The translations under genes and the position numbers were made by a program. The notes beneath the pieces are model-generated. The model was not told where the DNA came from, ran no database searches, and saw only the letters and a program-made list of their open reading frames with translations. Source: Candidatus Pelearchaeum maunauluense (GTDB taxonomy: Archaea; Thermoproteota; Nitrososphaeria_A; Caldarchaeales; Caldarchaeaceae). From it: a stretch of DNA of 64,000 nt. How positions within the stretch are numbered: the first letter of the stretch is position 1; the number at the start of each line of letters is the position of its first letter. This document shows positions 1 to 64,000 of this stretch, piece by piece. Location: positions 1 through 64,000 of the forward strand of contig JANVYQ010000006.1 in assembly GCA_030059675.1 (NCBI GenBank). The letters run 5' to 3'.

Positions 1-170
1 TCATCTGTTACCAGCTTTATCGGAAAATCAATAACATTACCCAACTCCTCCTTTGTTGCGCTTTCTTTCTCCATATTGTTATTCACGAATAACGTAAATC
101 CGCCTATGCTGGCGGCTAGAGCAGCCACGACAACCATAACTAATATTATTATTGCGTTTTTTCTCTTCAT
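1..170 (-). CDS. Partial membrane-anchored or secreted protein (N-terminus only, runs off the window)
   Basis: Manual translation from ATG at 170: MKRKNAIIILVMVVVAALAASIGGFTLFVNNNMEKES...VIDFPIKLVTD, basic N-terminus plus hydrophobic helix, open to the window edge. Confidence 0.6.
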   Translation of the reverse strand, partial: MKRKNAIIILVMVVVAALAASIGGFTLFVNNNMEKESATKEELGNVIDFPIKLVTD

Positions 171-252
171 TTCCGAGTCTAACTGGCTCTAGGCCAACTG
201 TGTATTAAGTCTTATGCTAAAAACTAAAAGGAAAAGAATTACTAAAAATTGT

Positions 253-966
253 TTAATATCCTCTAATCGTGTTAAGCAGCGTCTGGTCTTGGAATATCTT
301 CATGGGGTCTCCTGCGTAGATTATCTCGCCCCTGTCTATTGCGTATAGACGCTCACCGACTTTCGCTGCGATATTCACGTTTGACTCCGCTATGAGTATT
401 GATATTCCCAGCTGTTTTATCTGGTTGACCGCCTTGATGAACCGCTCAACAACAACAGGAGCAAGTCCCTCGAAAGCCTCGTCGAGCAGTAGGAGCTTGG
501 GACGTAGAGAGAGAGCCCGCGCTATTGAGACCATCTTCTTCTCACCGCCACTGCAATAGAGGCCGCGTCTATTCCATATCCTCTTAAGCTCTGGGAAGAT
601 GTTGAATATCGTCTCCTCCATATCCTTCTCGCTCATCTTCTCATGCTTCGAGAGCCAAATGCCCAGCTTGATGTTCTCCTCCACCGTTAGGTCGGGGAAG
701 ACTCGGCTATCCTCAGGCGAGTATCCTATGCCGGTGCGCGTAGCCCTAACATGGGGAGGCAGGCCAGTAATATCCTTACCATCAAACGTTATCTTCCCAG
801 ACTTAACTGGATAAAGCCCTATTATGCTCTTAATCGTGGATGTCTTCCCAGCGCCGTTCCTCCCAACGAGGACGACGGTCTCATCCTTATCTATATTCAT
901 TGAAAGGTCTCTAAGCACCTGGACAGCCCCGATGTTTACGTCGATATTATTAACCTCAAGGAGCAC
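253..966 (-). CDS. livF: LIV-type ABC transporter ATP-binding subunit (LivF family)
   Basis: Walker A GRNGAGKT, signature CSGGEKK, LLLLDE; last gene of the liv operon. Confidence 0.92.
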   Translation of the reverse strand: MLLEVNNIDVNIGAVQVLRDLSMNIDKDETVVLVGRNGAGKTSTIKSIIGLYPVKSGKITFDGKDITGLPPHVRATRTGIGYSPEDSRVFPDLTVEENIKLGIWLSKHEKMSEKDMEETIFNIFPELKRIWNRRGLYCSGGEKKMVSIARALSLRPKLLLLDEAFEGLAPVVVERFIKAVNQIKQLGISILIAESNVNIAAKVGERLYAIDRGEIIYAGDPMKIFQDQTLLNTIRGY

Positions 967-1726
967 CTGCCGTCACCCCAAGTAGCTTCTCCTGAACCTC
1001 GCGACTCTGCTTAATCTCTTCAGGCTTGCCCTCGGCTAAAATCTTTCCATCATACATAACGACAACCCTATCCGAGTAGCCGAAGACTATGTCCATGTCG
1101 TGCTCTATTATCATGGTTGCTATCTTCTCGTTCCTTACTGTCGAGACTATCCTCTCCATGATTGTGTGTTTCTCTTTTGAGCTTACGCCGCTGGTGGGCT
1201 CGTCCAGCAGGAGGACACGCGGCCTGAGAGCGAATGCCACCGCCACGTCCAGTAGCTTTCTCTCACCCTGGGGGAGAGCCTTCGCGGGCACCTCGGCCTT
1301 CTCCTCAAGGCCGAACGCGGCCAATATCTCCAGCGCCTCGTTGCGCACATCATCAAAACGCTCAACAGGCTTCCAAAATATGCCAGTCTTCCCAAGCCTG
1401 CTGAGTACAGCTATCCTAACATTATCCAACGCTGTAAGCTCGGCATAGAGATTAACGAGCTGGAAGCTCCTGGCTATGCCCATCCTGATCTTCTTAGTCC
1501 TAGACGCCTTCGTTATGTCCTTCCCCTGGTAGTATATCTTGCCCGCGTCTGGGTTGAAGTATCCAGTTATGACGTTTACGAATGTTGTCTTCCCAGCGCC
1601 GTTGGGGCCTATGAGCGCCACAACCTCGCCAGGGCTTATCCTGAAACTAACGCCATCAACAGCCCTGACCTCGCCGAAGTATTTCTTCAAATCAACGGTG
1701 TAGAGGATTGGTTCTTGGCTGATCAT
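956..1726 (-). CDS. livG: LIV-type ABC transporter ATP-binding subunit (LivG family)
   Basis: GPNGAGKT, LPQGERK, LLLDEP, IIEHDM; overlaps its neighbours. Confidence 0.92.
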   Translation of the reverse strand: MISQEPILYTVDLKKYFGEVRAVDGVSFRISPGEVVALIGPNGAGKTTFVNVITGYFNPDAGKIYYQGKDITKASRTKKIRMGIARSFQLVNLYAELTALDNVRIAVLSRLGKTGIFWKPVERFDDVRNEALEILAAFGLEEKAEVPAKALPQGERKLLDVAVAFALRPRVLLLDEPTSGVSSKEKHTIMERIVSTVRNEKIATMIIEHDMDIVFGYSDRVVVMYDGKILAEGKPEEIKQSREVQEKLLGVTAGAP

Positions 1727-2805
1727 TTCTCACGCCCGCCATCTTGGTGGTGCTTAATATCTGTTATGGCAGTTGGCGTCGGCGTCGTAGCGGCTGGCAA
1801 AACACGCGAACCTGCTCGGATTCTATTCGCTATACTGTTGAGCGCGCCCATAATGCCTGATGGGAACGCGAGTATCAGGACTATCAGGACGGAGCCGAGT
1901 ATGAGGCGCCAGAATATCGCGTAGCCCATAGCATATTGCCTGACGAAGGTGAAGATTATCGAGCCTAGGATAGGTCCTTCAAAGAACCTGAACCCGCCTA
2001 GGACCGCTACGAATACTATGTCGCCTGAGAATATCCAGTCGGCCTGCTCTGGGGTTACGTGGCCGTTGAGGACTGCGAAGAGTGCTCCAGCTAGTCCAGT
2101 GAAGACGCCTGATATGATGAACGCGTACCACCTGTAGAGGCGTACTCTAATGCCCACGAACTCCGCTCTTGTCTCGTTCTCGCGGGTAGCGAGGAGAGCA
2201 CGGCCAAAAGGCGAGTTGACGATGAGCCAAATAATGAACAAGGATATGGCGAAGATTCCGAGGAGGTAGTAGTAGAATACCGTGTTTAGGTATTCGGGCC
2301 TGCTCATGAACTCGTTGAACGGTATTCCCAGCAGTGGTTTTGCTCTTACGTTTACGCCGTCGCTGCCCCCTGTGTACCAGTAGAGCTTGAGGATGAGCGC
2401 CCAGACGAGCTGTGTGAGAGCCAGCGTCATGATGGCGAAGAATATCCTAGTCAGCCTAACCGCGATGTATCCGAAGGCCATAGAAACTATCGCCGAGGCC
2501 ACTAGGGCTAGAAGTATCAGAACCTCAAACGACGTGTTGCCTATGAACTGGGGCGCGAGCGCGACGGTGTATGCGCCAACAGCAAAATACGCTGCGTGGC
2601 CGAAGGAGAGCAGGCCTGAGTAGCCCAGCAGGATGTTGAACGCAAGGCCAGCTATGGCGAAGATTATGGAGTACATCAAGAGGTTTTGAACAAACTCTGT
2701 TACTAGCCCGATTCGCGTGAAAAGTGGGATGAGTGCTAGGACTAGGAGGAATATTAGGTAGCCGATGATTTTGTTCCTTACCTGCCTGCTTGCATGGCTT
2801 GTCAT
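1723..2805 (-). CDS. livM: LIV-type ABC transporter permease (LivM family)
   Basis: GYSGLLSFGHAAYFAVGAY, TGGSDG, NSPFGRAL..RENE motifs; multiple TM helices. Confidence 0.92.
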   Translation of the reverse strand: MTSHASRQVRNKIIGYLIFLLVLALIPLFTRIGLVTEFVQNLLMYSIIFAIAGLAFNILLGYSGLLSFGHAAYFAVGAYTVALAPQFIGNTSFEVLILLALVASAIVSMAFGYIAVRLTRIFFAIMTLALTQLVWALILKLYWYTGGSDGVNVRAKPLLGIPFNEFMSRPEYLNTVFYYYLLGIFAISLFIIWLIVNSPFGRALLATRENETRAEFVGIRVRLYRWYAFIISGVFTGLAGALFAVLNGHVTPEQADWIFSGDIVFVAVLGGFRFFEGPILGSIIFTFVRQYAMGYAIFWRLILGSVLIVLILAFPSGIMGALNSIANRIRAGSRVLPAATTPTPTAITDIKHHQDGGREK

Positions 2806-2815
2806 ACTATCCTAC

Positions 2816-3694
2816 TCACCTCCCGAAGAGCCCCTGTGGCTTTATCGTGAGAACTACCGCTGCTATGAGCCAGAGTATAGCGAGCTCTATCTCTGGGAAG
2901 TATGCTGTGCCTATCTGTCTTAAGGCGCCTACTATGAGAGCTCCCACGAAAGCGCCCTTCATGCTTCCCAGACCGCCTATAACCATGACAACGAACGCGA
3001 GAACTAGGGCTTCTATACCCATGCCGAGCACGGCCGTGTCCTTCGTAACTATGAAACCGCCAGCCAGCCCTGCTATCATGGCTCCTATCACGAAGCTAAC
3101 TGTGAAGAGCGACTTGACGTTCACGCCCATAGCGGCGGCCATCTCCCTATCCAGCGACGTGGCTCTCAAGATTATGCCGAACTTGGTCTTGTATAGTAAG
3201 AACCAGAGGGCAAACGCGACGATGAAGCCCAGCGCTATCACGAGGAAGTTGTAGTTGGGATAGCTTAGGTCTCCTATCTTGCTAACGCCTAGGAATGTAT
3301 AGGGCTCGCGAACCGAGAGCGGGTACGGGCCGAATATTAGGAGGAAGAGGTCCTCCAATATTAGGAGAACGCCAAACGTTATGAGTAGCTGGAACTCCTC
3401 TATGCGTTTATACATAGGTCTGAGAAGTGTAGGCTCCATTATTAGAGCGCCCAGTCCGACCACCAGAACGCCTATTATCGGCGGGACTATGTAGAGGAGC
3501 GGGCCTGGGAAGGCTTGATACCCCACCGTCAGGAGAACCCACGCCGTAACATAGGCGCCTAGAGCATAAAGGTTGCCATGCGCTAAGTTGATTATACGCA
3601 TGACACCGTAGATTATGTTCAGCCCTGCCGTCAGGAGAAATAGCACCGACGCGAAGAGCAGAGCATTCAGGGCGAAAATGATGTAGATGGACAT
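2816..3694 (-). CDS. livH: LIV-type ABC transporter permease (LivH family)
   Basis: GLNIIYGVMRIINLAHG, RATSLDREMAAAMGV, GGLGSMKGA. Confidence 0.92.
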   Translation of the reverse strand: MSIYIIFALNALLFASVLFLLTAGLNIIYGVMRIINLAHGNLYALGAYVTAWVLLTVGYQAFPGPLLYIVPPIIGVLVVGLGALIMEPTLLRPMYKRIEEFQLLITFGVLLILEDLFLLIFGPYPLSVREPYTFLGVSKIGDLSYPNYNFLVIALGFIVAFALWFLLYKTKFGIILRATSLDREMAAAMGVNVKSLFTVSFVIGAMIAGLAGGFIVTKDTAVLGMGIEALVLAFVVMVIGGLGSMKGAFVGALIVGALRQIGTAYFPEIELAILWLIAAVVLTIKPQGLFGR

Positions 3695-3749
3695 ATTAAG
3701 CTCACGGATAAAAATAAAAAAGAATATAGAGATTTCGTTTTCAGCAGAT

Positions 3750-5174
3750 TTATGGCTTGAAACCTACTGGCCAGCTCTCCAGCCACTGCTTAGACGTGTC
3801 GTACTCGGCTGGGGCAGACACCCTCTCTATCGGCAGCACCAAGACCTCGCTCATAACAGCGAAATCATACTCTGGACTCGTGCCAGTCACGCCTATGACA
3901 GCATTCTTATAGCACTGGTGGTTCTTCTTACGCACCTGTATGTAGCCAGCAGGGCCGTATGTAGACCACTGCTCCAGTATTGGGATTATCTCCTCCTCAT
4001 CAGGATAGCCACCAACTTCCTGGGCAGCTGTCTCTATGGCGCCTTTGAGCATATAAGCTCCTGTATATGCTCCCTCGCCCTCAAAGCTTGGATACTCGCC
4101 CCACATGTCCTTGAACTTCTTGACGAACTTGCCGTTAAGTGGCCAGAGCGTCCAGTCTGGGTTGGTGAACCAGTAGTTGGCGTGCACTCCGCCGACGTGG
4201 CCCGCTGGGTGGTCCTTGCCCACAGCCTGCGGGGAGCCTCCGAAGGTCAGCGTCGTAACAACCTTCATCTTGTCGAAGAGGCCGAAGCCTATGGCCTGCT
4301 TATACCAGTTGACGTAGTCGCCGCCCCATAGTGAGACGATGGCGAGGTCTGGCCGCTGCTGTATCATCGAGGTAATCTGGGCTGAGAAGTCTGTTACCTT
4401 GAACAGGCCTGGGAACTGCTGGTCTAGTATCTCAGCGTCAGGCAGCATCTTCTTCATAGCTGTGTTGTAGAAGTCGTATATCAGCCTGCCGTAGGCGTAG
4501 TCTGGGTGGATTCCAGTTATCTTCGGGTTCTCTGGAATAAGGCCCCTGTCGAAGAGTAGCTTCATCGTACCAACGGCTGCTGTTATCGCGTCGCTGGACT
4601 GGATGTTGGTTATCCTGAAGACGTAGTGCGGGTTTGGAATAGCCCGCTCAAATAGTATGTCGGTGCAGCCGTCAACGAAGAGTGTGAGGACCTTGTTCTC
4701 CTCTGCCTCAGGCCCTACTGTCGGCGTGTTGCCGCTGGAGATTAGGCCCGTGTAGTAGTCTATCTTGTCCTCAAGGACGAGCTTCCTAAACTCTCGGAGG
4801 GTCGCGTCGGATGGCCCCTCATCCCTCTCCAAGAGCTCTATCTTACGGGCCAGAATACCTCCCGCGTCATTAATCTCCTTCACGGCCATCCTAGTACCAT
4901 ACGCTGCCGGCAGGCCCAGAAGGGCACCAGGGCCTGTGAAGAAGACTTGTAAGCCGAGCTTAATCGGCCCTGATGGCGTAGGCCTGGCTGTCTGCCCGAC
5001 TGTGACGGTCTTGGTCACAGTCTGGGCGGCTCCGCCGACTGTTGTTGTTACGGTTTCTGTTTTGACGACCTCTTTTGGTGGGGCTCCGAAGTAGCCTGCC
5101 AGCCCACCGACTATTAGGCCGCCGACCCCTGCGCCGACTGCTTTAAGGAAGCCGCGCCTATCTGTTCCGCTCAT
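3750..5174 (-). CDS. LIV-family substrate-binding protein with Tat signal/anchor
   Basis: True start probably ATG 5174 (MSGTDRRGFLK twin-arginine motif); Thr-rich linker; INDAGGILARKIEL PBP1 motif. Confidence 0.88.
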   Translation of the reverse strand: MSGTDRRGFLKAVGAGVGGLIVGGLAGYFGAPPKEVVKTETVTTTVGGAAQTVTKTVTVGQTARPTPSGPIKLGLQVFFTGPGALLGLPAAYGTRMAVKEINDAGGILARKIELLERDEGPSDATLREFRKLVLEDKIDYYTGLISSGNTPTVGPEAEENKVLTLFVDGCTDILFERAIPNPHYVFRITNIQSSDAITAAVGTMKLLFDRGLIPENPKITGIHPDYAYGRLIYDFYNTAMKKMLPDAEILDQQFPGLFKVTDFSAQITSMIQQRPDLAIVSLWGGDYVNWYKQAIGFGLFDKMKVVTTLTFGGSPQAVGKDHPAGHVGGVHANYWFTNPDWTLWPLNGKFVKKFKDMWGEYPSFEGEGAYTGAYMLKGAIETAAQEVGGYPDEEEIIPILEQWSTYGPAGYIQVRKKNHQCYKNAVIGVTGTSPEYDFAVMSEVLVLPIERVSAPAEYDTSKQWLESWPVGFKP

Positions 5175-5329
5175 TTTCTCACCGGCTACGACTCTTTCGA
5201 CATACAAAAATATATAAAATTTTTTCCACATTAGCGCCCCAACTGTTAAAAAGGAGTAAGAGCGATTATGTAGGCTCAAAAATAATTATGCGCATAGGCG
5301 TGTTGTTGGCTAAAGCTCCCTAAATCACG

Positions 5330-6430
5330 TTAGTCGGTTTCTATTATTGCGCGCCCCACTATCTCGCCGCGGTTTAGCGCGTCATATGCTTCGTTAACCT
5401 GCTCCAACTTGTAGCGTCTCGTTACTGATTTGGCCAGGTCAACCGCGCCTTTGGAGGTGAGTTTCAGTATTGTTGGCATGTCTGCCCGTGTTCTCGCGCC
5501 GTATGAGCCTATGAGCCTTATCCCGCGTCTCACTAGTCTGGTTATCTCTATGCTTGCAGAGACACCTATGGGCGCAATCCCCACGACAACGGCTCTTCCA
5601 CCGTCGCCAACTATATTCACAGCCTGCGCCACCGTCTCTGGTCTTCCCAGAGCCTCAAACGCCACATCAACACCACGATTATCAGTTATGCGCATAACCT
5701 CATCAACGGGGTTTGTCTTCCTTGAGTTTATTACGTGAGTTGCCCCAAGCTCTCTAGCGTTAGCCAGCTTGTCATCTCTAACGTCTATAGCAATTATTTC
5801 TGATGCCCCAAATGTCTTTGCCCACTGTATTATGTTAAGCCCTACACCGCCCACCGCTACTACGGCGACAGACTCCCCAGCCCTTAGGTCTGCCTGGTTC
5901 TTCACAGCTCCATACGCGGTGAATACTGCGCAGCCTAGCGTTGCCGCCTCATGCAGGGGCATGTTATCTGGAAGCTTAAACACCGCCGTAGCTGGGACTA
6001 CCGACAGCTCAGCCAAGCCGCCCATACTGTACATCCATACCCTACTACCATCCTTTCTGAAGAGGCGGGTATCGCCGTCGTATAGCTTTCCCTGAAGCCT
6101 GTTGAGGGCGAAGAACTTCTCGCAGAGGTCGTCGCGGCCGCGCATACAGTAGTAGCACGAGCCGCAGGGCATTATGAAGGGGCACACAACCCTATCTCCT
6201 ACCTGGATTCCCTCAACTCCTGCACCTACCTCCTCAACCACACCGGATATCTCATGCCCAAGAACGCATGGTGTGGGGAACTTAACCTCACCCTTCATAA
6301 CATGCAGGTCTGTATGGCAAACACCACAGGAGGCAACCCTAACCAGAACCTCACCAGCCTTAGGCCGCGGCCTCTCCAGCTCCTCAATACTCATAGGCTT
6401 GTTCACCTCGTTGAGAACTGCGGCACGCAT
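5330..6430 (-). CDS. Zn-dependent alcohol dehydrogenase (MDR family, resembles archaeal succinic-semialdehyde-reductase-like enzymes)
   Basis: CHTD, GHE, CxxCxxCx7C structural Zn site, AVGGVG Rossmann motif. Confidence 0.88.
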   Translation of the reverse strand: MRAAVLNEVNKPMSIEELERPRPKAGEVLVRVASCGVCHTDLHVMKGEVKFPTPCVLGHEISGVVEEVGAGVEGIQVGDRVVCPFIMPCGSCYYCMRGRDDLCEKFFALNRLQGKLYDGDTRLFRKDGSRVWMYSMGGLAELSVVPATAVFKLPDNMPLHEAATLGCAVFTAYGAVKNQADLRAGESVAVVAVGGVGLNIIQWAKTFGASEIIAIDVRDDKLANARELGATHVINSRKTNPVDEVMRITDNRGVDVAFEALGRPETVAQAVNIVGDGGRAVVVGIAPIGVSASIEITRLVRRGIRLIGSYGARTRADMPTILKLTSKGAVDLAKSVTRRYKLEQVNEAYDALNRGEIVGRAIIETD

Positions 6431-6519
6431 GTATGGCGTTTGTGATGTATTGCATATAAGGCTTCAAGAGGTGTGGAGCGATTCTCTAATAAACGCCCAA
6501 AACATAAAGGCATGCAAGA

Positions 6520-7605
6520 ATGGGCATGACTTTACCTAGCAGTCATACAGTAAGCTCCGCAGCGAGAAAATACATAGTAATATTCTTCATCACTGTCTTC
6601 GTGCTAATACCGTTATTCGCCCATGATTATGTGCTTGTATTGGTGAGCTATGGGCTAATCTACTCAATCGTAGCCCTCTCGGTGAACCTGCTCCTCGGCT
6701 ATGGAGGGCTTGTCTCTTTTGGTCATGCAGCGTTCTTCACGGTTGGGGCCTACTCAGTCGCTCTATTGTCTATAAACGCTGGTATATACTCCATAGACCT
6801 CCTCATCGTAAGCGGGCTATTAATCTCGCTGCTCACAGCGCTGGTAATAGGGATACTCTGCGTAAGGCACACGCGGATATACTTCATGATACTCACATTC
6901 GCCCTCTCCGAGGTTATCCACGCTATAATCCATAGAACCTTTGGCGCCGCTGGGCTACCGGTACCAGTCCCCATATCAAGGCTCCACGAAAGCACGCTGC
7001 TCTGGATGACCTTCCAGGGGGCTAATAGGCTGGAATTCCTACGCGGCGTGTATTACTACTACATACTCGCATGGTTCGCGCTGGTTGTCTTCATATACTG
7101 GGTTCTGGTGAACTCACCCTTTGGCAAGACGCTGCAGGCGGTTAGGGATAATGAGGAGCGGGCTGCCAGCGTTGGGGTCTCTGTGAGGAGGATACGTCTC
7201 CTTGCGTTCATGGTCTCTGGGGCGTTCACAGGCCTTGCAGGCGCTCTATGGGCGCCGCTGACTGGGGTCGTTGACCCGCATATGATACACTGGGATATTT
7301 CTGGCGAGTATGTCTTCTATGCCTTGTTGGGTGGTGTCAATACGTTTGTTGGCCCTATCGTTGGAGCGTTTATCTTAACTTCTTTGAAGGACGCTGTGCT
7401 GTCTATTACAACTTATTGGCGCTTCTTGATGGGTGCTATACTCGTTTTACTTGTCTTGGTTATTCCACGGGGAGTTGTAGGCGGGTTGCTAGCGCTGGCT
7501 AGCAGGCCAGCAGGCGGCGGAGCGTTGCAGCAGGCCAAGCTACTCGGCGGTCTAGCGTATTTAAAGAAAATCCTAATCGGGAGTGATTTGAGAGATGGCG
7601 TATGA
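6520..7605 (+). CDS. livM: LIV-type ABC permease (LivM family)
   Basis: GYGGLVSFGHAAFF, NSPFGKTLQAVRDNE. Confidence 0.9.
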   Translation: MGMTLPSSHTVSSAARKYIVIFFITVFVLIPLFAHDYVLVLVSYGLIYSIVALSVNLLLGYGGLVSFGHAAFFTVGAYSVALLSINAGIYSIDLLIVSGLLISLLTALVIGILCVRHTRIYFMILTFALSEVIHAIIHRTFGAAGLPVPVPISRLHESTLLWMTFQGANRLEFLRGVYYYYILAWFALVVFIYWVLVNSPFGKTLQAVRDNEERAASVGVSVRRIRLLAFMVSGAFTGLAGALWAPLTGVVDPHMIHWDISGEYVFYALLGGVNTFVGPIVGAFILTSLKDAVLSITTYWRFLMGAILVLLVLVIPRGVVGGLLALASRPAGGGALQQAKLLGGLAYLKKILIGSDLRDGV

Positions 7606-8473
7606 GATTGCTCTAATATACGTTATTAGTATAATATTTTACGCGTCGGTGTTGTTCCTAATCTCGTCTGGGCTTAACCTAATCTATGGAGTTATGCGCA
7701 TCCTAAACCTGGCTCATGGTGGCTTATACGCTTTCGGAGCCTACGTTGGTGCTTGGTTTATTGCTATAGTTGTTGGGAGCCAGAATCCGTTTTTGCTCTT
7801 CTTAGCGCCGCTGACTGGTGCTGCGATAGCTGCATTACTTGGGCTGTTCATAGAGCCCTCGCTCCTAAAGCCGATATATGGAAGGAGGGAGGAGTATCAG
7901 CTTCTCCTCACTTTCGGAGTTCTCTTAATGCTTGAGGATGGTCTCAGGGCTATCTGGGGCTCAGCGCCCCTAACGGCTAGAGCGCCTTTCGTGCTTATGG
8001 GCAATGTAAATTTGCTAGGCTATTCGTATCCGCTCTATAACTTGGTTGTGGTTGCTGTAAGCCTCCTAACGGCGTTGGCTCTATGGTTCTACATAAACAA
8101 GACGCGGAACGGCGTTATAATACGCGCAACATCCACGGATAGGGAGATGGCGGCCGCGTTGGGTGTTGATGTTAAGCGCGTGTATCTACAGACGTTTGTC
8201 ATAGCCAGCTTCATGGCAGGCCTGGCTGGAGCGCTCATAGTCCCAACCACCACAGCTGTTCTGGGGATGAGCGTAGAGGCACTAGTCCTGGCTTTCGTAG
8301 TAATAGTCATAGGAGGCCTGGGAAGCCTGAAAGGCGCCTTCTTCGGCTCGCTCCTAGTGGGTGCGGCGAGGATTGTAGGCATAAACTACTTCCCGCAAGT
8401 AGAGCTGGTCCTACTCTATGCAGTCGCCTCAATAATCCTGATAACCAGGTCCAAGGGATTGTTCGGTAGATAG
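7595..8473 (+). CDS. livH: LIV-type ABC permease (LivH family)
   Basis: GLNLIYGVMRILNLAHG, GGLGSLKGA. Confidence 0.9.
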   Translation: MAYEIALIYVISIIFYASVLFLISSGLNLIYGVMRILNLAHGGLYAFGAYVGAWFIAIVVGSQNPFLLFLAPLTGAAIAALLGLFIEPSLLKPIYGRREEYQLLLTFGVLLMLEDGLRAIWGSAPLTARAPFVLMGNVNLLGYSYPLYNLVVVAVSLLTALALWFYINKTRNGVIIRATSTDREMAAALGVDVKRVYLQTFVIASFMAGLAGALIVPTTTAVLGMSVEALVLAFVVIVIGGLGSLKGAFFGSLLVGAARIVGINYFPQVELVLLYAVASIILITRSKGLFGR

Positions 8474-8528
8474 ATGTATGGGATTATAGGGATTCGTCAA
8501 AATTTTTAATTGCGCTGGTAATAGGGGT

Positions 8529-9887
8529 TTGGGTGAGGAACGCTCCTTGTCTTCATCATCTAAGCTGGCCAGAAGGGAATTCATAAAATATGCTTTAGCG
8601 GCGGGAGCTGGGCTAGCCGTTGGGAGGCTGTCAGCCAGCTTACCAACAGCGCCCGCACAGACTCACGAGGCCTCAGGAGAGGCGGAGACAATACCAGAGG
8701 GGAATGTTAAGGTGGGTGTTCAGACGTTCTTCAGCGGGCCAGGCGCTGTGGTGGGGGAGTGCCTCTACAAGGGCGCTGTCTTGGCTGCTGAGCAGATAAA
8801 CCAGCGCGGGGGAATACTGGGAAAGAGGAAGATAGAGATAGTAGCGCGGGACGAGGCGGGGGTTGAGCAGACGGTTAAGGAGTTCAGAAGACTAGCGATA
8901 AACGAGAAGGTAGACTACTACGTGGGCGCTATAGAGAGTGTCAATACGATAGCGCTAGGTCCAGAGGCAGAGTCGCTTGGGTTGCTTACGATATTCGTTG
9001 ATGGAGGGACTGAGAAGCTCTTTGTGGAGATACTCGCCAAGCCGCGTGTTGTTTTCAGAACATCAAACATAGATACTGTTGATGCCTTCACGACCATGAA
9101 TGCTGTTGCCTACTGGTTTTCCGACGCCAGGAGGGTTGCACAGATTTATCCCGACGATGTTTATGGGCAGCTTACGCATGAGGTTGTGGAGGCTTCTCTA
9201 AAGAAGCTCCTACCCGATGCTGAGTCTGTCTATACTGGGTGGCCTCCCCTCTTCACAACAGACTACTCGCCGCATATAACCAAGCTCCTAGAGACTAGGC
9301 CTGATGTCTTGGTTATAGGGCTGTGGGGTGGTGATTTCCTTACATTCTACAAGCAGGCCTTGGCTTATGGCGTCTTTAAGGAGACGCGCCTAGTCTCTAC
9401 CTATGGTTTTTCAGCTCCTCCACACTACTTCGGTAAAGACCTGCCCGAAGGCTCAATAATGGGCGCCCACGCCAACTACTACTTCCTCTACCCGCCTTGG
9501 GAGCGGAGTGAACGGAACAGAGAGTTTAACAGGGCTTACTACGACATGTGGAACGAGTATCCAGGCACTCATGCGGAGCTGGCTTACTCTTCTATGATGG
9601 CTCTTATTCAGGCTATAGAAAGGGCGTATAGCATAGCTGGTAGCTGGCCAGATGTTGGGGAGGTTGCCGAGGCGCTGGCAGGCTCTATGGCGGAAGCACC
9701 TGGAGGATACCTCTACTACAGGCGTGAAGACCATCAGGCTGTTAGAAACCCGCCTATAGGCAGGGCGGTGAATGAGGAAGAATGGCCATTCCCAGTCTGG
9801 GATATTGATGATGTCCTCCAGCTACCCGCTGAGCGTTACATACCTCCCCCAGGTGTGAAGATGGTTGATTGGATTAAAATGCTCTAA
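8529..9887 (+). CDS. LIV-family substrate-binding protein with Tat motif (paralogue of 3750-5174)
   Basis: LARREFIK; INQRGGILGKRKIE; shared LWGGD..YKQA and HANY motifs. Confidence 0.87.
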   Translation: MGEERSLSSSSKLARREFIKYALAAGAGLAVGRLSASLPTAPAQTHEASGEAETIPEGNVKVGVQTFFSGPGAVVGECLYKGAVLAAEQINQRGGILGKRKIEIVARDEAGVEQTVKEFRRLAINEKVDYYVGAIESVNTIALGPEAESLGLLTIFVDGGTEKLFVEILAKPRVVFRTSNIDTVDAFTTMNAVAYWFSDARRVAQIYPDDVYGQLTHEVVEASLKKLLPDAESVYTGWPPLFTTDYSPHITKLLETRPDVLVIGLWGGDFLTFYKQALAYGVFKETRLVSTYGFSAPPHYFGKDLPEGSIMGAHANYYFLYPPWERSERNREFNRAYYDMWNEYPGTHAELAYSSMMALIQAIERAYSIAGSWPDVGEVAEALAGSMAEAPGGYLYYRREDHQAVRNPPIGRAVNEEEWPFPVWDIDDVLQLPAERYIPPPGVKMVDWIKML

Positions 9888-9890
9888 AGG

Positions 9891-12566
9891 GTGGTGTGGG
9901 GGTTGAGCTTGCTTAGGCTCATGTTGGCTGTCCTCGTAATCTTCATGCTCGTATCAACATACGTTGGGGGAGTTATGGCTGGGCATGAAAACCCCTTCCA
10001 GCAGTCATACTACCCCCATGAGGTAAGGTTCTTCAAAATTGATAACCCAGGCAAGGTTCCGCGCCTCATAGCGGAGACCAGCGACACGCCTGTGGTTAAA
10101 GGGCTTCACCTATACCTAGCTCCGGTAAGTGTTGATGATGTAAAAGAGGCGCGGCGCATCAGCCCTGCTAAATCGCTCAAAACGCTGGGGAGCATATACA
10201 CGGTTCTCCTAAACCCCATAGATGATGGGCGAACCCCATTCGCGTCTAAAGAGTTTAGACAGGCGTTCGCGAGTTTTCTGATAGACCGAGAAGCTCTTGC
10301 TGCTGGCCTGGGAGACGCCGAGCCGCTCTACATACCAATAACAAGATACCACCCAGACTACCGATTCGTCATAGACATAGACCAGCGGATTAGGAGTGAG
10401 TGGAAGCCCAACGAGCCTGTGGTTAAGCGTGCTCTTGCAGGGTATCTAGAGAGCGTGGGAGGCTCTGTTGAAGGCGGTAGAATAACCATAGGGGGAGGTG
10501 AGGCCATCCTCACAGTAGCGGGCATAGAGGGCGATGCGATAGCTGGGGTGATTGCCAAGCACCTAGCGGAAAATCTTGAGAAGCTAGGCTTCAAGGTCAA
10601 GACCATAAACATAGAAGCAAACCCAACAAGGCTCAGAGACGTAGAAGCGTATCAAGGCGTTAATGTTGTTGTAGAGAGGCTTGACCTGCTTGACTACATC
10701 TTTGAGAGGCTTCGTAACGTGAATGGAATATACGTGGGGCTTGACGCCTACGATGATGCACGTCTCGCAGCTCATATCTACCTCAAGCCAGGAGACGCTG
10801 ATGACGAGGCAAGCAGAGCAGCGCAAAAACTGCTCAACGGCGACTATAGCGGGTGGCTGGAGAGGATGACGCTCATCAGGACACTCATACTAGGCGGGAT
10901 AGACGAATCAATCAGAACCCCAGTCATGCTGACCTACCAGCACTACCTCTACAACGACGACTACGACCAAGGAGTGGAGAATATGGCGCGAAGCCCGATA
11001 ACAGGGCCTTTCAGCGACGTATTCTACAGAACCGTTAAGCTCCGCCTCTTCCCATGGAACGGCTGGCTCCTCGTGGGGCTTGATGTTGAGAGAAGCTCGG
11101 CATACAACCCAGTTCTAGGCCTCACCGACAAGTGGGGCAGGAATCTCTGGATGGTGCTCTCAGACTCGGCCTCGGTCTTCCAGCCGTATAACGGCTCGTG
11201 GGAGGTTAACCGCGTGGTCTGGATGGAGGTAGAGTCCCCCGATGACGGTATCATAGTCCCCAGCGACGCTCTAACCATAAGCGGAGACGGCAGGCTCGTG
11301 AAGGTAGGCGAAGGCGTTAAGGCAAAAACACGAATACTATACCGCGTACTCCTCAGCCACTTCCACCACGAAGAGTACATGAGCGTAGCCGACATAATCT
11401 ACCCCTACGTATTCCTCAAGGAATGGACAGAAAAATCATCAGAGAACGACGCAGCCTACGACGCGGAGCTGGCAAGCCTAATGGGCGAGAAGATAAACAG
11501 CCTAGTAGCGTTTAGGGTTGTGAATATAACGGAGAAGCCCATAGTAATCTCAGGCTCGTATAACGGGACCGGCCTCATACCATGGGTTGAGGTCTATCTC
11601 AACTACAGGCATGGTGATAAGACGGTTCTGGCCTCGTACATGCCGCCTTGGTCCACCGTCCCCTGGGAGCTGCTGGTCTTGACGGAGGAGGTTGTCAAGT
11701 CTGGTGGGGCGGCTTTCTCCAAGAGCGAGGCCGAGAGGCGTGGAGTACCCTGGCTAGACTTGGTTAGGGGGCCTAGCATAGCTCTGTTGGAGCAGGAGCT
11801 GGAGAAGCTGAGCAAATCCAACTACATACCCCCAGCCCTGGAAGAGCTGGTCAAACCAGAGGAAGCGGCCAAGCGGTGGAGCGCACTAAAGAAGTGGTAC
11901 GAACAGCACGGCCACTTCCTAGTAACGAACGGCCCCTACTACCTATCCAGCTCAAACGCTACAATGGACATAATCACGGTAACGCGCATGCCCACCTACC
12001 CGCTTGGAGTCGGCTCATACGACTACCTAAGCATACCGCGATACGCCAGGATAACAGCAGAGTCGTCCAGCGGGGCGCTGGCAGTCAAGAAGGGTGAGGG
12101 GCTCCTCCTAAATGTCAGCGTTGAGGTGGAGGAGATTATGCGCTTTGCCAGAAACTTCACCAAGAAGTGGAGACCATCATACATGGCTGACGTGATGTAC
12201 TTCATAGCCGATGAAGATAATCATGTCAGTTATGTGGGGCTGGCCGGGAGTGGAGGCGAGGAGGGCGAGTTCGTAATAAGCCTACCCCCAGACATCACAT
12301 CACAGCTCGACGCGGGGAACTATACGCTGAACATGGTTGCCACCGCCAGATACAAGTACTTCTCGTGGCCAGAGACGGTTAACCTTATGCTCCCATATCT
12401 TAAGAGTGTGCCTCTCAGGGTGGTGGGTGATGGGGAAGCAGCCTCCAGCGCTGCTGGGGAGCGGCGCGCTGGGCTTGAGTTCGGGGCTATGGCTCTCCTA
12501 GCATCGTTCCTAGCCGCCGTCCTCATAGTGTTGATACGCCGCGCTAGTAGGGCTCGCCATACATAG
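9891..12566 (+). CDS. Large extracellular protein, probable family-5 (oligopeptide-type) solute-binding protein with C-terminal membrane anchor
   Basis: N-terminal signal; PFASKEFRQAFA..IDRE and GHFLVTNGPYYL motifs typical of archaeal SBP5; C-terminal TM helix plus basic tail. Confidence 0.65.
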   Translation: MVWGLSLLRLMLAVLVIFMLVSTYVGGVMAGHENPFQQSYYPHEVRFFKIDNPGKVPRLIAETSDTPVVKGLHLYLAPVSVDDVKEARRISPAKSLKTLGSIYTVLLNPIDDGRTPFASKEFRQAFASFLIDREALAAGLGDAEPLYIPITRYHPDYRFVIDIDQRIRSEWKPNEPVVKRALAGYLESVGGSVEGGRITIGGGEAILTVAGIEGDAIAGVIAKHLAENLEKLGFKVKTINIEANPTRLRDVEAYQGVNVVVERLDLLDYIFERLRNVNGIYVGLDAYDDARLAAHIYLKPGDADDEASRAAQKLLNGDYSGWLERMTLIRTLILGGIDESIRTPVMLTYQHYLYNDDYDQGVENMARSPITGPFSDVFYRTVKLRLFPWNGWLLVGLDVERSSAYNPVLGLTDKWGRNLWMVLSDSASVFQPYNGSWEVNRVVWMEVESPDDGIIVPSDALTISGDGRLVKVGEGVKAKTRILYRVLLSHFHHEEYMSVADIIYPYVFLKEWTEKSSENDAAYDAELASLMGEKINSLVAFRVVNITEKPIVISGSYNGTGLIPWVEVYLNYRHGDKTVLASYMPPWSTVPWELLVLTEEVVKSGGAAFSKSEAERRGVPWLDLVRGPSIALLEQELEKLSKSNYIPPALEELVKPEEAAKRWSALKKWYEQHGHFLVTNGPYYLSSSNATMDIITVTRMPTYPLGVGSYDYLSIPRYARITAESSSGALAVKKGEGLLLNVSVEVEEIMRFARNFTKKWRPSYMADVMYFIADEDNHVSYVGLAGSGGEEGEFVISLPPDITSQLDAGNYTLNMVATARYKYFSWPETVNLMLPYLKSVPLRVVGDGEAASSAAGERRAGLEFGAMALLASFLAAVLIVLIRRASRARHT

Positions 12567-14256
12567 GATACGAGCCTGGCTGGCCTATGAATCCCTGGCG
12601 AGACCACTCCACGCTCTTCTCAGTCATCTTGGGCCTCTCGTGCCATGGCCGCTTGGCGGCCCAGACAACCTCATCAATCCTGAGTATCGTGCAGGCAATC
12701 TCAACGGCAGCCTTCCATGCCGTCTCCCGAACCTTCAGCGGGTCAACTATGCCCGCCGAGAGCATATCCTTCACCTTCCCATCCCTAACGTCAACGCCGT
12801 AGGATACGCCGTTATTCTCCTGCGCATGTCTTATGTCGGAGATTATGCTTATCGCATCAAGGCCAGCGTTCTGCGCCAGTATTCGCGGTATCCGCTCCAA
12901 CGCGTCTGCGAACGCGTTTACCGCCATCTGCTCCTTGCTCTTGAGCGTGAGCGCGTATCTACGTAGCGAGCGCGCGGCAGCAACCTCGGCCGCGCCGCCT
13001 CCAGCAACTATCCTACTTTCCTCAACAATCGTGGCGATGTTCCTCAAGGCGTCTTTAACCCTGTCCTTAATCTCCTCAACCCACTTGTATATGCCTCCCC
13101 GCAGCATTATGGATACCGCCCCTGGTTTCTCGCATCCCTCAACGAATACCCACGTCTCAGCCCCTATGTCGCGTTCCTCCACAAGCCTGGCATATCCTAG
13201 GTGTTCTGGAGTAATCTCCCACGCGCTTACCGCAATCCTAGCGTGGGTTGCCTTGGCCAGCATCTCGAAATCCCGCCTATGGACCTCGCGGACAGCCATG
13301 ATGCCGCGTCTCCCGAAGAAGTAGAGCGCCCTATCGTCAATCCCCTTCTGGCAGAAGACAACGTTAGCCCCTGCCGAGCTTATCCTCTCCACCATCTCCT
13401 CAAGCATGCGGCTCTCCTCTTCCACGAAGCCGCGCATCAGCGCGGGGCTGTTTATCCTAAGCTCAGACCAGTTCTTAGTCTTCTCAATCCTGATGGACTT
13501 GTCCACCAAGGCTATACGAGCATCCTCAACCCGCCTAGGAAGGGTTGGATGCTTAAGCTGCCTCTCCACAATAATCCCATCTATGAGAACAGAATCTAGA
13601 ACAGTCCCACCAGTCTTTACTACTATCTGTATGTCCTCGCTGGGCTCTAGTCGCTTCGCGCCGTCCTTGGCGTTTACGACTTTTATCGCCGCCTCCGCCG
13701 CGAGGTTGGCTAGGTGCTCGGCACCGCTCCAGAGAAGCTGCTTATCCAGCGACGTTCTAGCAACCGAGCGGAGAACCGCCTTATCCCGATAATCAACTGA
13801 TATTGATTGAGACTTGAGAATGTCTAGAGCGTGTGAGAGGGCCTTCTTGTATCCTGAGATGATTATGCTGGGGTGTATCCGCTCGTGGAAGAGCTTGACA
13901 GCGTTATCCAGCAGGGCCCCAGCGAGAACCACGGCGGTAGTAACGCCATCGCCAACCTCGGCGTCAATCGCCTTAGCCATCTCCACAATAATCTTAGCAG
14001 CGGGATTGTCTGTCTCAAACTTCCTCAGAATAGTAACGCCATCACCAGATATTACAAGCGTATCCAGCATATCTGTAAGAACCTTATGCATGCCCTTAGG
14101 GCCTAGAGTTGTCTGGAGCATCTCAGCCATTAGCGTCGCGACGGTTATGTTGTGTTTCCACGTAGCCCTGCCCTTGGTCCTCTTAGCGCCCTTCGCGAGA
14201 ACTCTAGGCCCTGCCCTCAGAGAGCGCTCATAGTGGGTCTGTTCAATAGTTGTCAT
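12544..14256 (-). CDS. Divergent group II chaperonin (thermosome-like subunit)
   Basis: TTLGPKGM, EVGDGVTT, VVFCQKGIDD, IVAGGGAAEV, NAGLD, LRIDEV. Confidence 0.9.
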   Translation of the reverse strand: MTTIEQTHYERSLRAGPRVLAKGAKRTKGRATWKHNITVATLMAEMLQTTLGPKGMHKVLTDMLDTLVISGDGVTILRKFETDNPAAKIIVEMAKAIDAEVGDGVTTAVVLAGALLDNAVKLFHERIHPSIIISGYKKALSHALDILKSQSISVDYRDKAVLRSVARTSLDKQLLWSGAEHLANLAAEAAIKVVNAKDGAKRLEPSEDIQIVVKTGGTVLDSVLIDGIIVERQLKHPTLPRRVEDARIALVDKSIRIEKTKNWSELRINSPALMRGFVEEESRMLEEMVERISSAGANVVFCQKGIDDRALYFFGRRGIMAVREVHRRDFEMLAKATHARIAVSAWEITPEHLGYARLVEERDIGAETWVFVEGCEKPGAVSIMLRGGIYKWVEEIKDRVKDALRNIATIVEESRIVAGGGAAEVAAARSLRRYALTLKSKEQMAVNAFADALERIPRILAQNAGLDAISIISDIRHAQENNGVSYGVDVRDGKVKDMLSAGIVDPLKVRETAWKAAVEIACTILRIDEVVWAAKRPWHERPKMTEKSVEWSRQGFIGQPGSYPMYGEPY

Positions 14257-14357
14257 GAGGGCTCCTCTGCCTGTCTTGAAATGCGAGGCTTGGATAAATG
14301 TTTAACAAGTTCTTAAGATAGGCTGCCCAGACTCTACCGGGGGAGAGGCGTAATAGG

Positions 14358-15345
14358 TTGCGCATAGCAAACTACGCCAAGATTCTCGCTATAGCTATAC
14401 TAGTAATCTTGCTTTTCGTCTTCCCGCCTCTCACGGGCCCCGTATGGCTCACCTTCTTCAGCTTTGCATTCGTCATAGCGATAGCGTGTCTGGGGATTAA
14501 CCTGGTTGCCGGGCATACTGGACTGCTCTCGCTGGGCCATGCAGCGTACTTCGGGATAGGTGGATACTCCGTCGCCCTGCTGATGTTCTGGTACAACATA
14601 CGCGGCATGGAAATACTGTTGCTCACCGCCGTGGGCATAGCGGCGCTAGTTGCCCTAGCAGGGGGATACGTGGCGTCTAGACTAAGCAAGATGTACTTCG
14701 CCATCTTCACCCTAGCGATAACGCAGGTGGTATGGTCTTTGCTTGTCAGAGACTTTGACATAACTGGAGGAGCCTCTGGAATTTATGTGAAAAACCTATA
14801 ATGTTCGGCCAAGACCTCGCGGCTCTCACAAGACTGGACATACTCTCGTACATCTATTACTATTACATAGCCTTCTGGCTTCTCTTCACACTGGTGGCTA
14901 CCTGGTTTATAGTCAACTCTCCTCTGGGGCTGGCTCTGAGGTGTATTTGGGAGAATCCTGAGAGGACGTACTTCATAGGTGTTTCTGTAGCTAGGTATAA
15001 GTGGGGCATATTCACTATCTCAGGCGCTTTCTGCGGCCTTGCTGGTGCTCTCTTCGCGGTGCTCAACGGAGTAATCCACCCAGGGTTCTTAGACTGGTTC
15101 TACTCCCTCCGCCTAATACTACCAATAATACTGGGGGCATGCGCTACATACCCGGCCCAGTGGTCGGCATACTCGTCTTCAACGTCCTTGAGATGCTGGC
15201 GATAAACACCCTCCTGACATGGAAGATAATGGCTGGTGTGATGATGATCATAATAGCGTTCTTCGTACCCGAAGGGGTTATGGACGTTATGTATAGGTTA
15301 TATGATGTGTTAAAGGCTAGTATGTCCAAGGGGGTTGATGTGTGA
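14358..15345 (+). pseudogene. LivM-family permease split by two frameshifts
   Basis: Fragments 14358-14801, 14801-~15135 and ~15135-15345 join into one LivM if one base is added to the A-run near 14790 and one to the G-run near 15133. Confidence 0.8.
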
Positions 15346-15385
15346 AAATTTATAATCACGCTAACGTAGAGCCCTAACGATAAGC

Positions 15386-15736
15386 ATGGCGCGGCCAGAT
15401 ATGGAGTTTTTTGACACCGACACAATACCCTGGAACAAGATAGCCGAGGGAATCTATGAGAAGATACTCAGCAAAGACGATGAGACAGGAGCATATACTA
15501 GACTGTTAAAGTTTGAGCCAGGTGCGGAGATACCCAACGTCTTGACGCATGACTTCTTTGAGGAGGTCTATATAGTCAAGGGAGTCTTGATAGATAAGCG
15601 CTTGAATAAGACTTTCACCGAGGGTATGTATGCTTTTAGAAACCCTGGCATGGAGCACGGCCCCTTCGTAAGTCCGACGGGCTGCATTACGTTTGAGATT
15701 AGATATTATGGGATGAAGGGGAAGGATGAGAAGTAG
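15386..15736 (+). CDS. Cupin-domain protein (ChrR-like cupin)
   Basis: TRLLKFEPG, THDFFEEVYIVKG, RNPGMEHGPF metal-binding pattern. Confidence 0.8.
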   Translation: MARPDMEFFDTDTIPWNKIAEGIYEKILSKDDETGAYTRLLKFEPGAEIPNVLTHDFFEEVYIVKGVLIDKRLNKTFTEGMYAFRNPGMEHGPFVSPTGCITFEIRYYGMKGKDEK

Positions 15737-16420
15737 TTGAGCAAGCGTATCGCTCTTAGGCTCTGGTCTGTGAGGGGTGGGGAGCAGGGAGTAGAGGTTA
15801 ATGTGGAGCGCGTGGTGTGCGCTGGCTTCTCTGGGAGAAACCAAGAGGCTGTGCGCAAGCATATTGAGGAGCTCCGCGGGCTTGGTGTCCCAGCGCCAGA
15901 GAAGACGCCAACCTACTACCTCGTGGCGCCATACCTGCTCTTCACAGACCAAGAACGCGGACACTATGAGGTGAAGGGAGAAGAAACATCAGCAGAAGCC
16001 GAGTTCGTCGCAATAATGGGAGAAAAGACATACATAACAGTCGGAAGCGACCACACAGATAGATGGCTTGAGAAAGTCAGCATAGAGAGAGCGAAGCATT
16101 CATGCCCAAAGATAATCTCAAGCGTTGTATGGGATTATGAAGAGGTGAAAGAACACTGGGATAGCATATCCCTGAGATGCTTCGTCAAGGATAATGGGGA
16201 ATGGCGCGTTTACCAGGATGGGCGACTGGCGCAGCTCCTACCACTTGACACGCTGATAAGAGAGTTTAACATAGGTAGAGGCGCTATCCTCTTCTCAGGG
16301 ACAATCCCGACAGTGGGAGGTAAGATAATCTATGGACGGGAATACAGGCTGGAGCTTGACGACCAGGTCTTGGGGAGGAAGATAACGCTCACCTACACGG
16401 TCTCCCCAATATGGCCATAA
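15737..16420 (+). CDS. DUF2848-family protein (FAH-superfamily-like)
   Basis: AGFSGRNQEAVRKHIEEL, TSAEAEF, VGSDHTDR..E motifs. Confidence 0.75.
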   Translation: MSKRIALRLWSVRGGEQGVEVNVERVVCAGFSGRNQEAVRKHIEELRGLGVPAPEKTPTYYLVAPYLLFTDQERGHYEVKGEETSAEAEFVAIMGEKTYITVGSDHTDRWLEKVSIERAKHSCPKIISSVVWDYEEVKEHWDSISLRCFVKDNGEWRVYQDGRLAQLLPLDTLIREFNIGRGAILFSGTIPTVGGKIIYGREYRLELDDQVLGRKITLTYTVSPIWP

Positions 16421-16448
16421 CCGTAATTATGGCGATGGTGCATGTAAT

Positions 16449-18827
16449 ATGCGCAGCAGCTCCGAAGCGTTAGAATGGCGACTAAGGGAGAGGGACCTCC
16501 GCCTCCTCACAGGAAGGGGGAGATACATAAACGACATCAAGCTCCTCGACATGCTATACTGCACAGTAGTTGGAAGCAGGTGTCCACACGCAAAAATAAA
16601 GCGTATAGACGTGAGTAAAGCCCGCGCCCTCAACGGCGTTGTAGCAGTATTGACTGGAGACATGCTTAAAAATATAATGAAGCCCCTGCCGCCAGCAGCG
16701 GATTACAGAGCATTCGGCTGGCACTGGCGTCTAGTGGAGACATACCCACTAGCGGTGGATAAGGTTAGGTTCGTGGGCGAGCCAGTTGTGGCTATAGCGG
16801 CTGTTGATGAATACACAGCAGCAGACGCGGCGGAGCTCGTTGAAATAGAGTATGAGCCCCTCAAGCCAGTTGTTAACCCACTTGAAGCCATGAAGCCCGA
16901 GTCCCCACTCCTCTACGAGGAGTGGGGAGATAACATACAGGCTCACATAAGGTTTAGGTTTGGTGATGTAGCCGCGGCATTCGCCAAGGCTGACAGGATA
17001 ATCAAGGTCAGGTGGCGCGAGGCGCGCCAGTCTGGCTTCCCGATAGAGCCGCGCGGCATAGTAGCGCAGTACAACGCTGGGGAGAAGACGATAACAGTCT
17101 GGAGCTCAACGCAATCCCCAGCGCTTGGACAGCTATACATAGCGAAAGCCCTGGGCATGCCTACGAGTAGCGTGAGAGTTTTTGCGCCAGACATAGGCGG
17201 GGGCTTCGGCAACAAGCTACACTGGTGGCTAGACCTGATACCCTGCCTCCTCTCCATGAAGACTGGGAAGCCCGTCAAACTCTTCGAGACACGCTACCAG
17301 AACTTCCTATCCCAGCCCCACCAGCGTGATGTGGTGTGGAACGCTGAGGCGGCGGTGAGGAATGATGGGAGGATACTCGCGCTAAGAGCGTTACTCGTGA
17401 TAGACTATGGCGTTGAGGGGACGAACAAGGGGACAGGAGCTCCATCAATAGTCCCAGCATCGCTATCCACGCCCAACGCCTACAAGCTTGAAGCTGTGGA
17501 TATAGATGCATACGGCGTCGTAACCAACAAGTCGTTCTACTGCGCGTATAGGGGGTATGGTAAGGATAAGGGGGTTAAGCTGATGGAGCGCGTGATGCAG
17601 AGGATAAGCGTAGAGCTGGGCATACCGCCTGAGGAGGTGAGGTTCAGAAACTTCATCCAGCCCAGCGAGTTCCCATACAAACAGGTAACGGGCTACGTAT
17701 TTGATAGTGGCAACTATCCAGAAACTCTGCGTAGGGCGCTTGAGCTCTTGGATATAGGCTGGTGGAGGAAGAGGCAGGAGGAGCTGCGTAGAGAGGGTAG
17801 GTACATCGGTATAGGTGTTGTATTCGCGGTGGAGCCTGCTGGAGCTGCCATACCCAACTCGTTCTACAGCGGCTATGAGAGCGCCCGCGTAAGCATAACA
17901 GCAGACGGGAGCGTTGAAGTATATACTGGAATGCTAGACATAGGCCAGGGCTCCTCAGTCGCGATAGCTCAAGCGGTCTCGGAGACGCTGGGCGTCCCCA
18001 TAAGCTGGGTCAAGGTCTTCAGCGGCTCAAGCGACTACCTGGGCTCAGGGACATACGCGAGCAGAGGCGCCGTATACGGCGTGGGAGCAGTGATAAAAGC
18101 ATCAAGAATACTACGCGAGAGGCTCACGCGGATAATGGCGCACCTCTGGGACGCGAGGCCAGAGGATGTGGAGATAGCTAATGGCGAGCTGGTGCTGAAG
18201 CCAGAGCCGGAGAGGAGGATAAGGCTGGATGAGCTAGCCCAAAAGCTATACCACTTCCCAGGCCAGCACAGGCTTCTCAGCGAGGAGCTTCTCCGCGAGG
18301 GGGTGGTGCCGCTTGACGTAACGGTATCCTGGTTCAGCCCAATAACATCAAAAGACCCCACAGCGACTTACACAACGGTATCATGCTCCGCAGATATAGC
18401 GGTTGTTGAGGTTGATGCCGAGACAGGCGAGGTTAAGATTCTCAAATACGTAACCGTGCATGACGCTGGCCGTGTGATAAATCACCAGATTGTTGAAGGC
18501 CAGGTCGTGGGGGGTGTTGCGCAGGGTATTGGGGGAGCGCTCTATGAGGAGCTAATCTACAACGAGGATGGACTACTGACAACGGCAAGCTTCGCAGACT
18601 ACCTAATGCCCAGCGCGCTAGAGATGCCCAGCGTGGAGATGAGCCATGTGGAGACACCATCGCCATTCACGGAACTAGGCTCCAAGGGCATGTCTGAAGG
18701 CCCAGCATACTCCAGCACCGTAGCTATAGCTAATGCTGTAGAAGACGCCCTAACACCCTTCGGTGTTGCTGTGGAGGAGATACCGCTCACGCCTGAAAGA
18801 GTAAGACGCCTCATCAAACATGGCTGA
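16449..18827 (+). CDS. Xanthine dehydrogenase-family molybdopterin-binding large subunit (CoxL/CutL-like)
   Basis: GGGFGNK, AYRGYG, DAGRVIN..VEGQVVGGVAQG, KGMSEG. Confidence 0.9.
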   Translation: MRSSSEALEWRLRERDLRLLTGRGRYINDIKLLDMLYCTVVGSRCPHAKIKRIDVSKARALNGVVAVLTGDMLKNIMKPLPPAADYRAFGWHWRLVETYPLAVDKVRFVGEPVVAIAAVDEYTAADAAELVEIEYEPLKPVVNPLEAMKPESPLLYEEWGDNIQAHIRFRFGDVAAAFAKADRIIKVRWREARQSGFPIEPRGIVAQYNAGEKTITVWSSTQSPALGQLYIAKALGMPTSSVRVFAPDIGGGFGNKLHWWLDLIPCLLSMKTGKPVKLFETRYQNFLSQPHQRDVVWNAEAAVRNDGRILALRALLVIDYGVEGTNKGTGAPSIVPASLSTPNAYKLEAVDIDAYGVVTNKSFYCAYRGYGKDKGVKLMERVMQRISVELGIPPEEVRFRNFIQPSEFPYKQVTGYVFDSGNYPETLRRALELLDIGWWRKRQEELRREGRYIGIGVVFAVEPAGAAIPNSFYSGYESARVSITADGSVEVYTGMLDIGQGSSVAIAQAVSETLGVPISWVKVFSGSSDYLGSGTYASRGAVYGVGAVIKASRILRERLTRIMAHLWDARPEDVEIANGELVLKPEPERRIRLDELAQKLYHFPGQHRLLSEELLREGVVPLDVTVSWFSPITSKDPTATYTTVSCSADIAVVEVDAETGEVKILKYVTVHDAGRVINHQIVEGQVVGGVAQGIGGALYEELIYNEDGLLTTASFADYLMPSALEMPSVEMSHVETPSPFTELGSKGMSEGPAYSSTVAIANAVEDALTPFGVAVEEIPLTPERVRRLIKHG

Positions 18828-19845
18828 AACTCTTATTAGTATAGAAAAACCACGCCAACACATGAAGTTTGGTATAGTTCTGCCGACATTCTGCGGTGGC
18901 GTGCGCGGCGATGAGGTGCCAGACATAGGCGAGCTGGTTAAATTCGCGCAGAAGGCTGAGGAACTGGGATTTGACTCCCTATGGGTTATAGAGCACCTGC
19001 TAGTGGCCAACCCAATATATAGATGCACGTGGTTTGACCCCCTCATATCCCTCGCCTCAGTCGCGGCGAGCACCGAGAAGGTTAAGCTGGGCACGGCGAT
19101 ACTTGTTCTCCCACTCAGAACCCCAGCGGTACTCGCTAAGGAAGTGGCTACTCTTGACGTGGTCTCTAGGGGCCGTGTAATCCTAGGCGTGGGCAACGGC
19201 TGGTGGGAGAAGGAGTTTGAAGCAAGCGGCGTTCCATACAACCAGAGAGGAGCCCGCTCAGACGAGTATATAGACATACTAAGGAAGCTATGGACTGAGA
19301 AGAACGTCTCGTTCAAAGGTAGGTTCTACCAGTTTGAGGATATTACAATTGAGCCGCGGCCTGTCCAGAAGCCTCATCCACCAATCTGGATAGCTGGCGG
19401 AAGCGCTGCGGGAAAGGCTGAGGGCGTCTATAAAGTAAGGGCGGAAAGGGTTCTCAAGAGAGTAGGAACGAAGGGCGATGGCTGGATAGCACGCGCGGTA
19501 ACGTTGCCAGAGCTTATTAAGAGCGACTGGGAGAAGATACGGGCATACGCCAAAGAGGCTGGGAGAAACCCAGACAACATAACCTTCGCCCACCTCAACT
19601 TCATACACATGACAGACGAGAGCGACACAAACTTCGAATCCGCGCGCAAGGCATTCTCACTAATCTCAAACCTTCCATTCGACGACATCCTCAACGAGTA
19701 CATAGTCGGGCCCAGGAAGAGGGTGTTGGAGAGGATAGAGAAGCTTGCTGAGCTGGGGCTTCAATACATGATAGTCTGGCCCACTGGCTTTGACTATAAG
19801 CTCATGGGCTTCCTAGCGCGTGAGGTCATGCCGAGCTACGTCTAA
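18820..19845 (+). CDS. LLM-class (luciferase-like) flavin/F420-dependent oxidoreductase
   Basis: AEELGFDSLWVIEH, LDVVSRGRVILGVG, PRPVQKPHPPIWIAG; start may be MKFG at 18862. Confidence 0.88.
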   Translation: MAETLISIEKPRQHMKFGIVLPTFCGGVRGDEVPDIGELVKFAQKAEELGFDSLWVIEHLLVANPIYRCTWFDPLISLASVAASTEKVKLGTAILVLPLRTPAVLAKEVATLDVVSRGRVILGVGNGWWEKEFEASGVPYNQRGARSDEYIDILRKLWTEKNVSFKGRFYQFEDITIEPRPVQKPHPPIWIAGGSAAGKAEGVYKVRAERVLKRVGTKGDGWIARAVTLPELIKSDWEKIRAYAKEAGRNPDNITFAHLNFIHMTDESDTNFESARKAFSLISNLPFDDILNEYIVGPRKRVLERIEKLAELGLQYMIVWPTGFDYKLMGFLAREVMPSYV

Positions 19846-19931
19846 AAATATCATCCAAACATTTTCGGGTATCAGCTTACGTTTAATTACATTGACCAAA
19901 GTATAAAGCCTAACATGAAGAAGTGTAAGGC

Positions 19932-20498
19932 TTGCTGATGAAAGAGTTGGAGAGTATTATACGGTTATTTAAGGACAGGTTTGAACAGCAGGCTGGGAGG
20001 GTTTATGAAGCAGAGACGCTGGATGAGGCTGCCTCAAAATTATCCAACATCCTCCTAGAGCAGAATGTGAGGCGTGTCGCTATAGCTGGGATGGATGAGC
20101 AGGTCAGAGAGAGGATTAGGGAGAGCCTAACCAGCGTTGGTATGGAGATTGTAGAACCACGCGGCGGGAATGCTCACGAAACCATAAACTCCGCCGAGGC
20201 TGGGGTAACATTAGCCAGCTTCGCCGTCGCAGATATAGGAGCAATAGCAGAGATAACCAACGACGACGCTGATAGGCTGGTCTCCTCACTGCCAAGAATA
20301 CACGCCTGCCTACTACAACGCCAAAACATCATAGACACCTTTGAAAACTCTGCACAGCTCATAAGGGATGCACTAAGCTCAAGCCGGAGCTGCGTCGTCT
20401 CCTTCATCGGAGGACCAAGCAGGACGGGAGATATAGAGCTCAAGCTGGTGCTGGGAGTTCATGGCCCCCACCAGGTTCATGTAATAATCTTCGGCTAG
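19932..20498 (+). CDS. lutC: LUD-domain protein (LutC/YkgG family)
   Basis: SSLPRIH, FIGGPSRTGDIELKLVLGVHGP. Confidence 0.88.
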   Translation: MLMKELESIIRLFKDRFEQQAGRVYEAETLDEAASKLSNILLEQNVRRVAIAGMDEQVRERIRESLTSVGMEIVEPRGGNAHETINSAEAGVTLASFAVADIGAIAEITNDDADRLVSSLPRIHACLLQRQNIIDTFENSAQLIRDALSSSRSCVVSFIGGPSRTGDIELKLVLGVHGPHQVHVIIFG

Positions 20499-20513
20499 GG
20501 GGAGTGGCGTTGT

Positions 20514-22637
20514 ATGGGACTGGAGACATACGAGCCCCTGATTAAGCAGCTCAAGAATATGCTGGGGCAGAAGGAGAGGTCAGCCGCCCTTTATGCGGCG
20601 ATGAAGCGCGGACGCGACGGAAGAGCGAGAACCATGCAAGAGTTCGCAGACTTCAACGAGTATCGCCATGGAATAAGAAAGATAAAAGAGAGGAACATAG
20701 ACAATCTTGACAAGCTCTTAGAGAGATTCATGGAAGAAGCACGGAAACGCGGAGCTCATGTCTATCTGGCTAGAGATGGCCCAGACGCGATAAGCTACAT
20801 AATGAATGTAGTAAAGCAGAAGCAGGCCAGGCTGATAATCAAGTCAAAATCACTAACCAGTGAGGAGATTGAGTTTAACGAACCCTTTGAGAAGGCGGGA
20901 TATGAGGTGTATGAGACTGACTTGGGAGAGTGGATAATGCAGGTTGCTCGCGAGAAGCCATTCCACTTGGTCTTCCCAGCGGTGCATAAGACCACGCCTG
21001 AGGTTGCTGAGCTTTTCTCACGCGCATACCAGAAAGCTATAGAAGGAGACCTCAGCGCGATAATGAAGTTCGTCAGGGAGACTCTTAGAAGAATCTTCCT
21101 GTCAGCCGATGTTGGTGTATCGGGGGCTAACGTGGCGATAGCGGAGAACGGGGCAATAGTCTTGGAGACTAATGAGGGTAATGGGAGGCTGGTAACGAGC
21201 ATACCGAAGATACATATCGTCCTAATGGGGATGGAGAAGATTGTTGAGCGGGTTGAGGATGCCATACCGCTAATCCGCGGCCACGCAGTAAGCGCAACGG
21301 GCCAGAGAACAACCACCTACGTCTCTATAATCGCTGGACGCCCACCCCTAGCTGGAGATGACGGCCGCGAGATGCACGTCGTAATACTTGATAACGGCAG
21401 GTCTAGGATGCGCGAAGACAGTTGGTTTAGAGAGGCTCTATACTGCATCCGCTGCGGCGCCTGCATGAATATCTGCGCACCATACAGCGTATCAGGCGGC
21501 CACGTCTTCGGCTACATCTACCCAGGCCCAATCGGAATACCCTGGACAGCAAACGTCCACGGCCTAGACAAGGCCAAGTTCGCCCACCTCTGCATATCAT
21601 GCGGCCTATGCAAGGAGATATGCCCGGCAGAGATAGACATACCGATGATGATAGCCCGCGTGAAGGAGCTGGACGTGGAGAAGCATGGCCAGCTAAAAGT
21701 GAATAGAATCCTGGAAAGCTACGAGAGCTACGCCCCCATACTAAGCAGTATAGCCCCGCTCTGGAACTGGTTAATGCGGCGCGTGCTAATCCGCGCGTTG
21801 ATGGAGAAGCTGACAGGAATAGACCGCAGTAGGCCGTTGCCGGAATTCAAGAGAAACACGTTTATGAAGTGGTATAGGAAGAACGCGGCCAGGCTCAGAG
21901 CTGGAGGCTCAGGCAAGAAGGCTGTGCTCTTTGTTGATTTCTTCGCCAACTACATAGAGCCACAACTCGCCATAACGCTGGTTGAAGCCCTCGCAAGGGC
22001 TGGCGTTGAGGTTGTAGTCCCAGAGCAGAAGACAAGCGGATACCCATACATACTCTATGGAGACTTGAAAGAGGCCGAGAAGGTAGCCCGCTATAATGTG
22101 GAAAAGCTATACCCATACGTGAAGGATGGCTACGACATAATATCAATAGAGCCCACAGCCACATACTCGTTGAGAGAATCATATCCTAAGCTACTCAACA
22201 ATAGCGAAGAATCCCTAGCTGTTGCGTCCAAGACGTATGAAGCCCTAGAGTATCTATGGGCCCTCGTTCAGCAGGGTAAGATAGTGGTCGAGAAGACTCT
22301 CTCAGGCCGCGCAGGCTTTCACATACCATGCCACGAACGCGGCCTATCCCACGGAAAATACGCAATAGCCCTACTGAGGGAAGCAGGCCTAGAGGTGGAG
22401 ATACGCGAAACAGGAATGTGCTGCGGAATGGCTGGAACGTTCGGCCTAAAGAAAGGAACACTAGGTATAGAACTCTCGCTAGCTATAGGAGAACAGCTAT
22501 TCAAACAATTCAAAGACAACAACCTAGACTTCATAGTTACGGAGAGCAGCGTCTGCAAGATACAGTTGGAGCAGGGAACTGGGCTACAGGTATTCCACCC
22601 CCTCAAACTACTTGGAGACGCTCTCAAGGCTGCGTAA
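20514..22637 (+). CDS. lutB: LUD-domain Fe-S protein (LutB family) fused to CCG domains
   Basis: KSKSLTSEEI, ETDLGE, TNEGNGR, CIRCGACMNIC, CISCGLCKEICP, CCGMAGTFG. Confidence 0.88.
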   Translation: MGLETYEPLIKQLKNMLGQKERSAALYAAMKRGRDGRARTMQEFADFNEYRHGIRKIKERNIDNLDKLLERFMEEARKRGAHVYLARDGPDAISYIMNVVKQKQARLIIKSKSLTSEEIEFNEPFEKAGYEVYETDLGEWIMQVAREKPFHLVFPAVHKTTPEVAELFSRAYQKAIEGDLSAIMKFVRETLRRIFLSADVGVSGANVAIAENGAIVLETNEGNGRLVTSIPKIHIVLMGMEKIVERVEDAIPLIRGHAVSATGQRTTTYVSIIAGRPPLAGDDGREMHVVILDNGRSRMREDSWFREALYCIRCGACMNICAPYSVSGGHVFGYIYPGPIGIPWTANVHGLDKAKFAHLCISCGLCKEICPAEIDIPMMIARVKELDVEKHGQLKVNRILESYESYAPILSSIAPLWNWLMRRVLIRALMEKLTGIDRSRPLPEFKRNTFMKWYRKNAARLRAGGSGKKAVLFVDFFANYIEPQLAITLVEALARAGVEVVVPEQKTSGYPYILYGDLKEAEKVARYNVEKLYPYVKDGYDIISIEPTATYSLRESYPKLLNNSEESLAVASKTYEALEYLWALVQQGKIVVEKTLSGRAGFHIPCHERGLSHGKYAIALLREAGLEVEIRETGMCCGMAGTFGLKKGTLGIELSLAIGEQLFKQFKDNNLDFIVTESSVCKIQLEQGTGLQVFHPLKLLGDALKAA

Positions 22638-22640
22638 TTT

Positions 22641-23760
22641 CTACTCATGTCTAAGAGAGTGGACAGGGACTGTTCTTCCAGCTCTCCAGGCTGGGTAGAT
22701 GCCGCTCACAACGCCGACTGCTGCTCCTACACCAACAGCTATTGGTATCCAGTCAAGGACAACGACGAAGGGAGCGTTTAGGGCTGCGAGGAGCCCCAGC
22801 CTGATGAAAACCAGGCCCAGAACCATGCCGAGTGCCACGCCGAGCAAAGCGCCGACGACGCCGATAAGAACAGACTCAACCAGGAAGAGCTGGAGAATAA
22901 CGCTTCTCTTAGCTCCGAGAGCGCGTAGAACACCAATCTCACGCGTTCTCTCAGTAACGTTGACCAGCATGATGTTGGAAATGCCGATGGAGCCGACCAG
23001 CAGGGATATGGAGCCTATCATGGTAACGAAGTTGGCGAACATGTCTATCTGCTCCTTCACGAAGTTTGTCAGGTCTTCGAGAGATATTATTACAAACTCA
23101 AGTTTGGGCGCGTCCCTTTTGAGGAAACGGACAGCGTCAGACCTATCGTTGGGATACGCCAGCACCGCGTCCTTAACCTGTGTTATCTGGCTGACAGAGT
23201 TGACCCTAACTTCTATGACGTGATAGACCATATCCACGCCCTTTCCTGGAACCTGTCGTTTAATGTCGTAATTCCCGTCAATGCTCAGTAGTATAACGCT
23301 GCTGAGCATCGGCAGGTCTTTGAGTATTCCAACAACGGTGTAGCGGCGGGTCTCTGAACCGTCCTCGGAGACGATGTTAAGCTCAATCCTCCGCCTTAGA
23401 GCGGATTCAACGTTATCTGCGCTCCGTAGTTCTTCAGCTATCTCCTTGGCTAGGTCGTATCCTATCACAGCCTCATTCTCATTTTTGAAAACTCTACCCC
23501 ACTTTATCCTGTCTTGGGGTAGATAGCCCGGGCGGAACCGCGGATACCCGTATATTCCTTATGTCCATTCCTATAGCCTCTCCCCTAAACTTAACCCCCT
23601 CTATGGGGTCTGTGTATAATACCCCGATTGGATAGACTTCCCTAACCACAGCTATGACCGACGCCACACCGATTATAACACCGAGAGTTGTGAGAACAGA
23701 CCTGAGCTTATGCGAGGTTATGTTAGTTCACGAAAGCCTCACCACATCCCTAATTTCCAA
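22641..23760 (-). pseudogene. Decayed MacB/FtsX-family ABC permease
   Basis: C-terminal GISNIMLVNVTERTREIGVLRALGA intact; N-terminus MEIRDVVRLS*TNITSHKLRSVLTTLGVIIGVASV has an in-frame TGA, an apparent deletion and a frameshift. Confidence 0.75.
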
Positions 23761-23826
23761 GCCCTAGCACCTCCCAAGAGCCTGAGGCAGTCAGACAAGC
23801 ATGGAAATCCTTCATTAACATATACA

Positions 23827-25029
23827 TCATCCCCGCGGCTTCTCTCTAGAATTTCTGCCCATCGCATGTATAGCCAGTGGCAGCGTCGCTGCTGTTAAGA
23901 TTGCCCCCGCTATGCCTGGAGCACCTGTTCCCAGCTGTTGGAATACTATGCCACCTATTGTTGGACCTATGATTCTCGTCAAACTACCTATGGAGGTGCT
24001 TACCCCCATGACTTCCCCGACCTCATCGCGGCCGACGACTTTGCTCAGAGCGCTGCTGATGACCGTGTTGAGTATCCCAGCTGACATGGCCATAGGCGCC
24101 AGGACTGCCAGTAGTATGAGCAGGCTGTTGGTGAGCGCCCAGCCTAGTAGTGCTAGGGTTATCATCGCGAGGCCAGCAACTATGAGCTGCCACTCACCAA
24201 AGCGGGATGCGAGCCTGCCTATCAGGACACCCTGAACGAACACCACCATAAGCCCTATGTAAACCAGTAGGTAGCTTGTGAGCTGGGCATCTAGGCCGAA
24301 GCGATGCTTTGCATAAAGTATGAACATGGCCTCAAACATCGTGAATGCGAGTAGGTAGAGTAGCCTTATCTGGAGTAGCCTTCCCACCATTGGATGTCTG
24401 AACAGTTCTTTCAGGGGGGATATTCCGAGGAGCGGCTTGCTGGTCGGCGCTCTTCTCTCCATGCCTGGAGGCTCGCGGAGCCATGCGACTACCATGAAGA
24501 GATTCACAAGCTCAAGGGCTGCGGCGGCGTAGAAAGGTGTAGTAACCCCGTAGACGCTGAGCGTTCCACCTATCGCTGGGCCTAGTATGAGTCCCAAGCC
24601 AAATGAAGCACCTATCAAACCCATGCCACGTGCTCTGTCTCGCGCATCTGACGTGTCTGCTATGTACGCCTGTGCTACCGCCAAGTTGCTCCCAGCGATG
24701 CCCGCGATAATACGGCTGAGAAAGACAATCCATAGAGATGTGGCGAGTCCTAGTAAGATATACCCGAAGAAGCCTAGAACTATGCTGAACATGATGACAG
24801 GCTTCCTACCATACCTGTCTGAGAACCTGCCTATGAAGGGTGCTCCAACAAGCTGGGCCGCCGAGTACGAGGCTATAAGCAATCCCACCAACGTGGGGTC
24901 TGCGCCGAAGACCATGGCGTAGTAGGGTAGGACTGGTATTATTATGCCGAAGCCCAGCATGTCTATAAACACAACTAGGAATACCGCGGCCAGGCCTTTG
25001 TTCCTAGAAAACAACCTATCACCACGCAT
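23827..25029 (-). CDS. MFS transporter (TetA/DHA1 drug-efflux family)
   Basis: GRFSDRYGRKP motif A, AQAYIADTS, GLILGPAIGG motif C; about 12 TM helices. Confidence 0.9.
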   Translation of the reverse strand: MRGDRLFSRNKGLAAVFLVVFIDMLGFGIIIPVLPYYAMVFGADPTLVGLLIASYSAAQLVGAPFIGRFSDRYGRKPVIMFSIVLGFFGYILLGLATSLWIVFLSRIIAGIAGSNLAVAQAYIADTSDARDRARGMGLIGASFGLGLILGPAIGGTLSVYGVTTPFYAAAALELVNLFMVVAWLREPPGMERRAPTSKPLLGISPLKELFRHPMVGRLLQIRLLYLLAFTMFEAMFILYAKHRFGLDAQLTSYLLVYIGLMVVFVQGVLIGRLASRFGEWQLIVAGLAMITLALLGWALTNSLLILLAVLAPMAMSAGILNTVISSALSKVVGRDEVGEVMGVSTSIGSLTRIIGPTIGGIVFQQLGTGAPGIAGAILTAATLPLAIHAMGRNSREKPRG

Positions 25030-25225
25030 CTATCACGACGCCTTCTATACAACCAAGCCGCAAATTAGGTGGTATTTATATGCAGTGAGCGGAATGGAGA
25101 TAAAGAAATAATCATCATAATATACAAATATCATCAATTAGGTTACCGACTTCCACAGCAAACATGTTGAACGATAAGATTATACGCGAAACACTATATA
25201 TAGCGACTTACATGATAAACAACCT

Positions 25226-25894
25226 ATGGTTGTCTTAAGGGAAAAGGAGAAGAATATAGTGAGGTCAAAGTTTGAGAAGGAGCTTGTTGATAATGTTAGG
25301 CTCGTGGTCTTTACGCAGGAGTTTGAATGCGAGTATTGTAATATGACGCGCGAGCTTGTTGAGGAGCTTGCGGCGCTAACTGATAAGATAAAGGTGGAGA
25401 TCTATGACTTTGAGAAGGATTCCGAGAAGGCTAGGCGGTGGGGCGTTGATAAGGTTCCAGCCCTCCTAATCTTCGGAAAACGCGAAAATGGGATAAGGTA
25501 TTTCGGGATTCCAAGCGGCTACGAGTTCGCATCACTGCTAGAAGATATAGTGGACGTATCGCGCGGAGGCTCCCGCCTCTCACAAGCAACTAAGGAGAAG
25601 CTGAAGAGCGTCACAAAACCCGTACATATACAGGTATTCGTAACCCCCACATGCCCATACTGCCCAGGAGCCGTGAGGATAGCGCACCAGATGGCGCTGG
25701 AGAACGAGAATATAGTGGCGGATATGATAGAGTCGCTGGAATTCCCGTATCTTGCCAATAGGTATCAGGTTATGGCTGTGCCTAAGGTGGTGATAAACGA
25801 CGTTATATCGTTTGAAGGTGCTCTCCCAGAGGCACATTTCTTAGAGCATGTTATGCTTGCTGTAGATTCTGAGGGACTCGTAAGCCGCCGCTGA
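25226..25894 (+). CDS. Protein disulfide oxidoreductase (two thioredoxin folds, archaeal glutaredoxin-like PDO)
   Basis: CEYC and CPYC motifs, GIPSGYEF, VMAVP. Confidence 0.92.
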   Translation: MVVLREKEKNIVRSKFEKELVDNVRLVVFTQEFECEYCNMTRELVEELAALTDKIKVEIYDFEKDSEKARRWGVDKVPALLIFGKRENGIRYFGIPSGYEFASLLEDIVDVSRGGSRLSQATKEKLKSVTKPVHIQVFVTPTCPYCPGAVRIAHQMALENENIVADMIESLEFPYLANRYQVMAVPKVVINDVISFEGALPEAHFLEHVMLAVDSEGLVSRR

Positions 25895-25934
25895 ATATTT
25901 AAATCCTCATCAACGCGCATGAACGGTTAGTACC

Positions 25935-26852
25935 TTGAGCGAAACTCCTGAGCTTGTTTGGATTGATGGGGAGTTCGTCCCCTGGAAGGATGCGAAAATC
26001 CACATAATGACACACGCCCTACACTACGGCTCGGCGGTATTTGAGGGAATAAGAGCATACTACCACGAAGACGAGCTATACGTCTTCAGGCTCCGTGAGC
26101 ACATGAAGCGACTGGTGGATTCGGCGAAGATTCTACAAATTAAAAACCGCTACACCGTAGATGAGCTGGTTGACATAACTGTTAGGACTCTCCGCGAGAA
26201 TAGGTTCCGCACATCGGTCTACATTAGGCCGATTATCTTCGTCGGTGAGGGTGGTATCGGGATTGATTTCGTCAAGAATCCTGTGCGCACAGCTATAATA
26301 GCGGTTCCCTTCCATAGCTATTTTGATAAGGTGGGGCTGCGGGTTCATGTCTCTTCTTGGAGGAGGATTCCAGATAACTCCCTACCAGCACGCGCTAAGG
26401 CTGCCTCAAACTATGTTAATTCAATCTTAGCAACACGTGAGGCTAGGAGCATGGGCTATGACGAGGCCATACTGCTTGACCAGCAGGGATACGTGAGCGA
26501 GGGAGCTGGCGAGAACCTATTCCTAGTCAAGAACGGCGTGATAAACACACCACCAGTCTCGTCCAGCATCTTAGAAGGAATAACCCGCGATACCGTTATG
26601 ACGCTGGCCCGCGACATGGGGTATGAGGTTGTGGAACGCCTAATAGGGAGGAGCGAGCTATACACGGCCGACGAGCTCTTCTTCACAGGAACGGCAGCGG
26701 AGGTGCAGCCAATACTGGAGGTTGATGACCGTAAGATAGGAGACGGAAACCCAGGAAAGATAACGAAACAACTGATGGACATGTATGCGCGCGTGGTTAG
26801 GGGCATGGAGAAACGCTACGAGCGGTGGCTCACAAGGGTCTATAAACAGTAA
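25935..26852 (+). CDS. ilvE: Branched-chain amino acid aminotransferase
   Basis: HALHYGSAVFEGIR, AKAASNY, EGAGENLF, LEGITR, FFTGTAAE. Confidence 0.95.
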   Translation: MSETPELVWIDGEFVPWKDAKIHIMTHALHYGSAVFEGIRAYYHEDELYVFRLREHMKRLVDSAKILQIKNRYTVDELVDITVRTLRENRFRTSVYIRPIIFVGEGGIGIDFVKNPVRTAIIAVPFHSYFDKVGLRVHVSSWRRIPDNSLPARAKAASNYVNSILATREARSMGYDEAILLDQQGYVSEGAGENLFLVKNGVINTPPVSSSILEGITRDTVMTLARDMGYEVVERLIGRSELYTADELFFTGTAAEVQPILEVDDRKIGDGNPGKITKQLMDMYARVVRGMEKRYERWLTRVYKQ

Positions 26853-26893
26853 TGAAGTAGAGAATCTTGCGAGGGCTGGAGGGCGGCGTGCAT

Positions 26894-27244
26894 ATGATTA
26901 AGTGCAACATCTGCGGAGAGCTTGTTTCCTATGCTCTTCTCCGTGTTGATTTTCCACGCTGCTCCAAGGGGCATGAGCTGGGAGTCTGGGCCATGTGTGG
27001 CAACGAGACTGAGCAGCACATCTACCTGAGAAACGGCGAGAACCCCTGCCCAGTATGCGGAAATAATGAGTGGAGCCGCGTGGAGAAGGGAACACCAGTA
27101 AGATGCGCCCATAAGACCGAAGATGGAAGAACATGCCTATACCCAGAGTATCTATGGATGGTTGACGGCCCGCCATGCCATCTAAACCATCTCACCACAA
27201 TAATTGTTAATAAGACTAGGATAGCCGAGAAGCAGGGCACATAG
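26894..27244 (+). CDS. Small Cys/His-rich putative multi-zinc-finger protein
   Basis: CNIC, CSKGH, CPVC, CHLNH motifs; fills the gap between ilvE and E1-alpha. Confidence 0.65.
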   Translation: MIKCNICGELVSYALLRVDFPRCSKGHELGVWAMCGNETEQHIYLRNGENPCPVCGNNEWSRVEKGTPVRCAHKTEDGRTCLYPEYLWMVDGPPCHLNHLTTIIVNKTRIAEKQGT

Positions 27245-27291
27245 ACGGAGAATTTATTATCAACACGGAGCCCAGCACCACTGAAATAACC

Positions 27292-28308
27292 ATGGCTATA
27301 ATTGAGGTTGTGGGCGGGCTTCCACCCTCAAAATACGCGGAGCTCGGCCTTGGACGTGATAAGCTCCTGAGAATGCTCAGGAAGATGGTGGAGATTAGAC
27401 TGTTTGAGGAGCGGGTGGAAAGGCTCTTCTTTGAGGGGAAGATAACAGGCCCGAGCCATCTCTACCTTGGTGAGGAGGCGATAGCTGTTGGAGTAGCAGA
27501 GGCGCTGGCTGAGAGTGATGTAGTGGTATCTACATACCGCGGTCATGGCCACGCAATAGCGCGCAACGTCCCCATGGTGGCCGTTCTGGCGGAGATTATG
27601 GGCAAGGCCACGGGAACGTGCAAGGGGCTTGGCGGCTCCATGCACGCGGCGATAAGCGTAGAGCACGGCATACCCGTGGCGACGGCGATAGTTGGCAGCG
27701 GGATACCCATAGCAGTAGGCATGGGACTTGCAGTAAAGCAGCTAGGCGAGAAGCGGGTAATCGTAGCATTCTTCGGCGACGGCGCCGTGAATACAGGCGC
27801 ATTCCACGAGGGGCTCAACTTAGCAGCCATATGGCGCATACCAACACTATTCGTATGCGAAAACAACCAATACGCCGAGTTCACCCCAATAACCAAGACA
27901 TTCGCTGGCGAGAGCATAGCTGCAAGAGCAGCATGCTACGGCATCCCATCATATAGAGTGGATGGGAACGACGTGATTGCCGTATACTCAACCACCATGA
28001 AGATAGTTGAGAAGCTACGCCGAGGAGATGGCCCAGCGTTTATGGAGTGCATAACATACCGCAAGAAGGGGCATGGCGTCTATGACACGGCTTGGTACAG
28101 GCCGCGCGAAGAGGTTGAGGAGTGGATGCGCCGCGACCCTATAGAGAGGTTCGGCAATAACCTGAAGGAGTTGGGAATAGTTGATGACGGTTTGCTGAAG
28201 AGTATTGAGGCTGAGGTTGAGGCCGAGCTGGATAAGGTTGTTGAAGAAGCAATGAACGCGCCCATACTACCGTTTGAGCAGCTTAAACAATTCATCTACT
28301 CAACGTGA
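27292..28308 (+). CDS. 2-oxoacid/acetoin dehydrogenase E1 alpha subunit (TPP-dependent)
   Basis: HLYLGEEA, YRGHGH, GGSMH, GDGA...ENN TPP motif, TYRxxGH. Confidence 0.92.
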   Translation: MAIIEVVGGLPPSKYAELGLGRDKLLRMLRKMVEIRLFEERVERLFFEGKITGPSHLYLGEEAIAVGVAEALAESDVVVSTYRGHGHAIARNVPMVAVLAEIMGKATGTCKGLGGSMHAAISVEHGIPVATAIVGSGIPIAVGMGLAVKQLGEKRVIVAFFGDGAVNTGAFHEGLNLAAIWRIPTLFVCENNQYAEFTPITKTFAGESIAARAACYGIPSYRVDGNDVIAVYSTTMKIVEKLRRGDGPAFMECITYRKKGHGVYDTAWYRPREEVEEWMRRDPIERFGNNLKELGIVDDGLLKSIEAEVEAELDKVVEEAMNAPILPFEQLKQFIYST

Positions 28309-28314
28309 TGCGGT

Positions 28315-29295
28315 ATGGAGCGCGAGCTCTCGTTTGCAGAAGCCCTGAACGAGGCTCTCAGAGAGGAGATGCGCCGTGACGAGCGCGTGATAATCTTCGG
28401 GGAAGATGTGGCTGTGGCTGGAGGCGTCTACAAGGTTACTAAAGGGCTCCTGGAGGAATTCGGCCCCAATAGGGTGATAGACACGCCAATATCCGAGGCA
28501 GCCATAGTCGGCGCGGCGGTGGGCGCTGCGCTAATGGGGCTAAGGCCAGTTGCGGAGATAATGTACATGGACTTCCTCACCATAGCGACAGACCAGCTCG
28601 TTACCCACGCGGCTAAGCTCCGCTTCATGAGCGGCGGCCAGCTTAAAGTCCCCCTCGTCGTGAGAACCCAGTATAGCTTGGGGAGGGTGCATGGCTCGCA
28701 GCACAGCCAGTTCTACCCAGCTTGGTTCCTCCAGTCGCCGGGCCTGAAGGTGGTTCTCCCAGCCACGCCGCGCGACGCTAAGGGGCTGCTCAAATCAGCC
28801 ATACGGGACGATGACCCAGTTCTCTTCGTTGAGTGCGGCCTCCTCTACCATAGGTATAAGGAGAATGTGCCTGAGGAGGAGTATCTAATACCCCTGGGAA
28901 AGGCTGATGTAAAGAGGAGGGGGAACGACGTCACGGTTGTCGCTGTCTCTAGGGTTGTGAGAGAAGCGTTGGAAGCGGCGCAGCGTCTTGATGAGCGTGG
29001 AATAAGTGTAGAGGTTATAGACTTGATGACAGCCCAGCCCATGGACTCGGAGACCATCATAAACTCGGTCAAGAAGACCAATAGGCTGGTAATAGCTGAG
29101 GATAGCGTCAAGACAGGCGGCCTCTCGGCGGAGATAGCTGCAAGGGTTGCTGAGGAGGCTCTGGAATATCTGGATTCTCCAATAGTTAGGCTCAACTCGC
29201 CAGACATGCCCGTCCCATTCTCGGCTAAGCTGGAGCAGGAGTACATGGTGAACGCCGACAAGATAGTCGATGCGGTGTCTAAGCTAGTCGGGTAG
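28315..29295 (+). CDS. 2-oxoacid/acetoin dehydrogenase E1 beta subunit
   Basis: GEDV, DTPISE, EIMYMDF, QHSQ, DAKGLL. Confidence 0.92.
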   Translation: MERELSFAEALNEALREEMRRDERVIIFGEDVAVAGGVYKVTKGLLEEFGPNRVIDTPISEAAIVGAAVGAALMGLRPVAEIMYMDFLTIATDQLVTHAAKLRFMSGGQLKVPLVVRTQYSLGRVHGSQHSQFYPAWFLQSPGLKVVLPATPRDAKGLLKSAIRDDDPVLFVECGLLYHRYKENVPEEEYLIPLGKADVKRRGNDVTVVAVSRVVREALEAAQRLDERGISVEVIDLMTAQPMDSETIINSVKKTNRLVIAEDSVKTGGLSAEIAARVAEEALEYLDSPIVRLNSPDMPVPFSAKLEQEYMVNADKIVDAVSKLVG

Positions 29296-29297
29296 AT

Positions 29298-29939
29298 ATG
29301 AAGCGGCTGGGGACAAGCCCTAGAGAGCTTTCAGAGGCGGCTGCCACGTTAAGAGGAGGAGGCGTACTAATCTACCCTACGGAAACCGTCTATGGAATCG
29401 GCTGCAACCCCTTCAACCGTGAGTCTGTGCTGAGGGTTTACGAGATTAAACGACGCGAAAAGAAGCCCATGCCAGTTCTATGCGCCAGTATAGGCGATGT
29501 TGAGAAAGTCTGTAAGCTGGATGAACAGGCGCTTACGATAGCCCAGCTTCTCTGGCCTGGTCCCATCTCCCTCATACTCCCCAAGAAGCCTGAGCTACCC
29601 AGTGAGGTAACCGCTGGCCAGGATTACGTGGCTGTGCGTGTCCCTGCTTCTCTTATAGCGCTGGAAGTCATGCACCGTGCAGGAACACCTCTACTTGGAA
29701 CCAGTGCCAACCTAAGCGGCGCGCCGCCACCAGCCAGCGATACGGAGATTGCTGAAGAGCTCACGCGCGAGATTGATGTGTTGATAGCCGCTGGTAAGAC
29801 ACGCTACGCCGCGCCCTCAACAGTTGTAAGACTACGCGACAACTCGCTGGAGATTGTTAGGGAGGGAGCTGTAAGCGCGGGAGAGCTGGAGAAGATTTTG
29901 GAGAAGGCTGGAGTAAATATCCGCGTGGCAAAGCTATAG
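29298..29939 (+). CDS. tsaC: L-threonylcarbamoyladenylate synthase (single-domain TsaC/YrdC type)
   Basis: YPTETVYGIG, KRR, LWPGP, TSANLSG, PSTVV; no SUA5 C-terminal domain. Confidence 0.92.
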   Translation: MKRLGTSPRELSEAAATLRGGGVLIYPTETVYGIGCNPFNRESVLRVYEIKRREKKPMPVLCASIGDVEKVCKLDEQALTIAQLLWPGPISLILPKKPELPSEVTAGQDYVAVRVPASLIALEVMHRAGTPLLGTSANLSGAPPPASDTEIAEELTREIDVLIAAGKTRYAAPSTVVRLRDNSLEIVREGAVSAGELEKILEKAGVNIRVAKL

Positions 29940-30488
29940 CCTGCTCGTAGCCATGCGTTGTATGAGCAGCTTCTTCAACGCGTCTGGGGTTGATTCTGCC
30001 TGTACATTCTCCAGCTCCCCAGCTTTTATATCGTAGGTTTGCATAAGCTCGTCCAGCCTGCTATTTACGTCGCTAAAATCTGCTTCTTCCCCCTTTAGCT
30101 TCTTAGCAACGTTATCGCATGATTTGAGGAGATGCTCAACATCGCTGCCGAATATGCAGACCGCCACGCGCCTCGTTGAGCTGCTCAAGCCAACACGCTT
30201 TAGCGCCTCGCTTATCTGGTCTGTTGCAGCCAGCTTGAGGAGAAACTCCACCTTAAGGCTCCTAGCCACGCGAAGCGGACTATTGTAAGAGAGTACTGCA
30301 TTAACTATGGCTGCCTCCACGTGCTCCTCATCAACAACCCTATCCGCGTCAAAGAGCTGCACCTCCGCCGGCTTCACGATACCGCTGAGAGAATCCAGCA
30401 AGGCTGCCACGTCATCCAGATACTCGCTATTGAAGCCTTTCAGAAGCGTAAACGCCACGTATATGTCGCGAAATCTATAGAGCCTCAC
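29934..30488 (-). CDS. cgi121: KEOPS complex subunit Cgi121
   Basis: VQLFDADRV..EH, ARSLKVEFLLKLAATDQISEALKRVG. Confidence 0.85.
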   Translation of the reverse strand: MRLYRFRDIYVAFTLLKGFNSEYLDDVAALLDSLSGIVKPAEVQLFDADRVVDEEHVEAAIVNAVLSYNSPLRVARSLKVEFLLKLAATDQISEALKRVGLSSSTRRVAVCIFGSDVEHLLKSCDNVAKKLKGEEADFSDVNSRLDELMQTYDIKAGELENVQAESTPDALKKLLIQRMATSRL

Positions 30489-30760
30489 TAAAACGCTCCT
30501 CCATGTATCGCTGGTATTAGGGTGAGTATGTCATCATCACCTACTTCTATATCCAGCTTACCGACTGTACGTACATCAACTCCATTGACGAGTATCAGGA
30601 GTCCTGGAAGTATCTTCCCATGCTCGTCAATAACATGGCGGCGTAGCTCCTCTGGAAGCATCCTGAGGACTTCGTTAAGCCGCACCTTATCGCCCAACTC
30701 AAGCTCTATTGAGCCGCTACCCGCGGTTGACCTCAGATGACCTAGCAGCTCAACACGCAT
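30488..30760 (-). CDS. Ubiquitin-like beta-grasp protein (Urm1/SAMP/MoaD family)
   Basis: Start ATG 30760 (MRVELLGHL); LILVNGVD..., C-terminal IPAIHGG-AF. Confidence 0.85.
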   Translation of the reverse strand: MRVELLGHLRSTAGSGSIELELGDKVRLNEVLRMLPEELRRHVIDEHGKILPGLLILVNGVDVRTVGKLDIEVGDDDILTLIPAIHGGAF

Positions 30761-30916
30761 CGCGCAGCACCTCCCGTAACAGCATTCACCTCTATAAAGC
30801 CCTCCACATGCCCCTTTTCTTAAACCCACCTCACCTACATTAAAGAAACTTAGCCGAATCTGGCAAACACTCATTAATATAGCGCTCCATCTAATCTTCA
30901 CAGCCTTGGCTGATGG

Positions 30917-32081
30917 GTGCCTGTATTCAGGCTGTATGTTGATGGGGAGTGGAAACCCGCCTCAAGCGGTGAGACTTTCATAGTTGATACCCCGATTGAC
31001 GATAGCGTCATCGCGTGTTCCGAAGGGAAGCGAAGCCGATATGGATGCAGCGATAGAGGCGGCTCGCGCAAATCAGAGGAGAATCCGCGAGGTGGCTGCT
31101 ATAGAGAGGATAGAGATATTCAGGGAGGCAGCAGACCTAATGAGCGAGAAGCAGGAAGACTTCATCCAAACCCTCATGCTGGAGGCCGGGAAGCCGCGTA
31201 AGGATGCGGCTGGAGAGGTGAAGGCAACCATAGAGCGTATGCGCATGACCATGGAGGAAGCGCGCAAAATCTTCGGAGAATACATACCAGGAGACTGGTC
31301 AGAAGACACGATGGGCAAGATAGCGCTGGTAATCCGCGAGCCAGTGGGTGTAGTGGGCGCCATAGGCCCGTTTAACTATCCACTCTTCATACCTGCAGCA
31401 AAGATAATCCCAGCGCTACTGGCTGGCAATAGCGTAGTGGTGAAGCCCGCGAGCGAAGACCCGCTTAGCCAGCTACTCTTCGCGCGGGTCTTGGAGAAGG
31501 CTGGAATCCCGCCAGGCTGCATAAACGTTGTAACAGGGACAGGTAGGATAGCGATCAGACTGGCTACGAGCGAGAAGGTTGGCATGATTTCATTCACGGG
31601 TAGCACTGAGGCTGGCCGCGAGCTCAGCAGGCTAGCGACGATAAAGCAGCTACACCTAGAGCTGGGAGGTAAGATGAACGGCTGCTACTTCGAGCCAACA
31701 CTACTAGACCACGTTCCGCTGGATGCGCGCATAGCTTGGGAGGAGACCTTCGGCCCAGTCATAACCATAATCAGGATAAACAGCGAGGATGAGGCGATAG
31801 AAATATCGTCCAAATCAAGATATGGTCTCGACTCCTGCGTCTTCACCAACAACTTCTACCGTATGTGGAAGATAGCCAAGCGCCTACAGGTTGGCGAGGT
31901 AACCATAAACGACCTACCGCGCCATGGTGTAGGATGCTTCCCATTCGGCGGAGTAAAAGACTCTGGAATAGGGCGTGAGGGAATAGGATATTCAATAGAC
32001 GAGATGACGATACTCAAGACGATAGTCTTCAACCTAGAGCCAGCTGGGCTTGGGAAGATAAAGAAAACACCAAAAATGTAG
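30917..32081 (+). pseudogene. Aldehyde dehydrogenase (GAPN-like) with a frameshift and an internal deletion
   Basis: Frameshift near 31015; PFNYP, KPA, FTGS and ELGGK present, but the sequence jumps straight to MNGCYFEPT so the catalytic-Cys region is absent. Confidence 0.85.
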
Positions 32082-32147
32082 CAGTGAAAAACTACGAAAA
32101 AATAATTTATTTAGCTCCAAAGAGTAATAAGATTTCTAGAGAATGGC

Positions 32148-33316
32148 TTGAATAAAGCCGCTATTGTTGGGGTAGGCTTAAGCAGGTTCGGTAAACGTAG
32201 TGACGTCTCGTTAAGGGAGCTCGCCGCCGAGGCCGTGGTTGAGGCGTTTAAACATGCTAAAAACATAGAGCCCAGGGATATTGATGCGGTTCTTGTTTCA
32301 TGCGCTCAACCTGAGCGGCTCGTGGTCCAGAGTAATGTCTCGCCGCTTATAGCCGAGTATCTGGGTGTAAAGCCGCCTAAAGGAGCTGTGCGCGTTGAGG
32401 CTGCCTGCTCATCGGGTGGGGTAGCTCTAAGGCTGGCCTCCGCGATGATAGCTGGAGGATATGCGGAGAACGTGCTGGTTTTGGGTGTTGAGAAGATGCA
32501 CGCAGCGCCCCGTGAAGAGGTCATGACGAGCCTCTCAATAGTCGCTGATAGGGAGTGGGAGAGCATACACGGGATAAACGCTCCCGCGGGCTCTGCACTA
32601 GTGGCGCAGAGACACATTCACGAATACGGTACAACCGAAGAGCAGATGGGATACGTGGCTCTCAAGAACCACAAAAACGGGGAGATGAACCAGAAGGCCA
32701 TGTTTAGAAAGAGAATAACCATACAAGAATATGCCGACTCGCCAATAATATCAAGGCCCCTCAAGCTGTACGACTGCTCACCAATCTGTGATGGGGCTGC
32801 GTGCGTGATACTAACTACCGCCGAGAGAGCGCGTAGATATAATGATACGCCGATAATCATAGAGGCGGTAGCACAATCAACTTCAGGCAATACCGTATCA
32901 AGCCTAGAGAGCCTAACGACATGGCCAGCTATGAGAGAAGCCGCATCGCAGGCATATAGGGCGACGGGCATAGGTCCAGGTGATATTGATGTGGCTGAGG
33001 TCCATGACTGTTTCACTATTGCTGAGATTGTTGAGTATGAGGAGCTTGGGTTCTGCGAGAAGGGCATGGGGGTAGGTTTGTTGAGGATGGGCAGTCAGAT
33101 ATAGGTGGGCTTGTAGCGGTGAATACCAGCGGCGGGCTTAAGGCTAAAGGCCATCCTATAGGCGCTACAGGGGTTGCGCAGGCAGTTGAGATAGTATTCC
33201 AGCTCCAGGGAGAGGCTGGGAAACGACAGGTAGGTGGGGCAGAGATAGGGCTAACGCACAACATGGGAGGCTTCGCCGTCAATCATGTAGTTGGAATATA
33301 TAGGAGAGCAAAGTAG
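32148..33316 (+). pseudogene. Thiolase-domain protein (SCP-x/archaeal type), frameshifted
   Basis: EAACSSG, DCSPICDG, EVHDCF; adding one G to the run near 33068 joins it to NTSGGLKAKGHPIGATG. Confidence 0.82.
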
Positions 33317-33730
33317 ATGACCGCTCCCCATATCTTCAGACTTGAGCCGAACCCAAGCGAGACGAAGCTCAAGAAGTTCTACGAAAACCTCCGCGAGGGG
33401 AGGCTTACAACAACCCGCTGCAACAAATGCGGCCTAACGCACTGGCCGCCTAGAGCGGTATGCCCCAACTGTATGAATGAGGAACTAGACTGGATAGAGC
33501 TTTCAGGAAAGGGCAGGATATACGCCTTCACCGAAGTAATGGATGGAGCACCTCTCGGGATGGAGGGCGAACTACCATACATTATAGGAGTAGTGGAGCT
33601 TGATGAAGGGATACGGCTGCTCGCCAGAATAGTTGATACAAAATATAGCGAGCTAAGAATAGGGCAGCAAGTAGTACTCACCATAAAACATAGAGGAGAT
33701 TTTGCTGTATTCTCGTTTAGACCAGAATAA
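33317..33730 (+). CDS. DUF35-family Zn-ribbon/OB-fold protein (thiolase partner)
   Basis: CNKC..PPRAVCPNC, PYIIGVVELDEG; directly after the thiolase. Confidence 0.9.
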   Translation: MTAPHIFRLEPNPSETKLKKFYENLREGRLTTTRCNKCGLTHWPPRAVCPNCMNEELDWIELSGKGRIYAFTEVMDGAPLGMEGELPYIIGVVELDEGIRLLARIVDTKYSELRIGQQVVLTIKHRGDFAVFSFRPE

Positions 33731-35377
33731 TTAGCCACTCCTCAATAGGCGGCGCAGAGTCTTCTCAGAAGGGGTTTTGGGTATGGTGTCAACAAACACA
33801 ACATGCTTAGGCGCCTTGAAGCTGGCTAGCCTCTCCCTGCAATATGCTATAAGCTCCTCCTCACTTACTCTCCCTCTATACTCGTCTCTGATGACCACGA
33901 ATGCTTTTGGCACCTCACCATAATAATCGTCCCGCTCAGCTATAACTGCCACATCAACAACCGCTGGGTGTGTTAGTAGGATGTTCTCAACCTCCGCTGG
34001 CCAGACTTTGAAGCCGCCAACGTTAATCAGGTCCTTAACCCTATCAACGAAGTAGAATAAGCCATCCTCGGACATGAAGCCAAGGTCTCCCGTCCTTAGC
34101 CATCCATCGCGGAGCGCTTCCCTAGTCTCTTCAGGCCTGTTCCAATAGCCCTTCATGACCTGCGGCCCGCGTGCGATGAGTTCTCCAACCTCGTTGGGGC
34201 CTAGCCTCTTCCCAGACTCCACGTCAACCACCGCGACCTCCGTGTCTATGGTTGGTATTCCTATGAGGTTGGGCTTGACCTCGCCTATTCCCAAGGGGGT
34301 GAATGTGAGGCATGGAGCAGCCTCTGTAAGCCCCCAACACTCAATCACATCAATACCAGTGAGCATCTTAAACTGCCGCCTTGCCTCAGGGAGCGAAGGC
34401 GCTGCCGCAGACATCCATATACGGACAGACGAGAGGTCATAACGCTTAATCTCAGGATAGCGTGAGAGCGCGCTATAAACTGGAGGAACACAGTAGAAGA
34501 TTGTCATGCGATGCTTCTCTATTGCTTCCAGCGTCTCCCTAATGCTGAAGCGCTCCTGTATGACTATCTTGGCTGCAAGAGCTATAACTGTGTTGAGGCA
34601 CCAGTTGAGGCCGTATATGTGTGAGAGTGGTAGATAGATTAGTAGCGTCTCCCCAGCCTCTTTAAGCTTCCATGTCATAATCTTCTGAGTATTATTCACA
34701 ACGCAATTATAGTGGGTGAGCATGACCCCCTTGGGCGTGCCTGTAGTACCACCAGTATAGCAGAGAAACGCCACATCCTCCTAAGGGTCTATAGCCACAT
34801 CAGGAGCGCCGTTCTTGCTTTCTGCTATAAGGTCGGTAAGCCCGACTAGCTCTTCATCTCCCAGCCTTTCCACAATCATATCCTTAAGCGCTAGGTGTAT
34901 AGCCGGCAAAACATCCTCATACCCAGTAATAATTATCCTCTCCACCGCAGTACCCTTAGCAGCCCGCTTGGCAGCATCAACCAACATGTTGAATGCTACG
35001 AGTATTTTCGCCCCAGAATCCTTAAGCTGGTAATTAAGCTCCATCTCCTTGTATGCTGGGTTGCATGGAACTACGATAGCCCCCGCCTTAAGAGCTCCGT
35101 AGAGACATATAACGAATTGGGGAGAGTTGGGAAGATAAAGAGCAACCCTATCACCCTTGACTACGCCCAGCCTAGATAAGGAGGCCGCAACCCTATCGCT
35201 TGCCCTATCTAATTGTTCATAGCTCAGCTCAACACCCTCATAATAGATAGCGGTTCTCCAAGGATACTTACGCGCAGAATCCCTCAACCTATCATGCAAC
35301 GCCACAACACTATATGACATACGTTGTGGGACATCTCTAAGCCAATACCTCAGCCAAGGACGGTCAGAATCCATCAA
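33731..35377 (-). pseudogene. Long-chain acyl-CoA ligase interrupted by one in-frame TAG
   Basis: ORFs 34781-35377 and 33731-34774 share a frame (AIDP*EDVAFLCYTGGTTGTPKG); WGLTE, TGDLG motifs. Confidence 0.85.
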
Positions 35378-35483
35378 TTATGCTCGCAAAAATCCAGTAA
35401 TTATTCAAAAAGTTTGCGCTTGCTATGTTACATTCAGAAAGAAAAATTTATAGGCGCTGAGTAGCGTTACTATACGATCCAAG

Positions 35484-36791
35484 TTGAGAGCGGAAAATAA
35501 TGTTTCTGGTTTATCAAAAGCCGCAGCAATCGCTGTGGTTGTTGTCATCGTCGTGGCCGCTGTTGCAGCCCTTTTCCTCACCGGCGGCCTAATGGGCGGC
35601 GAGGAGGAGCCTATACGTATAGGTGTTCTCGCCCCGCTCACGGGAGCGCCTGCCAGAGCTGGAAAGGCCATGGCCAACGCAGCCAAAATGGCCGAGGAAG
35701 ACATAAACGCAGCAGGCGGGCTGCTGGGACGGAAAGTAGAGATTCTCGTCTACGACGACGAAGATAAGCCAGAGGTCGGGAAAGTAGTCGCTGAACGAGC
35801 AATACTCCAAGACAAGGTCGTAGCCCTCGCAGGAATCTTCAGAAGCGAAGTAGCCATGGTCGTCGCAGAGGTAGCAGCGGAACAGAAAATACCACTAGTA
35901 GTAGGAACGGCGCAAACACCAAAGCTAACACAACTAGTGATAGACAACTACGACAAATACAAATACGTATTCAGGTCAACCACCAACGCAACAGCCCTCG
36001 GAAACGTCCTCACCGACTTCATCATGGATTACCTGGCGAAGAAGTATAACGTGAAGAAGATTGGTTTCTTGCAGGAGGATGTTCTCTGGGCTAGAGCGTT
36101 GGTCGAGTTTGAGACAAAGCGTCTTAAGGCGCGGGGCTTTGAGGTAAAGACATGGGTAGTGCCCCTGGGAGTTACCGACATACCAGAGCTACGCGAGATG
36201 GAAGCATGGGGAGCTGACGTAATCTTCCCAGTCTTCTCATCAGACAACGGATACCTCGTAACACGTCTCTACACGGAGCAGAAAATAGACGCCATACTCC
36301 TAGGCGTTAACAACCCGATAGCCAGCCCAGAGGCCTGGGAGAAGACCGAGGGGAGGGCAGAGTATGAGACTATAGCCGTCGCAGCTCCAGTAGTTAAGAT
36401 ACCAGTAACAGACCAGTTAGTGCCGTGGACTGAGCGGTACATAGAAAAATACGGCCCAGAGGCGCTAAACCAAGCGGCCGACACCTATGAGGCCCTGCAA
36501 GTAATATTCCAAGCGATACAGAAGGCGGGAAGCACAGACCCAGATAAGCTCGTCAAAGCGCTGGAAGAGAATGAGTTTGACACGCTCCGCGGCAAGGTGA
36601 AATTCACTAAGTATCACCAGCACATGTCCTGGCTGGGGCCGCCGTATAAAATAGAATCTTCGCTGGGTGGGCCTGTAGGCCAGTGGCAGCTCGTTAATGG
36701 GGAGCCAAAGGTGGTCGTTGTCTGGCCGCCGACGATAGGAAACCCAGACAACTGGAAACCCGCGCCCTGGGTGACCGTTCCGCGTGGATAG
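35484..36791 (+). CDS. LIV-family substrate-binding protein with N-terminal membrane anchor
   Basis: IRIGVLAPLTG, INAAGGLLGRKVE; hydrophobic N-terminus. Confidence 0.9.
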   Translation: MRAENNVSGLSKAAAIAVVVVIVVAAVAALFLTGGLMGGEEEPIRIGVLAPLTGAPARAGKAMANAAKMAEEDINAAGGLLGRKVEILVYDDEDKPEVGKVVAERAILQDKVVALAGIFRSEVAMVVAEVAAEQKIPLVVGTAQTPKLTQLVIDNYDKYKYVFRSTTNATALGNVLTDFIMDYLAKKYNVKKIGFLQEDVLWARALVEFETKRLKARGFEVKTWVVPLGVTDIPELREMEAWGADVIFPVFSSDNGYLVTRLYTEQKIDAILLGVNNPIASPEAWEKTEGRAEYETIAVAAPVVKIPVTDQLVPWTERYIEKYGPEALNQAADTYEALQVIFQAIQKAGSTDPDKLVKALEENEFDTLRGKVKFTKYHQHMSWLGPPYKIESSLGGPVGQWQLVNGEPKVVVVWPPTIGNPDNWKPAPWVTVPRG

Positions 36792-36819
36792 CAACTAGCG
36801 CTTAAATATCCAACAATAA

Positions 36820-37680
36820 ATGGTGCTTCCAATAATAATTGACGGTATATTGTTGGGAGCTTTGTTCGCAGCCTCCACTATCGGGCTCTCTATGTTCTAC
36901 GCAGTTACTGGAATCTTCAACCTAGCTCATGGGGCATTATTAATTCTAGGAGGCTATCTCGTCTATACCGCTCTATCCGTTCTCGGCATACCGTTGCCAG
37001 CGGCTATAGTGTTCAGCATACTCGTACTAGGTCTCGGAACCATGCTTTTCTACAAATACATGCTACACCCGATAAGGATGCATCATTTAACCTGCGTAAT
37101 AATCACCCTAGCTCTCCTGCTGGTGCTTGAACGGCTTACGATAGTCCTCTACGGCCCTTGGGGGTTGCCGTTTCCCACATTCATCCCAGAGACAGCGGTT
37201 ATAGGCGGCGTTGAGGTGAGCCTCCAGAAGATAGCGGTCACGGCGTTGAGTCTTGCTGCGATAGCGGTCTTATGGTTAATTATGAATAAGACCTGGCTGG
37301 GCTTAGCTATGAGAGCCACGATAGATAACATGAACGCCGCAACGGCTGCGGGAATAAACACCGAGAAGATAATCATGCTGAGCGTTTTCATATCCGCGGC
37401 TATAACAGCTATAGGGGGTATAAGCATAGCCTCAACGCTCTTCCTCTCACCTATACTGATGTCTCAAATGAATATGGCTGCTATCGCCGTAGCTATACTC
37501 GCTGGACTGGGGAGCCTCTGGGGGATAGTCCCAGCAGCGTTTATACTAGGCTTCTCAGACGTGGTGGGCGCCATATACTTCGGCGGCTGGTATAGGTTCG
37601 TCAATCTGGCAGTAGTAATAATAATCGTGCTCCTAGTCAGGCCTCAGGGATTCTTCGGAGCTAAGGAGAGGATTGCATGA
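36820..37680 (+). CDS. livH: LIV-type ABC permease (LivH family)
   Basis: GIFNLAHG, GLAMRAT, AGLGSLWG, RPQGFFG. Confidence 0.9.
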   Translation: MVLPIIIDGILLGALFAASTIGLSMFYAVTGIFNLAHGALLILGGYLVYTALSVLGIPLPAAIVFSILVLGLGTMLFYKYMLHPIRMHHLTCVIITLALLLVLERLTIVLYGPWGLPFPTFIPETAVIGGVEVSLQKIAVTALSLAAIAVLWLIMNKTWLGLAMRATIDNMNAATAAGINTEKIIMLSVFISAAITAIGGISIASTLFLSPILMSQMNMAAIAVAILAGLGSLWGIVPAAFILGFSDVVGAIYFGGWYRFVNLAVVIIIVLLVRPQGFFGAKERIA

Positions 37681-38618
37681 AGAAGTCTGAAATATACCTA
37701 ATCACCGCACTCGTACTCATAATTTACTCAATATACCCACTCCTAACAGGAGACACCTATCTACTGCGCGTTTTGATACTCGTGCATATATTCGCAATAC
37801 TGGCCGCGAGCCTTGACATAATCGTGGGATACACTGGCCAGCTAACCGCTGGGCATACGGCGGTATGGGGGTGGGGCGCATTCACAACTGCATGGATGAT
37901 ACTGTGGTTCGGCGCTAACCCGCTGCTAGCTGTTCTTGTGGGAGCCCTCTTCGGAGCTCTCCTAGGGCTGGGAATAGGGATACTATGCCTCCGCTTCAGA
38001 TACCTACTCCTAACACTCGTAACCTTCGCCCTCCTAGTACTCTCCTACGCCCTAGCGCGGCAATTCACAGACATAACGGGGGGAGAGCTAGGCCTTCACG
38101 GAATAACACCAATAACAAAGAACCCAATACTAAGCTTCTACATCACCTTCGGCGCCCTCCTAATAACAGTCGTATCCCTCCTCGTATTGGGCAGGTCGCG
38201 CATCGGGCTTAGGATGAAATCCATCAAGGAAGACGAGGTGGCTGCTGAGACTATTGGAATAAACACCGTACGCTACAAGGTTCTCGCCAACGTCATAGGC
38301 TCGTTCTACGCTGGACTTGCTGGAGGGCTCTACACAACATACACAACCAGCGTGGGTGCGAGCATATTCTTCCTAGACCACCTACTACGCCTCATACTCA
38401 TGTGGGGAATAGGAGGAGGCGGCACAATAATAGGGCCAGTAATAGGAGCCTACACAGTCATGCTACTCTCAGAATATCTCAGATTCATAGAAGAATTAAG
38501 ACTAATACTCCTCGGGATAATAATGATACTAATAATGCGCTTCTTCCCAGCAGGCCTTCATGGAATGATAAGCTTAACACTCATGAAAACACCAATAAGA
38601 GGAGGCAAGGTCAAATGA
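37677..38618 (+). CDS. livM: LIV-type ABC permease (LivM family)
   Basis: GYTGQLTAGH, TGGELG, KEDEVAAETIGIN. Confidence 0.9.
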   Translation: MKKSEIYLITALVLIIYSIYPLLTGDTYLLRVLILVHIFAILAASLDIIVGYTGQLTAGHTAVWGWGAFTTAWMILWFGANPLLAVLVGALFGALLGLGIGILCLRFRYLLLTLVTFALLVLSYALARQFTDITGGELGLHGITPITKNPILSFYITFGALLITVVSLLVLGRSRIGLRMKSIKEDEVAAETIGINTVRYKVLANVIGSFYAGLAGGLYTTYTTSVGASIFFLDHLLRLILMWGIGGGGTIIGPVIGAYTVMLLSEYLRFIEELRLILLGIIMILIMRFFPAGLHGMISLTLMKTPIRGGKVK

Positions 38619-39325
38619 GTCTCCTAAAAGTTGAGAACGCCACTAAACGCTTCGGAGGAAACGTGGCAGTCAACTCCATGAGTCTAGAGGTTAATGAGGG
38701 CGAGATAGTGGGTATCATAGGGCCTAACGGCTCTGGAAAGACCACCCTCTTAAACCTCATAAACGGAATAATACAACTAGACTCAGGAGCAATCTATCTA
38801 CGTGGAAAGCCCATCCATAATAAAAAACCACACCAGCTGGTGCGTTTAGGAATAGGGAGGACATTTCAGATAACGCGTGTATTTCGGGAGCTTACGGTAT
38901 TGGAAAACATGCTATCAACCGTTGAGACTGGAAAGAGCGGTAAGAATAACCTCGTGGAGAATGCTCTCAAGCTCCTAGAGCTCGTAGGCCTCTCAGACAA
39001 GCTGGACGCGCGTGCGGGAACGCTCTCAGGGGGCCAGCAAAAGCTCCTAGAGCTCGCTCGTACACTAATGCTAAACCCAACACTCCTACTCCTAGACGAG
39101 CCATTCGCTGGAGTGCATCCAAAGATAGTGATGAAGCTCTCGGAGCTTATACTGGATATGAGAAAGAAAGGAAAGACATTCCTCATAATAAGCCACGACA
39201 TACATACAATATCATGGCTGAGCGACAGGCTGGTCGTGATGAACGAGGGACGTAAGGTCGCTGAGGGGAGTCCAGAGCAGATAAAACAAGACCGCGAAGT
39301 AGTTAGAGCATATTTGGGGGTGTAA
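38615..39325 (+). CDS. livG: LIV-type ABC ATP-binding subunit (LivG family)
   Basis: Start ATG 38615 (ATGA overlap); GPNGSGKT, LSGGQQK, LLLDEP. Confidence 0.92.
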   Translation: MSLLKVENATKRFGGNVAVNSMSLEVNEGEIVGIIGPNGSGKTTLLNLINGIIQLDSGAIYLRGKPIHNKKPHQLVRLGIGRTFQITRVFRELTVLENMLSTVETGKSGKNNLVENALKLLELVGLSDKLDARAGTLSGGQQKLLELARTLMLNPTLLLLDEPFAGVHPKIVMKLSELILDMRKKGKTFLIISHDIHTISWLSDRLVVMNEGRKVAEGSPEQIKQDREVVRAYLGV

Positions 39326-39327
39326 TC

Positions 39328-40083
39328 TTGTCGCTTGTCGTCAGGGATATTTACTCAGGATACTTCCGCGACGTGAATGTTTTGTGCGGAGTGAGCCTTG
39401 AGGTCTATGAAGGCTCAATAACAGCGGTCTTAGGCCCCAACGGCTCTGGAAAATCAACACTACTAAAAACCATATACGGCTACCTAAGGCCTTCCAGTGG
39501 CAAGATACTGCTCGACGACCATGATATAACTGGCATGAAGACTCATGACCTTCTCAGGATGGGCCTCGCCTACGTGGCTCAGGAGAGTGGAATATTCCCG
39601 CATCTAACAGTTGAGGAAAACCTAAAGACTGGCCTCTGGATATTGCGTAGGGAGAAACAGACAGTAAGAGATAGGCTTGAGGAGATTTACAGCAGATTTG
39701 AAATACTCTCCGAGAAGCGCAGCGTTAAAGCAGGCTTTCTGAGCGGAGGCCAGCAACGCCTCCTCCAGATAGCAAAAGCCCTCCTCACCAAACCAAGAAT
39801 AATACTAATGGATGAGCCATCCTCAGGACTCTCACCAAAAGTCCTAGATGAAGTCTATGGAATAATCACAAAGCTCCGCGACGAAGGAAAAACCATACTA
39901 CTTGTGGAGCAGAACGTCAGAAAAGCCCTAGAAGTCGCAGACACGATAAACGTGATAGAGCTCGGCCAGACAAAATTCAGCGGAACTAAAAAAGAGTTTG
40001 AAGAACGGCTTGAGGAGATAATCGGAATATGGGGCTTCAAGGCAGCGGGGCTACAGCCCAGCAAGAGCTTGCAGGAAGAATAG
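39328..40083 (+). CDS. livF: LIV-type ABC ATP-binding subunit (LivF family)
   Basis: GPNGSGKS, LSGGQQR, MDEPS, VEQN. Confidence 0.92.
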   Translation: MSLVVRDIYSGYFRDVNVLCGVSLEVYEGSITAVLGPNGSGKSTLLKTIYGYLRPSSGKILLDDHDITGMKTHDLLRMGLAYVAQESGIFPHLTVEENLKTGLWILRREKQTVRDRLEEIYSRFEILSEKRSVKAGFLSGGQQRLLQIAKALLTKPRIILMDEPSSGLSPKVLDEVYGIITKLRDEGKTILLVEQNVRKALEVADTINVIELGQTKFSGTKKEFEERLEEIIGIWGFKAAGLQPSKSLQEE

Positions 40084-40359
40084 AAAAATTACAAACCAAG
40101 TATTCTAAACATGTAAAACCCAGAAAGCGTCTCACGCTAAATAACCATCTATAACGTGGAGACATGTCCTACTATCCTACTTGTCACTATGAACCCGCTT
40201 AATGCTCTCTTGAGGGCCTCAATGCTCGCTTAGACAATTATGTGGAGGAACAAGAAGCTAAGGTTACTTGAAATGGGCATTAGCGTATGCGACGTTTACC
40301 TTAGGAGCCGTAAATAATGGACATAGATACTAGAGGAGTACTAGCGGTAAAAACGTGTC

Positions 40360-40776
40360 TTACTCCCATATGGTTTCCACACCAGGAGTAGAGACTATCT
40401 CTTCATCATTCATGATTATTGCCCTAGAGTTATGTCTCAAATGAGTATCTACTATCATCCTGTCATGAAGTTCTGTAAGGTTTGATCCTATAGCTATTCT
40501 CCAGCCATCTATATCAAGATCTACAACTCTTAGGGATTTGCTGAACTTCAAAGCCTTAAGTAGTTCTATGAGGCTTTCTACTGGTATTCTCCTGCTAAAA
40601 ATATCCTTCCCGCGTAGGAGGATGTATAGCGTTTCGCCAATAGTTATGGAGGGGGAGTAGGGATGTTTTCTCCGCTCAGCCACAGAGAATATGCTATCCG
40701 CCTTACGCGGGAGGGAATCAGCTAAATAGGCTAACAACGCTATCGTGTCAACTGTGTATGTTTCACTGCTCCTCAA
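40360..40776 (-). CDS. PIN-domain (VapC-like) ribonuclease toxin, possibly degenerate
   Basis: VDT at the N-terminus, ITIGE, LHDRMIV, NDEEI acidic PIN residues. Confidence 0.75.
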   Translation of the reverse strand: MRSSETYTVDTIALLAYLADSLPRKADSIFSVAERRKHPYSPSITIGETLYILLRGKDIFSRRIPVESLIELLKALKFSKSLRVVDLDIDGWRIAIGSNLTELHDRMIVDTHLRHNSRAIIMNDEEIVSTPGVETIWE

Positions 40777-40933
40777 GCCTCCACTCCCCCCGTAGCCTCT
40801 TAAGGAAGGCCTGCGCCTGCTTAAGGTCTATTGCTCCCTTCAACATACCCCTGAGACTCCTCAGTCCCCGCCTGTAAGGTTTAATCAACACACACTCATC
40901 AGATAGAATAATGATAACCTCATCCCCCTCCCC
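40763..40933 (-). pseudogene. Truncated AbrB/MazE-type antitoxin (C-terminal part only)
   Basis: Manual translation GEGDEVIIILSDECVLIKPYRRGLRSLRGMLKG...EWRLEEQ*, overlapping the PIN start; preceded by in-frame TAG, no N-terminus. Confidence 0.6.
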
Positions 40934-41185
40934 CTATGGCTTGTGTGGTATAGTGTGTAAAGGTTTAGGTTGTTCATCCCTTGATCAATGTTCTTTGCAC
41001 TTAATTTGCTATTGAATACAATAGTCTCTCCTCAATCTTAATTGATTGATTTAGTATTTTATAGACCTCCTTTTCAATCAGGGGATTTAAAAGACCTTTA
41101 GCTCGAACCTTCACAGTATGATGTATTAGGATAAGGTTAATATAAATATAATTTTAAACTTATACCTGAATAATAGGTAACTAAT

Positions 41186-42585
41186 ATGAGAGAAGGGGGA
41201 AGGCGGGAATTTCTAAAAACGGCAGCATCGAGTGTAGGGGGTTGGCAATCGGGGGATTAATAGGATATATCTTAGGAGGCATTAAAGAGAGGACTGAAAC
41301 AGCGACACAGGTAACAGAAGTAACGAAGACAGTGGTTGGCGAATCTCCACGCCCTAGTCCAACATTGCCAGTCAAGATAGGGAGTCAAGCTTTCTTTTCG
41401 GGCCCCGTAGCTGTTGCCTCAAAACCTCAGTCAAATGGGCTTAGACTAGCCGTGAAGGAGATAAATGAACAAGGTGGTTTATTGGGACGAGAAGTAGAGC
41501 TAGTTGAACGGGAGGAAGGAAGACCCGATGCAACGCTAAGAGAGTTTAAACGACTCGTCATTGAGGAGAAGATAGACTATTTCATCGGGTTAATATCCAG
41601 CGCTAACACCCCTGCTGTAGGCCCAGAAGCCGAGGAACTAGGAGTAATAACAATATTCGTGGATGGCTGTACAGATAAGCTATGGGAAGAGGCGGTTCCT
41701 AATCCACATTATGTATTTAGAACAAACAACACAGAGCATGTAGGACAGGTAGCAGCAGCAGCTGCAGCCACCGTGAACCTATACATAGACTCTGGCTTGG
41801 TTCCTAAGAACCCTCGGATAATAGGCATCCACCCAGATTACGCCTATGGTAGAAATTCACATATCATCTTCAGCAAAGCCATTAGCAAAATGGTACCAGA
41901 TGCAGAGATTCTCGAGCCTATTTTTACCGAGTTCTTAAAGACTAGTGACTTCACGCCACATATAACTTCTATTTTGCAAAAGGAACCGGATATAGTGGTC
42001 ACCTCTCTATGGGGGTCAGATTACATCAACTTTTACAAGCAAGGGCTGCCACAAGGGTTGTTTAACAAAACACGAATTGTGGCAACTGCTTCGTATATAA
42101 TTCCTCCACATCTAATAGGATTGGACCATCCAGCCGGTCATATAATGGGTGTTGATGGAAACTACTACTTTGAATATCCACCTTTCAACATCTGGCCCCT
42201 CAACCAACGTTTCGTTGAAGCGTACTATAAAATGTGGGGAGAGTACCCGACATATATGGCTGAAGGGGCTAGGAATGGAGCCTACTGGCTTAAAAACAGG
42301 CCTGGAGAGAGCTGGAAAAATTGCTAATGGATGGCCTGACGAAGAAGAGGTCATCTCCTTCTTAGAGACAGCTGTTATGCCAGTTCCAGCAGGTATGTTT
42401 TACGTCAGATGCCACCAAGGGCACAAGAACCCAATACTGGGAGTTACTAGTGAGAAAAATAATTACAACTTCAGGTCCTTGGAAAAATAATACACATCCC
42501 TATAGAAAAAGTGGAGAAAGCACCAGAATATAAGACAGCCATTGACTGGATAGACAAATGGCCAGAAAAGTACAGACCATTATAG
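41186..42585 (+). pseudogene. Tat-signal LIV-family substrate-binding protein with three frameshifts (paralogue of 3750-5174)
   Basis: MREGGRREFLK at 41186; frameshifts in the G-run near 41240 and A-runs near 42293 and 42485; reconstructed C-terminus APEYKTAIDWIDKWP matches the paralogue. Confidence 0.82.
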
Positions 42586-42692
42586 AAAATTCTCCTACAT
42601 ATTCAACTATTTTTAGTTATACTCAGATCAAAATTGTAAATCCTTGCTGCAGAAGAGCCTCTTCAGATACAGTTTCCTGTTACTAATCATCT

Positions 42693-42809
42693 TCAATCCC
42701 TTGAAAATAATGTTAGAGATTTTGTGATACCCTTAACCTCGTTACTCACAGGCTCACCATTGTATTCCTTAACATCCAGCCGTGTCCGTATAGCTTCTAT
42801 CACATCCAT
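42693..42809 (-). pseudogene. N-terminal remnant of a nitroreductase-family gene
   Basis: Manual translation MDVIEAIRTRLDVKEYNGEPVSNEVK...* resembles the nitroreductase N-terminal motif, then stops. Confidence 0.5.
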
Positions 42810-42841
42810 ATCCAGGGTCTTAATAGGGTTCAAATGCAAAT

Positions 42842-44203
42842 TTAAAGACTATCTATGGTGCTGAAAGATAGTATGCGCTTAACTGCTCTGAACGCCTCTT
42901 CAGCGGCTGTTAATGTCTGTTCCACATCTTCAAGGCTGTGGGCTGTGGATATTACTATGCGCTCACCCCACTGCGAGTGTATATGAATCCCACGCGCAAA
43001 GAGCTGCCTATACCACTCACGGTATGCTGCCGTATTGATAGTGAAGGAATCCCGATAGTTTGTTATGGCTTCTAGCTCTGTGAAGAAGACCTGGAATATA
43101 GGCCCTAGGCCCTGAACTATCGCCTTCACGCGGGTGTCGGCTATTATCTCCTGAAGTCCCCTGACAAGCTTTCCACCAACCTCATGGAGTCTCCTGAATG
43201 CGGCGCCATCATTTTCCAAGAGCAGGTCTAGATTAACGGAGGCTGCTGCCAGGCTTATGGGATGGGCATTGTAAGTGCCGCCAAACCCTACTCTGCCAGG
43301 CCCAACATAGTCCAGTATGTCTTTCAGGCCGGTTACGGCAGCTATTGGAACTCCGCCTCCCAGGGCTTTGGCGAAGGTTGCGAGATGCGGCTTGACTCCA
43401 AAATATTCTTGAGCTCCTCCAGCAGCTATTCTGAACCCTGTCAAGACTTCATCAAAGATTAGCAAAGCATCAACCTCCTCAGCTATCTCCTTCAGCTCCT
43501 TAAGATACCCAGGCTTGGGCATTATAACGCCAGCGTTAGCCATTATAGGCTCGGTAATGATAGCTGCTATACTATTCCTATGACGTCTTACAATTTTACG
43601 TAACGTATGCGCATCGTTCCACGGAGCTATGATAACAGTCTTTCCAACGGCCTCTGGTATACCTGGATAGTATGGTATTCTGAAAGGAGCTATTTCCAGG
43701 CCAGGTATGGGCGACTCAACACTCCAGAGTACATAATCATGATGCCCGTGATATGCTCCTTCAAACTTTACTATCTTCGTCTTGCCAGTTACAGCGCGCG
43801 CTATTCTTATTGCCTCCATGGTTGCTTCAGTACCCGTAGTGGCGAAGAGGACTCGCTCAGCGTTGGGAACAACGCTTTGAATCTTTTTGGCGACCTCTAT
43901 CTCTAGCTCATGGGGCGTGCCGCTCATCGTCAAAGTCTCAGCTTGTCGTTTTATTGCTTCCACAATAGCTGGATGACAGTGACCATTAATGAGCGCGCCA
44001 TACGCCAGGAGGTAGTCTATGTATTCGTTTCCGTCAGCGTCCCATATGCGCGAACCTTTGGCGCGTGAGATGAAAATCGGATTGAGGGTAGCTACGCGAA
44101 TCGTGGAAGAAGCGCCAGCAGGTATAATCTTCCGCGCCTCTTCCAACAGTCTACGCGAGTAAGCGAGTTTAACCGCCTCCTCGCGGATAAGCCTACTTTC
44201 CAA
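42842..44203 (-). CDS. Class III aminotransferase, glutamate-1-semialdehyde aminomutase-like
   Basis: TGTEATM.AIRIARA.TG, KFEGAYHG, FDEVLTGFR, FAKALGGG, GGTYNAHP. Confidence 0.88.
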   Translation of the reverse strand: MESRLIREEAVKLAYSRRLLEEARKIIPAGASSTIRVATLNPIFISRAKGSRIWDADGNEYIDYLLAYGALINGHCHPAIVEAIKRQAETLTMSGTPHELEIEVAKKIQSVVPNAERVLFATTGTEATMEAIRIARAVTGKTKIVKFEGAYHGHHDYVLWSVESPIPGLEIAPFRIPYYPGIPEAVGKTVIIAPWNDAHTLRKIVRRHRNSIAAIITEPIMANAGVIMPKPGYLKELKEIAEEVDALLIFDEVLTGFRIAAGGAQEYFGVKPHLATFAKALGGGVPIAAVTGLKDILDYVGPGRVGFGGTYNAHPISLAAASVNLDLLLENDGAAFRRLHEVGGKLVRGLQEIIADTRVKAIVQGLGPIFQVFFTELEAITNYRDSFTINTAAYREWYRQLFARGIHIHSQWGERIVISTAHSLEDVEQTLTAAEEAFRAVKRILSFSTIDSL

Positions 44204-44529
44204 AATTGCATCACCTCTATAGCTAGTTTGGCCACTTCCAGGCTGACGTATTTTTCTGACATTTTTATCCTTTTTCTACCAAAATATGTCGCAGTTCTCC
44301 TCTATAAACGGCTCTTAAAGCTGGCAGAACCGTTATAACGGCCAGCTTGGCTGCCTGCCTCAAAGCCTAGGGCAACGGGCTCTCTAGGCCTTCACGGCGA
44401 GACCTAAAGGCTCAAAACCATAAAACGGGTAGAAATAGGTGAAAAGAAGCGTAAATACGGCTTAACACGCTCTAAAACTCCTTTTTCTGGCTTTTTCAGA
44501 TTTAGCCATTCTCCTCACGGCCATGAACA

Positions 44530-45864
44530 CTAGCGGCGGGCTGCTTCATCAGCTATCTCTAACGCCTTGTCAAGAACATCAACACCCAAGTCTATGTCCT
44601 CCTTCTCAATAGTTAGGGGAGGTGCTATGATGAGGTGATTAACCCAGGCCATTACATACACGCCGTTCTTCATCATCTCAGAAGCAACTTTATCCACAAT
44701 CAAGGGCTTTCCTTCATGCTTATCCGCCATAACGTTAAACGGCTCGCGCGTCTCTTTATTCCGAGTTAAATCAACAGCCCAGAAAAGACCAAGGCCACGT
44801 ACCTCACCCACCGAATCATGCCTATCCACAAGCTCCCCAAGACGCTTACCCAGATAACCGCCCATTATGCGCGAGCGCTCAATTAGGTTAAGACGCTTAT
44901 ACTCGTTTATCGCGGCGACGGCAGCGGCTAGAGCTAGTGGGTGAGCCTCGTAAGTATGGCCATGGGCAAAGAAATTATCATCAAAAAACGCTGTGACCCT
45001 CTCACTCGTGCCTGTAACGCCTAACGGCATGTAAGAGCCAGTTATCCCCTTAGCTGTGGTTATGATGTCAGGGACAACATTCCAGTGATTTACGGCGAAC
45101 CATTCTCCCGTTCTCCCCCAGCCACTCATAACCTCGTCAGCAATTAAGAGAACATCATACCTCTCTGTAATCTTTCTGAGTTTGGGTAGATACTCTGGCG
45201 GAGGGACTATTACCCCATTCGTGCCTACTACGGGCTCAATAATTACCGCGCCGACATCGGGCTCGTTGCTAAGCATGTATTCAACATAATCTGCGCATGC
45301 TATTCCGCATTCTGGGTATCTGAGACCCAGGGGACAGCGGTAACAATACGCATCGGGGGCGAAAAGTGTTCCAGGAACTGTGGCTAGGGAATCAACATAC
45401 CAGCGGCGGTGGTCTCCTGTAACAGAGATTGACGCGGCCGTTGAGCCGTGATAAGACCTATACCTAGATATGACCTTATGTCGCCGTGTATAGAGGCGCG
45501 CTATCTTTAAAGCCGCTTCGTTAGCTTCTGTTCCCGATGTAGAGTAGAAGAACTTGTTAATTCCTGGCGGCATAAGCTCTGTGAGCATCTTACTCACTTC
45601 TGCACGGACATCACACGCAAAGGCTGGCGATATGTAGGGAAGCTTTCCCACATAGTCGCGAATTGCCTCTATAACTGCGCGGTTCTTATGGCCTAGATTG
45701 CTACATACAAGCTGGGATGAGAAGTCTAGGTATCTCTTCCCTCGCGAGTCGTAGAAATAGCAGCCCTCCGCGTCAACCACATGAAGAGGACTCCATCCCC
45801 TCTGCTTCTTCCAAGTTCCGTAAGAATGCTTAGCAGTATAGGCTGATACGTCATCCTGAATAAT
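44530..45864 (-). CDS. Class III aminotransferase (omega-amino acid/taurine:pyruvate type)
   Basis: LDFSSQL, SYHGST, DEVMSGWGRTG, TAKG, HGHTYEAHP; frame open upstream of GTG 45780 to 45870. Confidence 0.88.
   Translation of the reverse strand: MIQDDVSAYTAKHSYGTWKKQRGWSPLHVVDAEGCYFYDSRGKRYLDFSSQLVCSNLGHKNRAVIEAIRDYVGKLPYISPAFACDVRAEVSKMLTELMPPGINKFFYSTSGTEANEAALKIARLYTRRHKVISRYRSYHGSTAASISVTGDHRRWYVDSLATVPGTLFAPDAYCYRCPLGLRYPECGIACADYVEYMLSNEPDVGAVIIEPVVGTNGVIVPPPEYLPKLRKITERYDVLLIADEVMSGWGRTGEWFAVNHWNVVPDIITTAKGITGSYMPLGVTGTSERVTAFFDDNFFAHGHTYEAHPLALAAAVAAINEYKRLNLIERSRIMGGYLGKRLGELVDRHDSVGEVRGLGLFWAVDLTRNKETREPFNVMADKHEGKPLIVDKVASEMMKNGVYVMAWVNHLIIAPPLTIEKEDIDLGVDVLDKALEIADEAARR
45289..45345 (-). 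repeat. 57-bp exact inverted repeat, copy 1 (inside an aminotransferase gene)
   Basis: Reverse complement is identical to 48868-48924. Confidence 0.95.
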
Positions 45865-46010
45865 AGCGCTTCACCCTCTACGTCATTCTATCAAAGAGGA
45901 GATATATGCGTTAAGTCGCTCCAAACTCCTTAGTTAAGCCCTCTAGACGGCCTAGGTCTATAAATACCTCCTAATGACGCTCCAAAAGTATAGGTGGTGA
46001 GTATAGGCGT

Positions 46011-48302
46011 ATGATGAGTGAGCGTTTCGTTGGGAAACCTGTGCGAAGGAAGGAAGACAAGAGACTTATTACGGGTAAATCCACGTATTTAGACGACCTT
46101 AAGCTTCCAGGAATGCTCTATGCAGCAATACTGAGAAGCCCCTACGCCCATGCGCGTATAAAGAGTATAGACACGTCAAAGGCCATGATACCTGGCGTGG
46201 TGGCTATCTATACTGGTAAAGAGCTTAACAGGCTATGCGACCCGCTGGTTGTTGAGTCCCAATATAAGAATTCCAAGGTACCAGACCGTTACCCGCTTGC
46301 TGAAGATGAAGTTAATTTCGTTGGTGAGCCTGTAGCTATAGTCGTAGCAGAGGATAGGTACATAGCTCGTGATGCTGTGGAGAATATTCACGTGGAGTAC
46401 GAGCCTCTGCCTTATGTTCTTGACCCTGAGAAGGCCCTTGAGAGTGATGCTCCGCGTGTTCATGAACAATTTAGTGATAATGTTTGTTTAAGTTGGAAGA
46501 AGACATACGGCGATGTGGAGCAGGCGTTTAGGGAGGCAGACGAGATTGTTAAAGTTAAGCTCAGGATACAGAGGTTGGCTCCCGCCGCCATGGAGCCGCG
46601 TGGTGTAGCTGCAAGCTACGACTCAGGCGCAAAGCTCTTAACTGTATGGTCGTCAACGCAGTTTCCGCATAAACTAAGGACTTGGATTGCCACCTCACTA
46701 AGGATGCCTGAGAACCGGATAAGGGTTATAGCTCCTGAGGTAGGGGGAGGCTTCGGCTCAAAGCTCAACCAATATCCAGAGGAGGTAGCCATACCATTAA
46801 TATCCATGCTCCTCAGAAGACCAGTAAAATGGTCAGAGGAGCGTAGTGAGAACCTACGAGCAACAACGCATGGTAGGGGTGTGATAGCATATGTTGAGGC
46901 AGCCGTTAAGCGTGATGGAAAAGTTCTCGGCCTAAAAGCGAGGCTAATAGCGGACTTCGGCGCATACAACTACGTCTATACCCAAGATAACGTAATGCTT
47001 TCTGCGCGCATGCTTCCAGGCTGCTATGCTATAAGGAATCTAGAGCTTGATGTGGTGGGTGTATTCACCAACAAGATGGCAACCGACGCCTACCGCGGTG
47101 CTGGGAGGCCTGAAGCCTCATACATAATTGAGAGAGTAATGGATAGGGTTGCGCGCAGGCTTGGTATAGACCCTGCTGAGATAAGGCGGAGGAACTTTAT
47201 CAGGGTTGAGGAGTTTCCATACACTACCGCGACCCAATTTACCTATGATACGGGAAACTATGAGGCAGCTCTCAATAAGGCTCTGGAGATAGCTGAATAC
47301 CATAAGCTCCGTGAGGAGCAGGAGCGGCTTAGGCGCGAAGGACGTTATCTCGGTATAGGCATATCATCATACATAGAGGTATGCAACTTTGCTTATCAGA
47401 GTGCGCAGGTCAGGATAGAACCGACTGGCAAGGTTCTAATCTTCACGAGCACCTCCCCACACGGCCAGGGTGAGGAGACATCATTCGCACAACTTGCTGC
47501 TGATGTTCTAGGAATAAGCATAGATGACGTAGAGGTAATACATGGCGATACCATGGCAATACCATACGGCTGGGGCACCGCTGGAAGCTGGACACTAACA
47601 TCTGGAGGAAACGCGATAGTGAGCGCCTGCAAGAAGATACGCGAGAAGATGCTCAAGATAGCTGCCCGCATGCTTGAAGCTAGGGCTGAAGACCTAGAGA
47701 TGGCCGATGGCAAGATATTCGTGAAAGACAGCCCAGATAAATCCGTAAGCTTCAGCGAGGTTGTTAGCATGGCATACGACCCAGATAACCTCCCACCTGA
47801 GATGGAGCTTGGTTTGGCAGAGACCAGCTTCTACAGGCCTGACCTCACATTCCCATTCGGTACCCATGTGGCGGTTGTAGAGGTCAATCCCGATACTGGA
47901 GTCGTTGAGGTGAAGAAGCTGGTTATGGTTGATGACTGTGGCCGCGTGGTCAACCCACTGCTGGTTGAGGGCCAGATTCATGGCGGCGCTATACAGGCTC
48001 TCGGCCAGGCTCTCTATGAGGAAGTAGTCTATAGCGAGGACGGCGCACTGATAACTGCTACATTCTCCGACTACCTTATACCATCAGCTATGGAGGCGCC
48101 GCGAATGATAACGGACAGAACCGAAACACCTGCGCCCAACCCGCTTGGAACAAAGGGCGTAGGCGAGGCCGCTACCGTTGGCCTAACGCAGGCTATAGTT
48201 AACGCCGTTGAAGACGCTCTAGCACCGTTTGGCGTTGAGATAGAAGACACTCCACTAAAACCATCGTATATCTGGGAACTGGTACATCGTAGAAAACAAT
48301 AA
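46011..48302 (+). CDS. Xanthine dehydrogenase-family Mo large subunit (CutL/form II CoxL-like; aldehyde oxidoreductase candidate)
   Basis: GGGFGSK, AYRGAGRPEA, GQIHGG, KGVGEA. Confidence 0.9.
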   Translation: MMSERFVGKPVRRKEDKRLITGKSTYLDDLKLPGMLYAAILRSPYAHARIKSIDTSKAMIPGVVAIYTGKELNRLCDPLVVESQYKNSKVPDRYPLAEDEVNFVGEPVAIVVAEDRYIARDAVENIHVEYEPLPYVLDPEKALESDAPRVHEQFSDNVCLSWKKTYGDVEQAFREADEIVKVKLRIQRLAPAAMEPRGVAASYDSGAKLLTVWSSTQFPHKLRTWIATSLRMPENRIRVIAPEVGGGFGSKLNQYPEEVAIPLISMLLRRPVKWSEERSENLRATTHGRGVIAYVEAAVKRDGKVLGLKARLIADFGAYNYVYTQDNVMLSARMLPGCYAIRNLELDVVGVFTNKMATDAYRGAGRPEASYIIERVMDRVARRLGIDPAEIRRRNFIRVEEFPYTTATQFTYDTGNYEAALNKALEIAEYHKLREEQERLRREGRYLGIGISSYIEVCNFAYQSAQVRIEPTGKVLIFTSTSPHGQGEETSFAQLAADVLGISIDDVEVIHGDTMAIPYGWGTAGSWTLTSGGNAIVSACKKIREKMLKIAARMLEARAEDLEMADGKIFVKDSPDKSVSFSEVVSMAYDPDNLPPEMELGLAETSFYRPDLTFPFGTHVAVVEVNPDTGVVEVKKLVMVDDCGRVVNPLLVEGQIHGGAIQALGQALYEEVVYSEDGALITATFSDYLIPSAMEAPRMITDRTETPAPNPLGTKGVGEAATVGLTQAIVNAVEDALAPFGVEIEDTPLKPSYIWELVHRRKQ

Positions 48303-48318
48303 TAAACATGCAACCTCT

Positions 48319-49647
48319 ATGGTGAAGGCTCTAATGGGGAGGTCGGCCAGCGAGATAATAGAGAGGGACTCGCGTCTCTTTATGCGCTGCTACCCGGCCC
48401 GTACAAAACTCGTAATAGCACGTGGCCGTGGAGCTGAAGTATGGGATGTTGAGGGAAAGAGATACTTAGACCTCTTCTCAGGTATTGCGGTGAATAACGT
48501 AGGCCACTGCCATCCGCGCGTTGTTGAAGCTATACGAAGGCAGTCTGAGGAACTTATACATACGTCCATGCTCTATTATAACGAGACTGTGCTAAAGCTT
48601 GCCGAGAAGCTGGCTGGAATCGTGCCCAGCGGTCTCTCCCGTTTCTTCTTCGCCAATAGCGGGGCTGAGGCTGTTGAAGGGGCTGTGAAGCTGGCCAAGA
48701 AGTATGCGGCAAAACGCGGTATGGGGGGAGCGCAGGTAATAGCTCTTGACTGCTCCTTTCATGGACGGACATCACTAGCGCTAACCCTGACAGGCCAGAA
48801 AAAGTATAAACAAGGCCTGGGGAATTTCGCCAACTCTCCAGGCGTTGTGCACGCGCCCTCACCATACTGTTACCGCTGTCCCCTGGGTCTCAGATACCCA
48901 GAATGCGGAATAGCATGCGCAGATGCCCTAGAGAGGGTTTTTGAGTTTAGAACCTCTGGAGAGGTTGCCGCCGTTATTGTTGAGCCTGTACAAGGGGAGG
49001 GTGGAATAATAGTCCCGCCTGACGAGTATCTACCGCGTGTGCAGAGCATATGCCGCGAGCATGGCGCTGCGTTTATCGTGGATGAAGTCCAGACAGGGCT
49101 TGGGAGAACTGGCAAGATATTCGCGGCAGAACACTGGGGACTTGAGCCTGACATAATGACCATGGCTAAGGCGCTTGGGGGAGGGCTCCCAATAGGAGCT
49201 ATAGCTGCGCGCGAAGAGGTAGCTAATGCTTTCGAGGCTGGAGACCACTTCTCAACATTCGGCGGCAACCCAGTATCATGCGCCGCTGCTATAGCTGCCA
49301 TAGATGTCCTCATTGATGAGAAGCTGCATGAGAGGGCTGAGAAGCTGGGAAATCTTCTGCTCAAAATGTTTAGAAATGCTCAGGATGAGGCCGAGCTCAT
49401 AGGCGATGTGAGAGGGAAGGGGCTTATGATAGGTATTGAGCTGGTTAAGGATAGGGAGGGTAAGCAACCAGCGTCTGACGAAGCAAGCAAAACCAGCGAG
49501 GAAGCGCTGAAGAAAGGCATCATAATAGGCGTGGGAGGAGTGAAAAAGAATGTCATAAGAATACAACCACCACTGGTCATAACTGAGGAACAGGCACAGA
49601 AAGCAGCGGAGGAAATCATCGCAATAATCAAACAGATTAAGAAATGA
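48319..49647 (+). CDS. Class III aminotransferase (GabT/ArgD-like)
   Basis: NSGAEAVE, SFHGRT, EPVQGEGG, DEVQTGLGRTG, AKALGGG, STFGGNP. Confidence 0.9.
   Translation: MVKALMGRSASEIIERDSRLFMRCYPARTKLVIARGRGAEVWDVEGKRYLDLFSGIAVNNVGHCHPRVVEAIRRQSEELIHTSMLYYNETVLKLAEKLAGIVPSGLSRFFFANSGAEAVEGAVKLAKKYAAKRGMGGAQVIALDCSFHGRTSLALTLTGQKKYKQGLGNFANSPGVVHAPSPYCYRCPLGLRYPECGIACADALERVFEFRTSGEVAAVIVEPVQGEGGIIVPPDEYLPRVQSICREHGAAFIVDEVQTGLGRTGKIFAAEHWGLEPDIMTMAKALGGGLPIGAIAAREEVANAFEAGDHFSTFGGNPVSCAAAIAAIDVLIDEKLHERAEKLGNLLLKMFRNAQDEAELIGDVRGKGLMIGIELVKDREGKQPASDEASKTSEEALKKGIIIGVGGVKKNVIRIQPPLVITEEQAQKAAEEIIAIIKQIKK
48868..48924 (+). repeat. 57-bp exact inverted repeat, copy 2
   Basis: tgttaccgctgtcccctgggtctcagatacccagaatgcggaatagcatgcgcagat. 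Confidence 0.95.
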
Positions 49648-49702
49648 ACAGCCTGTTCTATTATCTAGAAATAAATACATCCAGCAGGCTCTTATTTTTG
49701 AG

Positions 49703-50149
49703 ATGAAAGAGGGTTATGCATCTATTCTAGCTGCATCACTGGTGTCTGTGGCTGTTATTGCTGTGGGTTTTCTCGTACTGAGCTGGCAGCAGTGCCAATA
49801 CACTACCACGCTTGTAGAAGACGCTGCCCTTAGACGTGATGGTGTTGTGCTAATAAGTAGCGTAGGAAAATGCGGAAGCCTGGAAAAGCCTACAATAACG
49901 TATAAAAGGGCTGGAGAATACCTAATCCTAACATACAGCGAGCCAGCTAACAATATCTGCTACCGCCACATCATAGAGAGTGTCAAAACCCAGGAAGGAG
50001 ATACGCCGCTAATTAGGATAGAGCTACGCCTAGTAGAGACGAGCGAGGCCTGTGTTATGTGCGTAGGCTACATAACAACAACACTCACTATAGGCCCGCT
50101 GCCCGAAGGGGCGCGGGTGTATGTTAATGGCTTATTGGCCGCTGCGTAA
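49703..50149 (+). CDS. Hypothetical membrane-anchored protein
   Basis: N-terminal TM helix, beta-rich Cys-containing ectodomain; fills the intergenic gap. Confidence 0.65.
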   Translation: MKEGYASILAASLVSVAVIAVGFLVLSWQQCQYTTTLVEDAALRRDGVVLISSVGKCGSLEKPTITYKRAGEYLILTYSEPANNICYRHIIESVKTQEGDTPLIRIELRLVETSEACVMCVGYITTTLTIGPLPEGARVYVNGLLAAA

Positions 50150-50163
50150 AAGGCTTATATAGA
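50147..50163 (+). promoter_or_regulatory. Putative BRE/TATA promoter of the leader-ask-asd-aro operon
   Basis: AAAAGGC followed by TTATATAG (50155-50162), about 30 nt ahead of the leader RBS. Confidence 0.6.
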
Positions 50164-50201
50164 AAAAGGGAAATCAAACAAAACACGACCAGGAGGTGCG
50201 C

Positions 50202-50276
50202 GTGGTGAGGGCAGTAGGACTAACCTGTACAGGCTTTAGCGCCTTCACCACGTTTAGCTATTATTATCGCTGGTAA
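50202..50276 (+). CDS. Putative aromatic-amino-acid leader peptide (M[V]RAVGLTCTGFSAFTTFSYYYRW)
   Basis: RBS AGGAGGTG at 50191-50198, GTG starts at 50202/50205, TAA at 50274-50276; 7 of the last 13 residues are F/Y/W. Confidence 0.8.
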   Translation: MVRAVGLTCTGFSAFTTFSYYYRW

Positions 50277-50334
50277 GCCGCCTCCGGTTTCGGTTCTTGT
50301 TTGTTCCTTTTTCTCCGTTTCTGGGGGGTGGTTT
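50275..50334 (+). promoter_or_regulatory. Putative attenuator: anti-RBS stem enclosing a U/C-rich tract
   Basis: AAGCCGCCTCC (50275-50285) can pair with GGGGGTGGTTT (50324-50334, the RBS of ask); U-rich 50288-50322 in between. Confidence 0.6.
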
Positions 50335-50335
50335 T

Positions 50336-51559
50336 ATGGGCAAAATAGTTGTAGTGAAGTTTGGTGGTTCTGTCCTCTCCGATGAGCGAAGCATAGAACG
50401 CGCAGCTAGGTGGTTGAAGGGTCTCCGTGATAAGGGCTTAAGCCCTGTTGTCGTCGTTTCGGCTCTACGCGGCGTAACTGATGAGCTACTTAAGACAGCA
50501 CAGCGCCTAAACCCCGAAGCCCCACCTGAGCTCATGGATGAAGTACTCGCCATGGGCGAGAGAACCAGCGCGAGGCTCTTCGCATTAGCCCTAACCAGAG
50601 AAGGCGTGGACGCCCTCGTGGTAGACCCAGACTCTACGCTATGGCCTGTTATAACCGACGAGAAACACCTAGACGCTACGCCTATACTGGACGAATGCAG
50701 GAGAAAAGCCTCCGAGGGTCTTCTGCCAGAGATTGCGGCAGGTAGGGTTCCAGTGGTCTGCGGCTACATAGGGGTATCCAAGACTGGGCGTATAACCACG
50801 CTGGGACGTGGGGGAAGCGACACTACAGCGGTTCTCCTAGCCAACTGTCTAGATGCCGAGGAGGTCGTCTTGGTGAAAGATGTGGGCGGGATACATTCGG
50901 CAGACCCGCGGAAGACACGAGAAGCCGAGGTGATAGAAACCATGAGCGCCTCTGAGGTTCTCCAGCTAACCACCGGTGGCGCCAAGGTGCTCCACGCAAA
51001 AGCGCTACGCTATATGAATGACAGTATGAGAATACGGGTAGGGACTCTTGAATCCCTTGAAGAAGGCGGGACGCTCATAACAGCTTCAGGTATGCCAAAA
51101 CTGGAGGTGGTGGCTACCCACGATAACGTGACGATGGTTACTATAATTGGTAAGGATATGGGAGAGCCTTCGAAATTGGCGAAAATGGTGGAAGCCCTCG
51201 TGGAGGCTGACGCGAACCTTTTGGCAGCGTCAATAGAGGAGAACTCGCTAATAATATACTTGGATGGTGATGGTGATGTGGTGGAGAAACTGCATGACCT
51301 TCTCGTATCCAGCAGGCTTGGGAAGGCGATAAGCCACTTCCCAAACCTCAGTATGATAAAAGTTTCAGGAACCATGCTGGAGACAAGCCCAGGCGTCATT
51401 CACAAGATAACACAACCCCTAGCAGCGCAGGCGATAAATGTCTATGGCCTTGTTACGATAAGCTCTTCTGTCCGCCTTTTCGTCTCGTCCAAAGAAGCCT
51501 CAAAGGCTATTAACTTGATACGTGACGGGTTGAGGGAGGTAGTGGATGAAGCAGCTTAA
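50336..51559 (+). CDS. lysC: Aspartate kinase with ACT domains
   Basis: Start ATG 50336; VVKFGGS, VVVVSA, TTLGRGGSDTTA, KDVGG..SADP, GAKVLH. Confidence 0.93.
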   Translation: MGKIVVVKFGGSVLSDERSIERAARWLKGLRDKGLSPVVVVSALRGVTDELLKTAQRLNPEAPPELMDEVLAMGERTSARLFALALTREGVDALVVDPDSTLWPVITDEKHLDATPILDECRRKASEGLLPEIAAGRVPVVCGYIGVSKTGRITTLGRGGSDTTAVLLANCLDAEEVVLVKDVGGIHSADPRKTREAEVIETMSASEVLQLTTGGAKVLHAKALRYMNDSMRIRVGTLESLEEGGTLITASGMPKLEVVATHDNVTMVTIIGKDMGEPSKLAKMVEALVEADANLLAASIEENSLIIYLDGDGDVVEKLHDLLVSSRLGKAISHFPNLSMIKVSGTMLETSPGVIHKITQPLAAQAINVYGLVTISSSVRLFVSSKEASKAINLIRDGLREVVDEAA

Positions 51560-52601
51560 GGTAGCTATACTGGGAGCAACTGGGCTGGTGGGCCAGCACT
51601 ACATAAAACTGCTAGCGCGGCACCCTTGGTTTAAGATAGCGACACTTACGGGCAAGGAGTCTGTAGGCAAGAAGTATGCGGAAGCTGTCAGAGGCGAGGC
51701 TCCAGACCCGCCTAAGGAGATAGCCGAGATGGAGGTAGTTCCCACAGAGCCAAAGTATGTTGATGCTGATTTTGTATTCTCCTGTCTCCCTACTGAGGCT
51801 GCTCGTGAGGCTGAGCCGAGTTTTGCGAAGGCAGGCTTCCCAGTGGTAAGTGACGCCTCGGCGCATAGGATGGATGATGATGTGCCGCTCATAATACCAG
51901 AGGTTAATCCAGGGCATCTGAAGCTGGTGGAAGCCCAGAGAAAAAGACGTGGCTGGGATGGCTTTATAGTAACAACGCCAAACTGCACTACCGTAGGGCT
52001 TGCGCTAACCCTATACCCGCTCCACAAGACGTATAACATCAGAAAAGCCGTTGTAACCACCATGCAGGCAGTATCTGGCGCAGGCTATCCGGGGGTTCCC
52101 TCGCTCTCAATAATGGGAAACGTCATACCATACATATCTGGCGAGGAAAAGAAGGTGGAGGTAGAAACCCTAAAGATACTCGGAAACCTTGAGAACAGTA
52201 TAGTAAAACCTGCCTCGCTGGAAATAGAAACTACATGCACACGCGTTCCTACGATAGATGGGCATCTTGAGTCTCTGCATATAGAGGCGGAGCGGCCAAT
52301 AAACGTGGATGAAGCCAAATCCGTCTTGGCCGAGTTTACTTCCGTGCCGCAGGAGCTTAACTTACCAACCGCTCCGCGTAGGCCGATAATCGTGAGGGAG
52401 GAGCAGGACAGGCCGCAGCCTAGGATAGATGCCGACGCAGGGACAGTGCCAGGGATGAGCGTTACGGTAGGCAGGGTAAGGCAGGGAAAGAGGCCGACAA
52501 CTCTTAACCTTCTGCTCCTGAGCCACAACTTAATACGAGGCGCCGCAGGCGTCGCTATACTCACGGCAGAACTAGCGCATCATTACGGGATGCTGAGGTG
52601 A
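51546..52601 (+). CDS. asd: Aspartate-semialdehyde dehydrogenase (archaeal/fungal type)
   Basis: GATGLVG, PEVN, PNCTT, QAVSGAG, RVPTIDGH, HNLIRGAAG. Confidence 0.95.
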   Translation: MKQLKVAILGATGLVGQHYIKLLARHPWFKIATLTGKESVGKKYAEAVRGEAPDPPKEIAEMEVVPTEPKYVDADFVFSCLPTEAAREAEPSFAKAGFPVVSDASAHRMDDDVPLIIPEVNPGHLKLVEAQRKRRGWDGFIVTTPNCTTVGLALTLYPLHKTYNIRKAVVTTMQAVSGAGYPGVPSLSIMGNVIPYISGEEKKVEVETLKILGNLENSIVKPASLEIETTCTRVPTIDGHLESLHIEAERPINVDEAKSVLAEFTSVPQELNLPTAPRRPIIVREEQDRPQPRIDADAGTVPGMSVTVGRVRQGKRPTTLNLLLLSHNLIRGAAGVAILTAELAHHYGMLR

Positions 52602-52610
52602 ACTAATGCT

Positions 52611-53393
52611 ATGGTCTTCGGAAAACAGGTTCGCCTAGCAAGAATAACCGAGAACGGCAGAATGCTCTGCATACCCATGGACCACGGCGTAAGTGAAGGT
52701 CCTATTGCCGGTCTTGAGAATATCCATGATATGATGTTTATGCTTGAGGATGCGGGTGTAACGGCTCTACTCGCGCATAAGGGGGTCTTTAGAACGCTTC
52801 CACGTCCCCTAAAGGTTGGAGCAATAATGCATATGTCGGCTAGCACGAAGCTCAGCAGTAAGCCCAACTGGAAAGTCCAGGTGGCGTCAATAGAGGAGGC
52901 AATAAGACTGGGCGTTGACGCTGTTTCGGTCCATGTAAATATAGGAGGCGAGGATGATGCTGATATGTTATCCACGCTGGGGAGAATCGCGGATGTTTGC
53001 GACGACTTACAGATACCTTTTATCGCTATGATGTATCCGCGTGGCCCTAATATCAAGGATGATCGCGATCCTTCTGCGATAGCGCATGTGGCTCGAGTGG
53101 GAGCGGAGCTGGGGGCAGACATCGTAAAGACACCCATGCCGTCGGCTGAGCCTGATGAGATTAGGAAAGTCGTCAGGAGCTGCCCTGTACCTGTGGTGGC
53201 TGCTGGCGGGCCAAAGATGGAGCGCGACGAGGATGTTCTAAGGCTAGCGTGGGCGGTTATCCAAGGCGGCGGCATGGGAATAACCTTCGGTAGAAACGTC
53301 TTCCAACACAGCAGGCCGCGGCAGATTGTAAAGGCGCTCCGCGAGGTTATCTTCAACGGCAAGAAGCCTGAGGAGGCTTTACAAGTGGTATGA
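52611..53393 (+). CDS. aroA': 2-amino-3,7-dideoxy-D-threo-hept-6-ulosonate (ADH) synthase, DhnA-type aldolase
   Basis: PMDHG, VSVHVNIG, MYPRG, ELGADIVKT, AGGPK, GRNVFQ; adjacent to DHQ synthase II. Confidence 0.88.
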   Translation: MVFGKQVRLARITENGRMLCIPMDHGVSEGPIAGLENIHDMMFMLEDAGVTALLAHKGVFRTLPRPLKVGAIMHMSASTKLSSKPNWKVQVASIEEAIRLGVDAVSVHVNIGGEDDADMLSTLGRIADVCDDLQIPFIAMMYPRGPNIKDDRDPSAIAHVARVGAELGADIVKTPMPSAEPDEIRKVVRSCPVPVVAAGGPKMERDEDVLRLAWAVIQGGGMGITFGRNVFQHSRPRQIVKALREVIFNGKKPEEALQVV

Positions 53394-54409
53394 AGCGGGT
53401 AATTATAGCGTTCAATAAATGGGATGAGCAGCTCGTACAGAAGGCAGCGAGGCTGGGGTTTAGGGAGTTTCTGGCCGAAAATCCAGAACAAGCACCGAGA
53501 GATGCTATAATCTATCTGGAGGAGTCTGGGAAGCGTCTCAAGCTAGCTGCAGATGGTAAGAGGGTGGAGGTTCCAGTTGTGCATGTAAAGACGCCCACCG
53601 ACCTTGAGCGTGTGGTTGAGCTGGGCAGGGCTGGGGCTGGAGAGGTGCATGTTAGGGCTGGAGACTGGAAGATAATTCCTCTGGAGAACCTTATCGCTAT
53701 GAAGCGTGGGCTTAAGATAGACGTGATAGCTGAGGCTGGCTCGCCCTCTGAGGCTGAGCTCATGTTTGGGATACTTGAACAGGGTGTTGATGGTGTAGTG
53801 GTGAGGGTAGCAAACGCGGGTGAGTTGGAGCTGATTAATGACGTGGCCAAAGCACCGACAAGCCTCAGACTTGACGAGGCGGTGGTGGAAGAGATAAAGG
53901 ATGTAGGGATGGGTGATAGGGTATGCGTGGATACTGTTGCTGTTCTTGAGTATGGTGAGGGGCTTCTAGTGGGAAGCATGGCGCGCATGTTCTTCCTAAT
54001 ACATAACGAGTCGGTAGGCTCTGCATTTACGTCGCCGAGGCCGTTTAGAGTAAATGCTGGCGCTGTCCATAGCTATGTCCTTATGCCAGATGGTAAGACG
54101 AAGTATCTCTCTGAGATAGGTGCGGGTGATAGGGTGTTGGTGGTCAGCAGTAAGGGGAAGACACGCATAGCTGCTGTAGGGAGGGCGAAGGTTGAGCGCA
54201 GGCCTATGCGGCTCGTAAGAGCGCGGATAGGAGAGAGCTGGGGAGCGGTAACAGTCCAGAACGCAGAGACCATAAGATTCGTAACACCAGACCATAAGCT
54301 CATATCTGTAACCGAGCTAAAGGAAGGAGATAGAATACTCTGCCACATGGCACCTGAGAAAGCGAGGCACTTTGGAATGGCTGTAGATGAGATGATTATA
54401 GAGCGTTGA
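53390..54409 (+). CDS. aroB': 3-dehydroquinate synthase II
   Basis: WKIIPLENLIA, GDRVCVDT, RPFRVNAGAVHSY, QNAETIR, RHFG. Confidence 0.95.
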   Translation: MKRVIIAFNKWDEQLVQKAARLGFREFLAENPEQAPRDAIIYLEESGKRLKLAADGKRVEVPVVHVKTPTDLERVVELGRAGAGEVHVRAGDWKIIPLENLIAMKRGLKIDVIAEAGSPSEAELMFGILEQGVDGVVVRVANAGELELINDVAKAPTSLRLDEAVVEEIKDVGMGDRVCVDTVAVLEYGEGLLVGSMARMFFLIHNESVGSAFTSPRPFRVNAGAVHSYVLMPDGKTKYLSEIGAGDRVLVVSSKGKTRIAAVGRAKVERRPMRLVRARIGESWGAVTVQNAETIRFVTPDHKLISVTELKEGDRILCHMAPEKARHFGMAVDEMIIER

Positions 54410-54412
54410 AGA

Positions 54413-55096
54413 ATGAAGACAAGACTCTGTGTATCAACCTACGGTAATGATGTCGGAGAGCTGTCGCATAGGATAGGCGAAGCCCTAGACGCTGGCGCCG
54501 AGCTGGTTGAGGCAAGGCTTGACTACCTAAAACTAATAGAGCCAGAGACGCTGGTAAGAGTTCTCAAACCATATGCTGACAAGCTCATAATAACTCTTAG
54601 ACCAAAAAACCAAGGAGGACTATACGTTGGAGACGAAGCCCATAGAGTATCAATGCTCACTAAGCTATGTAGAATATCGCCAGCTTATGTTGATGTGGAA
54701 CTTAATGCGGCAACTCCAACTCTCATAGATAGCATAAAGCGAGAAAATGTGAAAATAATAATCTCTTGGCACGACTATACTAGAACACCTGAGCAGGATT
54801 TTCTAAGGAACCTCTGTGAGAAGGCTCTCACTATGGGTGATGTCGCCAAAATAGTTACGCTCTCAAGTTGTGAAGAAGATAATCTACGTGTGGTTAAGCT
54901 ATACGCCTACTATCCGCCTGAGCGTTTAGTGGCTTTCTGCATGGGTGAATCTGGCAGAGTAACGCGCTTGCTGGCGGTGTGCGCTGGAGCGCCTATCATG
55001 TATGTGTCTCTTGGAGGGAGAGCCACGGCGGCGGGGCAGATTGAGCTGGAAGAGATGAGGAGGCTCAGAGGCTGGGCGCTGGTGAAGAAGGCATGA
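54413..55096 (+). CDS. aroD: Type I 3-dehydroquinate dehydratase
   Basis: EARLD, TLR..QGG, SWHDY..TP, AKIV, FCMG..G.VTR, TAAGQ. Confidence 0.92.
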   Translation: MKTRLCVSTYGNDVGELSHRIGEALDAGAELVEARLDYLKLIEPETLVRVLKPYADKLIITLRPKNQGGLYVGDEAHRVSMLTKLCRISPAYVDVELNAATPTLIDSIKRENVKIIISWHDYTRTPEQDFLRNLCEKALTMGDVAKIVTLSSCEEDNLRVVKLYAYYPPERLVAFCMGESGRVTRLLAVCAGAPIMYVSLGGRATAAGQIELEEMRRLRGWALVKKA

Positions 55097-55947
55097 AGAA
55101 TAGGGGAAAGATATACGGTGTTATTGGAGACCCTATAGAGCACTCAGTATCGCCAGCCATGTTTAACGCGGTCTTCAGAGAAGCTGGCCTATGGGATAGC
55201 ATATACACAGCCATACGCGTAGCGAGTAATGAACTCCAGCAGCTCGTCAGAGCAATTCGTCTCCTTCCTTTTGGAGGAATTAACGTAACAATACCCCATA
55301 AAGTCAGTATTATGCGTTATCTAGACCTGCTTGACGAGTCTGCAGAAGAAGTGGGGGCTGTTAATACCGTGCATGTGGCTGGTGAGGAGCTGGTTGGCTA
55401 TAATACGGATATGTTGGCCGTCATGAGAGTACTTAAGCAGTTTAAACGCGCTGGAGACGGGGCTGTTGTTCTTGGATGCGGAGGTGCCGCCAGAGCCGCC
55501 GCCATAGCGCTCAGAGAACTATCCATCAATAAACAGACCTTCGTTGGCAGAAGTAGGAAAAGAATGCGGGAGATGAAGAGATTCACCGCAAGTCGCGGGA
55601 TTGACGCAGAAATCATAAGCTTTCAAGATTCCAAACTAAACAGCGTCCTTGAAAAAAGTAGTGTTATAATAAATGCAACACCAGTAGGAATGTATCCAAA
55701 TGTTAAGAGCACACCTATATATTCCTCGTTAATACCGCGCGGTGCTGTCGTATTTGATATGGTCTATAATCCAGAGGAGACTATGCTACTCAGAGCTGCC
55801 AAGCGAAGGGGAGCGCGTATAATCGGTGGGTTGGAGATGCTGGTGACGCAAGCTGAGGAAGCTTACCGTATATGGTTTGGTAGCCGCGCGCCGCGTGATA
55901 TTATGATGAGGGCTGCACGGAACGAGTTGAGGAGGTTTAAGAAGTGA
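55093..55947 (+). CDS. aroE: Shikimate dehydrogenase
   Basis: GDPIEHSVSP, NVTIPHK, GAVNT, GYNTD, NATPVGM, DMVYNP. Confidence 0.95.
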   Translation: MKNRGKIYGVIGDPIEHSVSPAMFNAVFREAGLWDSIYTAIRVASNELQQLVRAIRLLPFGGINVTIPHKVSIMRYLDLLDESAEEVGAVNTVHVAGEELVGYNTDMLAVMRVLKQFKRAGDGAVVLGCGGAARAAAIALRELSINKQTFVGRSRKRMREMKRFTASRGIDAEIISFQDSKLNSVLEKSSVIINATPVGMYPNVKSTPIYSSLIPRGAVVFDMVYNPEETMLLRAAKRRGARIIGGLEMLVTQAEEAYRIWFGSRAPRDIMMRAARNELRRFKK

Positions 55948-56813
55948 AAGGCTACGCAAAAGCTTTTGGCGCTGTATCAATAGTTAATGCAATAGCAGCA
56001 GGCCGCGGGTCGGCTTTAGGAATAGACCTATACACCGAAGCTAGTGTGGAGATAACCAATAAAACTCAAGACATAATTTTAAAGTCTGAGAATAATATTG
56101 GAGATTCTTCTCTTACGCGTGAAGTTTTTAGAATTATCGCCGAGAGGATAGGCTTGGCGGATGTTGGAGCGCTGATAAGAACCTCCTCCAACATCCCTGT
56201 AGCTGTGGGGCTTAAGAGTTCCAGCTCCTCGGCAGTAGCTATTGCTTGCGCAGTTCTTGACGCTGCGAGAGCCAGGATGCAAGATGAGGAGCTCTTATCC
56301 CTGATAGCAGAGGCTTCCTTAAGGTCGGGGACATCAATTACAGGAGCTATGGATGACGCTGCTGCATGTATGCTTGGAGGGCTTGTAATAACCGATAACA
56401 TAGGTAGAAAGCTCTTAAAACGGGTTGAAATACACGACCGCCTCTATGCGGTTATACACATACCCGAGCAGCAAAGAATATTCACACGTGACTTTAGAAA
56501 AGAGTTGTTATACCCTGTGAAGAGGCTGGTTGAGGAGGCGTTTAGGCTTGCATTAGAGGATAGGTACTGGGATGCGATGACGCTAAACGGCCTGCTCCAC
56601 GCGGCGGCGCTCTCCATCCCAGTAGCACCAGCGTTAGCCGCGTTAAGAGCAGGCGCCTTGGGGGCTGGGCTATCTGGAACAGGCCCCGCAACAGCTGCGA
56701 TATGCACAACAGACAAACTAGATGCCGTTAGAGAAGCCATGGAAGAGTATGGTGGTATGGTAATAGTTGCTCAGGTGAGCAATAAACGTGCAATAATTGG
56801 TGGCGGGTTTTGA
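55944..56813 (+). CDS. aroK: Archaeal (GHMP-type) shikimate kinase
   Basis: SIVNAIA, IPVAVGLKSSS, ITGAMDD, GLSGTGP. Confidence 0.93.
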   Translation: MKGYAKAFGAVSIVNAIAAGRGSALGIDLYTEASVEITNKTQDIILKSENNIGDSSLTREVFRIIAERIGLADVGALIRTSSNIPVAVGLKSSSSSAVAIACAVLDAARARMQDEELLSLIAEASLRSGTSITGAMDDAAACMLGGLVITDNIGRKLLKRVEIHDRLYAVIHIPEQQRIFTRDFRKELLYPVKRLVEEAFRLALEDRYWDAMTLNGLLHAAALSIPVAPALAALRAGALGAGLSGTGPATAAICTTDKLDAVREAMEEYGGMVIVAQVSNKRAIIGGGF

Positions 56814-58096
56814 TAACTGAGATAAGAAGAACATGTATTGATGGCGAGATAACCGTACCACCTAGCAAAAGCTATACCCACAGAGCAGTAGCTTTGGCGC
56901 TGCTGGCAGAAGGCGAATCCTATATAGAACGGCCACTAATATCAACAGATACTGAAGCAACAATCCATGCAGCAAAACAGTTAGGAGCCAACATAAAGAT
57001 GAAAGATAACTTACTCGTTACTACTGGGCGTAAACGCCTAAGATGCCCCGAAGACGTTATAAACGCAGAGAACTCTGGAACAACGCTACGTTTCTTCACC
57101 GCCATAGCTGCCTTGGCTGAAGCAGGTTATACTATCATAACAGGCGACGAAAGCCTCAGACGACGGCCTATGGATGCTCTTTTGGGCGCTCTTACAAAGC
57201 TGGGAGTTAGCTGCTGGTCATCTAAGGGTGATGGAACTGCACCGATAATAGTTAGGGGAGGTGGTATAAGAGGTGGTGAGACCAGCATAATAGGCTGGCA
57301 GTCATCACAGTTCATCTCCGCAATACTCATAGCGGGACAGAGAGCAGATGGTATGATAACACTACGTGTGGGAGGTGAGCCAGTCTCCAAACCCTACATA
57401 GACGCAACAATCGCGATGATAGAGCGGTTTGAAGGATGTGTGGAGAGAAGCGGCTATACGCTCTACACTGTAGGGCATCAGAGAGAGCTTAAAGCAACTG
57501 AGTTTAGAGTCCCAGGAGACTTCAGCTCTGCTTCATTTCACGTAGCCGCGGCATACCTGTCTGACGGTAGCGTTATGCTAAAGGGTCTGGATAAGAATCT
57601 ACCCCAAGCTGACGCAGCTATTCTTGACATAGCGTCAAAGATGGGCGCTGATGTGAATTGGTTATCTGGTAAAGTAGTGGTTAAGGGAAGGGGTACTCGT
57701 AAGCCAATCGAGATAAAGCTACGCGACTCCCCTGACCTATTGCCAGTGGTCGCTGTAATGGCTGCAGCCACACCTGGAACCAGCACCTTAAGAGACGTTG
57801 CACACGCACGCCTCAAGGAGAGCGACAGAATACAGATGATAGCCAAAGAACTGACAAAGCTGGGCGTTAAAACTAAGATTCTCGAAGACGGCTTGGAAAT
57901 AACTGGGCTGGAACAACCCGAAGGAGGTGTAACGATAGACTCCCACAACGACCATAGGCTTTTCATGGCCTTTACCGTGCTTGGCCTAGCATGCAAGAGA
58001 GGACTACGAATAACTGGAGCAGAATCAGCTGGTGTCTCTTATCCAGGATTTATAAACGACCTAACTAAACTCGGCGCCGAAATCCGAACAATTTAG
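56810..58096 (+). CDS. aroA: 3-phosphoshikimate 1-carboxyvinyltransferase (EPSP synthase)
   Basis: PPSKSYTHRA, NSGTTLRF, RRPM, SSQFIS, KESDRI, DHR, SYPGF. Confidence 0.95.
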   Translation: MITEIRRTCIDGEITVPPSKSYTHRAVALALLAEGESYIERPLISTDTEATIHAAKQLGANIKMKDNLLVTTGRKRLRCPEDVINAENSGTTLRFFTAIAALAEAGYTIITGDESLRRRPMDALLGALTKLGVSCWSSKGDGTAPIIVRGGGIRGGETSIIGWQSSQFISAILIAGQRADGMITLRVGGEPVSKPYIDATIAMIERFEGCVERSGYTLYTVGHQRELKATEFRVPGDFSSASFHVAAAYLSDGSVMLKGLDKNLPQADAAILDIASKMGADVNWLSGKVVVKGRGTRKPIEIKLRDSPDLLPVVAVMAAATPGTSTLRDVAHARLKESDRIQMIAKELTKLGVKTKILEDGLEITGLEQPEGGVTIDSHNDHRLFMAFTVLGLACKRGLRITGAESAGVSYPGFINDLTKLGAEIRTI

Positions 58097-58138
58097 GCTC
58101 AACTCTTATCCGTCCGCAAGCAACATGCTTAAAACAGC

Positions 58139-58387
58139 ATGGTGAAGCAGGCAGTAGTAGCAGATTATGACGATGCTGTAACAATAGCTAAACAATATGT
58201 TAAGGCAAGCTATAGGCGGGCATCAGATATACAGGTCAAACGTGCGTGGATGGAGCCTCATTGGGAGGAGGGGCTGTGGATAGTTGAGCTCTCGTTCAAA
58301 CATAGGCCTAAGCTGTTGTCAAGAGCTAAGCGCATTAAGCTGCGGCTGAGGATAGACCCTATATCAGGGGAGGTTAAGGGAGATTAA
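58139..58387 (+). CDS. Small hypothetical protein (PepSY-like pattern possible)
   Basis: 82-aa ORF; DAVTIAKQY...WIVEL...IDPISGEV. Confidence 0.55.
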   Translation: MVKQAVVADYDDAVTIAKQYVKASYRRASDIQVKRAWMEPHWEEGLWIVELSFKHRPKLLSRAKRIKLRLRIDPISGEVKGD

Positions 58388-58574
58388 GGATTTTAAAAGG
58401 AAGGTCGTAGGTTGCAAGTGGCTTATCTTGCTTCTTATCTTCTTATGTTAATTCCGCTAGGTTTGCGGGAGTTGCGGCTCCCTCTGCTTGCGGTTGGGCG
58501 CGCGGGTCTCCTATCTCCATAATTTGGATTTAAATACTCCCTGAAACATTCTGCCAGCGTTTGAGGTTGAAAGT

Positions 58575-58892
58575 GTGATGAGAGCGCGATACCTCCTCCC
58601 TCTTGGTCTGTTGATACTTGCGGCGTTTGCGCTTGTTCCAGCGAATGCGCAGGAGCAGCCTCAGCAGGCTGCCTTGACGGATTTCGGCTCTAAGGTTATG
58701 GCTGCTGCTATAGCCTTCTTCGGGGCAGCCATCGGAGCTGGCGTTGCTATAGGCCGCGCTGGTGCTGCCGCGATAGCAGCGGCTGTGGAGAGAGCGGAGG
58801 TCAGAACCTTTGCAATCGTCATAGTAGCTTTCGCAGAGGCTATCGCAATCTACGGCATAGTCATCGTGTTCTTCATACTGGGCGCTGGCTAG
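58575..58892 (+). CDS. atpK: A/V-type ATP synthase proteolipid subunit c/K, standalone
   Basis: Signal-like N-terminus, Gly/Ala-rich hairpin, conserved FAEAIAIYG carboxylate. Confidence 0.9.
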   Translation: MMRARYLLPLGLLILAAFALVPANAQEQPQQAALTDFGSKVMAAAIAFFGAAIGAGVAIGRAGAAAIAAAVERAEVRTFAIVIVAFAEAIAIYGIVIVFFILGAG

Positions 58893-58923
58893 CAAAATTC
58901 CAACAGATATTTTTCATAAATTA

Positions 58924-59802
58924 TTATCTTATGAAGTAGCTTGCACCATACGAGAGGTAAAAGAAAGAGAAGGCCGCGGCTAACGCGCTTTGCCATCTAA
59001 GTTTCTTAGCATAAGCTATGGCGGCGGTAAGCAGCAAGACTGTAATAGTCTGGCTTATCACTAACAATACATCACGAATTATGAAGCTATACTCACCTGT
59101 CAATAAACCCAGCTTAAACACGCGGTCTAATATCGTAACGCCTGGGAGTAGGCCCATGGGGAGGAACGCCGCCGTCATACATGCTAAGAAGCGGCCATGC
59201 TCGGCCAACACTGGGAGAATATTCTGAGATTTAAAATATGTGCTTAGTTTTGAAGAATGAGCTTTCCCACCCAGAAGCCAGCTAACAAACGATAAATAAG
59301 CATGTGCAGCTATTAAGGTAAACAGGAGCTTCAAACCGAAGAGCTGGAGAGAAAAAATGTCAGGTCTTACTGCATGAAGTAAAACAAGGTCGTACCGCGC
59401 ATTAACTAGAAGAAGTGTTATGAGAGCTATTGATGTTCCTCCCACTATGGCTGAAGCGCCTGTGTTCTCGTATATTGGTGAGAATAACCATACAGGGAAA
59501 AAGATGTTACTGAGGGTTGTGATTATCTTGTTTGGTGGCTTAATTGTAGCGGTATCGGGAGACTGTTGGGTAACTACCCTATAGATTCTCTCACCCTGTT
59601 CTGTCAGCATGTAGTTTCTTCTTTGGTCCTGTGTTATCAGCGGCGCGAGTTGGCGTAGGTTATAGTATAGAGAGCCCGTACTTATTCCCAGCTTCTCCTT
59701 GAGGGATGTGGCACTTATCCGTCCAGCCTCACCCACCGCGAGTAGTATGCGGCGTCTTACCTTATGTCTTACCAGCCAAAGTAGTTCTTCAGCGGACATC
59801 AA
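58924..59802 (-). CDS. Membrane protein with N-terminal winged-helix (ArsR-like) domain
   Basis: HKVRRRILL..., LGISTGSLYYNL, YMLTEQG, followed by several TM segments. Confidence 0.75.
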   Translation of the reverse strand: MMSAEELLWLVRHKVRRRILLAVGEAGRISATSLKEKLGISTGSLYYNLRQLAPLITQDQRRNYMLTEQGERIYRVVTQQSPDTATIKPPNKIITTLSNIFFPVWLFSPIYENTGASAIVGGTSIALITLLLVNARYDLVLLHAVRPDIFSLQLFGLKLLFTLIAAHAYLSFVSWLLGGKAHSSKLSTYFKSQNILPVLAEHGRFLACMTAAFLPMGLLPGVTILDRVFKLGLLTGEYSFIIRDVLLVISQTITVLLLTAAIAYAKKLRWQSALAAAFSFFYLSYGASYFIR

Positions 59803-60144
59803 GCAACACCCCTATCGTCTTGATAATAGGCATCCAACCTACGCGCATCCCCTCCACTCTGCGTGGGTGGTTGGCTGCCCTAGCCATGTCGCTCTCCTCT
59901 TATTATTAAATTCTCCCTCCGCTGCAAACCCGTATAGAGCTACGTAATATCCGCTAGAAATACATCCAGCTCAACCAACGCCGCGTAGTGTTTCAGAGGA
60001 AATAGAAAATCCACTTCCACTAGATTAGAGTCCCTTGCATGTTTGTTCAACAAGTTAGAACGGCCAGTCCCATAATCCTGCTCTTGAGACGCTGGGGCGG
60101 GATGACCACTTATATACTGATGGCTGAATAAGGCATTTAGAGGC

Positions 60145-60720
60145 ATGGGGTTAGGGATGTTGTGGAGTGAGGATGCCGTAACATTTAGGGGCTTCATAAG
60201 GAAAAGCGGGAATAGCCTAGTCATAACTATACCCGCAGAGCTATCGCAGCGTTTTCTCCTAAGGGAGGGTCAGGAGTTTATAATCTTCGGCATGAGTAGG
60301 AGAAACCCAGACTTTGAAGGCGCACTCCAGATATACCTAGGATACTTCACGGTGTATGAGAAAGCGCCCACCGCGCTAATCAAGATACGCGACAAGCAGG
60401 TGGATTTAGATAGAGTAGAACAAGTGGCCAAACGCTATGGTGCAAGCAGAATATTGAGCGAAGGAGTAGAAGACGGTGAGACAAAACTAAAGATAGTTTT
60501 CGGAGGTATAGAGAATGGTGTTGTAAGGCGGCCAAAAACTATGGACGAGGTTAATACGCTAATCCCCCGCATAATCCGTGCTTTAGAGGAAGATGGTTAT
60601 CAAGCATCTTTGAAGGAGGTTAAAGAGGAGATATTCGAGTGGCATGAGATAGACCCTGCTACCATCTCAAAAGCTCCTACGCGGTTTGGTGAGAGTATTC
60701 GGTGGAAGTGGGAGACCTAA
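60145..60720 (+). CDS. AbrB/MazE/SpoVT-type DNA-binding-domain protein
   Basis: IRKSGNSLVITIPAEL...LREGQ swapped-hairpin motif; extended C-terminus. Confidence 0.7.
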   Translation: MGLGMLWSEDAVTFRGFIRKSGNSLVITIPAELSQRFLLREGQEFIIFGMSRRNPDFEGALQIYLGYFTVYEKAPTALIKIRDKQVDLDRVEQVAKRYGASRILSEGVEDGETKLKIVFGGIENGVVRRPKTMDEVNTLIPRIIRALEEDGYQASLKEVKEEIFEWHEIDPATISKAPTRFGESIRWKWET

Positions 60721-61916
60721 ACTAGGTGGCGCGAGTTTTTCCTAATTTTCTCAATAGCCCTAGCTATGTCTTCCAGCTCCTCACGTTCAGCAAGTAGAAC
60801 ATTCTGGGGAATCCACACGGCCTCCTCGCGTGATGCCTGCTCCGTATTGGTTAGAATCAATTCTCTCGGAGTTTGCGCCGATTCTAAAATCTCATCCCAT
60901 AGAAACCCGTAAGAGTATAGTGGCTTATAGCCAGCGCTGCATGGTATTCCCTCAGCCCTTAGAGCCTCGACAAAACGTTCCTTACCGACGCCGTTGAACT
61001 CCTCGCGCCTATACTTGAATATGAATAGATGATACGCGTGGGATGTTACGTAATTTGGTCTTCTTAGCGGCTCTACACCAGGTATGCTCTCAAGAAGATG
61101 TGTTAGATATTTAGCGTTCTCTTCGCGTTTTTTCATAAGTTTGGGCAGTCTTCTTAGTTGTGCGAGAAGTACCGCCGCTTGGAATTCAGTCATTCTGAAA
61201 TTCCAGCCATATCTAACGTGTTCATACCAGCCTCTCCGCCTATCGCGGCCTACGTTATGATACGACCACGCCAGCTCTGCGATTTCTTCGTTATTTGTAG
61301 TTATGAATCCTCCCTCTCCTGCGGTCATGTTCTTGCTTTGATAGAAGCTAAACGCCCCCGCGTCGCCAATGCTCCCAACACGTCTAGAGAGCCACTCAGC
61401 ACCGTGAGCCTGGGCAGCATCCTCAAGAACTCTAAGACCATACTCGGCGGCAAGCTTCAGAATCTTAGACATATCTGCTGGACATCCTGCTAAATGAACG
61501 GGAATTATACAACGTGTCTTAGGAGTTATTCTATTCTCAGCATCCTCCGCTGATAGCGTGTAAGTCTCTGGCTCTATATCAGCAAATATGGGCACGGCTC
61601 CCGCGTCTATCACAGCGGTAGCAGTTGCTAGAAACGTATATGATGGTATTATTACGTGGTCGCCGCGCTTTACTCCTAATGCCTTTAGAGCTATGAGAAG
61701 AGCTGTAGAGCCGCTGGTGCACGCTAGGCCATATTTGGCATGTTGGAAGGAAGCAAACTCGCGCTCAAACACTGCTAGCTTAGCCCCACCAACGCTCCAA
61801 TAACCGCTTCTAAGCGCATCAAGTAGTTCCCGTTCTTCCTCAGCACCAAAAAGGGGCCATCGCGGGAAGGGCTTGATGCGCGTCGGCTCCCCACCAAGAA
61901 GTGCCAGCTCACTCAA
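60717..61916 (-). CDS. DegT/DnrJ/EryC1/StrS-family PLP aminotransferase
   Basis: TSGSTAL, PSYTFLAT, EDAAQAHG, SFYQSKNMTAGEGG, GWNFRM. Confidence 0.92.
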   Translation of the reverse strand: MSELALLGGEPTRIKPFPRWPLFGAEEERELLDALRSGYWSVGGAKLAVFEREFASFQHAKYGLACTSGSTALLIALKALGVKRGDHVIIPSYTFLATATAVIDAGAVPIFADIEPETYTLSAEDAENRITPKTRCIIPVHLAGCPADMSKILKLAAEYGLRVLEDAAQAHGAEWLSRRVGSIGDAGAFSFYQSKNMTAGEGGFITTNNEEIAELAWSYHNVGRDRRRGWYEHVRYGWNFRMTEFQAAVLLAQLRRLPKLMKKREENAKYLTHLLESIPGVEPLRRPNYVTSHAYHLFIFKYRREEFNGVGKERFVEALRAEGIPCSAGYKPLYSYGFLWDEILESAQTPRELILTNTEQASREEAVWIPQNVLLAEREELEDIARAIEKIRKNSRHLV

Positions 61917-61918
61917 AC

Positions 61919-64000
61919 CTACTCTATGACAATTATGTCATTATAATAGTATTTCCTACGCCTCCTCCTAACAACAAATACTATAAGAGTTATCACCAAT
62001 AGTAAAATTGAAACAACTAGTATCATGATGATAATCTGCCAACCTGAGAAGGGAACTCCGAACAGCTCTAGATAAACTGGCATAACAATATTTACAGAAC
62101 CCGTTTCAGTCCATTCGGGTCCTATCTCATGATTCTCCAAAAGCCCCTTATATTCTACATTGATGGAGAGTTTCCGTGCTGGCACTTCTCCAATAGTTAT
62201 TACACCGTCTTTGCCTGTTGTATCGGCAAACCTTGCTCCATCAACCTTAACCTTAACAGTAGCGCCTGATAAGGGCTGACCTCTCTCACCCATAACATAC
62301 ACGGACAAGGGCGCCAGAGGGATATGCACAATAGCTACAACAGGCTTATCCACCTCAAGCACATTACCCAGCCCTAGCTCAATGCCATAAACTTCCGCAC
62401 TCTCAATAACCCAAGAACCAGCTTGAAGCCACTCCGAGTAAGGAGGCTGCAATTCAATACTTGCATCATCGCGTTTTAATGTTATTATTATGTTAAGCTT
62501 CTCTGGAAGCTCCTGGCCCCTGAGATCAACCAGCCTAAGTGAAGTCAAGTATTCTTCTATCCAATTTACGTGCGTTTCAATAGGGCTTGATATTGTTAGC
62601 GTTATGTTCTGCCCTTGCTCCACGTATCCTGTCCATCCAGCGAAGACGAGTCTATGCAGGGGTGATAGCTGAAGTATTGATGGAACAGATATCTCTAACT
62701 CCTCACCAGCATCCATCCATTTATCAATAGAGAATGCTGGCGTGGCGTTAACTATTACGCGATACTGCGTAACCCACCTAGCTTCTATGAGCTTAGGAGA
62801 ATCTACCACTACCTCTATCTCCGTGCTAGTGGCGTTGATATCGCCGCTCCAGCCGCGGAAAACGAGCCTCTCACCAACTTCAACAGGTATAGTCTGCTCT
62901 GTTATAGTTATAGTGAGTCTAGTATTAGCATCGTACCAACCACTCTTCACGCTCGCTAAAGGCTCGCGTATATCCACATAGTATTGCTTCTTCCAGAAAG
63001 CGGTAAGTGTGATGGGCTGGTTTATTGTAACCTCCAACAACGGCTGGATAAAACTACTCTCCAGCCACCCACTAAAGACATATCTCGTGGCGTTCCCATA
63101 ATCAGCAACAAGCATCGCCGGGTCTACGCCGATGACTACACTGGTCCCCTCATCATGCCAACCCGCGCCAACAGGCCTTCCAAATGGTGTATCTATTGTA
63201 ACGCGGTACTGACGTTTAAAGAAAACCTCAACCAACATATCATCAGCAACATTTATCATTATCTCGTTTGACTCCGTCCTCTCACCATTAACCACCCAGT
63301 ATAGGAATACGTAGCGAGAGGAGTCGTTTTCTGGAATTATGTCGGGTACACTTAGTATGTACTTTCCTTTTGGAAGGTTTATGTCAGCTATGCCGTCGGC
63401 GTTAACTGTGTATATTGTTCCGTTTATTCTTATGTTTATTCCTGGAATGTTTGATACGAGCTTTAACTCATAGGTTATTACGCCATATTCTATGCTAACC
63501 GTAAATGTTGTTAAAGTTTTGGAGATTATCTTTATGGTTATCTGACGTTGTTCATCCACATATTTCTCACCAACATCTAATGCTGCGTTATTGAGAGACT
63601 GGCCGCTCTTTCTGACTACCTTAACTATCCCGCCCCCGCTTGGTTTTGATTCATCCACAACTAATATCAGCACGCCAGCAGAGGGAAGATAACGGTCATA
63701 TCCTATCTTCTTCCTCAGCTCAATCAAGTAATAGAAACTACTTGTTATGGGGATTTTGATTGCAGCCATGCCGTCGCCTGTTTCCAGTGGTGATAGCGTA
63801 ATTACGGCGGATTCGCCGCGGGTTACTGTTCTCACACGCTCATCCGCGAGCCAGCCCAGCTTAATCTTGCCCCAACTCGTTAAATGTGCGGGAGAGCTTC
63901 CACGGGCAGAAAGGGGGCCGTTCCAAGAGCCTGCCGCCATTAAATCCCATGGGCCTACAAAGTTGTCTGGCTCATCCCGTTGTGCAGTGTTATAAAGGTC
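61919..64000 (-). CDS. Partial membrane-anchored M6-family (immune inhibitor A-like) metalloprotease with repeated beta-domains
   Basis: DLY...VGPWDLMAAGSWNG, P.HLTSWGKIKLGW, YYLIELR, GVLI..VDE; repeated F.GW/W..QY units; C-terminal TM plus RRRRK; 5' end lies outside the window. Confidence 0.75.
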   Translation of the reverse strand, partial: DLYNTAQRDEPDNFVGPWDLMAAGSWNGPLSARGSSPAHLTSWGKIKLGWLADERVRTVTRGESAVITLSPLETGDGMAAIKIPITSSFYYLIELRKKIGYDRYLPSAGVLILVVDESKPSGGGIVKVVRKSGQSLNNAALDVGEKYVDEQRQITIKIISKTLTTFTVSIEYGVITYELKLVSNIPGINIRINGTIYTVNADGIADINLPKGKYILSVPDIIPENDSSRYVFLYWVVNGERTESNEIMINVADDMLVEVFFKRQYRVTIDTPFGRPVGAGWHDEGTSVVIGVDPAMLVADYGNATRYVFSGWLESSFIQPLLEVTINQPITLTAFWKKQYYVDIREPLASVKSGWYDANTRLTITITEQTIPVEVGERLVFRGWSGDINATSTEIEVVVDSPKLIEARWVTQYRVIVNATPAFSIDKWMDAGEELEISVPSILQLSPLHRLVFAGWTGYVEQGQNITLTISSPIETHVNWIEEYLTSLRLVDLRGQELPEKLNIIITLKRDDASIELQPPYSEWLQAGSWVIESAEVYGIELGLGNVLEVDKPVVAIVHIPLAPLSVYVMGERGQPLSGATVKVKVDGARFADTTGKDGVITIGEVPARKLSINVEYKGLLENHEIGPEWTETGSVNIVMPVYLELFGVPFSGWQIIIMILVVSILLLVITLIVFVVRRRRRKYYYNDIIVIE

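Follow-up and report, generated by a model that had tools for sequence, protein, structure and literature searches.

The window, by which we mean the whole 64,000-nt stretch of DNA analysed here, carries on its plus strand a shikimate operon whose genes overlap or are separated by gaps of 3-9 nt. Pfam identified the products, in operon order, as AA_kinase plus ACT, semialdehyde dehydrogenase, DeoC-type aldolase (aroA'), DHQS II (aroB'), type I dehydroquinase, shikimate dehydrogenase, GHMP kinase and EPSP synthase. A short ORF (sORF) rich in Phe, Tyr and Trp codons ends 59 nt before the lysC ATG (50336) and occupies the position expected of an attenuator leader, downstream of a TATA-like box and upstream of an aromatic biosynthetic operon. 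The TATA box begins shortly after the stop codon of an upstream ORF spanning 49703-50149. An earlier sequence-only reading had listed the TATA box, the ribosome-binding site (RBS), the sORF and two stems, all of which were found where it had placed them. The features are as follows.

50155-50162, plus strand: TATA box TTATATAG of the leader-lysC transcript, just 3' of the upstream ORF stop
50191-50198, plus strand: Shine-Dalgarno sequence (SD) of the leader ORF, AGGAGGTG, segment 1 of the proposed switch, able to pair with the anti-SD strand
50200-50212 with 50241-50253, plus strand: Stem A, 13 bp with one G-U, joining the leader start codons to codons A13-T16 in the minimum free energy (MFE) fold
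50205-50276, plus strand: leader ORF of 23 codons plus TAA (50274-50276), encoding MRAVGLTCTGFSAFTTFSYYYRW
50235-50273, plus strand: aromatic-codon tail (F11, F14, F17, Y19-Y21, W23), the proposed stall sites
50269-50287, plus strand: segment 2, the anti-SD strand in the MFE fold, comprising codons CGC-UGG, stop UAA and GCCGCCUCCGG
50288-50320, plus strand: U/C-rich spacer with T5 at 50308-50312, from its sequence a possible archaeal oligo-U termination site
50321-50341, plus strand: segment 3, the lysC translation initiation region (TIR), with SD GGGGGGUGG at 50323-50331 and AUG at 50336-50338, pairing with segment 2
50336-58096, plus strand: operon lysC-asd-aroA'-aroB'-aroD-aroE-aroK(GHMP)-aroA, identified by Pfam

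In-frame GTG codons occur at 50196, 50202 and 50205, and the ORF is listed as 50196-50276; the GTG at 50205 has the best SD spacing (6 nt), with 50202 and 50196 as alternative leader starts. Three Phe, three tandem Tyr and a terminal Trp codon fall within the last 13 codons, making seven of these 13 aromatic, an enrichment of end-product codons typical of attenuators; the leader also contains four Thr codons. TAT and TTT make up 47% and 34% of their respective codon families, which is unremarkable, i.e. neither codon is rare. Database comparisons returned nothing beyond chance: NCBIfam gave no match for six leaders at E values up to 10, Pfam a single chance-level match to the leader peptides (E = 0.19), Rfam 15 only chance-level matches on 49000-51500 (E of at least 4.4) and none with E of 1 or less on 11 orthologous loci. 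No tRNA gene was found in the 64,000 nt of the window. Upstream of pheA, the hisD (his) operon and the aroC unit of this genome no comparable leader was obvious. Chorismate_bind gave only a 41-bit partial match in this genome.

The usual archaeal spacing between TATA box and transcription start site (TSS) would place the start of the leader-lysC transcript at about 50185-50190, a prediction taken solely from the position of the box. Of 60 loci, 35 have a strict TATA-like pattern 5' of the leader, for the most part at a distance of 42-48 nt from its start. A scan for sigma-70 promoters, whose consensus is not applicable to archaea, returned no match.

If the sORF is functional, similar sORFs should precede orthologous operons, as the sequence-only reading had anticipated, and this expectation was strongly borne out. 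By one fixed criterion, a Phe/Tyr/Trp-rich sORF ending shortly before the orthologous lysC was present in 53 of 78 loci of the phylum (19/38 in the window's class and 34/40 in the other classes), compared with 161 of 3900 dinucleotide shuffles (4.1%), 3 of 78 loci on the opposite strand (reverse complement) and 24 of 1747 upstream regions of this genome (1.4%). Only two of those 1747 regions, the window leader being one, reach at least six aromatic codons in ten. Six further loci of one genus share a conserved sORF, VRDCLFLTTGYSYYRYSETGASL, that falls just short of the criterion. Even within the window's own family, several species are among the 25 of 78 loci where the element is absent or degenerate; in one family member, L011, the aromatic frame is present but has no ATG, GTG or TTG start. 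A contig scan with very general aspartokinase patterns yielded, among the matches listed, mostly bacterial kinases, and loci L031-L037 were used. Beyond the phylum, 4 of 15 loci in a second one carry a sORF of this kind, and F/W-rich sORFs lie immediately before aroA' in 3 of 20 aroB' loci sampled from a third, the other 17 having no aromatic sORF adjoining the operon. None was seen at the Asgard-type lysC2-aro loci L160-L164 and L168. The same leader stands upstream of lysC-aroA'-aroB'-aroD in a Bathyarchaeota MAG, and in the third phylum it stands before aroA'-aroB' without lysC. Since it precedes aroA'-aroB' even where lysC is missing, the leader tracks the aromatic pathway.

What is conserved within the peptides is the aromatic composition of the tail, and only that. 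Leaders range from 17 to about 50 codons, and their N-terminal halves are not conserved. The same-genus orthologue of the window leader is VVRATGLTYTGFSTFTTFSYYYRW; two species of this genus differ by three codon changes, all non-synonymous and all before an identical tail. Over the last 12 codons of 60 leaders, Tyr, Phe and Trp account for 403 of 720 residues (207 Y, 174 F and 22 W), that is 56% against 8.3% in the proteome, and both synonymous codons are in use (TAT 148, TAC 59, TTT 88, TTC 86). The last aromatic codon lies 0-3 codons from the stop in 53 of the 60. The same tails spoke against a further suggestion of the sequence-only reading, that the leader might also sense Thr for the shared ask/asd steps: Thr contributes 24 of 720 residues against 4.9% in the proteome and is not enriched, and Thr sensing as a general feature is rejected. 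Taken from sequence comparison, the element is very probably a genuine, conserved cis-regulatory leader ORF.

The leader RNA of the window can adopt alternative structures. Its MFE fold contains both Stem A and a long helix between 50269-50287 and 50321-50341. The first had been noted as a 12-bp stem over the leader start and appears with 13 bp; the second had been described as an 11-bp stem hiding the lysC RBS, and proved to be real, longer than that, and to cover the lysC AUG as well. The sequestering strand starts at the Arg codon, two codons before the stop. The fold of the whole leader is only modestly more stable than expected (−55.9 kcal/mol, z = −2.05), 6 of 200 shuffled sequences folding as well, while the duplex of segment 2 with the lysC TIR, at −24.4 kcal/mol, has z = −2.76 against shuffled partners. 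Segment 2 can instead pair with the beginning of the leader: the duplex between leader SD and leader 3' end reaches −22.4 kcal/mol, and this closing helix is the MFE structure at 85 °C. The region 50269-50287 therefore has two mutually exclusive partners, the lysC TIR and the leader TIR, the dependence of the choice on the ribosome being modelled.

Duplexes between leader 3' end and lysC TIR of −22 to −30 kcal/mol, with z of −2.3 to −3.8, were obtained at every one of the five loci with a leader tested in the window's family (genera g1, g2 and g4), and at all seven of g7. The core of the segment 2/3 helix is paired in five of five family members, with 81% of cells paired compared with about 50% in slid controls. 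Pairing between leader 3' segment and leader TIR ranges from −18 to −31.5 kcal/mol across loci. Stem A is kept in the same-genus orthologue, and elsewhere other leader-TIR helices take its place. The switch architecture of the window, with its pairing to the lysC TIR, recurs in the window's family and in a single sister genus. Over all 60 loci, only 19 show sequestration of the lysC SD by the leader 3' end at the 5% significance level. Beyond the window's family and g7, most lineages have a local hairpin directly after the stop, together with an extra helix between the region preceding the start and the codons preceding the aromatic run. These lineages form other helices, and therefore the output mechanism may differ by lineage or be something else.

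We propose a model in which the leader is a ribosome-mediated attenuator. Transcription would start after the TATA box at 50155, and the 23-codon leader would be the first cistron of an RNA with three segments: the leader SD and start; the last codons, the stop and the anti-SD GCCGCCUCC; and the lysC SD and AUG. Segment 2 would pair alternatively with segment 1 or segment 3. With Tyr-, Phe- and Trp-tRNA in ample supply, the ribosome would translate the leader to its end and depart, segments 2 and 3 would pair and lysC would go untranslated, which might leave the polymerase open to termination, either in the U-rich spacer or beyond it (polarity). Under a shortage of an aromatic aminoacyl-tRNA, the ribosome would dwell on the last leader codons and cover segment 2, leaving the lysC SD free in vivo for a ribosome to load, so that the operon would be expressed.

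Ribosome dependence was explored with a simple footprint model in which the size of the ribosome footprint is assumed. At 37 °C, opening the lysC TIR is predicted to cost 13.5 kcal/mol, and 7.6-8.7 kcal/mol once a ribosome has its A site on R, W or the stop. The sequence-only reading had proposed that a ribosome stalled at the YYY-R-W codons covers the anti-RBS strand, blocks termination, or both; in the model, coverage of that strand applies to Y3, R and W, where the effect appears as it does at the stop, and fails for Y1 and Y2, at which the ribosome barely reaches that strand and little changes. Folding with and without a footprint, which that reading had put forward as a check, gave the lower opening cost at 37 °C, but the effect shrinks to at most 0.6 kcal/mol at 85 °C. 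Once released, the lysC SD is predicted to find weaker partners in the C/U spacer. Conservation among orthologues and the retained RBS-hiding stem support the earlier interpretation as a leader-peptide attenuator. We hold with moderate confidence that an aromatic leader peptide controls this archaeal DKFP-type shikimate operon by unmasking the lysC RBS, and consider it somewhat more likely than not that this unmasking is the primary output in this lineage.

The U-rich spacer raises the alternative that the leader acts chiefly on transcription, the leader ribosome deciding whether polymerase stops there, through intrinsic oligo-U or factor-dependent (aCPSF1/FttA-type) termination, with SD pairing secondary. 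Archaeal polymerases stop at oligo-T, and spacer T-runs are enriched: 38 of 60 loci have a run of at least four (27% of shuffles) and 21 of 60 one of at least five (10.6% of shuffles). In the window the T5 run lies within a 59-nt stretch, 50277-50335, that lacks any A, and in 21 Bathyarchaeia-type leaders a conserved hairpin follows the stop directly, its loop often holding a T-run. Yet no clear terminator of the bacterial type, a hairpin with a U-run right behind it, is evident whose formation stalling would plainly prevent. The dominant helix ends in the lysC SD and AUG, with the T5 run in its loop, and a consensus terminator scan gave three weak hairpin-plus-T sites at 50275-50331, a result to be read in the light of archaeal termination rules that differ from those of bacterial intrinsic terminators. 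Moreover, a ribosome stalled far behind the polymerase is expected to make factor-dependent termination more frequent, the reverse of what this alternative requires, unless translation of lysC sets in simultaneously, and some lineages have no T-run, the longest run being two in 11 of 60 loci. We consider transcription attenuation as the main output fairly unlikely; termination in the spacer may possibly reinforce RBS unmasking.

A translated sORF need not sense amino acids, and could encode a functional small hydrophobic peptide or serve as a constitutive coupling cistron that opens the lysC RBS. The sORF is conserved and has a good SD, and in the footprint model any ribosome at the stop codon also covers the anti-SD. 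We nevertheless judge this improbable: length and N-terminal sequence vary while only the aromatic composition of the tail is kept, the peptides match no family, loci that lack lysC keep the tie to aromatic biosynthesis genes, and simple coupling would call for no such excess of Tyr, Phe and Trp codons (56%).

Still less probable is a non-coding RNA or DNA element with an incidental frame, such as a protein- or ligand-binding RNA or a UAU/UUU run forming a second lysC TATA box, since, although aromatic codons are A/T-rich, TATTATTAT resembles an A/T box and helices flanking the aromatic run are conserved, a start, an open frame and a stop 0-3 codons from the run co-occur (53/78 loci against 4.1% of shuffles), the codons TTC, TAC and TGG are frequent, and neither the window nor 11 other loci match Rfam. 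The Tyr-codon run as a TATA box is largely rejected: of 60 loci, only three have the strict TATA-like pattern inside the last 15 leader codons and one has it in the spacer, and the promoter-like box stands about 45 nt 5' of the leader start.

Bacteria supply the textbook cases of leader-peptide attenuation, in the trp, phe/pheST, his, thr, leu and ilv systems of the E. coli type. Like those transcription attenuators, the proposed ribosome-mediated attenuator has a short leader ORF between promoter and first biosynthetic gene, end-product codons enriched near the leader 3' end, alternative RNA pairings flanking the leader and a U-rich tract before the first gene. Several points set it apart from them: it would operate in an archaeon, whose RNA polymerase resembles that of eukaryotes; no terminator made of a hairpin plus a U-run is evident; the central segment has the two ribosome-binding sites themselves as its alternative partners; and codons for Tyr, Phe and Trp, which share a common pathway, are mixed within a single leader.

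A second related mechanism is translational attenuation. In mycobacteria, ribosomes that stall on polycysteine sORFs are reported to free the RBS of the gene that follows (bioRxiv 10.1101/834739). A stalled ribosome there blocks an RBS-sequestering duplex, cysteine starvation being the direct analogue of the aromatic starvation envisaged here. In antibiotic-induced leaders of the ermC/cat type, a ribosome stalled on an upstream ORF likewise blocks the duplex sequestering the next RBS. Both differ from the archaeal case in domain of life and in the amino acids sensed; the leader described here is SD-led, unlike the leaderless polycysteine sORFs, and the strand that sequesters the lysC RBS can also pair with the SD of the leader itself, which makes the proposed switch a three-segment one.

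The openly available full-text literature yielded no description of an archaeal leader-peptide attenuator, and Rfam 15, Pfam and NCBIfam brought up no family describing the leader. The chances are about even that attenuation by end-product-rich leaders is ancient and widespread in Archaea, with one Tyr/Phe/Trp family spanning the phylum that holds Bathyarchaeia, Asgard lineages and at least some members of the third phylum, and switching the first gene's RBS and, by transcription-translation coupling, termination in the U-rich spacer. If the model is true, this would be the first class of leader-peptide attenuator described in Archaea. Its confirmation would make archaeal translating ribosomes direct sensors of aminoacyl-tRNA supply and assign a function to dozens of unannotated sORFs before ask/aro operons in archaeal metagenome-assembled genomes. 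It would also provide a natural system for the crosstalk of translation with an RNA-polymerase-II-like enzyme and a compact, heat-tolerant regulatory part for archaeal genetics, and the idea that such control predates the split of the major archaeal phyla would become testable.

Protein-based control of aromatic and tryptophan genes in archaea is exerted by DNA-binding repressors or activators of the TrpY or Tar type. The physiological target, archaeal operons for aromatic amino-acid biosynthesis, is the same, but at the present locus the conserved element is, as predicted from sequence, a sORF that is translated and accompanied by RNA helices; the window showed no repeat resembling an operator. 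Separately, loci L160-L164, from archaea without the sORF, carry a tandem repeat that is a potential operator.

The short open reading frame (sORF) before lysC (aspartokinase) most likely encodes a leader peptide that senses Tyr, Phe and Trp and gates the first gene of an archaeal shikimate operon. The sequence of 50147-50338 agrees with its description in the sequence-only reading, and the features of the locus, in forward-strand coordinates, are:

49703-50149: upstream ORF, 148 aa, stop TAA; a Pfam search matched no family
50155-50162: TATA box TTATATAG, 3' of the upstream ORF stop
50191-50198: leader Shine-Dalgarno (SD) sequence AGGAGGTG
50196, 50202 and 50205: in-frame GTG codons, that at 50205 at normal spacing to the leader SD
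50205-50276: leader ORF MRAVGLTCTGFSAFTTFSYYYRW, start at 50205, stop TAA at 50274-50276
50336-58096: operon; besides aspartokinase, Pfam identifies aspartate-semialdehyde dehydrogenase (asd), DeoC-type aldolase (aroA'), dehydroquinate synthase II (aroB'), type I dehydroquinase, shikimate dehydrogenase, a GHMP-type kinase and EPSP synthase, with genes overlapping or 3-9 nt apart

The Pfam matches to asd, aroA', aroB' and further shikimate genes bear out the aromatic operon that had been claimed to follow lysC. Aspartate semialdehyde is a substrate of the archaeal aroA'/aroB' route, which explains the presence of ask and asd within an aromatic operon; a second, distant aspartokinase-like gene (31% identity) lies elsewhere in the genome. 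The spacer of 59 nt between the leader stop and the aspartokinase ATG at 50336 (50277-50335) has no adenine before the ATG and is 79% pyrimidine as far as the SD.

Conservation was assessed with a fixed criterion: the sORF, beginning with ATG, GTG or TTG and no longer than 60 codons, had to lie no more than 250 nt upstream of the gene and to include five or more F/Y/W among ten consecutive codons, the last of these at most 8 codons before the stop. In the window's own genome 24/1747 upstream regions contain such a frame, and only two, the window leader among them, reach 6/10 aromatic codons. Orthologous lysC loci were drawn from 41 relatives, from the entire order, coextensive with its class in the set analysed (76 genomes, orthologue in 39), and from a 401-genome sample of the phylum (orthologue in 76); upstream DNA was analysed for 78 loci, one locus being excluded because its contig ends inside lysC. 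The expectation that orthologous leaders would carry F/Y/W-rich sORFs held in 53/78 loci, compared with 3/78 reverse complements and 161/3900 dinucleotide shuffles, with 19/38 in the window's class and 34/40 in other classes. These loci span at least 11 of 15 family labels and have very different nucleotide sequences, although kin are not independent; examples are MERPVGMYFYPFSRYFYYRF and MKAAHFYRFSGYTYYRI in the sister genus, MELTKNACIVFFFSFWSYYYFALA in another family of the order, and MHDAENKTAGNKSQFLSFDYYFYYYYFT, MTMASEGSRKKVFGFFYGFYFYFYFGP and MNKPIATTTTTQFGYFSGYWTFSY in other classes. Rfam families matched neither the window nor 11 other loci, and no NCBIfam or Pfam model matched the six leaders searched.

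The last 12 codons were compared in 60 leaders, the 53 found by criterion and seven picked by eye. Their 720 residues include 207 Y, 174 F and 22 W, or 56% as against 8.3% in the proteome of the window genome, and both synonymous codons are in use (TAT 148, TAC 59; TTT 88, TTC 86). The last aromatic codon lies 0-3 codons from the stop in 53/60. Between the two species of the window genus three leader codons have changed, all non-synonymously and all in the N-terminal half, while the tail FTTFSYYYRW is identical. The proposal that the leader also senses Thr does not hold as a general property, since Thr is not enriched in the tails (24/720). Elsewhere in the window genome, a 39-codon sORF with an SD (contig C14:38647-38766, minus strand) ends in ..KETTTTTY, with five consecutive Thr. 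The sole Chorismate_bind (TrpE/PabB) match in this genome, which is 94% complete, is partial (contig C2:2161-2346, 41 bits). The organism may lack anthranilate synthase, or the gene may have escaped assembly; this matters for the question of whether it makes Trp.

Both stems proposed earlier, at the leader start and over the lysC ribosome-binding site, appear in the computed fold, the latter including the AUG. The first pairs the start codons (50200-50212) with codons 13-16 (50241-50253); the second pairs the leader 3' end, 50269-50287 (CGC-UGG-UAA plus GCCGCCUCCGG), with the lysC translation initiation region (TIR), 50321-50341 (SD GGGGGGUGG plus AUG), around a loop formed by the U/C-rich tract with its T5 run. 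At 85 C the computed minimum free energy structure changes to a closing helix in which the leader's own SD takes the same anti-SD, the strand 3' of the leader stop. Computed duplexes support both alternative pairings. The leader 3' end is predicted to pair with the lysC TIR at -22 to -30 kcal/mol (z -2.3 to -3.8) in the five leader-bearing loci tested from genera g1, g2 and g4 of the window's family and in 7/7 loci of genus g7; for its pairing with the leader TIR, computed energies span -18 to -31.5 kcal/mol. The core of the lysC stem is paired in 5/5 sequences of the family alignment, with 81% of cells paired versus about 50% in slid controls, a comparison favoured by deriving the structure from one aligned sequence. 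Over all loci, pairing of the leader 3' end with the lysC SD is significant in only 19/60.

Other lineages have a different architecture. In 21 Bathyarchaeia-type leaders, the pre-start region forms a helix with the Ser-Phe-Asp/Glu/Gly codons 5' of the Tyr run, and a 9-bp hairpin starts right 3' of the stop, with 94.9% of cells paired (at most 49% in slid controls) and compensatory changes at three pairs; this hairpin leaves out the lysC SD, which follows it after a few nucleotides. Common to the lineages is a geometry in which the aromatic run is bordered on its 5' side by the end of one helix strand, and a second strand starts at or just after the stop, so that a single ribosome on the aromatic run would straddle both.

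For the window, the best-supported reading is a switch with three segments, the leader TIR, the anti-SD and the lysC TIR, in which a ribosome dwelling on the terminal aromatic codons would mask the anti-SD and so free the lysC SD. The earlier proposal that a stalled ribosome covers the anti-RBS strand gains partial support from folding with a footprint assumed to reach from -15 to +14 relative to the codon in the A site. At 37 C, opening the lysC TIR is predicted to cost 7.6-8.7 instead of 13.5 kcal/mol once the A site is at Arg, Trp or stop; with the A site at the first or second Tyr there is little change, and at 70-85 C the effect is small.

Stalling, unmasking and termination at the leader are all steps that we infer. 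The main rival, or else a second layer, is transcription termination of the intrinsic or factor-dependent kind, which may supplement the translational effect or take its place, given that spacer U-runs are enriched (at least four in 38/60 loci versus 27% of shuffles; at least five in 21/60 versus 10.6%); the output may be translational, termination-based or layered. A Tyr-codon run serving as promoter is argued against by the position of strict TATA-like patterns, which precede the leader in 35/60 loci, usually at a distance of 42-48 nt from its start, but fall within the aromatic tail in only 3/60 and in the spacer in 1/60.

The window leader functionally resembles bacterial leader-peptide attenuators and shares the features that define ribosome-mediated attenuators in general, but no bacterial-type terminator is evident. 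It comes closest to the polycysteine sORFs of mycobacteria, on which a stalled ribosome prevents formation of a duplex sequestering the next gene's ribosome-binding site (bioRxiv 10.1101/834739). Full-text literature searches, with subscription journals and supplementary files outside their scope, returned no archaeal leader-peptide attenuator, nor do the excerpted archaeal reviews and bacterial comparative papers mention one; because of that scope, novelty is claimed for the searched literature only, within which the leader is most likely a variant of ribosome-mediated attenuation undescribed for Archaea.

Within the window's own family the leader is absent or degenerate at L005, L007, L009, L010, L012 and L014-L017. 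Among the species of the family's largest genus, several (L014-L017, L007/L009/L010) have lost or degraded it, and there the upstream ORF lies close to lysC. The element is therefore dispensable or replaceable within a family. At another locus, L011, a frame rich in aromatic codons (..AFTYYWPFGYTTFSFFYYRG) lacks a canonical start codon, and six loci of genus g7 share a conserved sORF, VRDCLFLTTGYSYYRYSETGASL, below threshold with its aromatic block seven codons from the stop. Another family of the order (L028-L030) has in the leader's place only a mini-ORF, 5-45 nt before lysC; L028 and L030 encode MRW-stop there, L029 MRWWIFERRLRL (MRWWIF..). Outside the class, 6/40 loci have nothing convincing upstream of lysC.

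The leader element is real and conserved across phyla. Among the matches listed, at least four Bathyarchaeota-titled loci carry it (L032, L033, L034, L036); one of these has an upstream sequence identical to that of a locus from the window's phylum, which is therefore presumably the phylum to which Bathyarchaeia belong. In a second phylum, centred on the genome of a Jordarchaeia-titled locus, 12/151 genomes have a lysC relative (E <=1e-70); 4/15 upstream regions contain a leader by the same criterion, and a fifth, incomplete region shares the tail (..MPYWSYTYYSFYSYFSFYFRF, MAGFSYTYSYRYSYTYRV). Six second-phylum loci with a lysC paralogue adjoining aroB' (L160-L164, L168) have no aromatic sORF upstream; L160-L164, Asgard-type aro loci, carry about 70-170 nt upstream of the paralogue a tandem pair of a ~17-nt motif, GGTGATGCCCTGCCAAT, with inverted ends TTGG..CCAA (a variant in L168), which could be an operator pair or RNA hairpin pair exerting different control of the same operon. 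In the Jordarchaeia-titled lineage (L031, L171-L174) a stand-alone lysC is preceded, at a distance of about 80-180 nt, by a short sORF, M(W/R)MDYFF.., that has an SD of the GGTGA type; this sORF is under the aromatic threshold but is conserved among loci sharing 78-96% lysC identity.

A third phylum was centred on a haloarchaeal locus, with aroB' in 194/201 genomes. Three of 20 sampled (L191-L193) have an F/W-rich sORF (..ELFWFRFWFSYQ, MPMSFETATRTTWNLFSFWFSF, ..AFFGYYRYFFAYFFSFGFWYRF) directly before an aroA'-aroB' unit without lysC, the first downstream gene being a DeoC-type aldolase. Taken with a Bathyarchaeota MAG in which the leader precedes lysC-aroA'-aroB'-aroD, these loci indicate that the element follows the aromatic pathway, not aspartokinase as such. 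L191 has two tandem DeoC-family aldolase genes.
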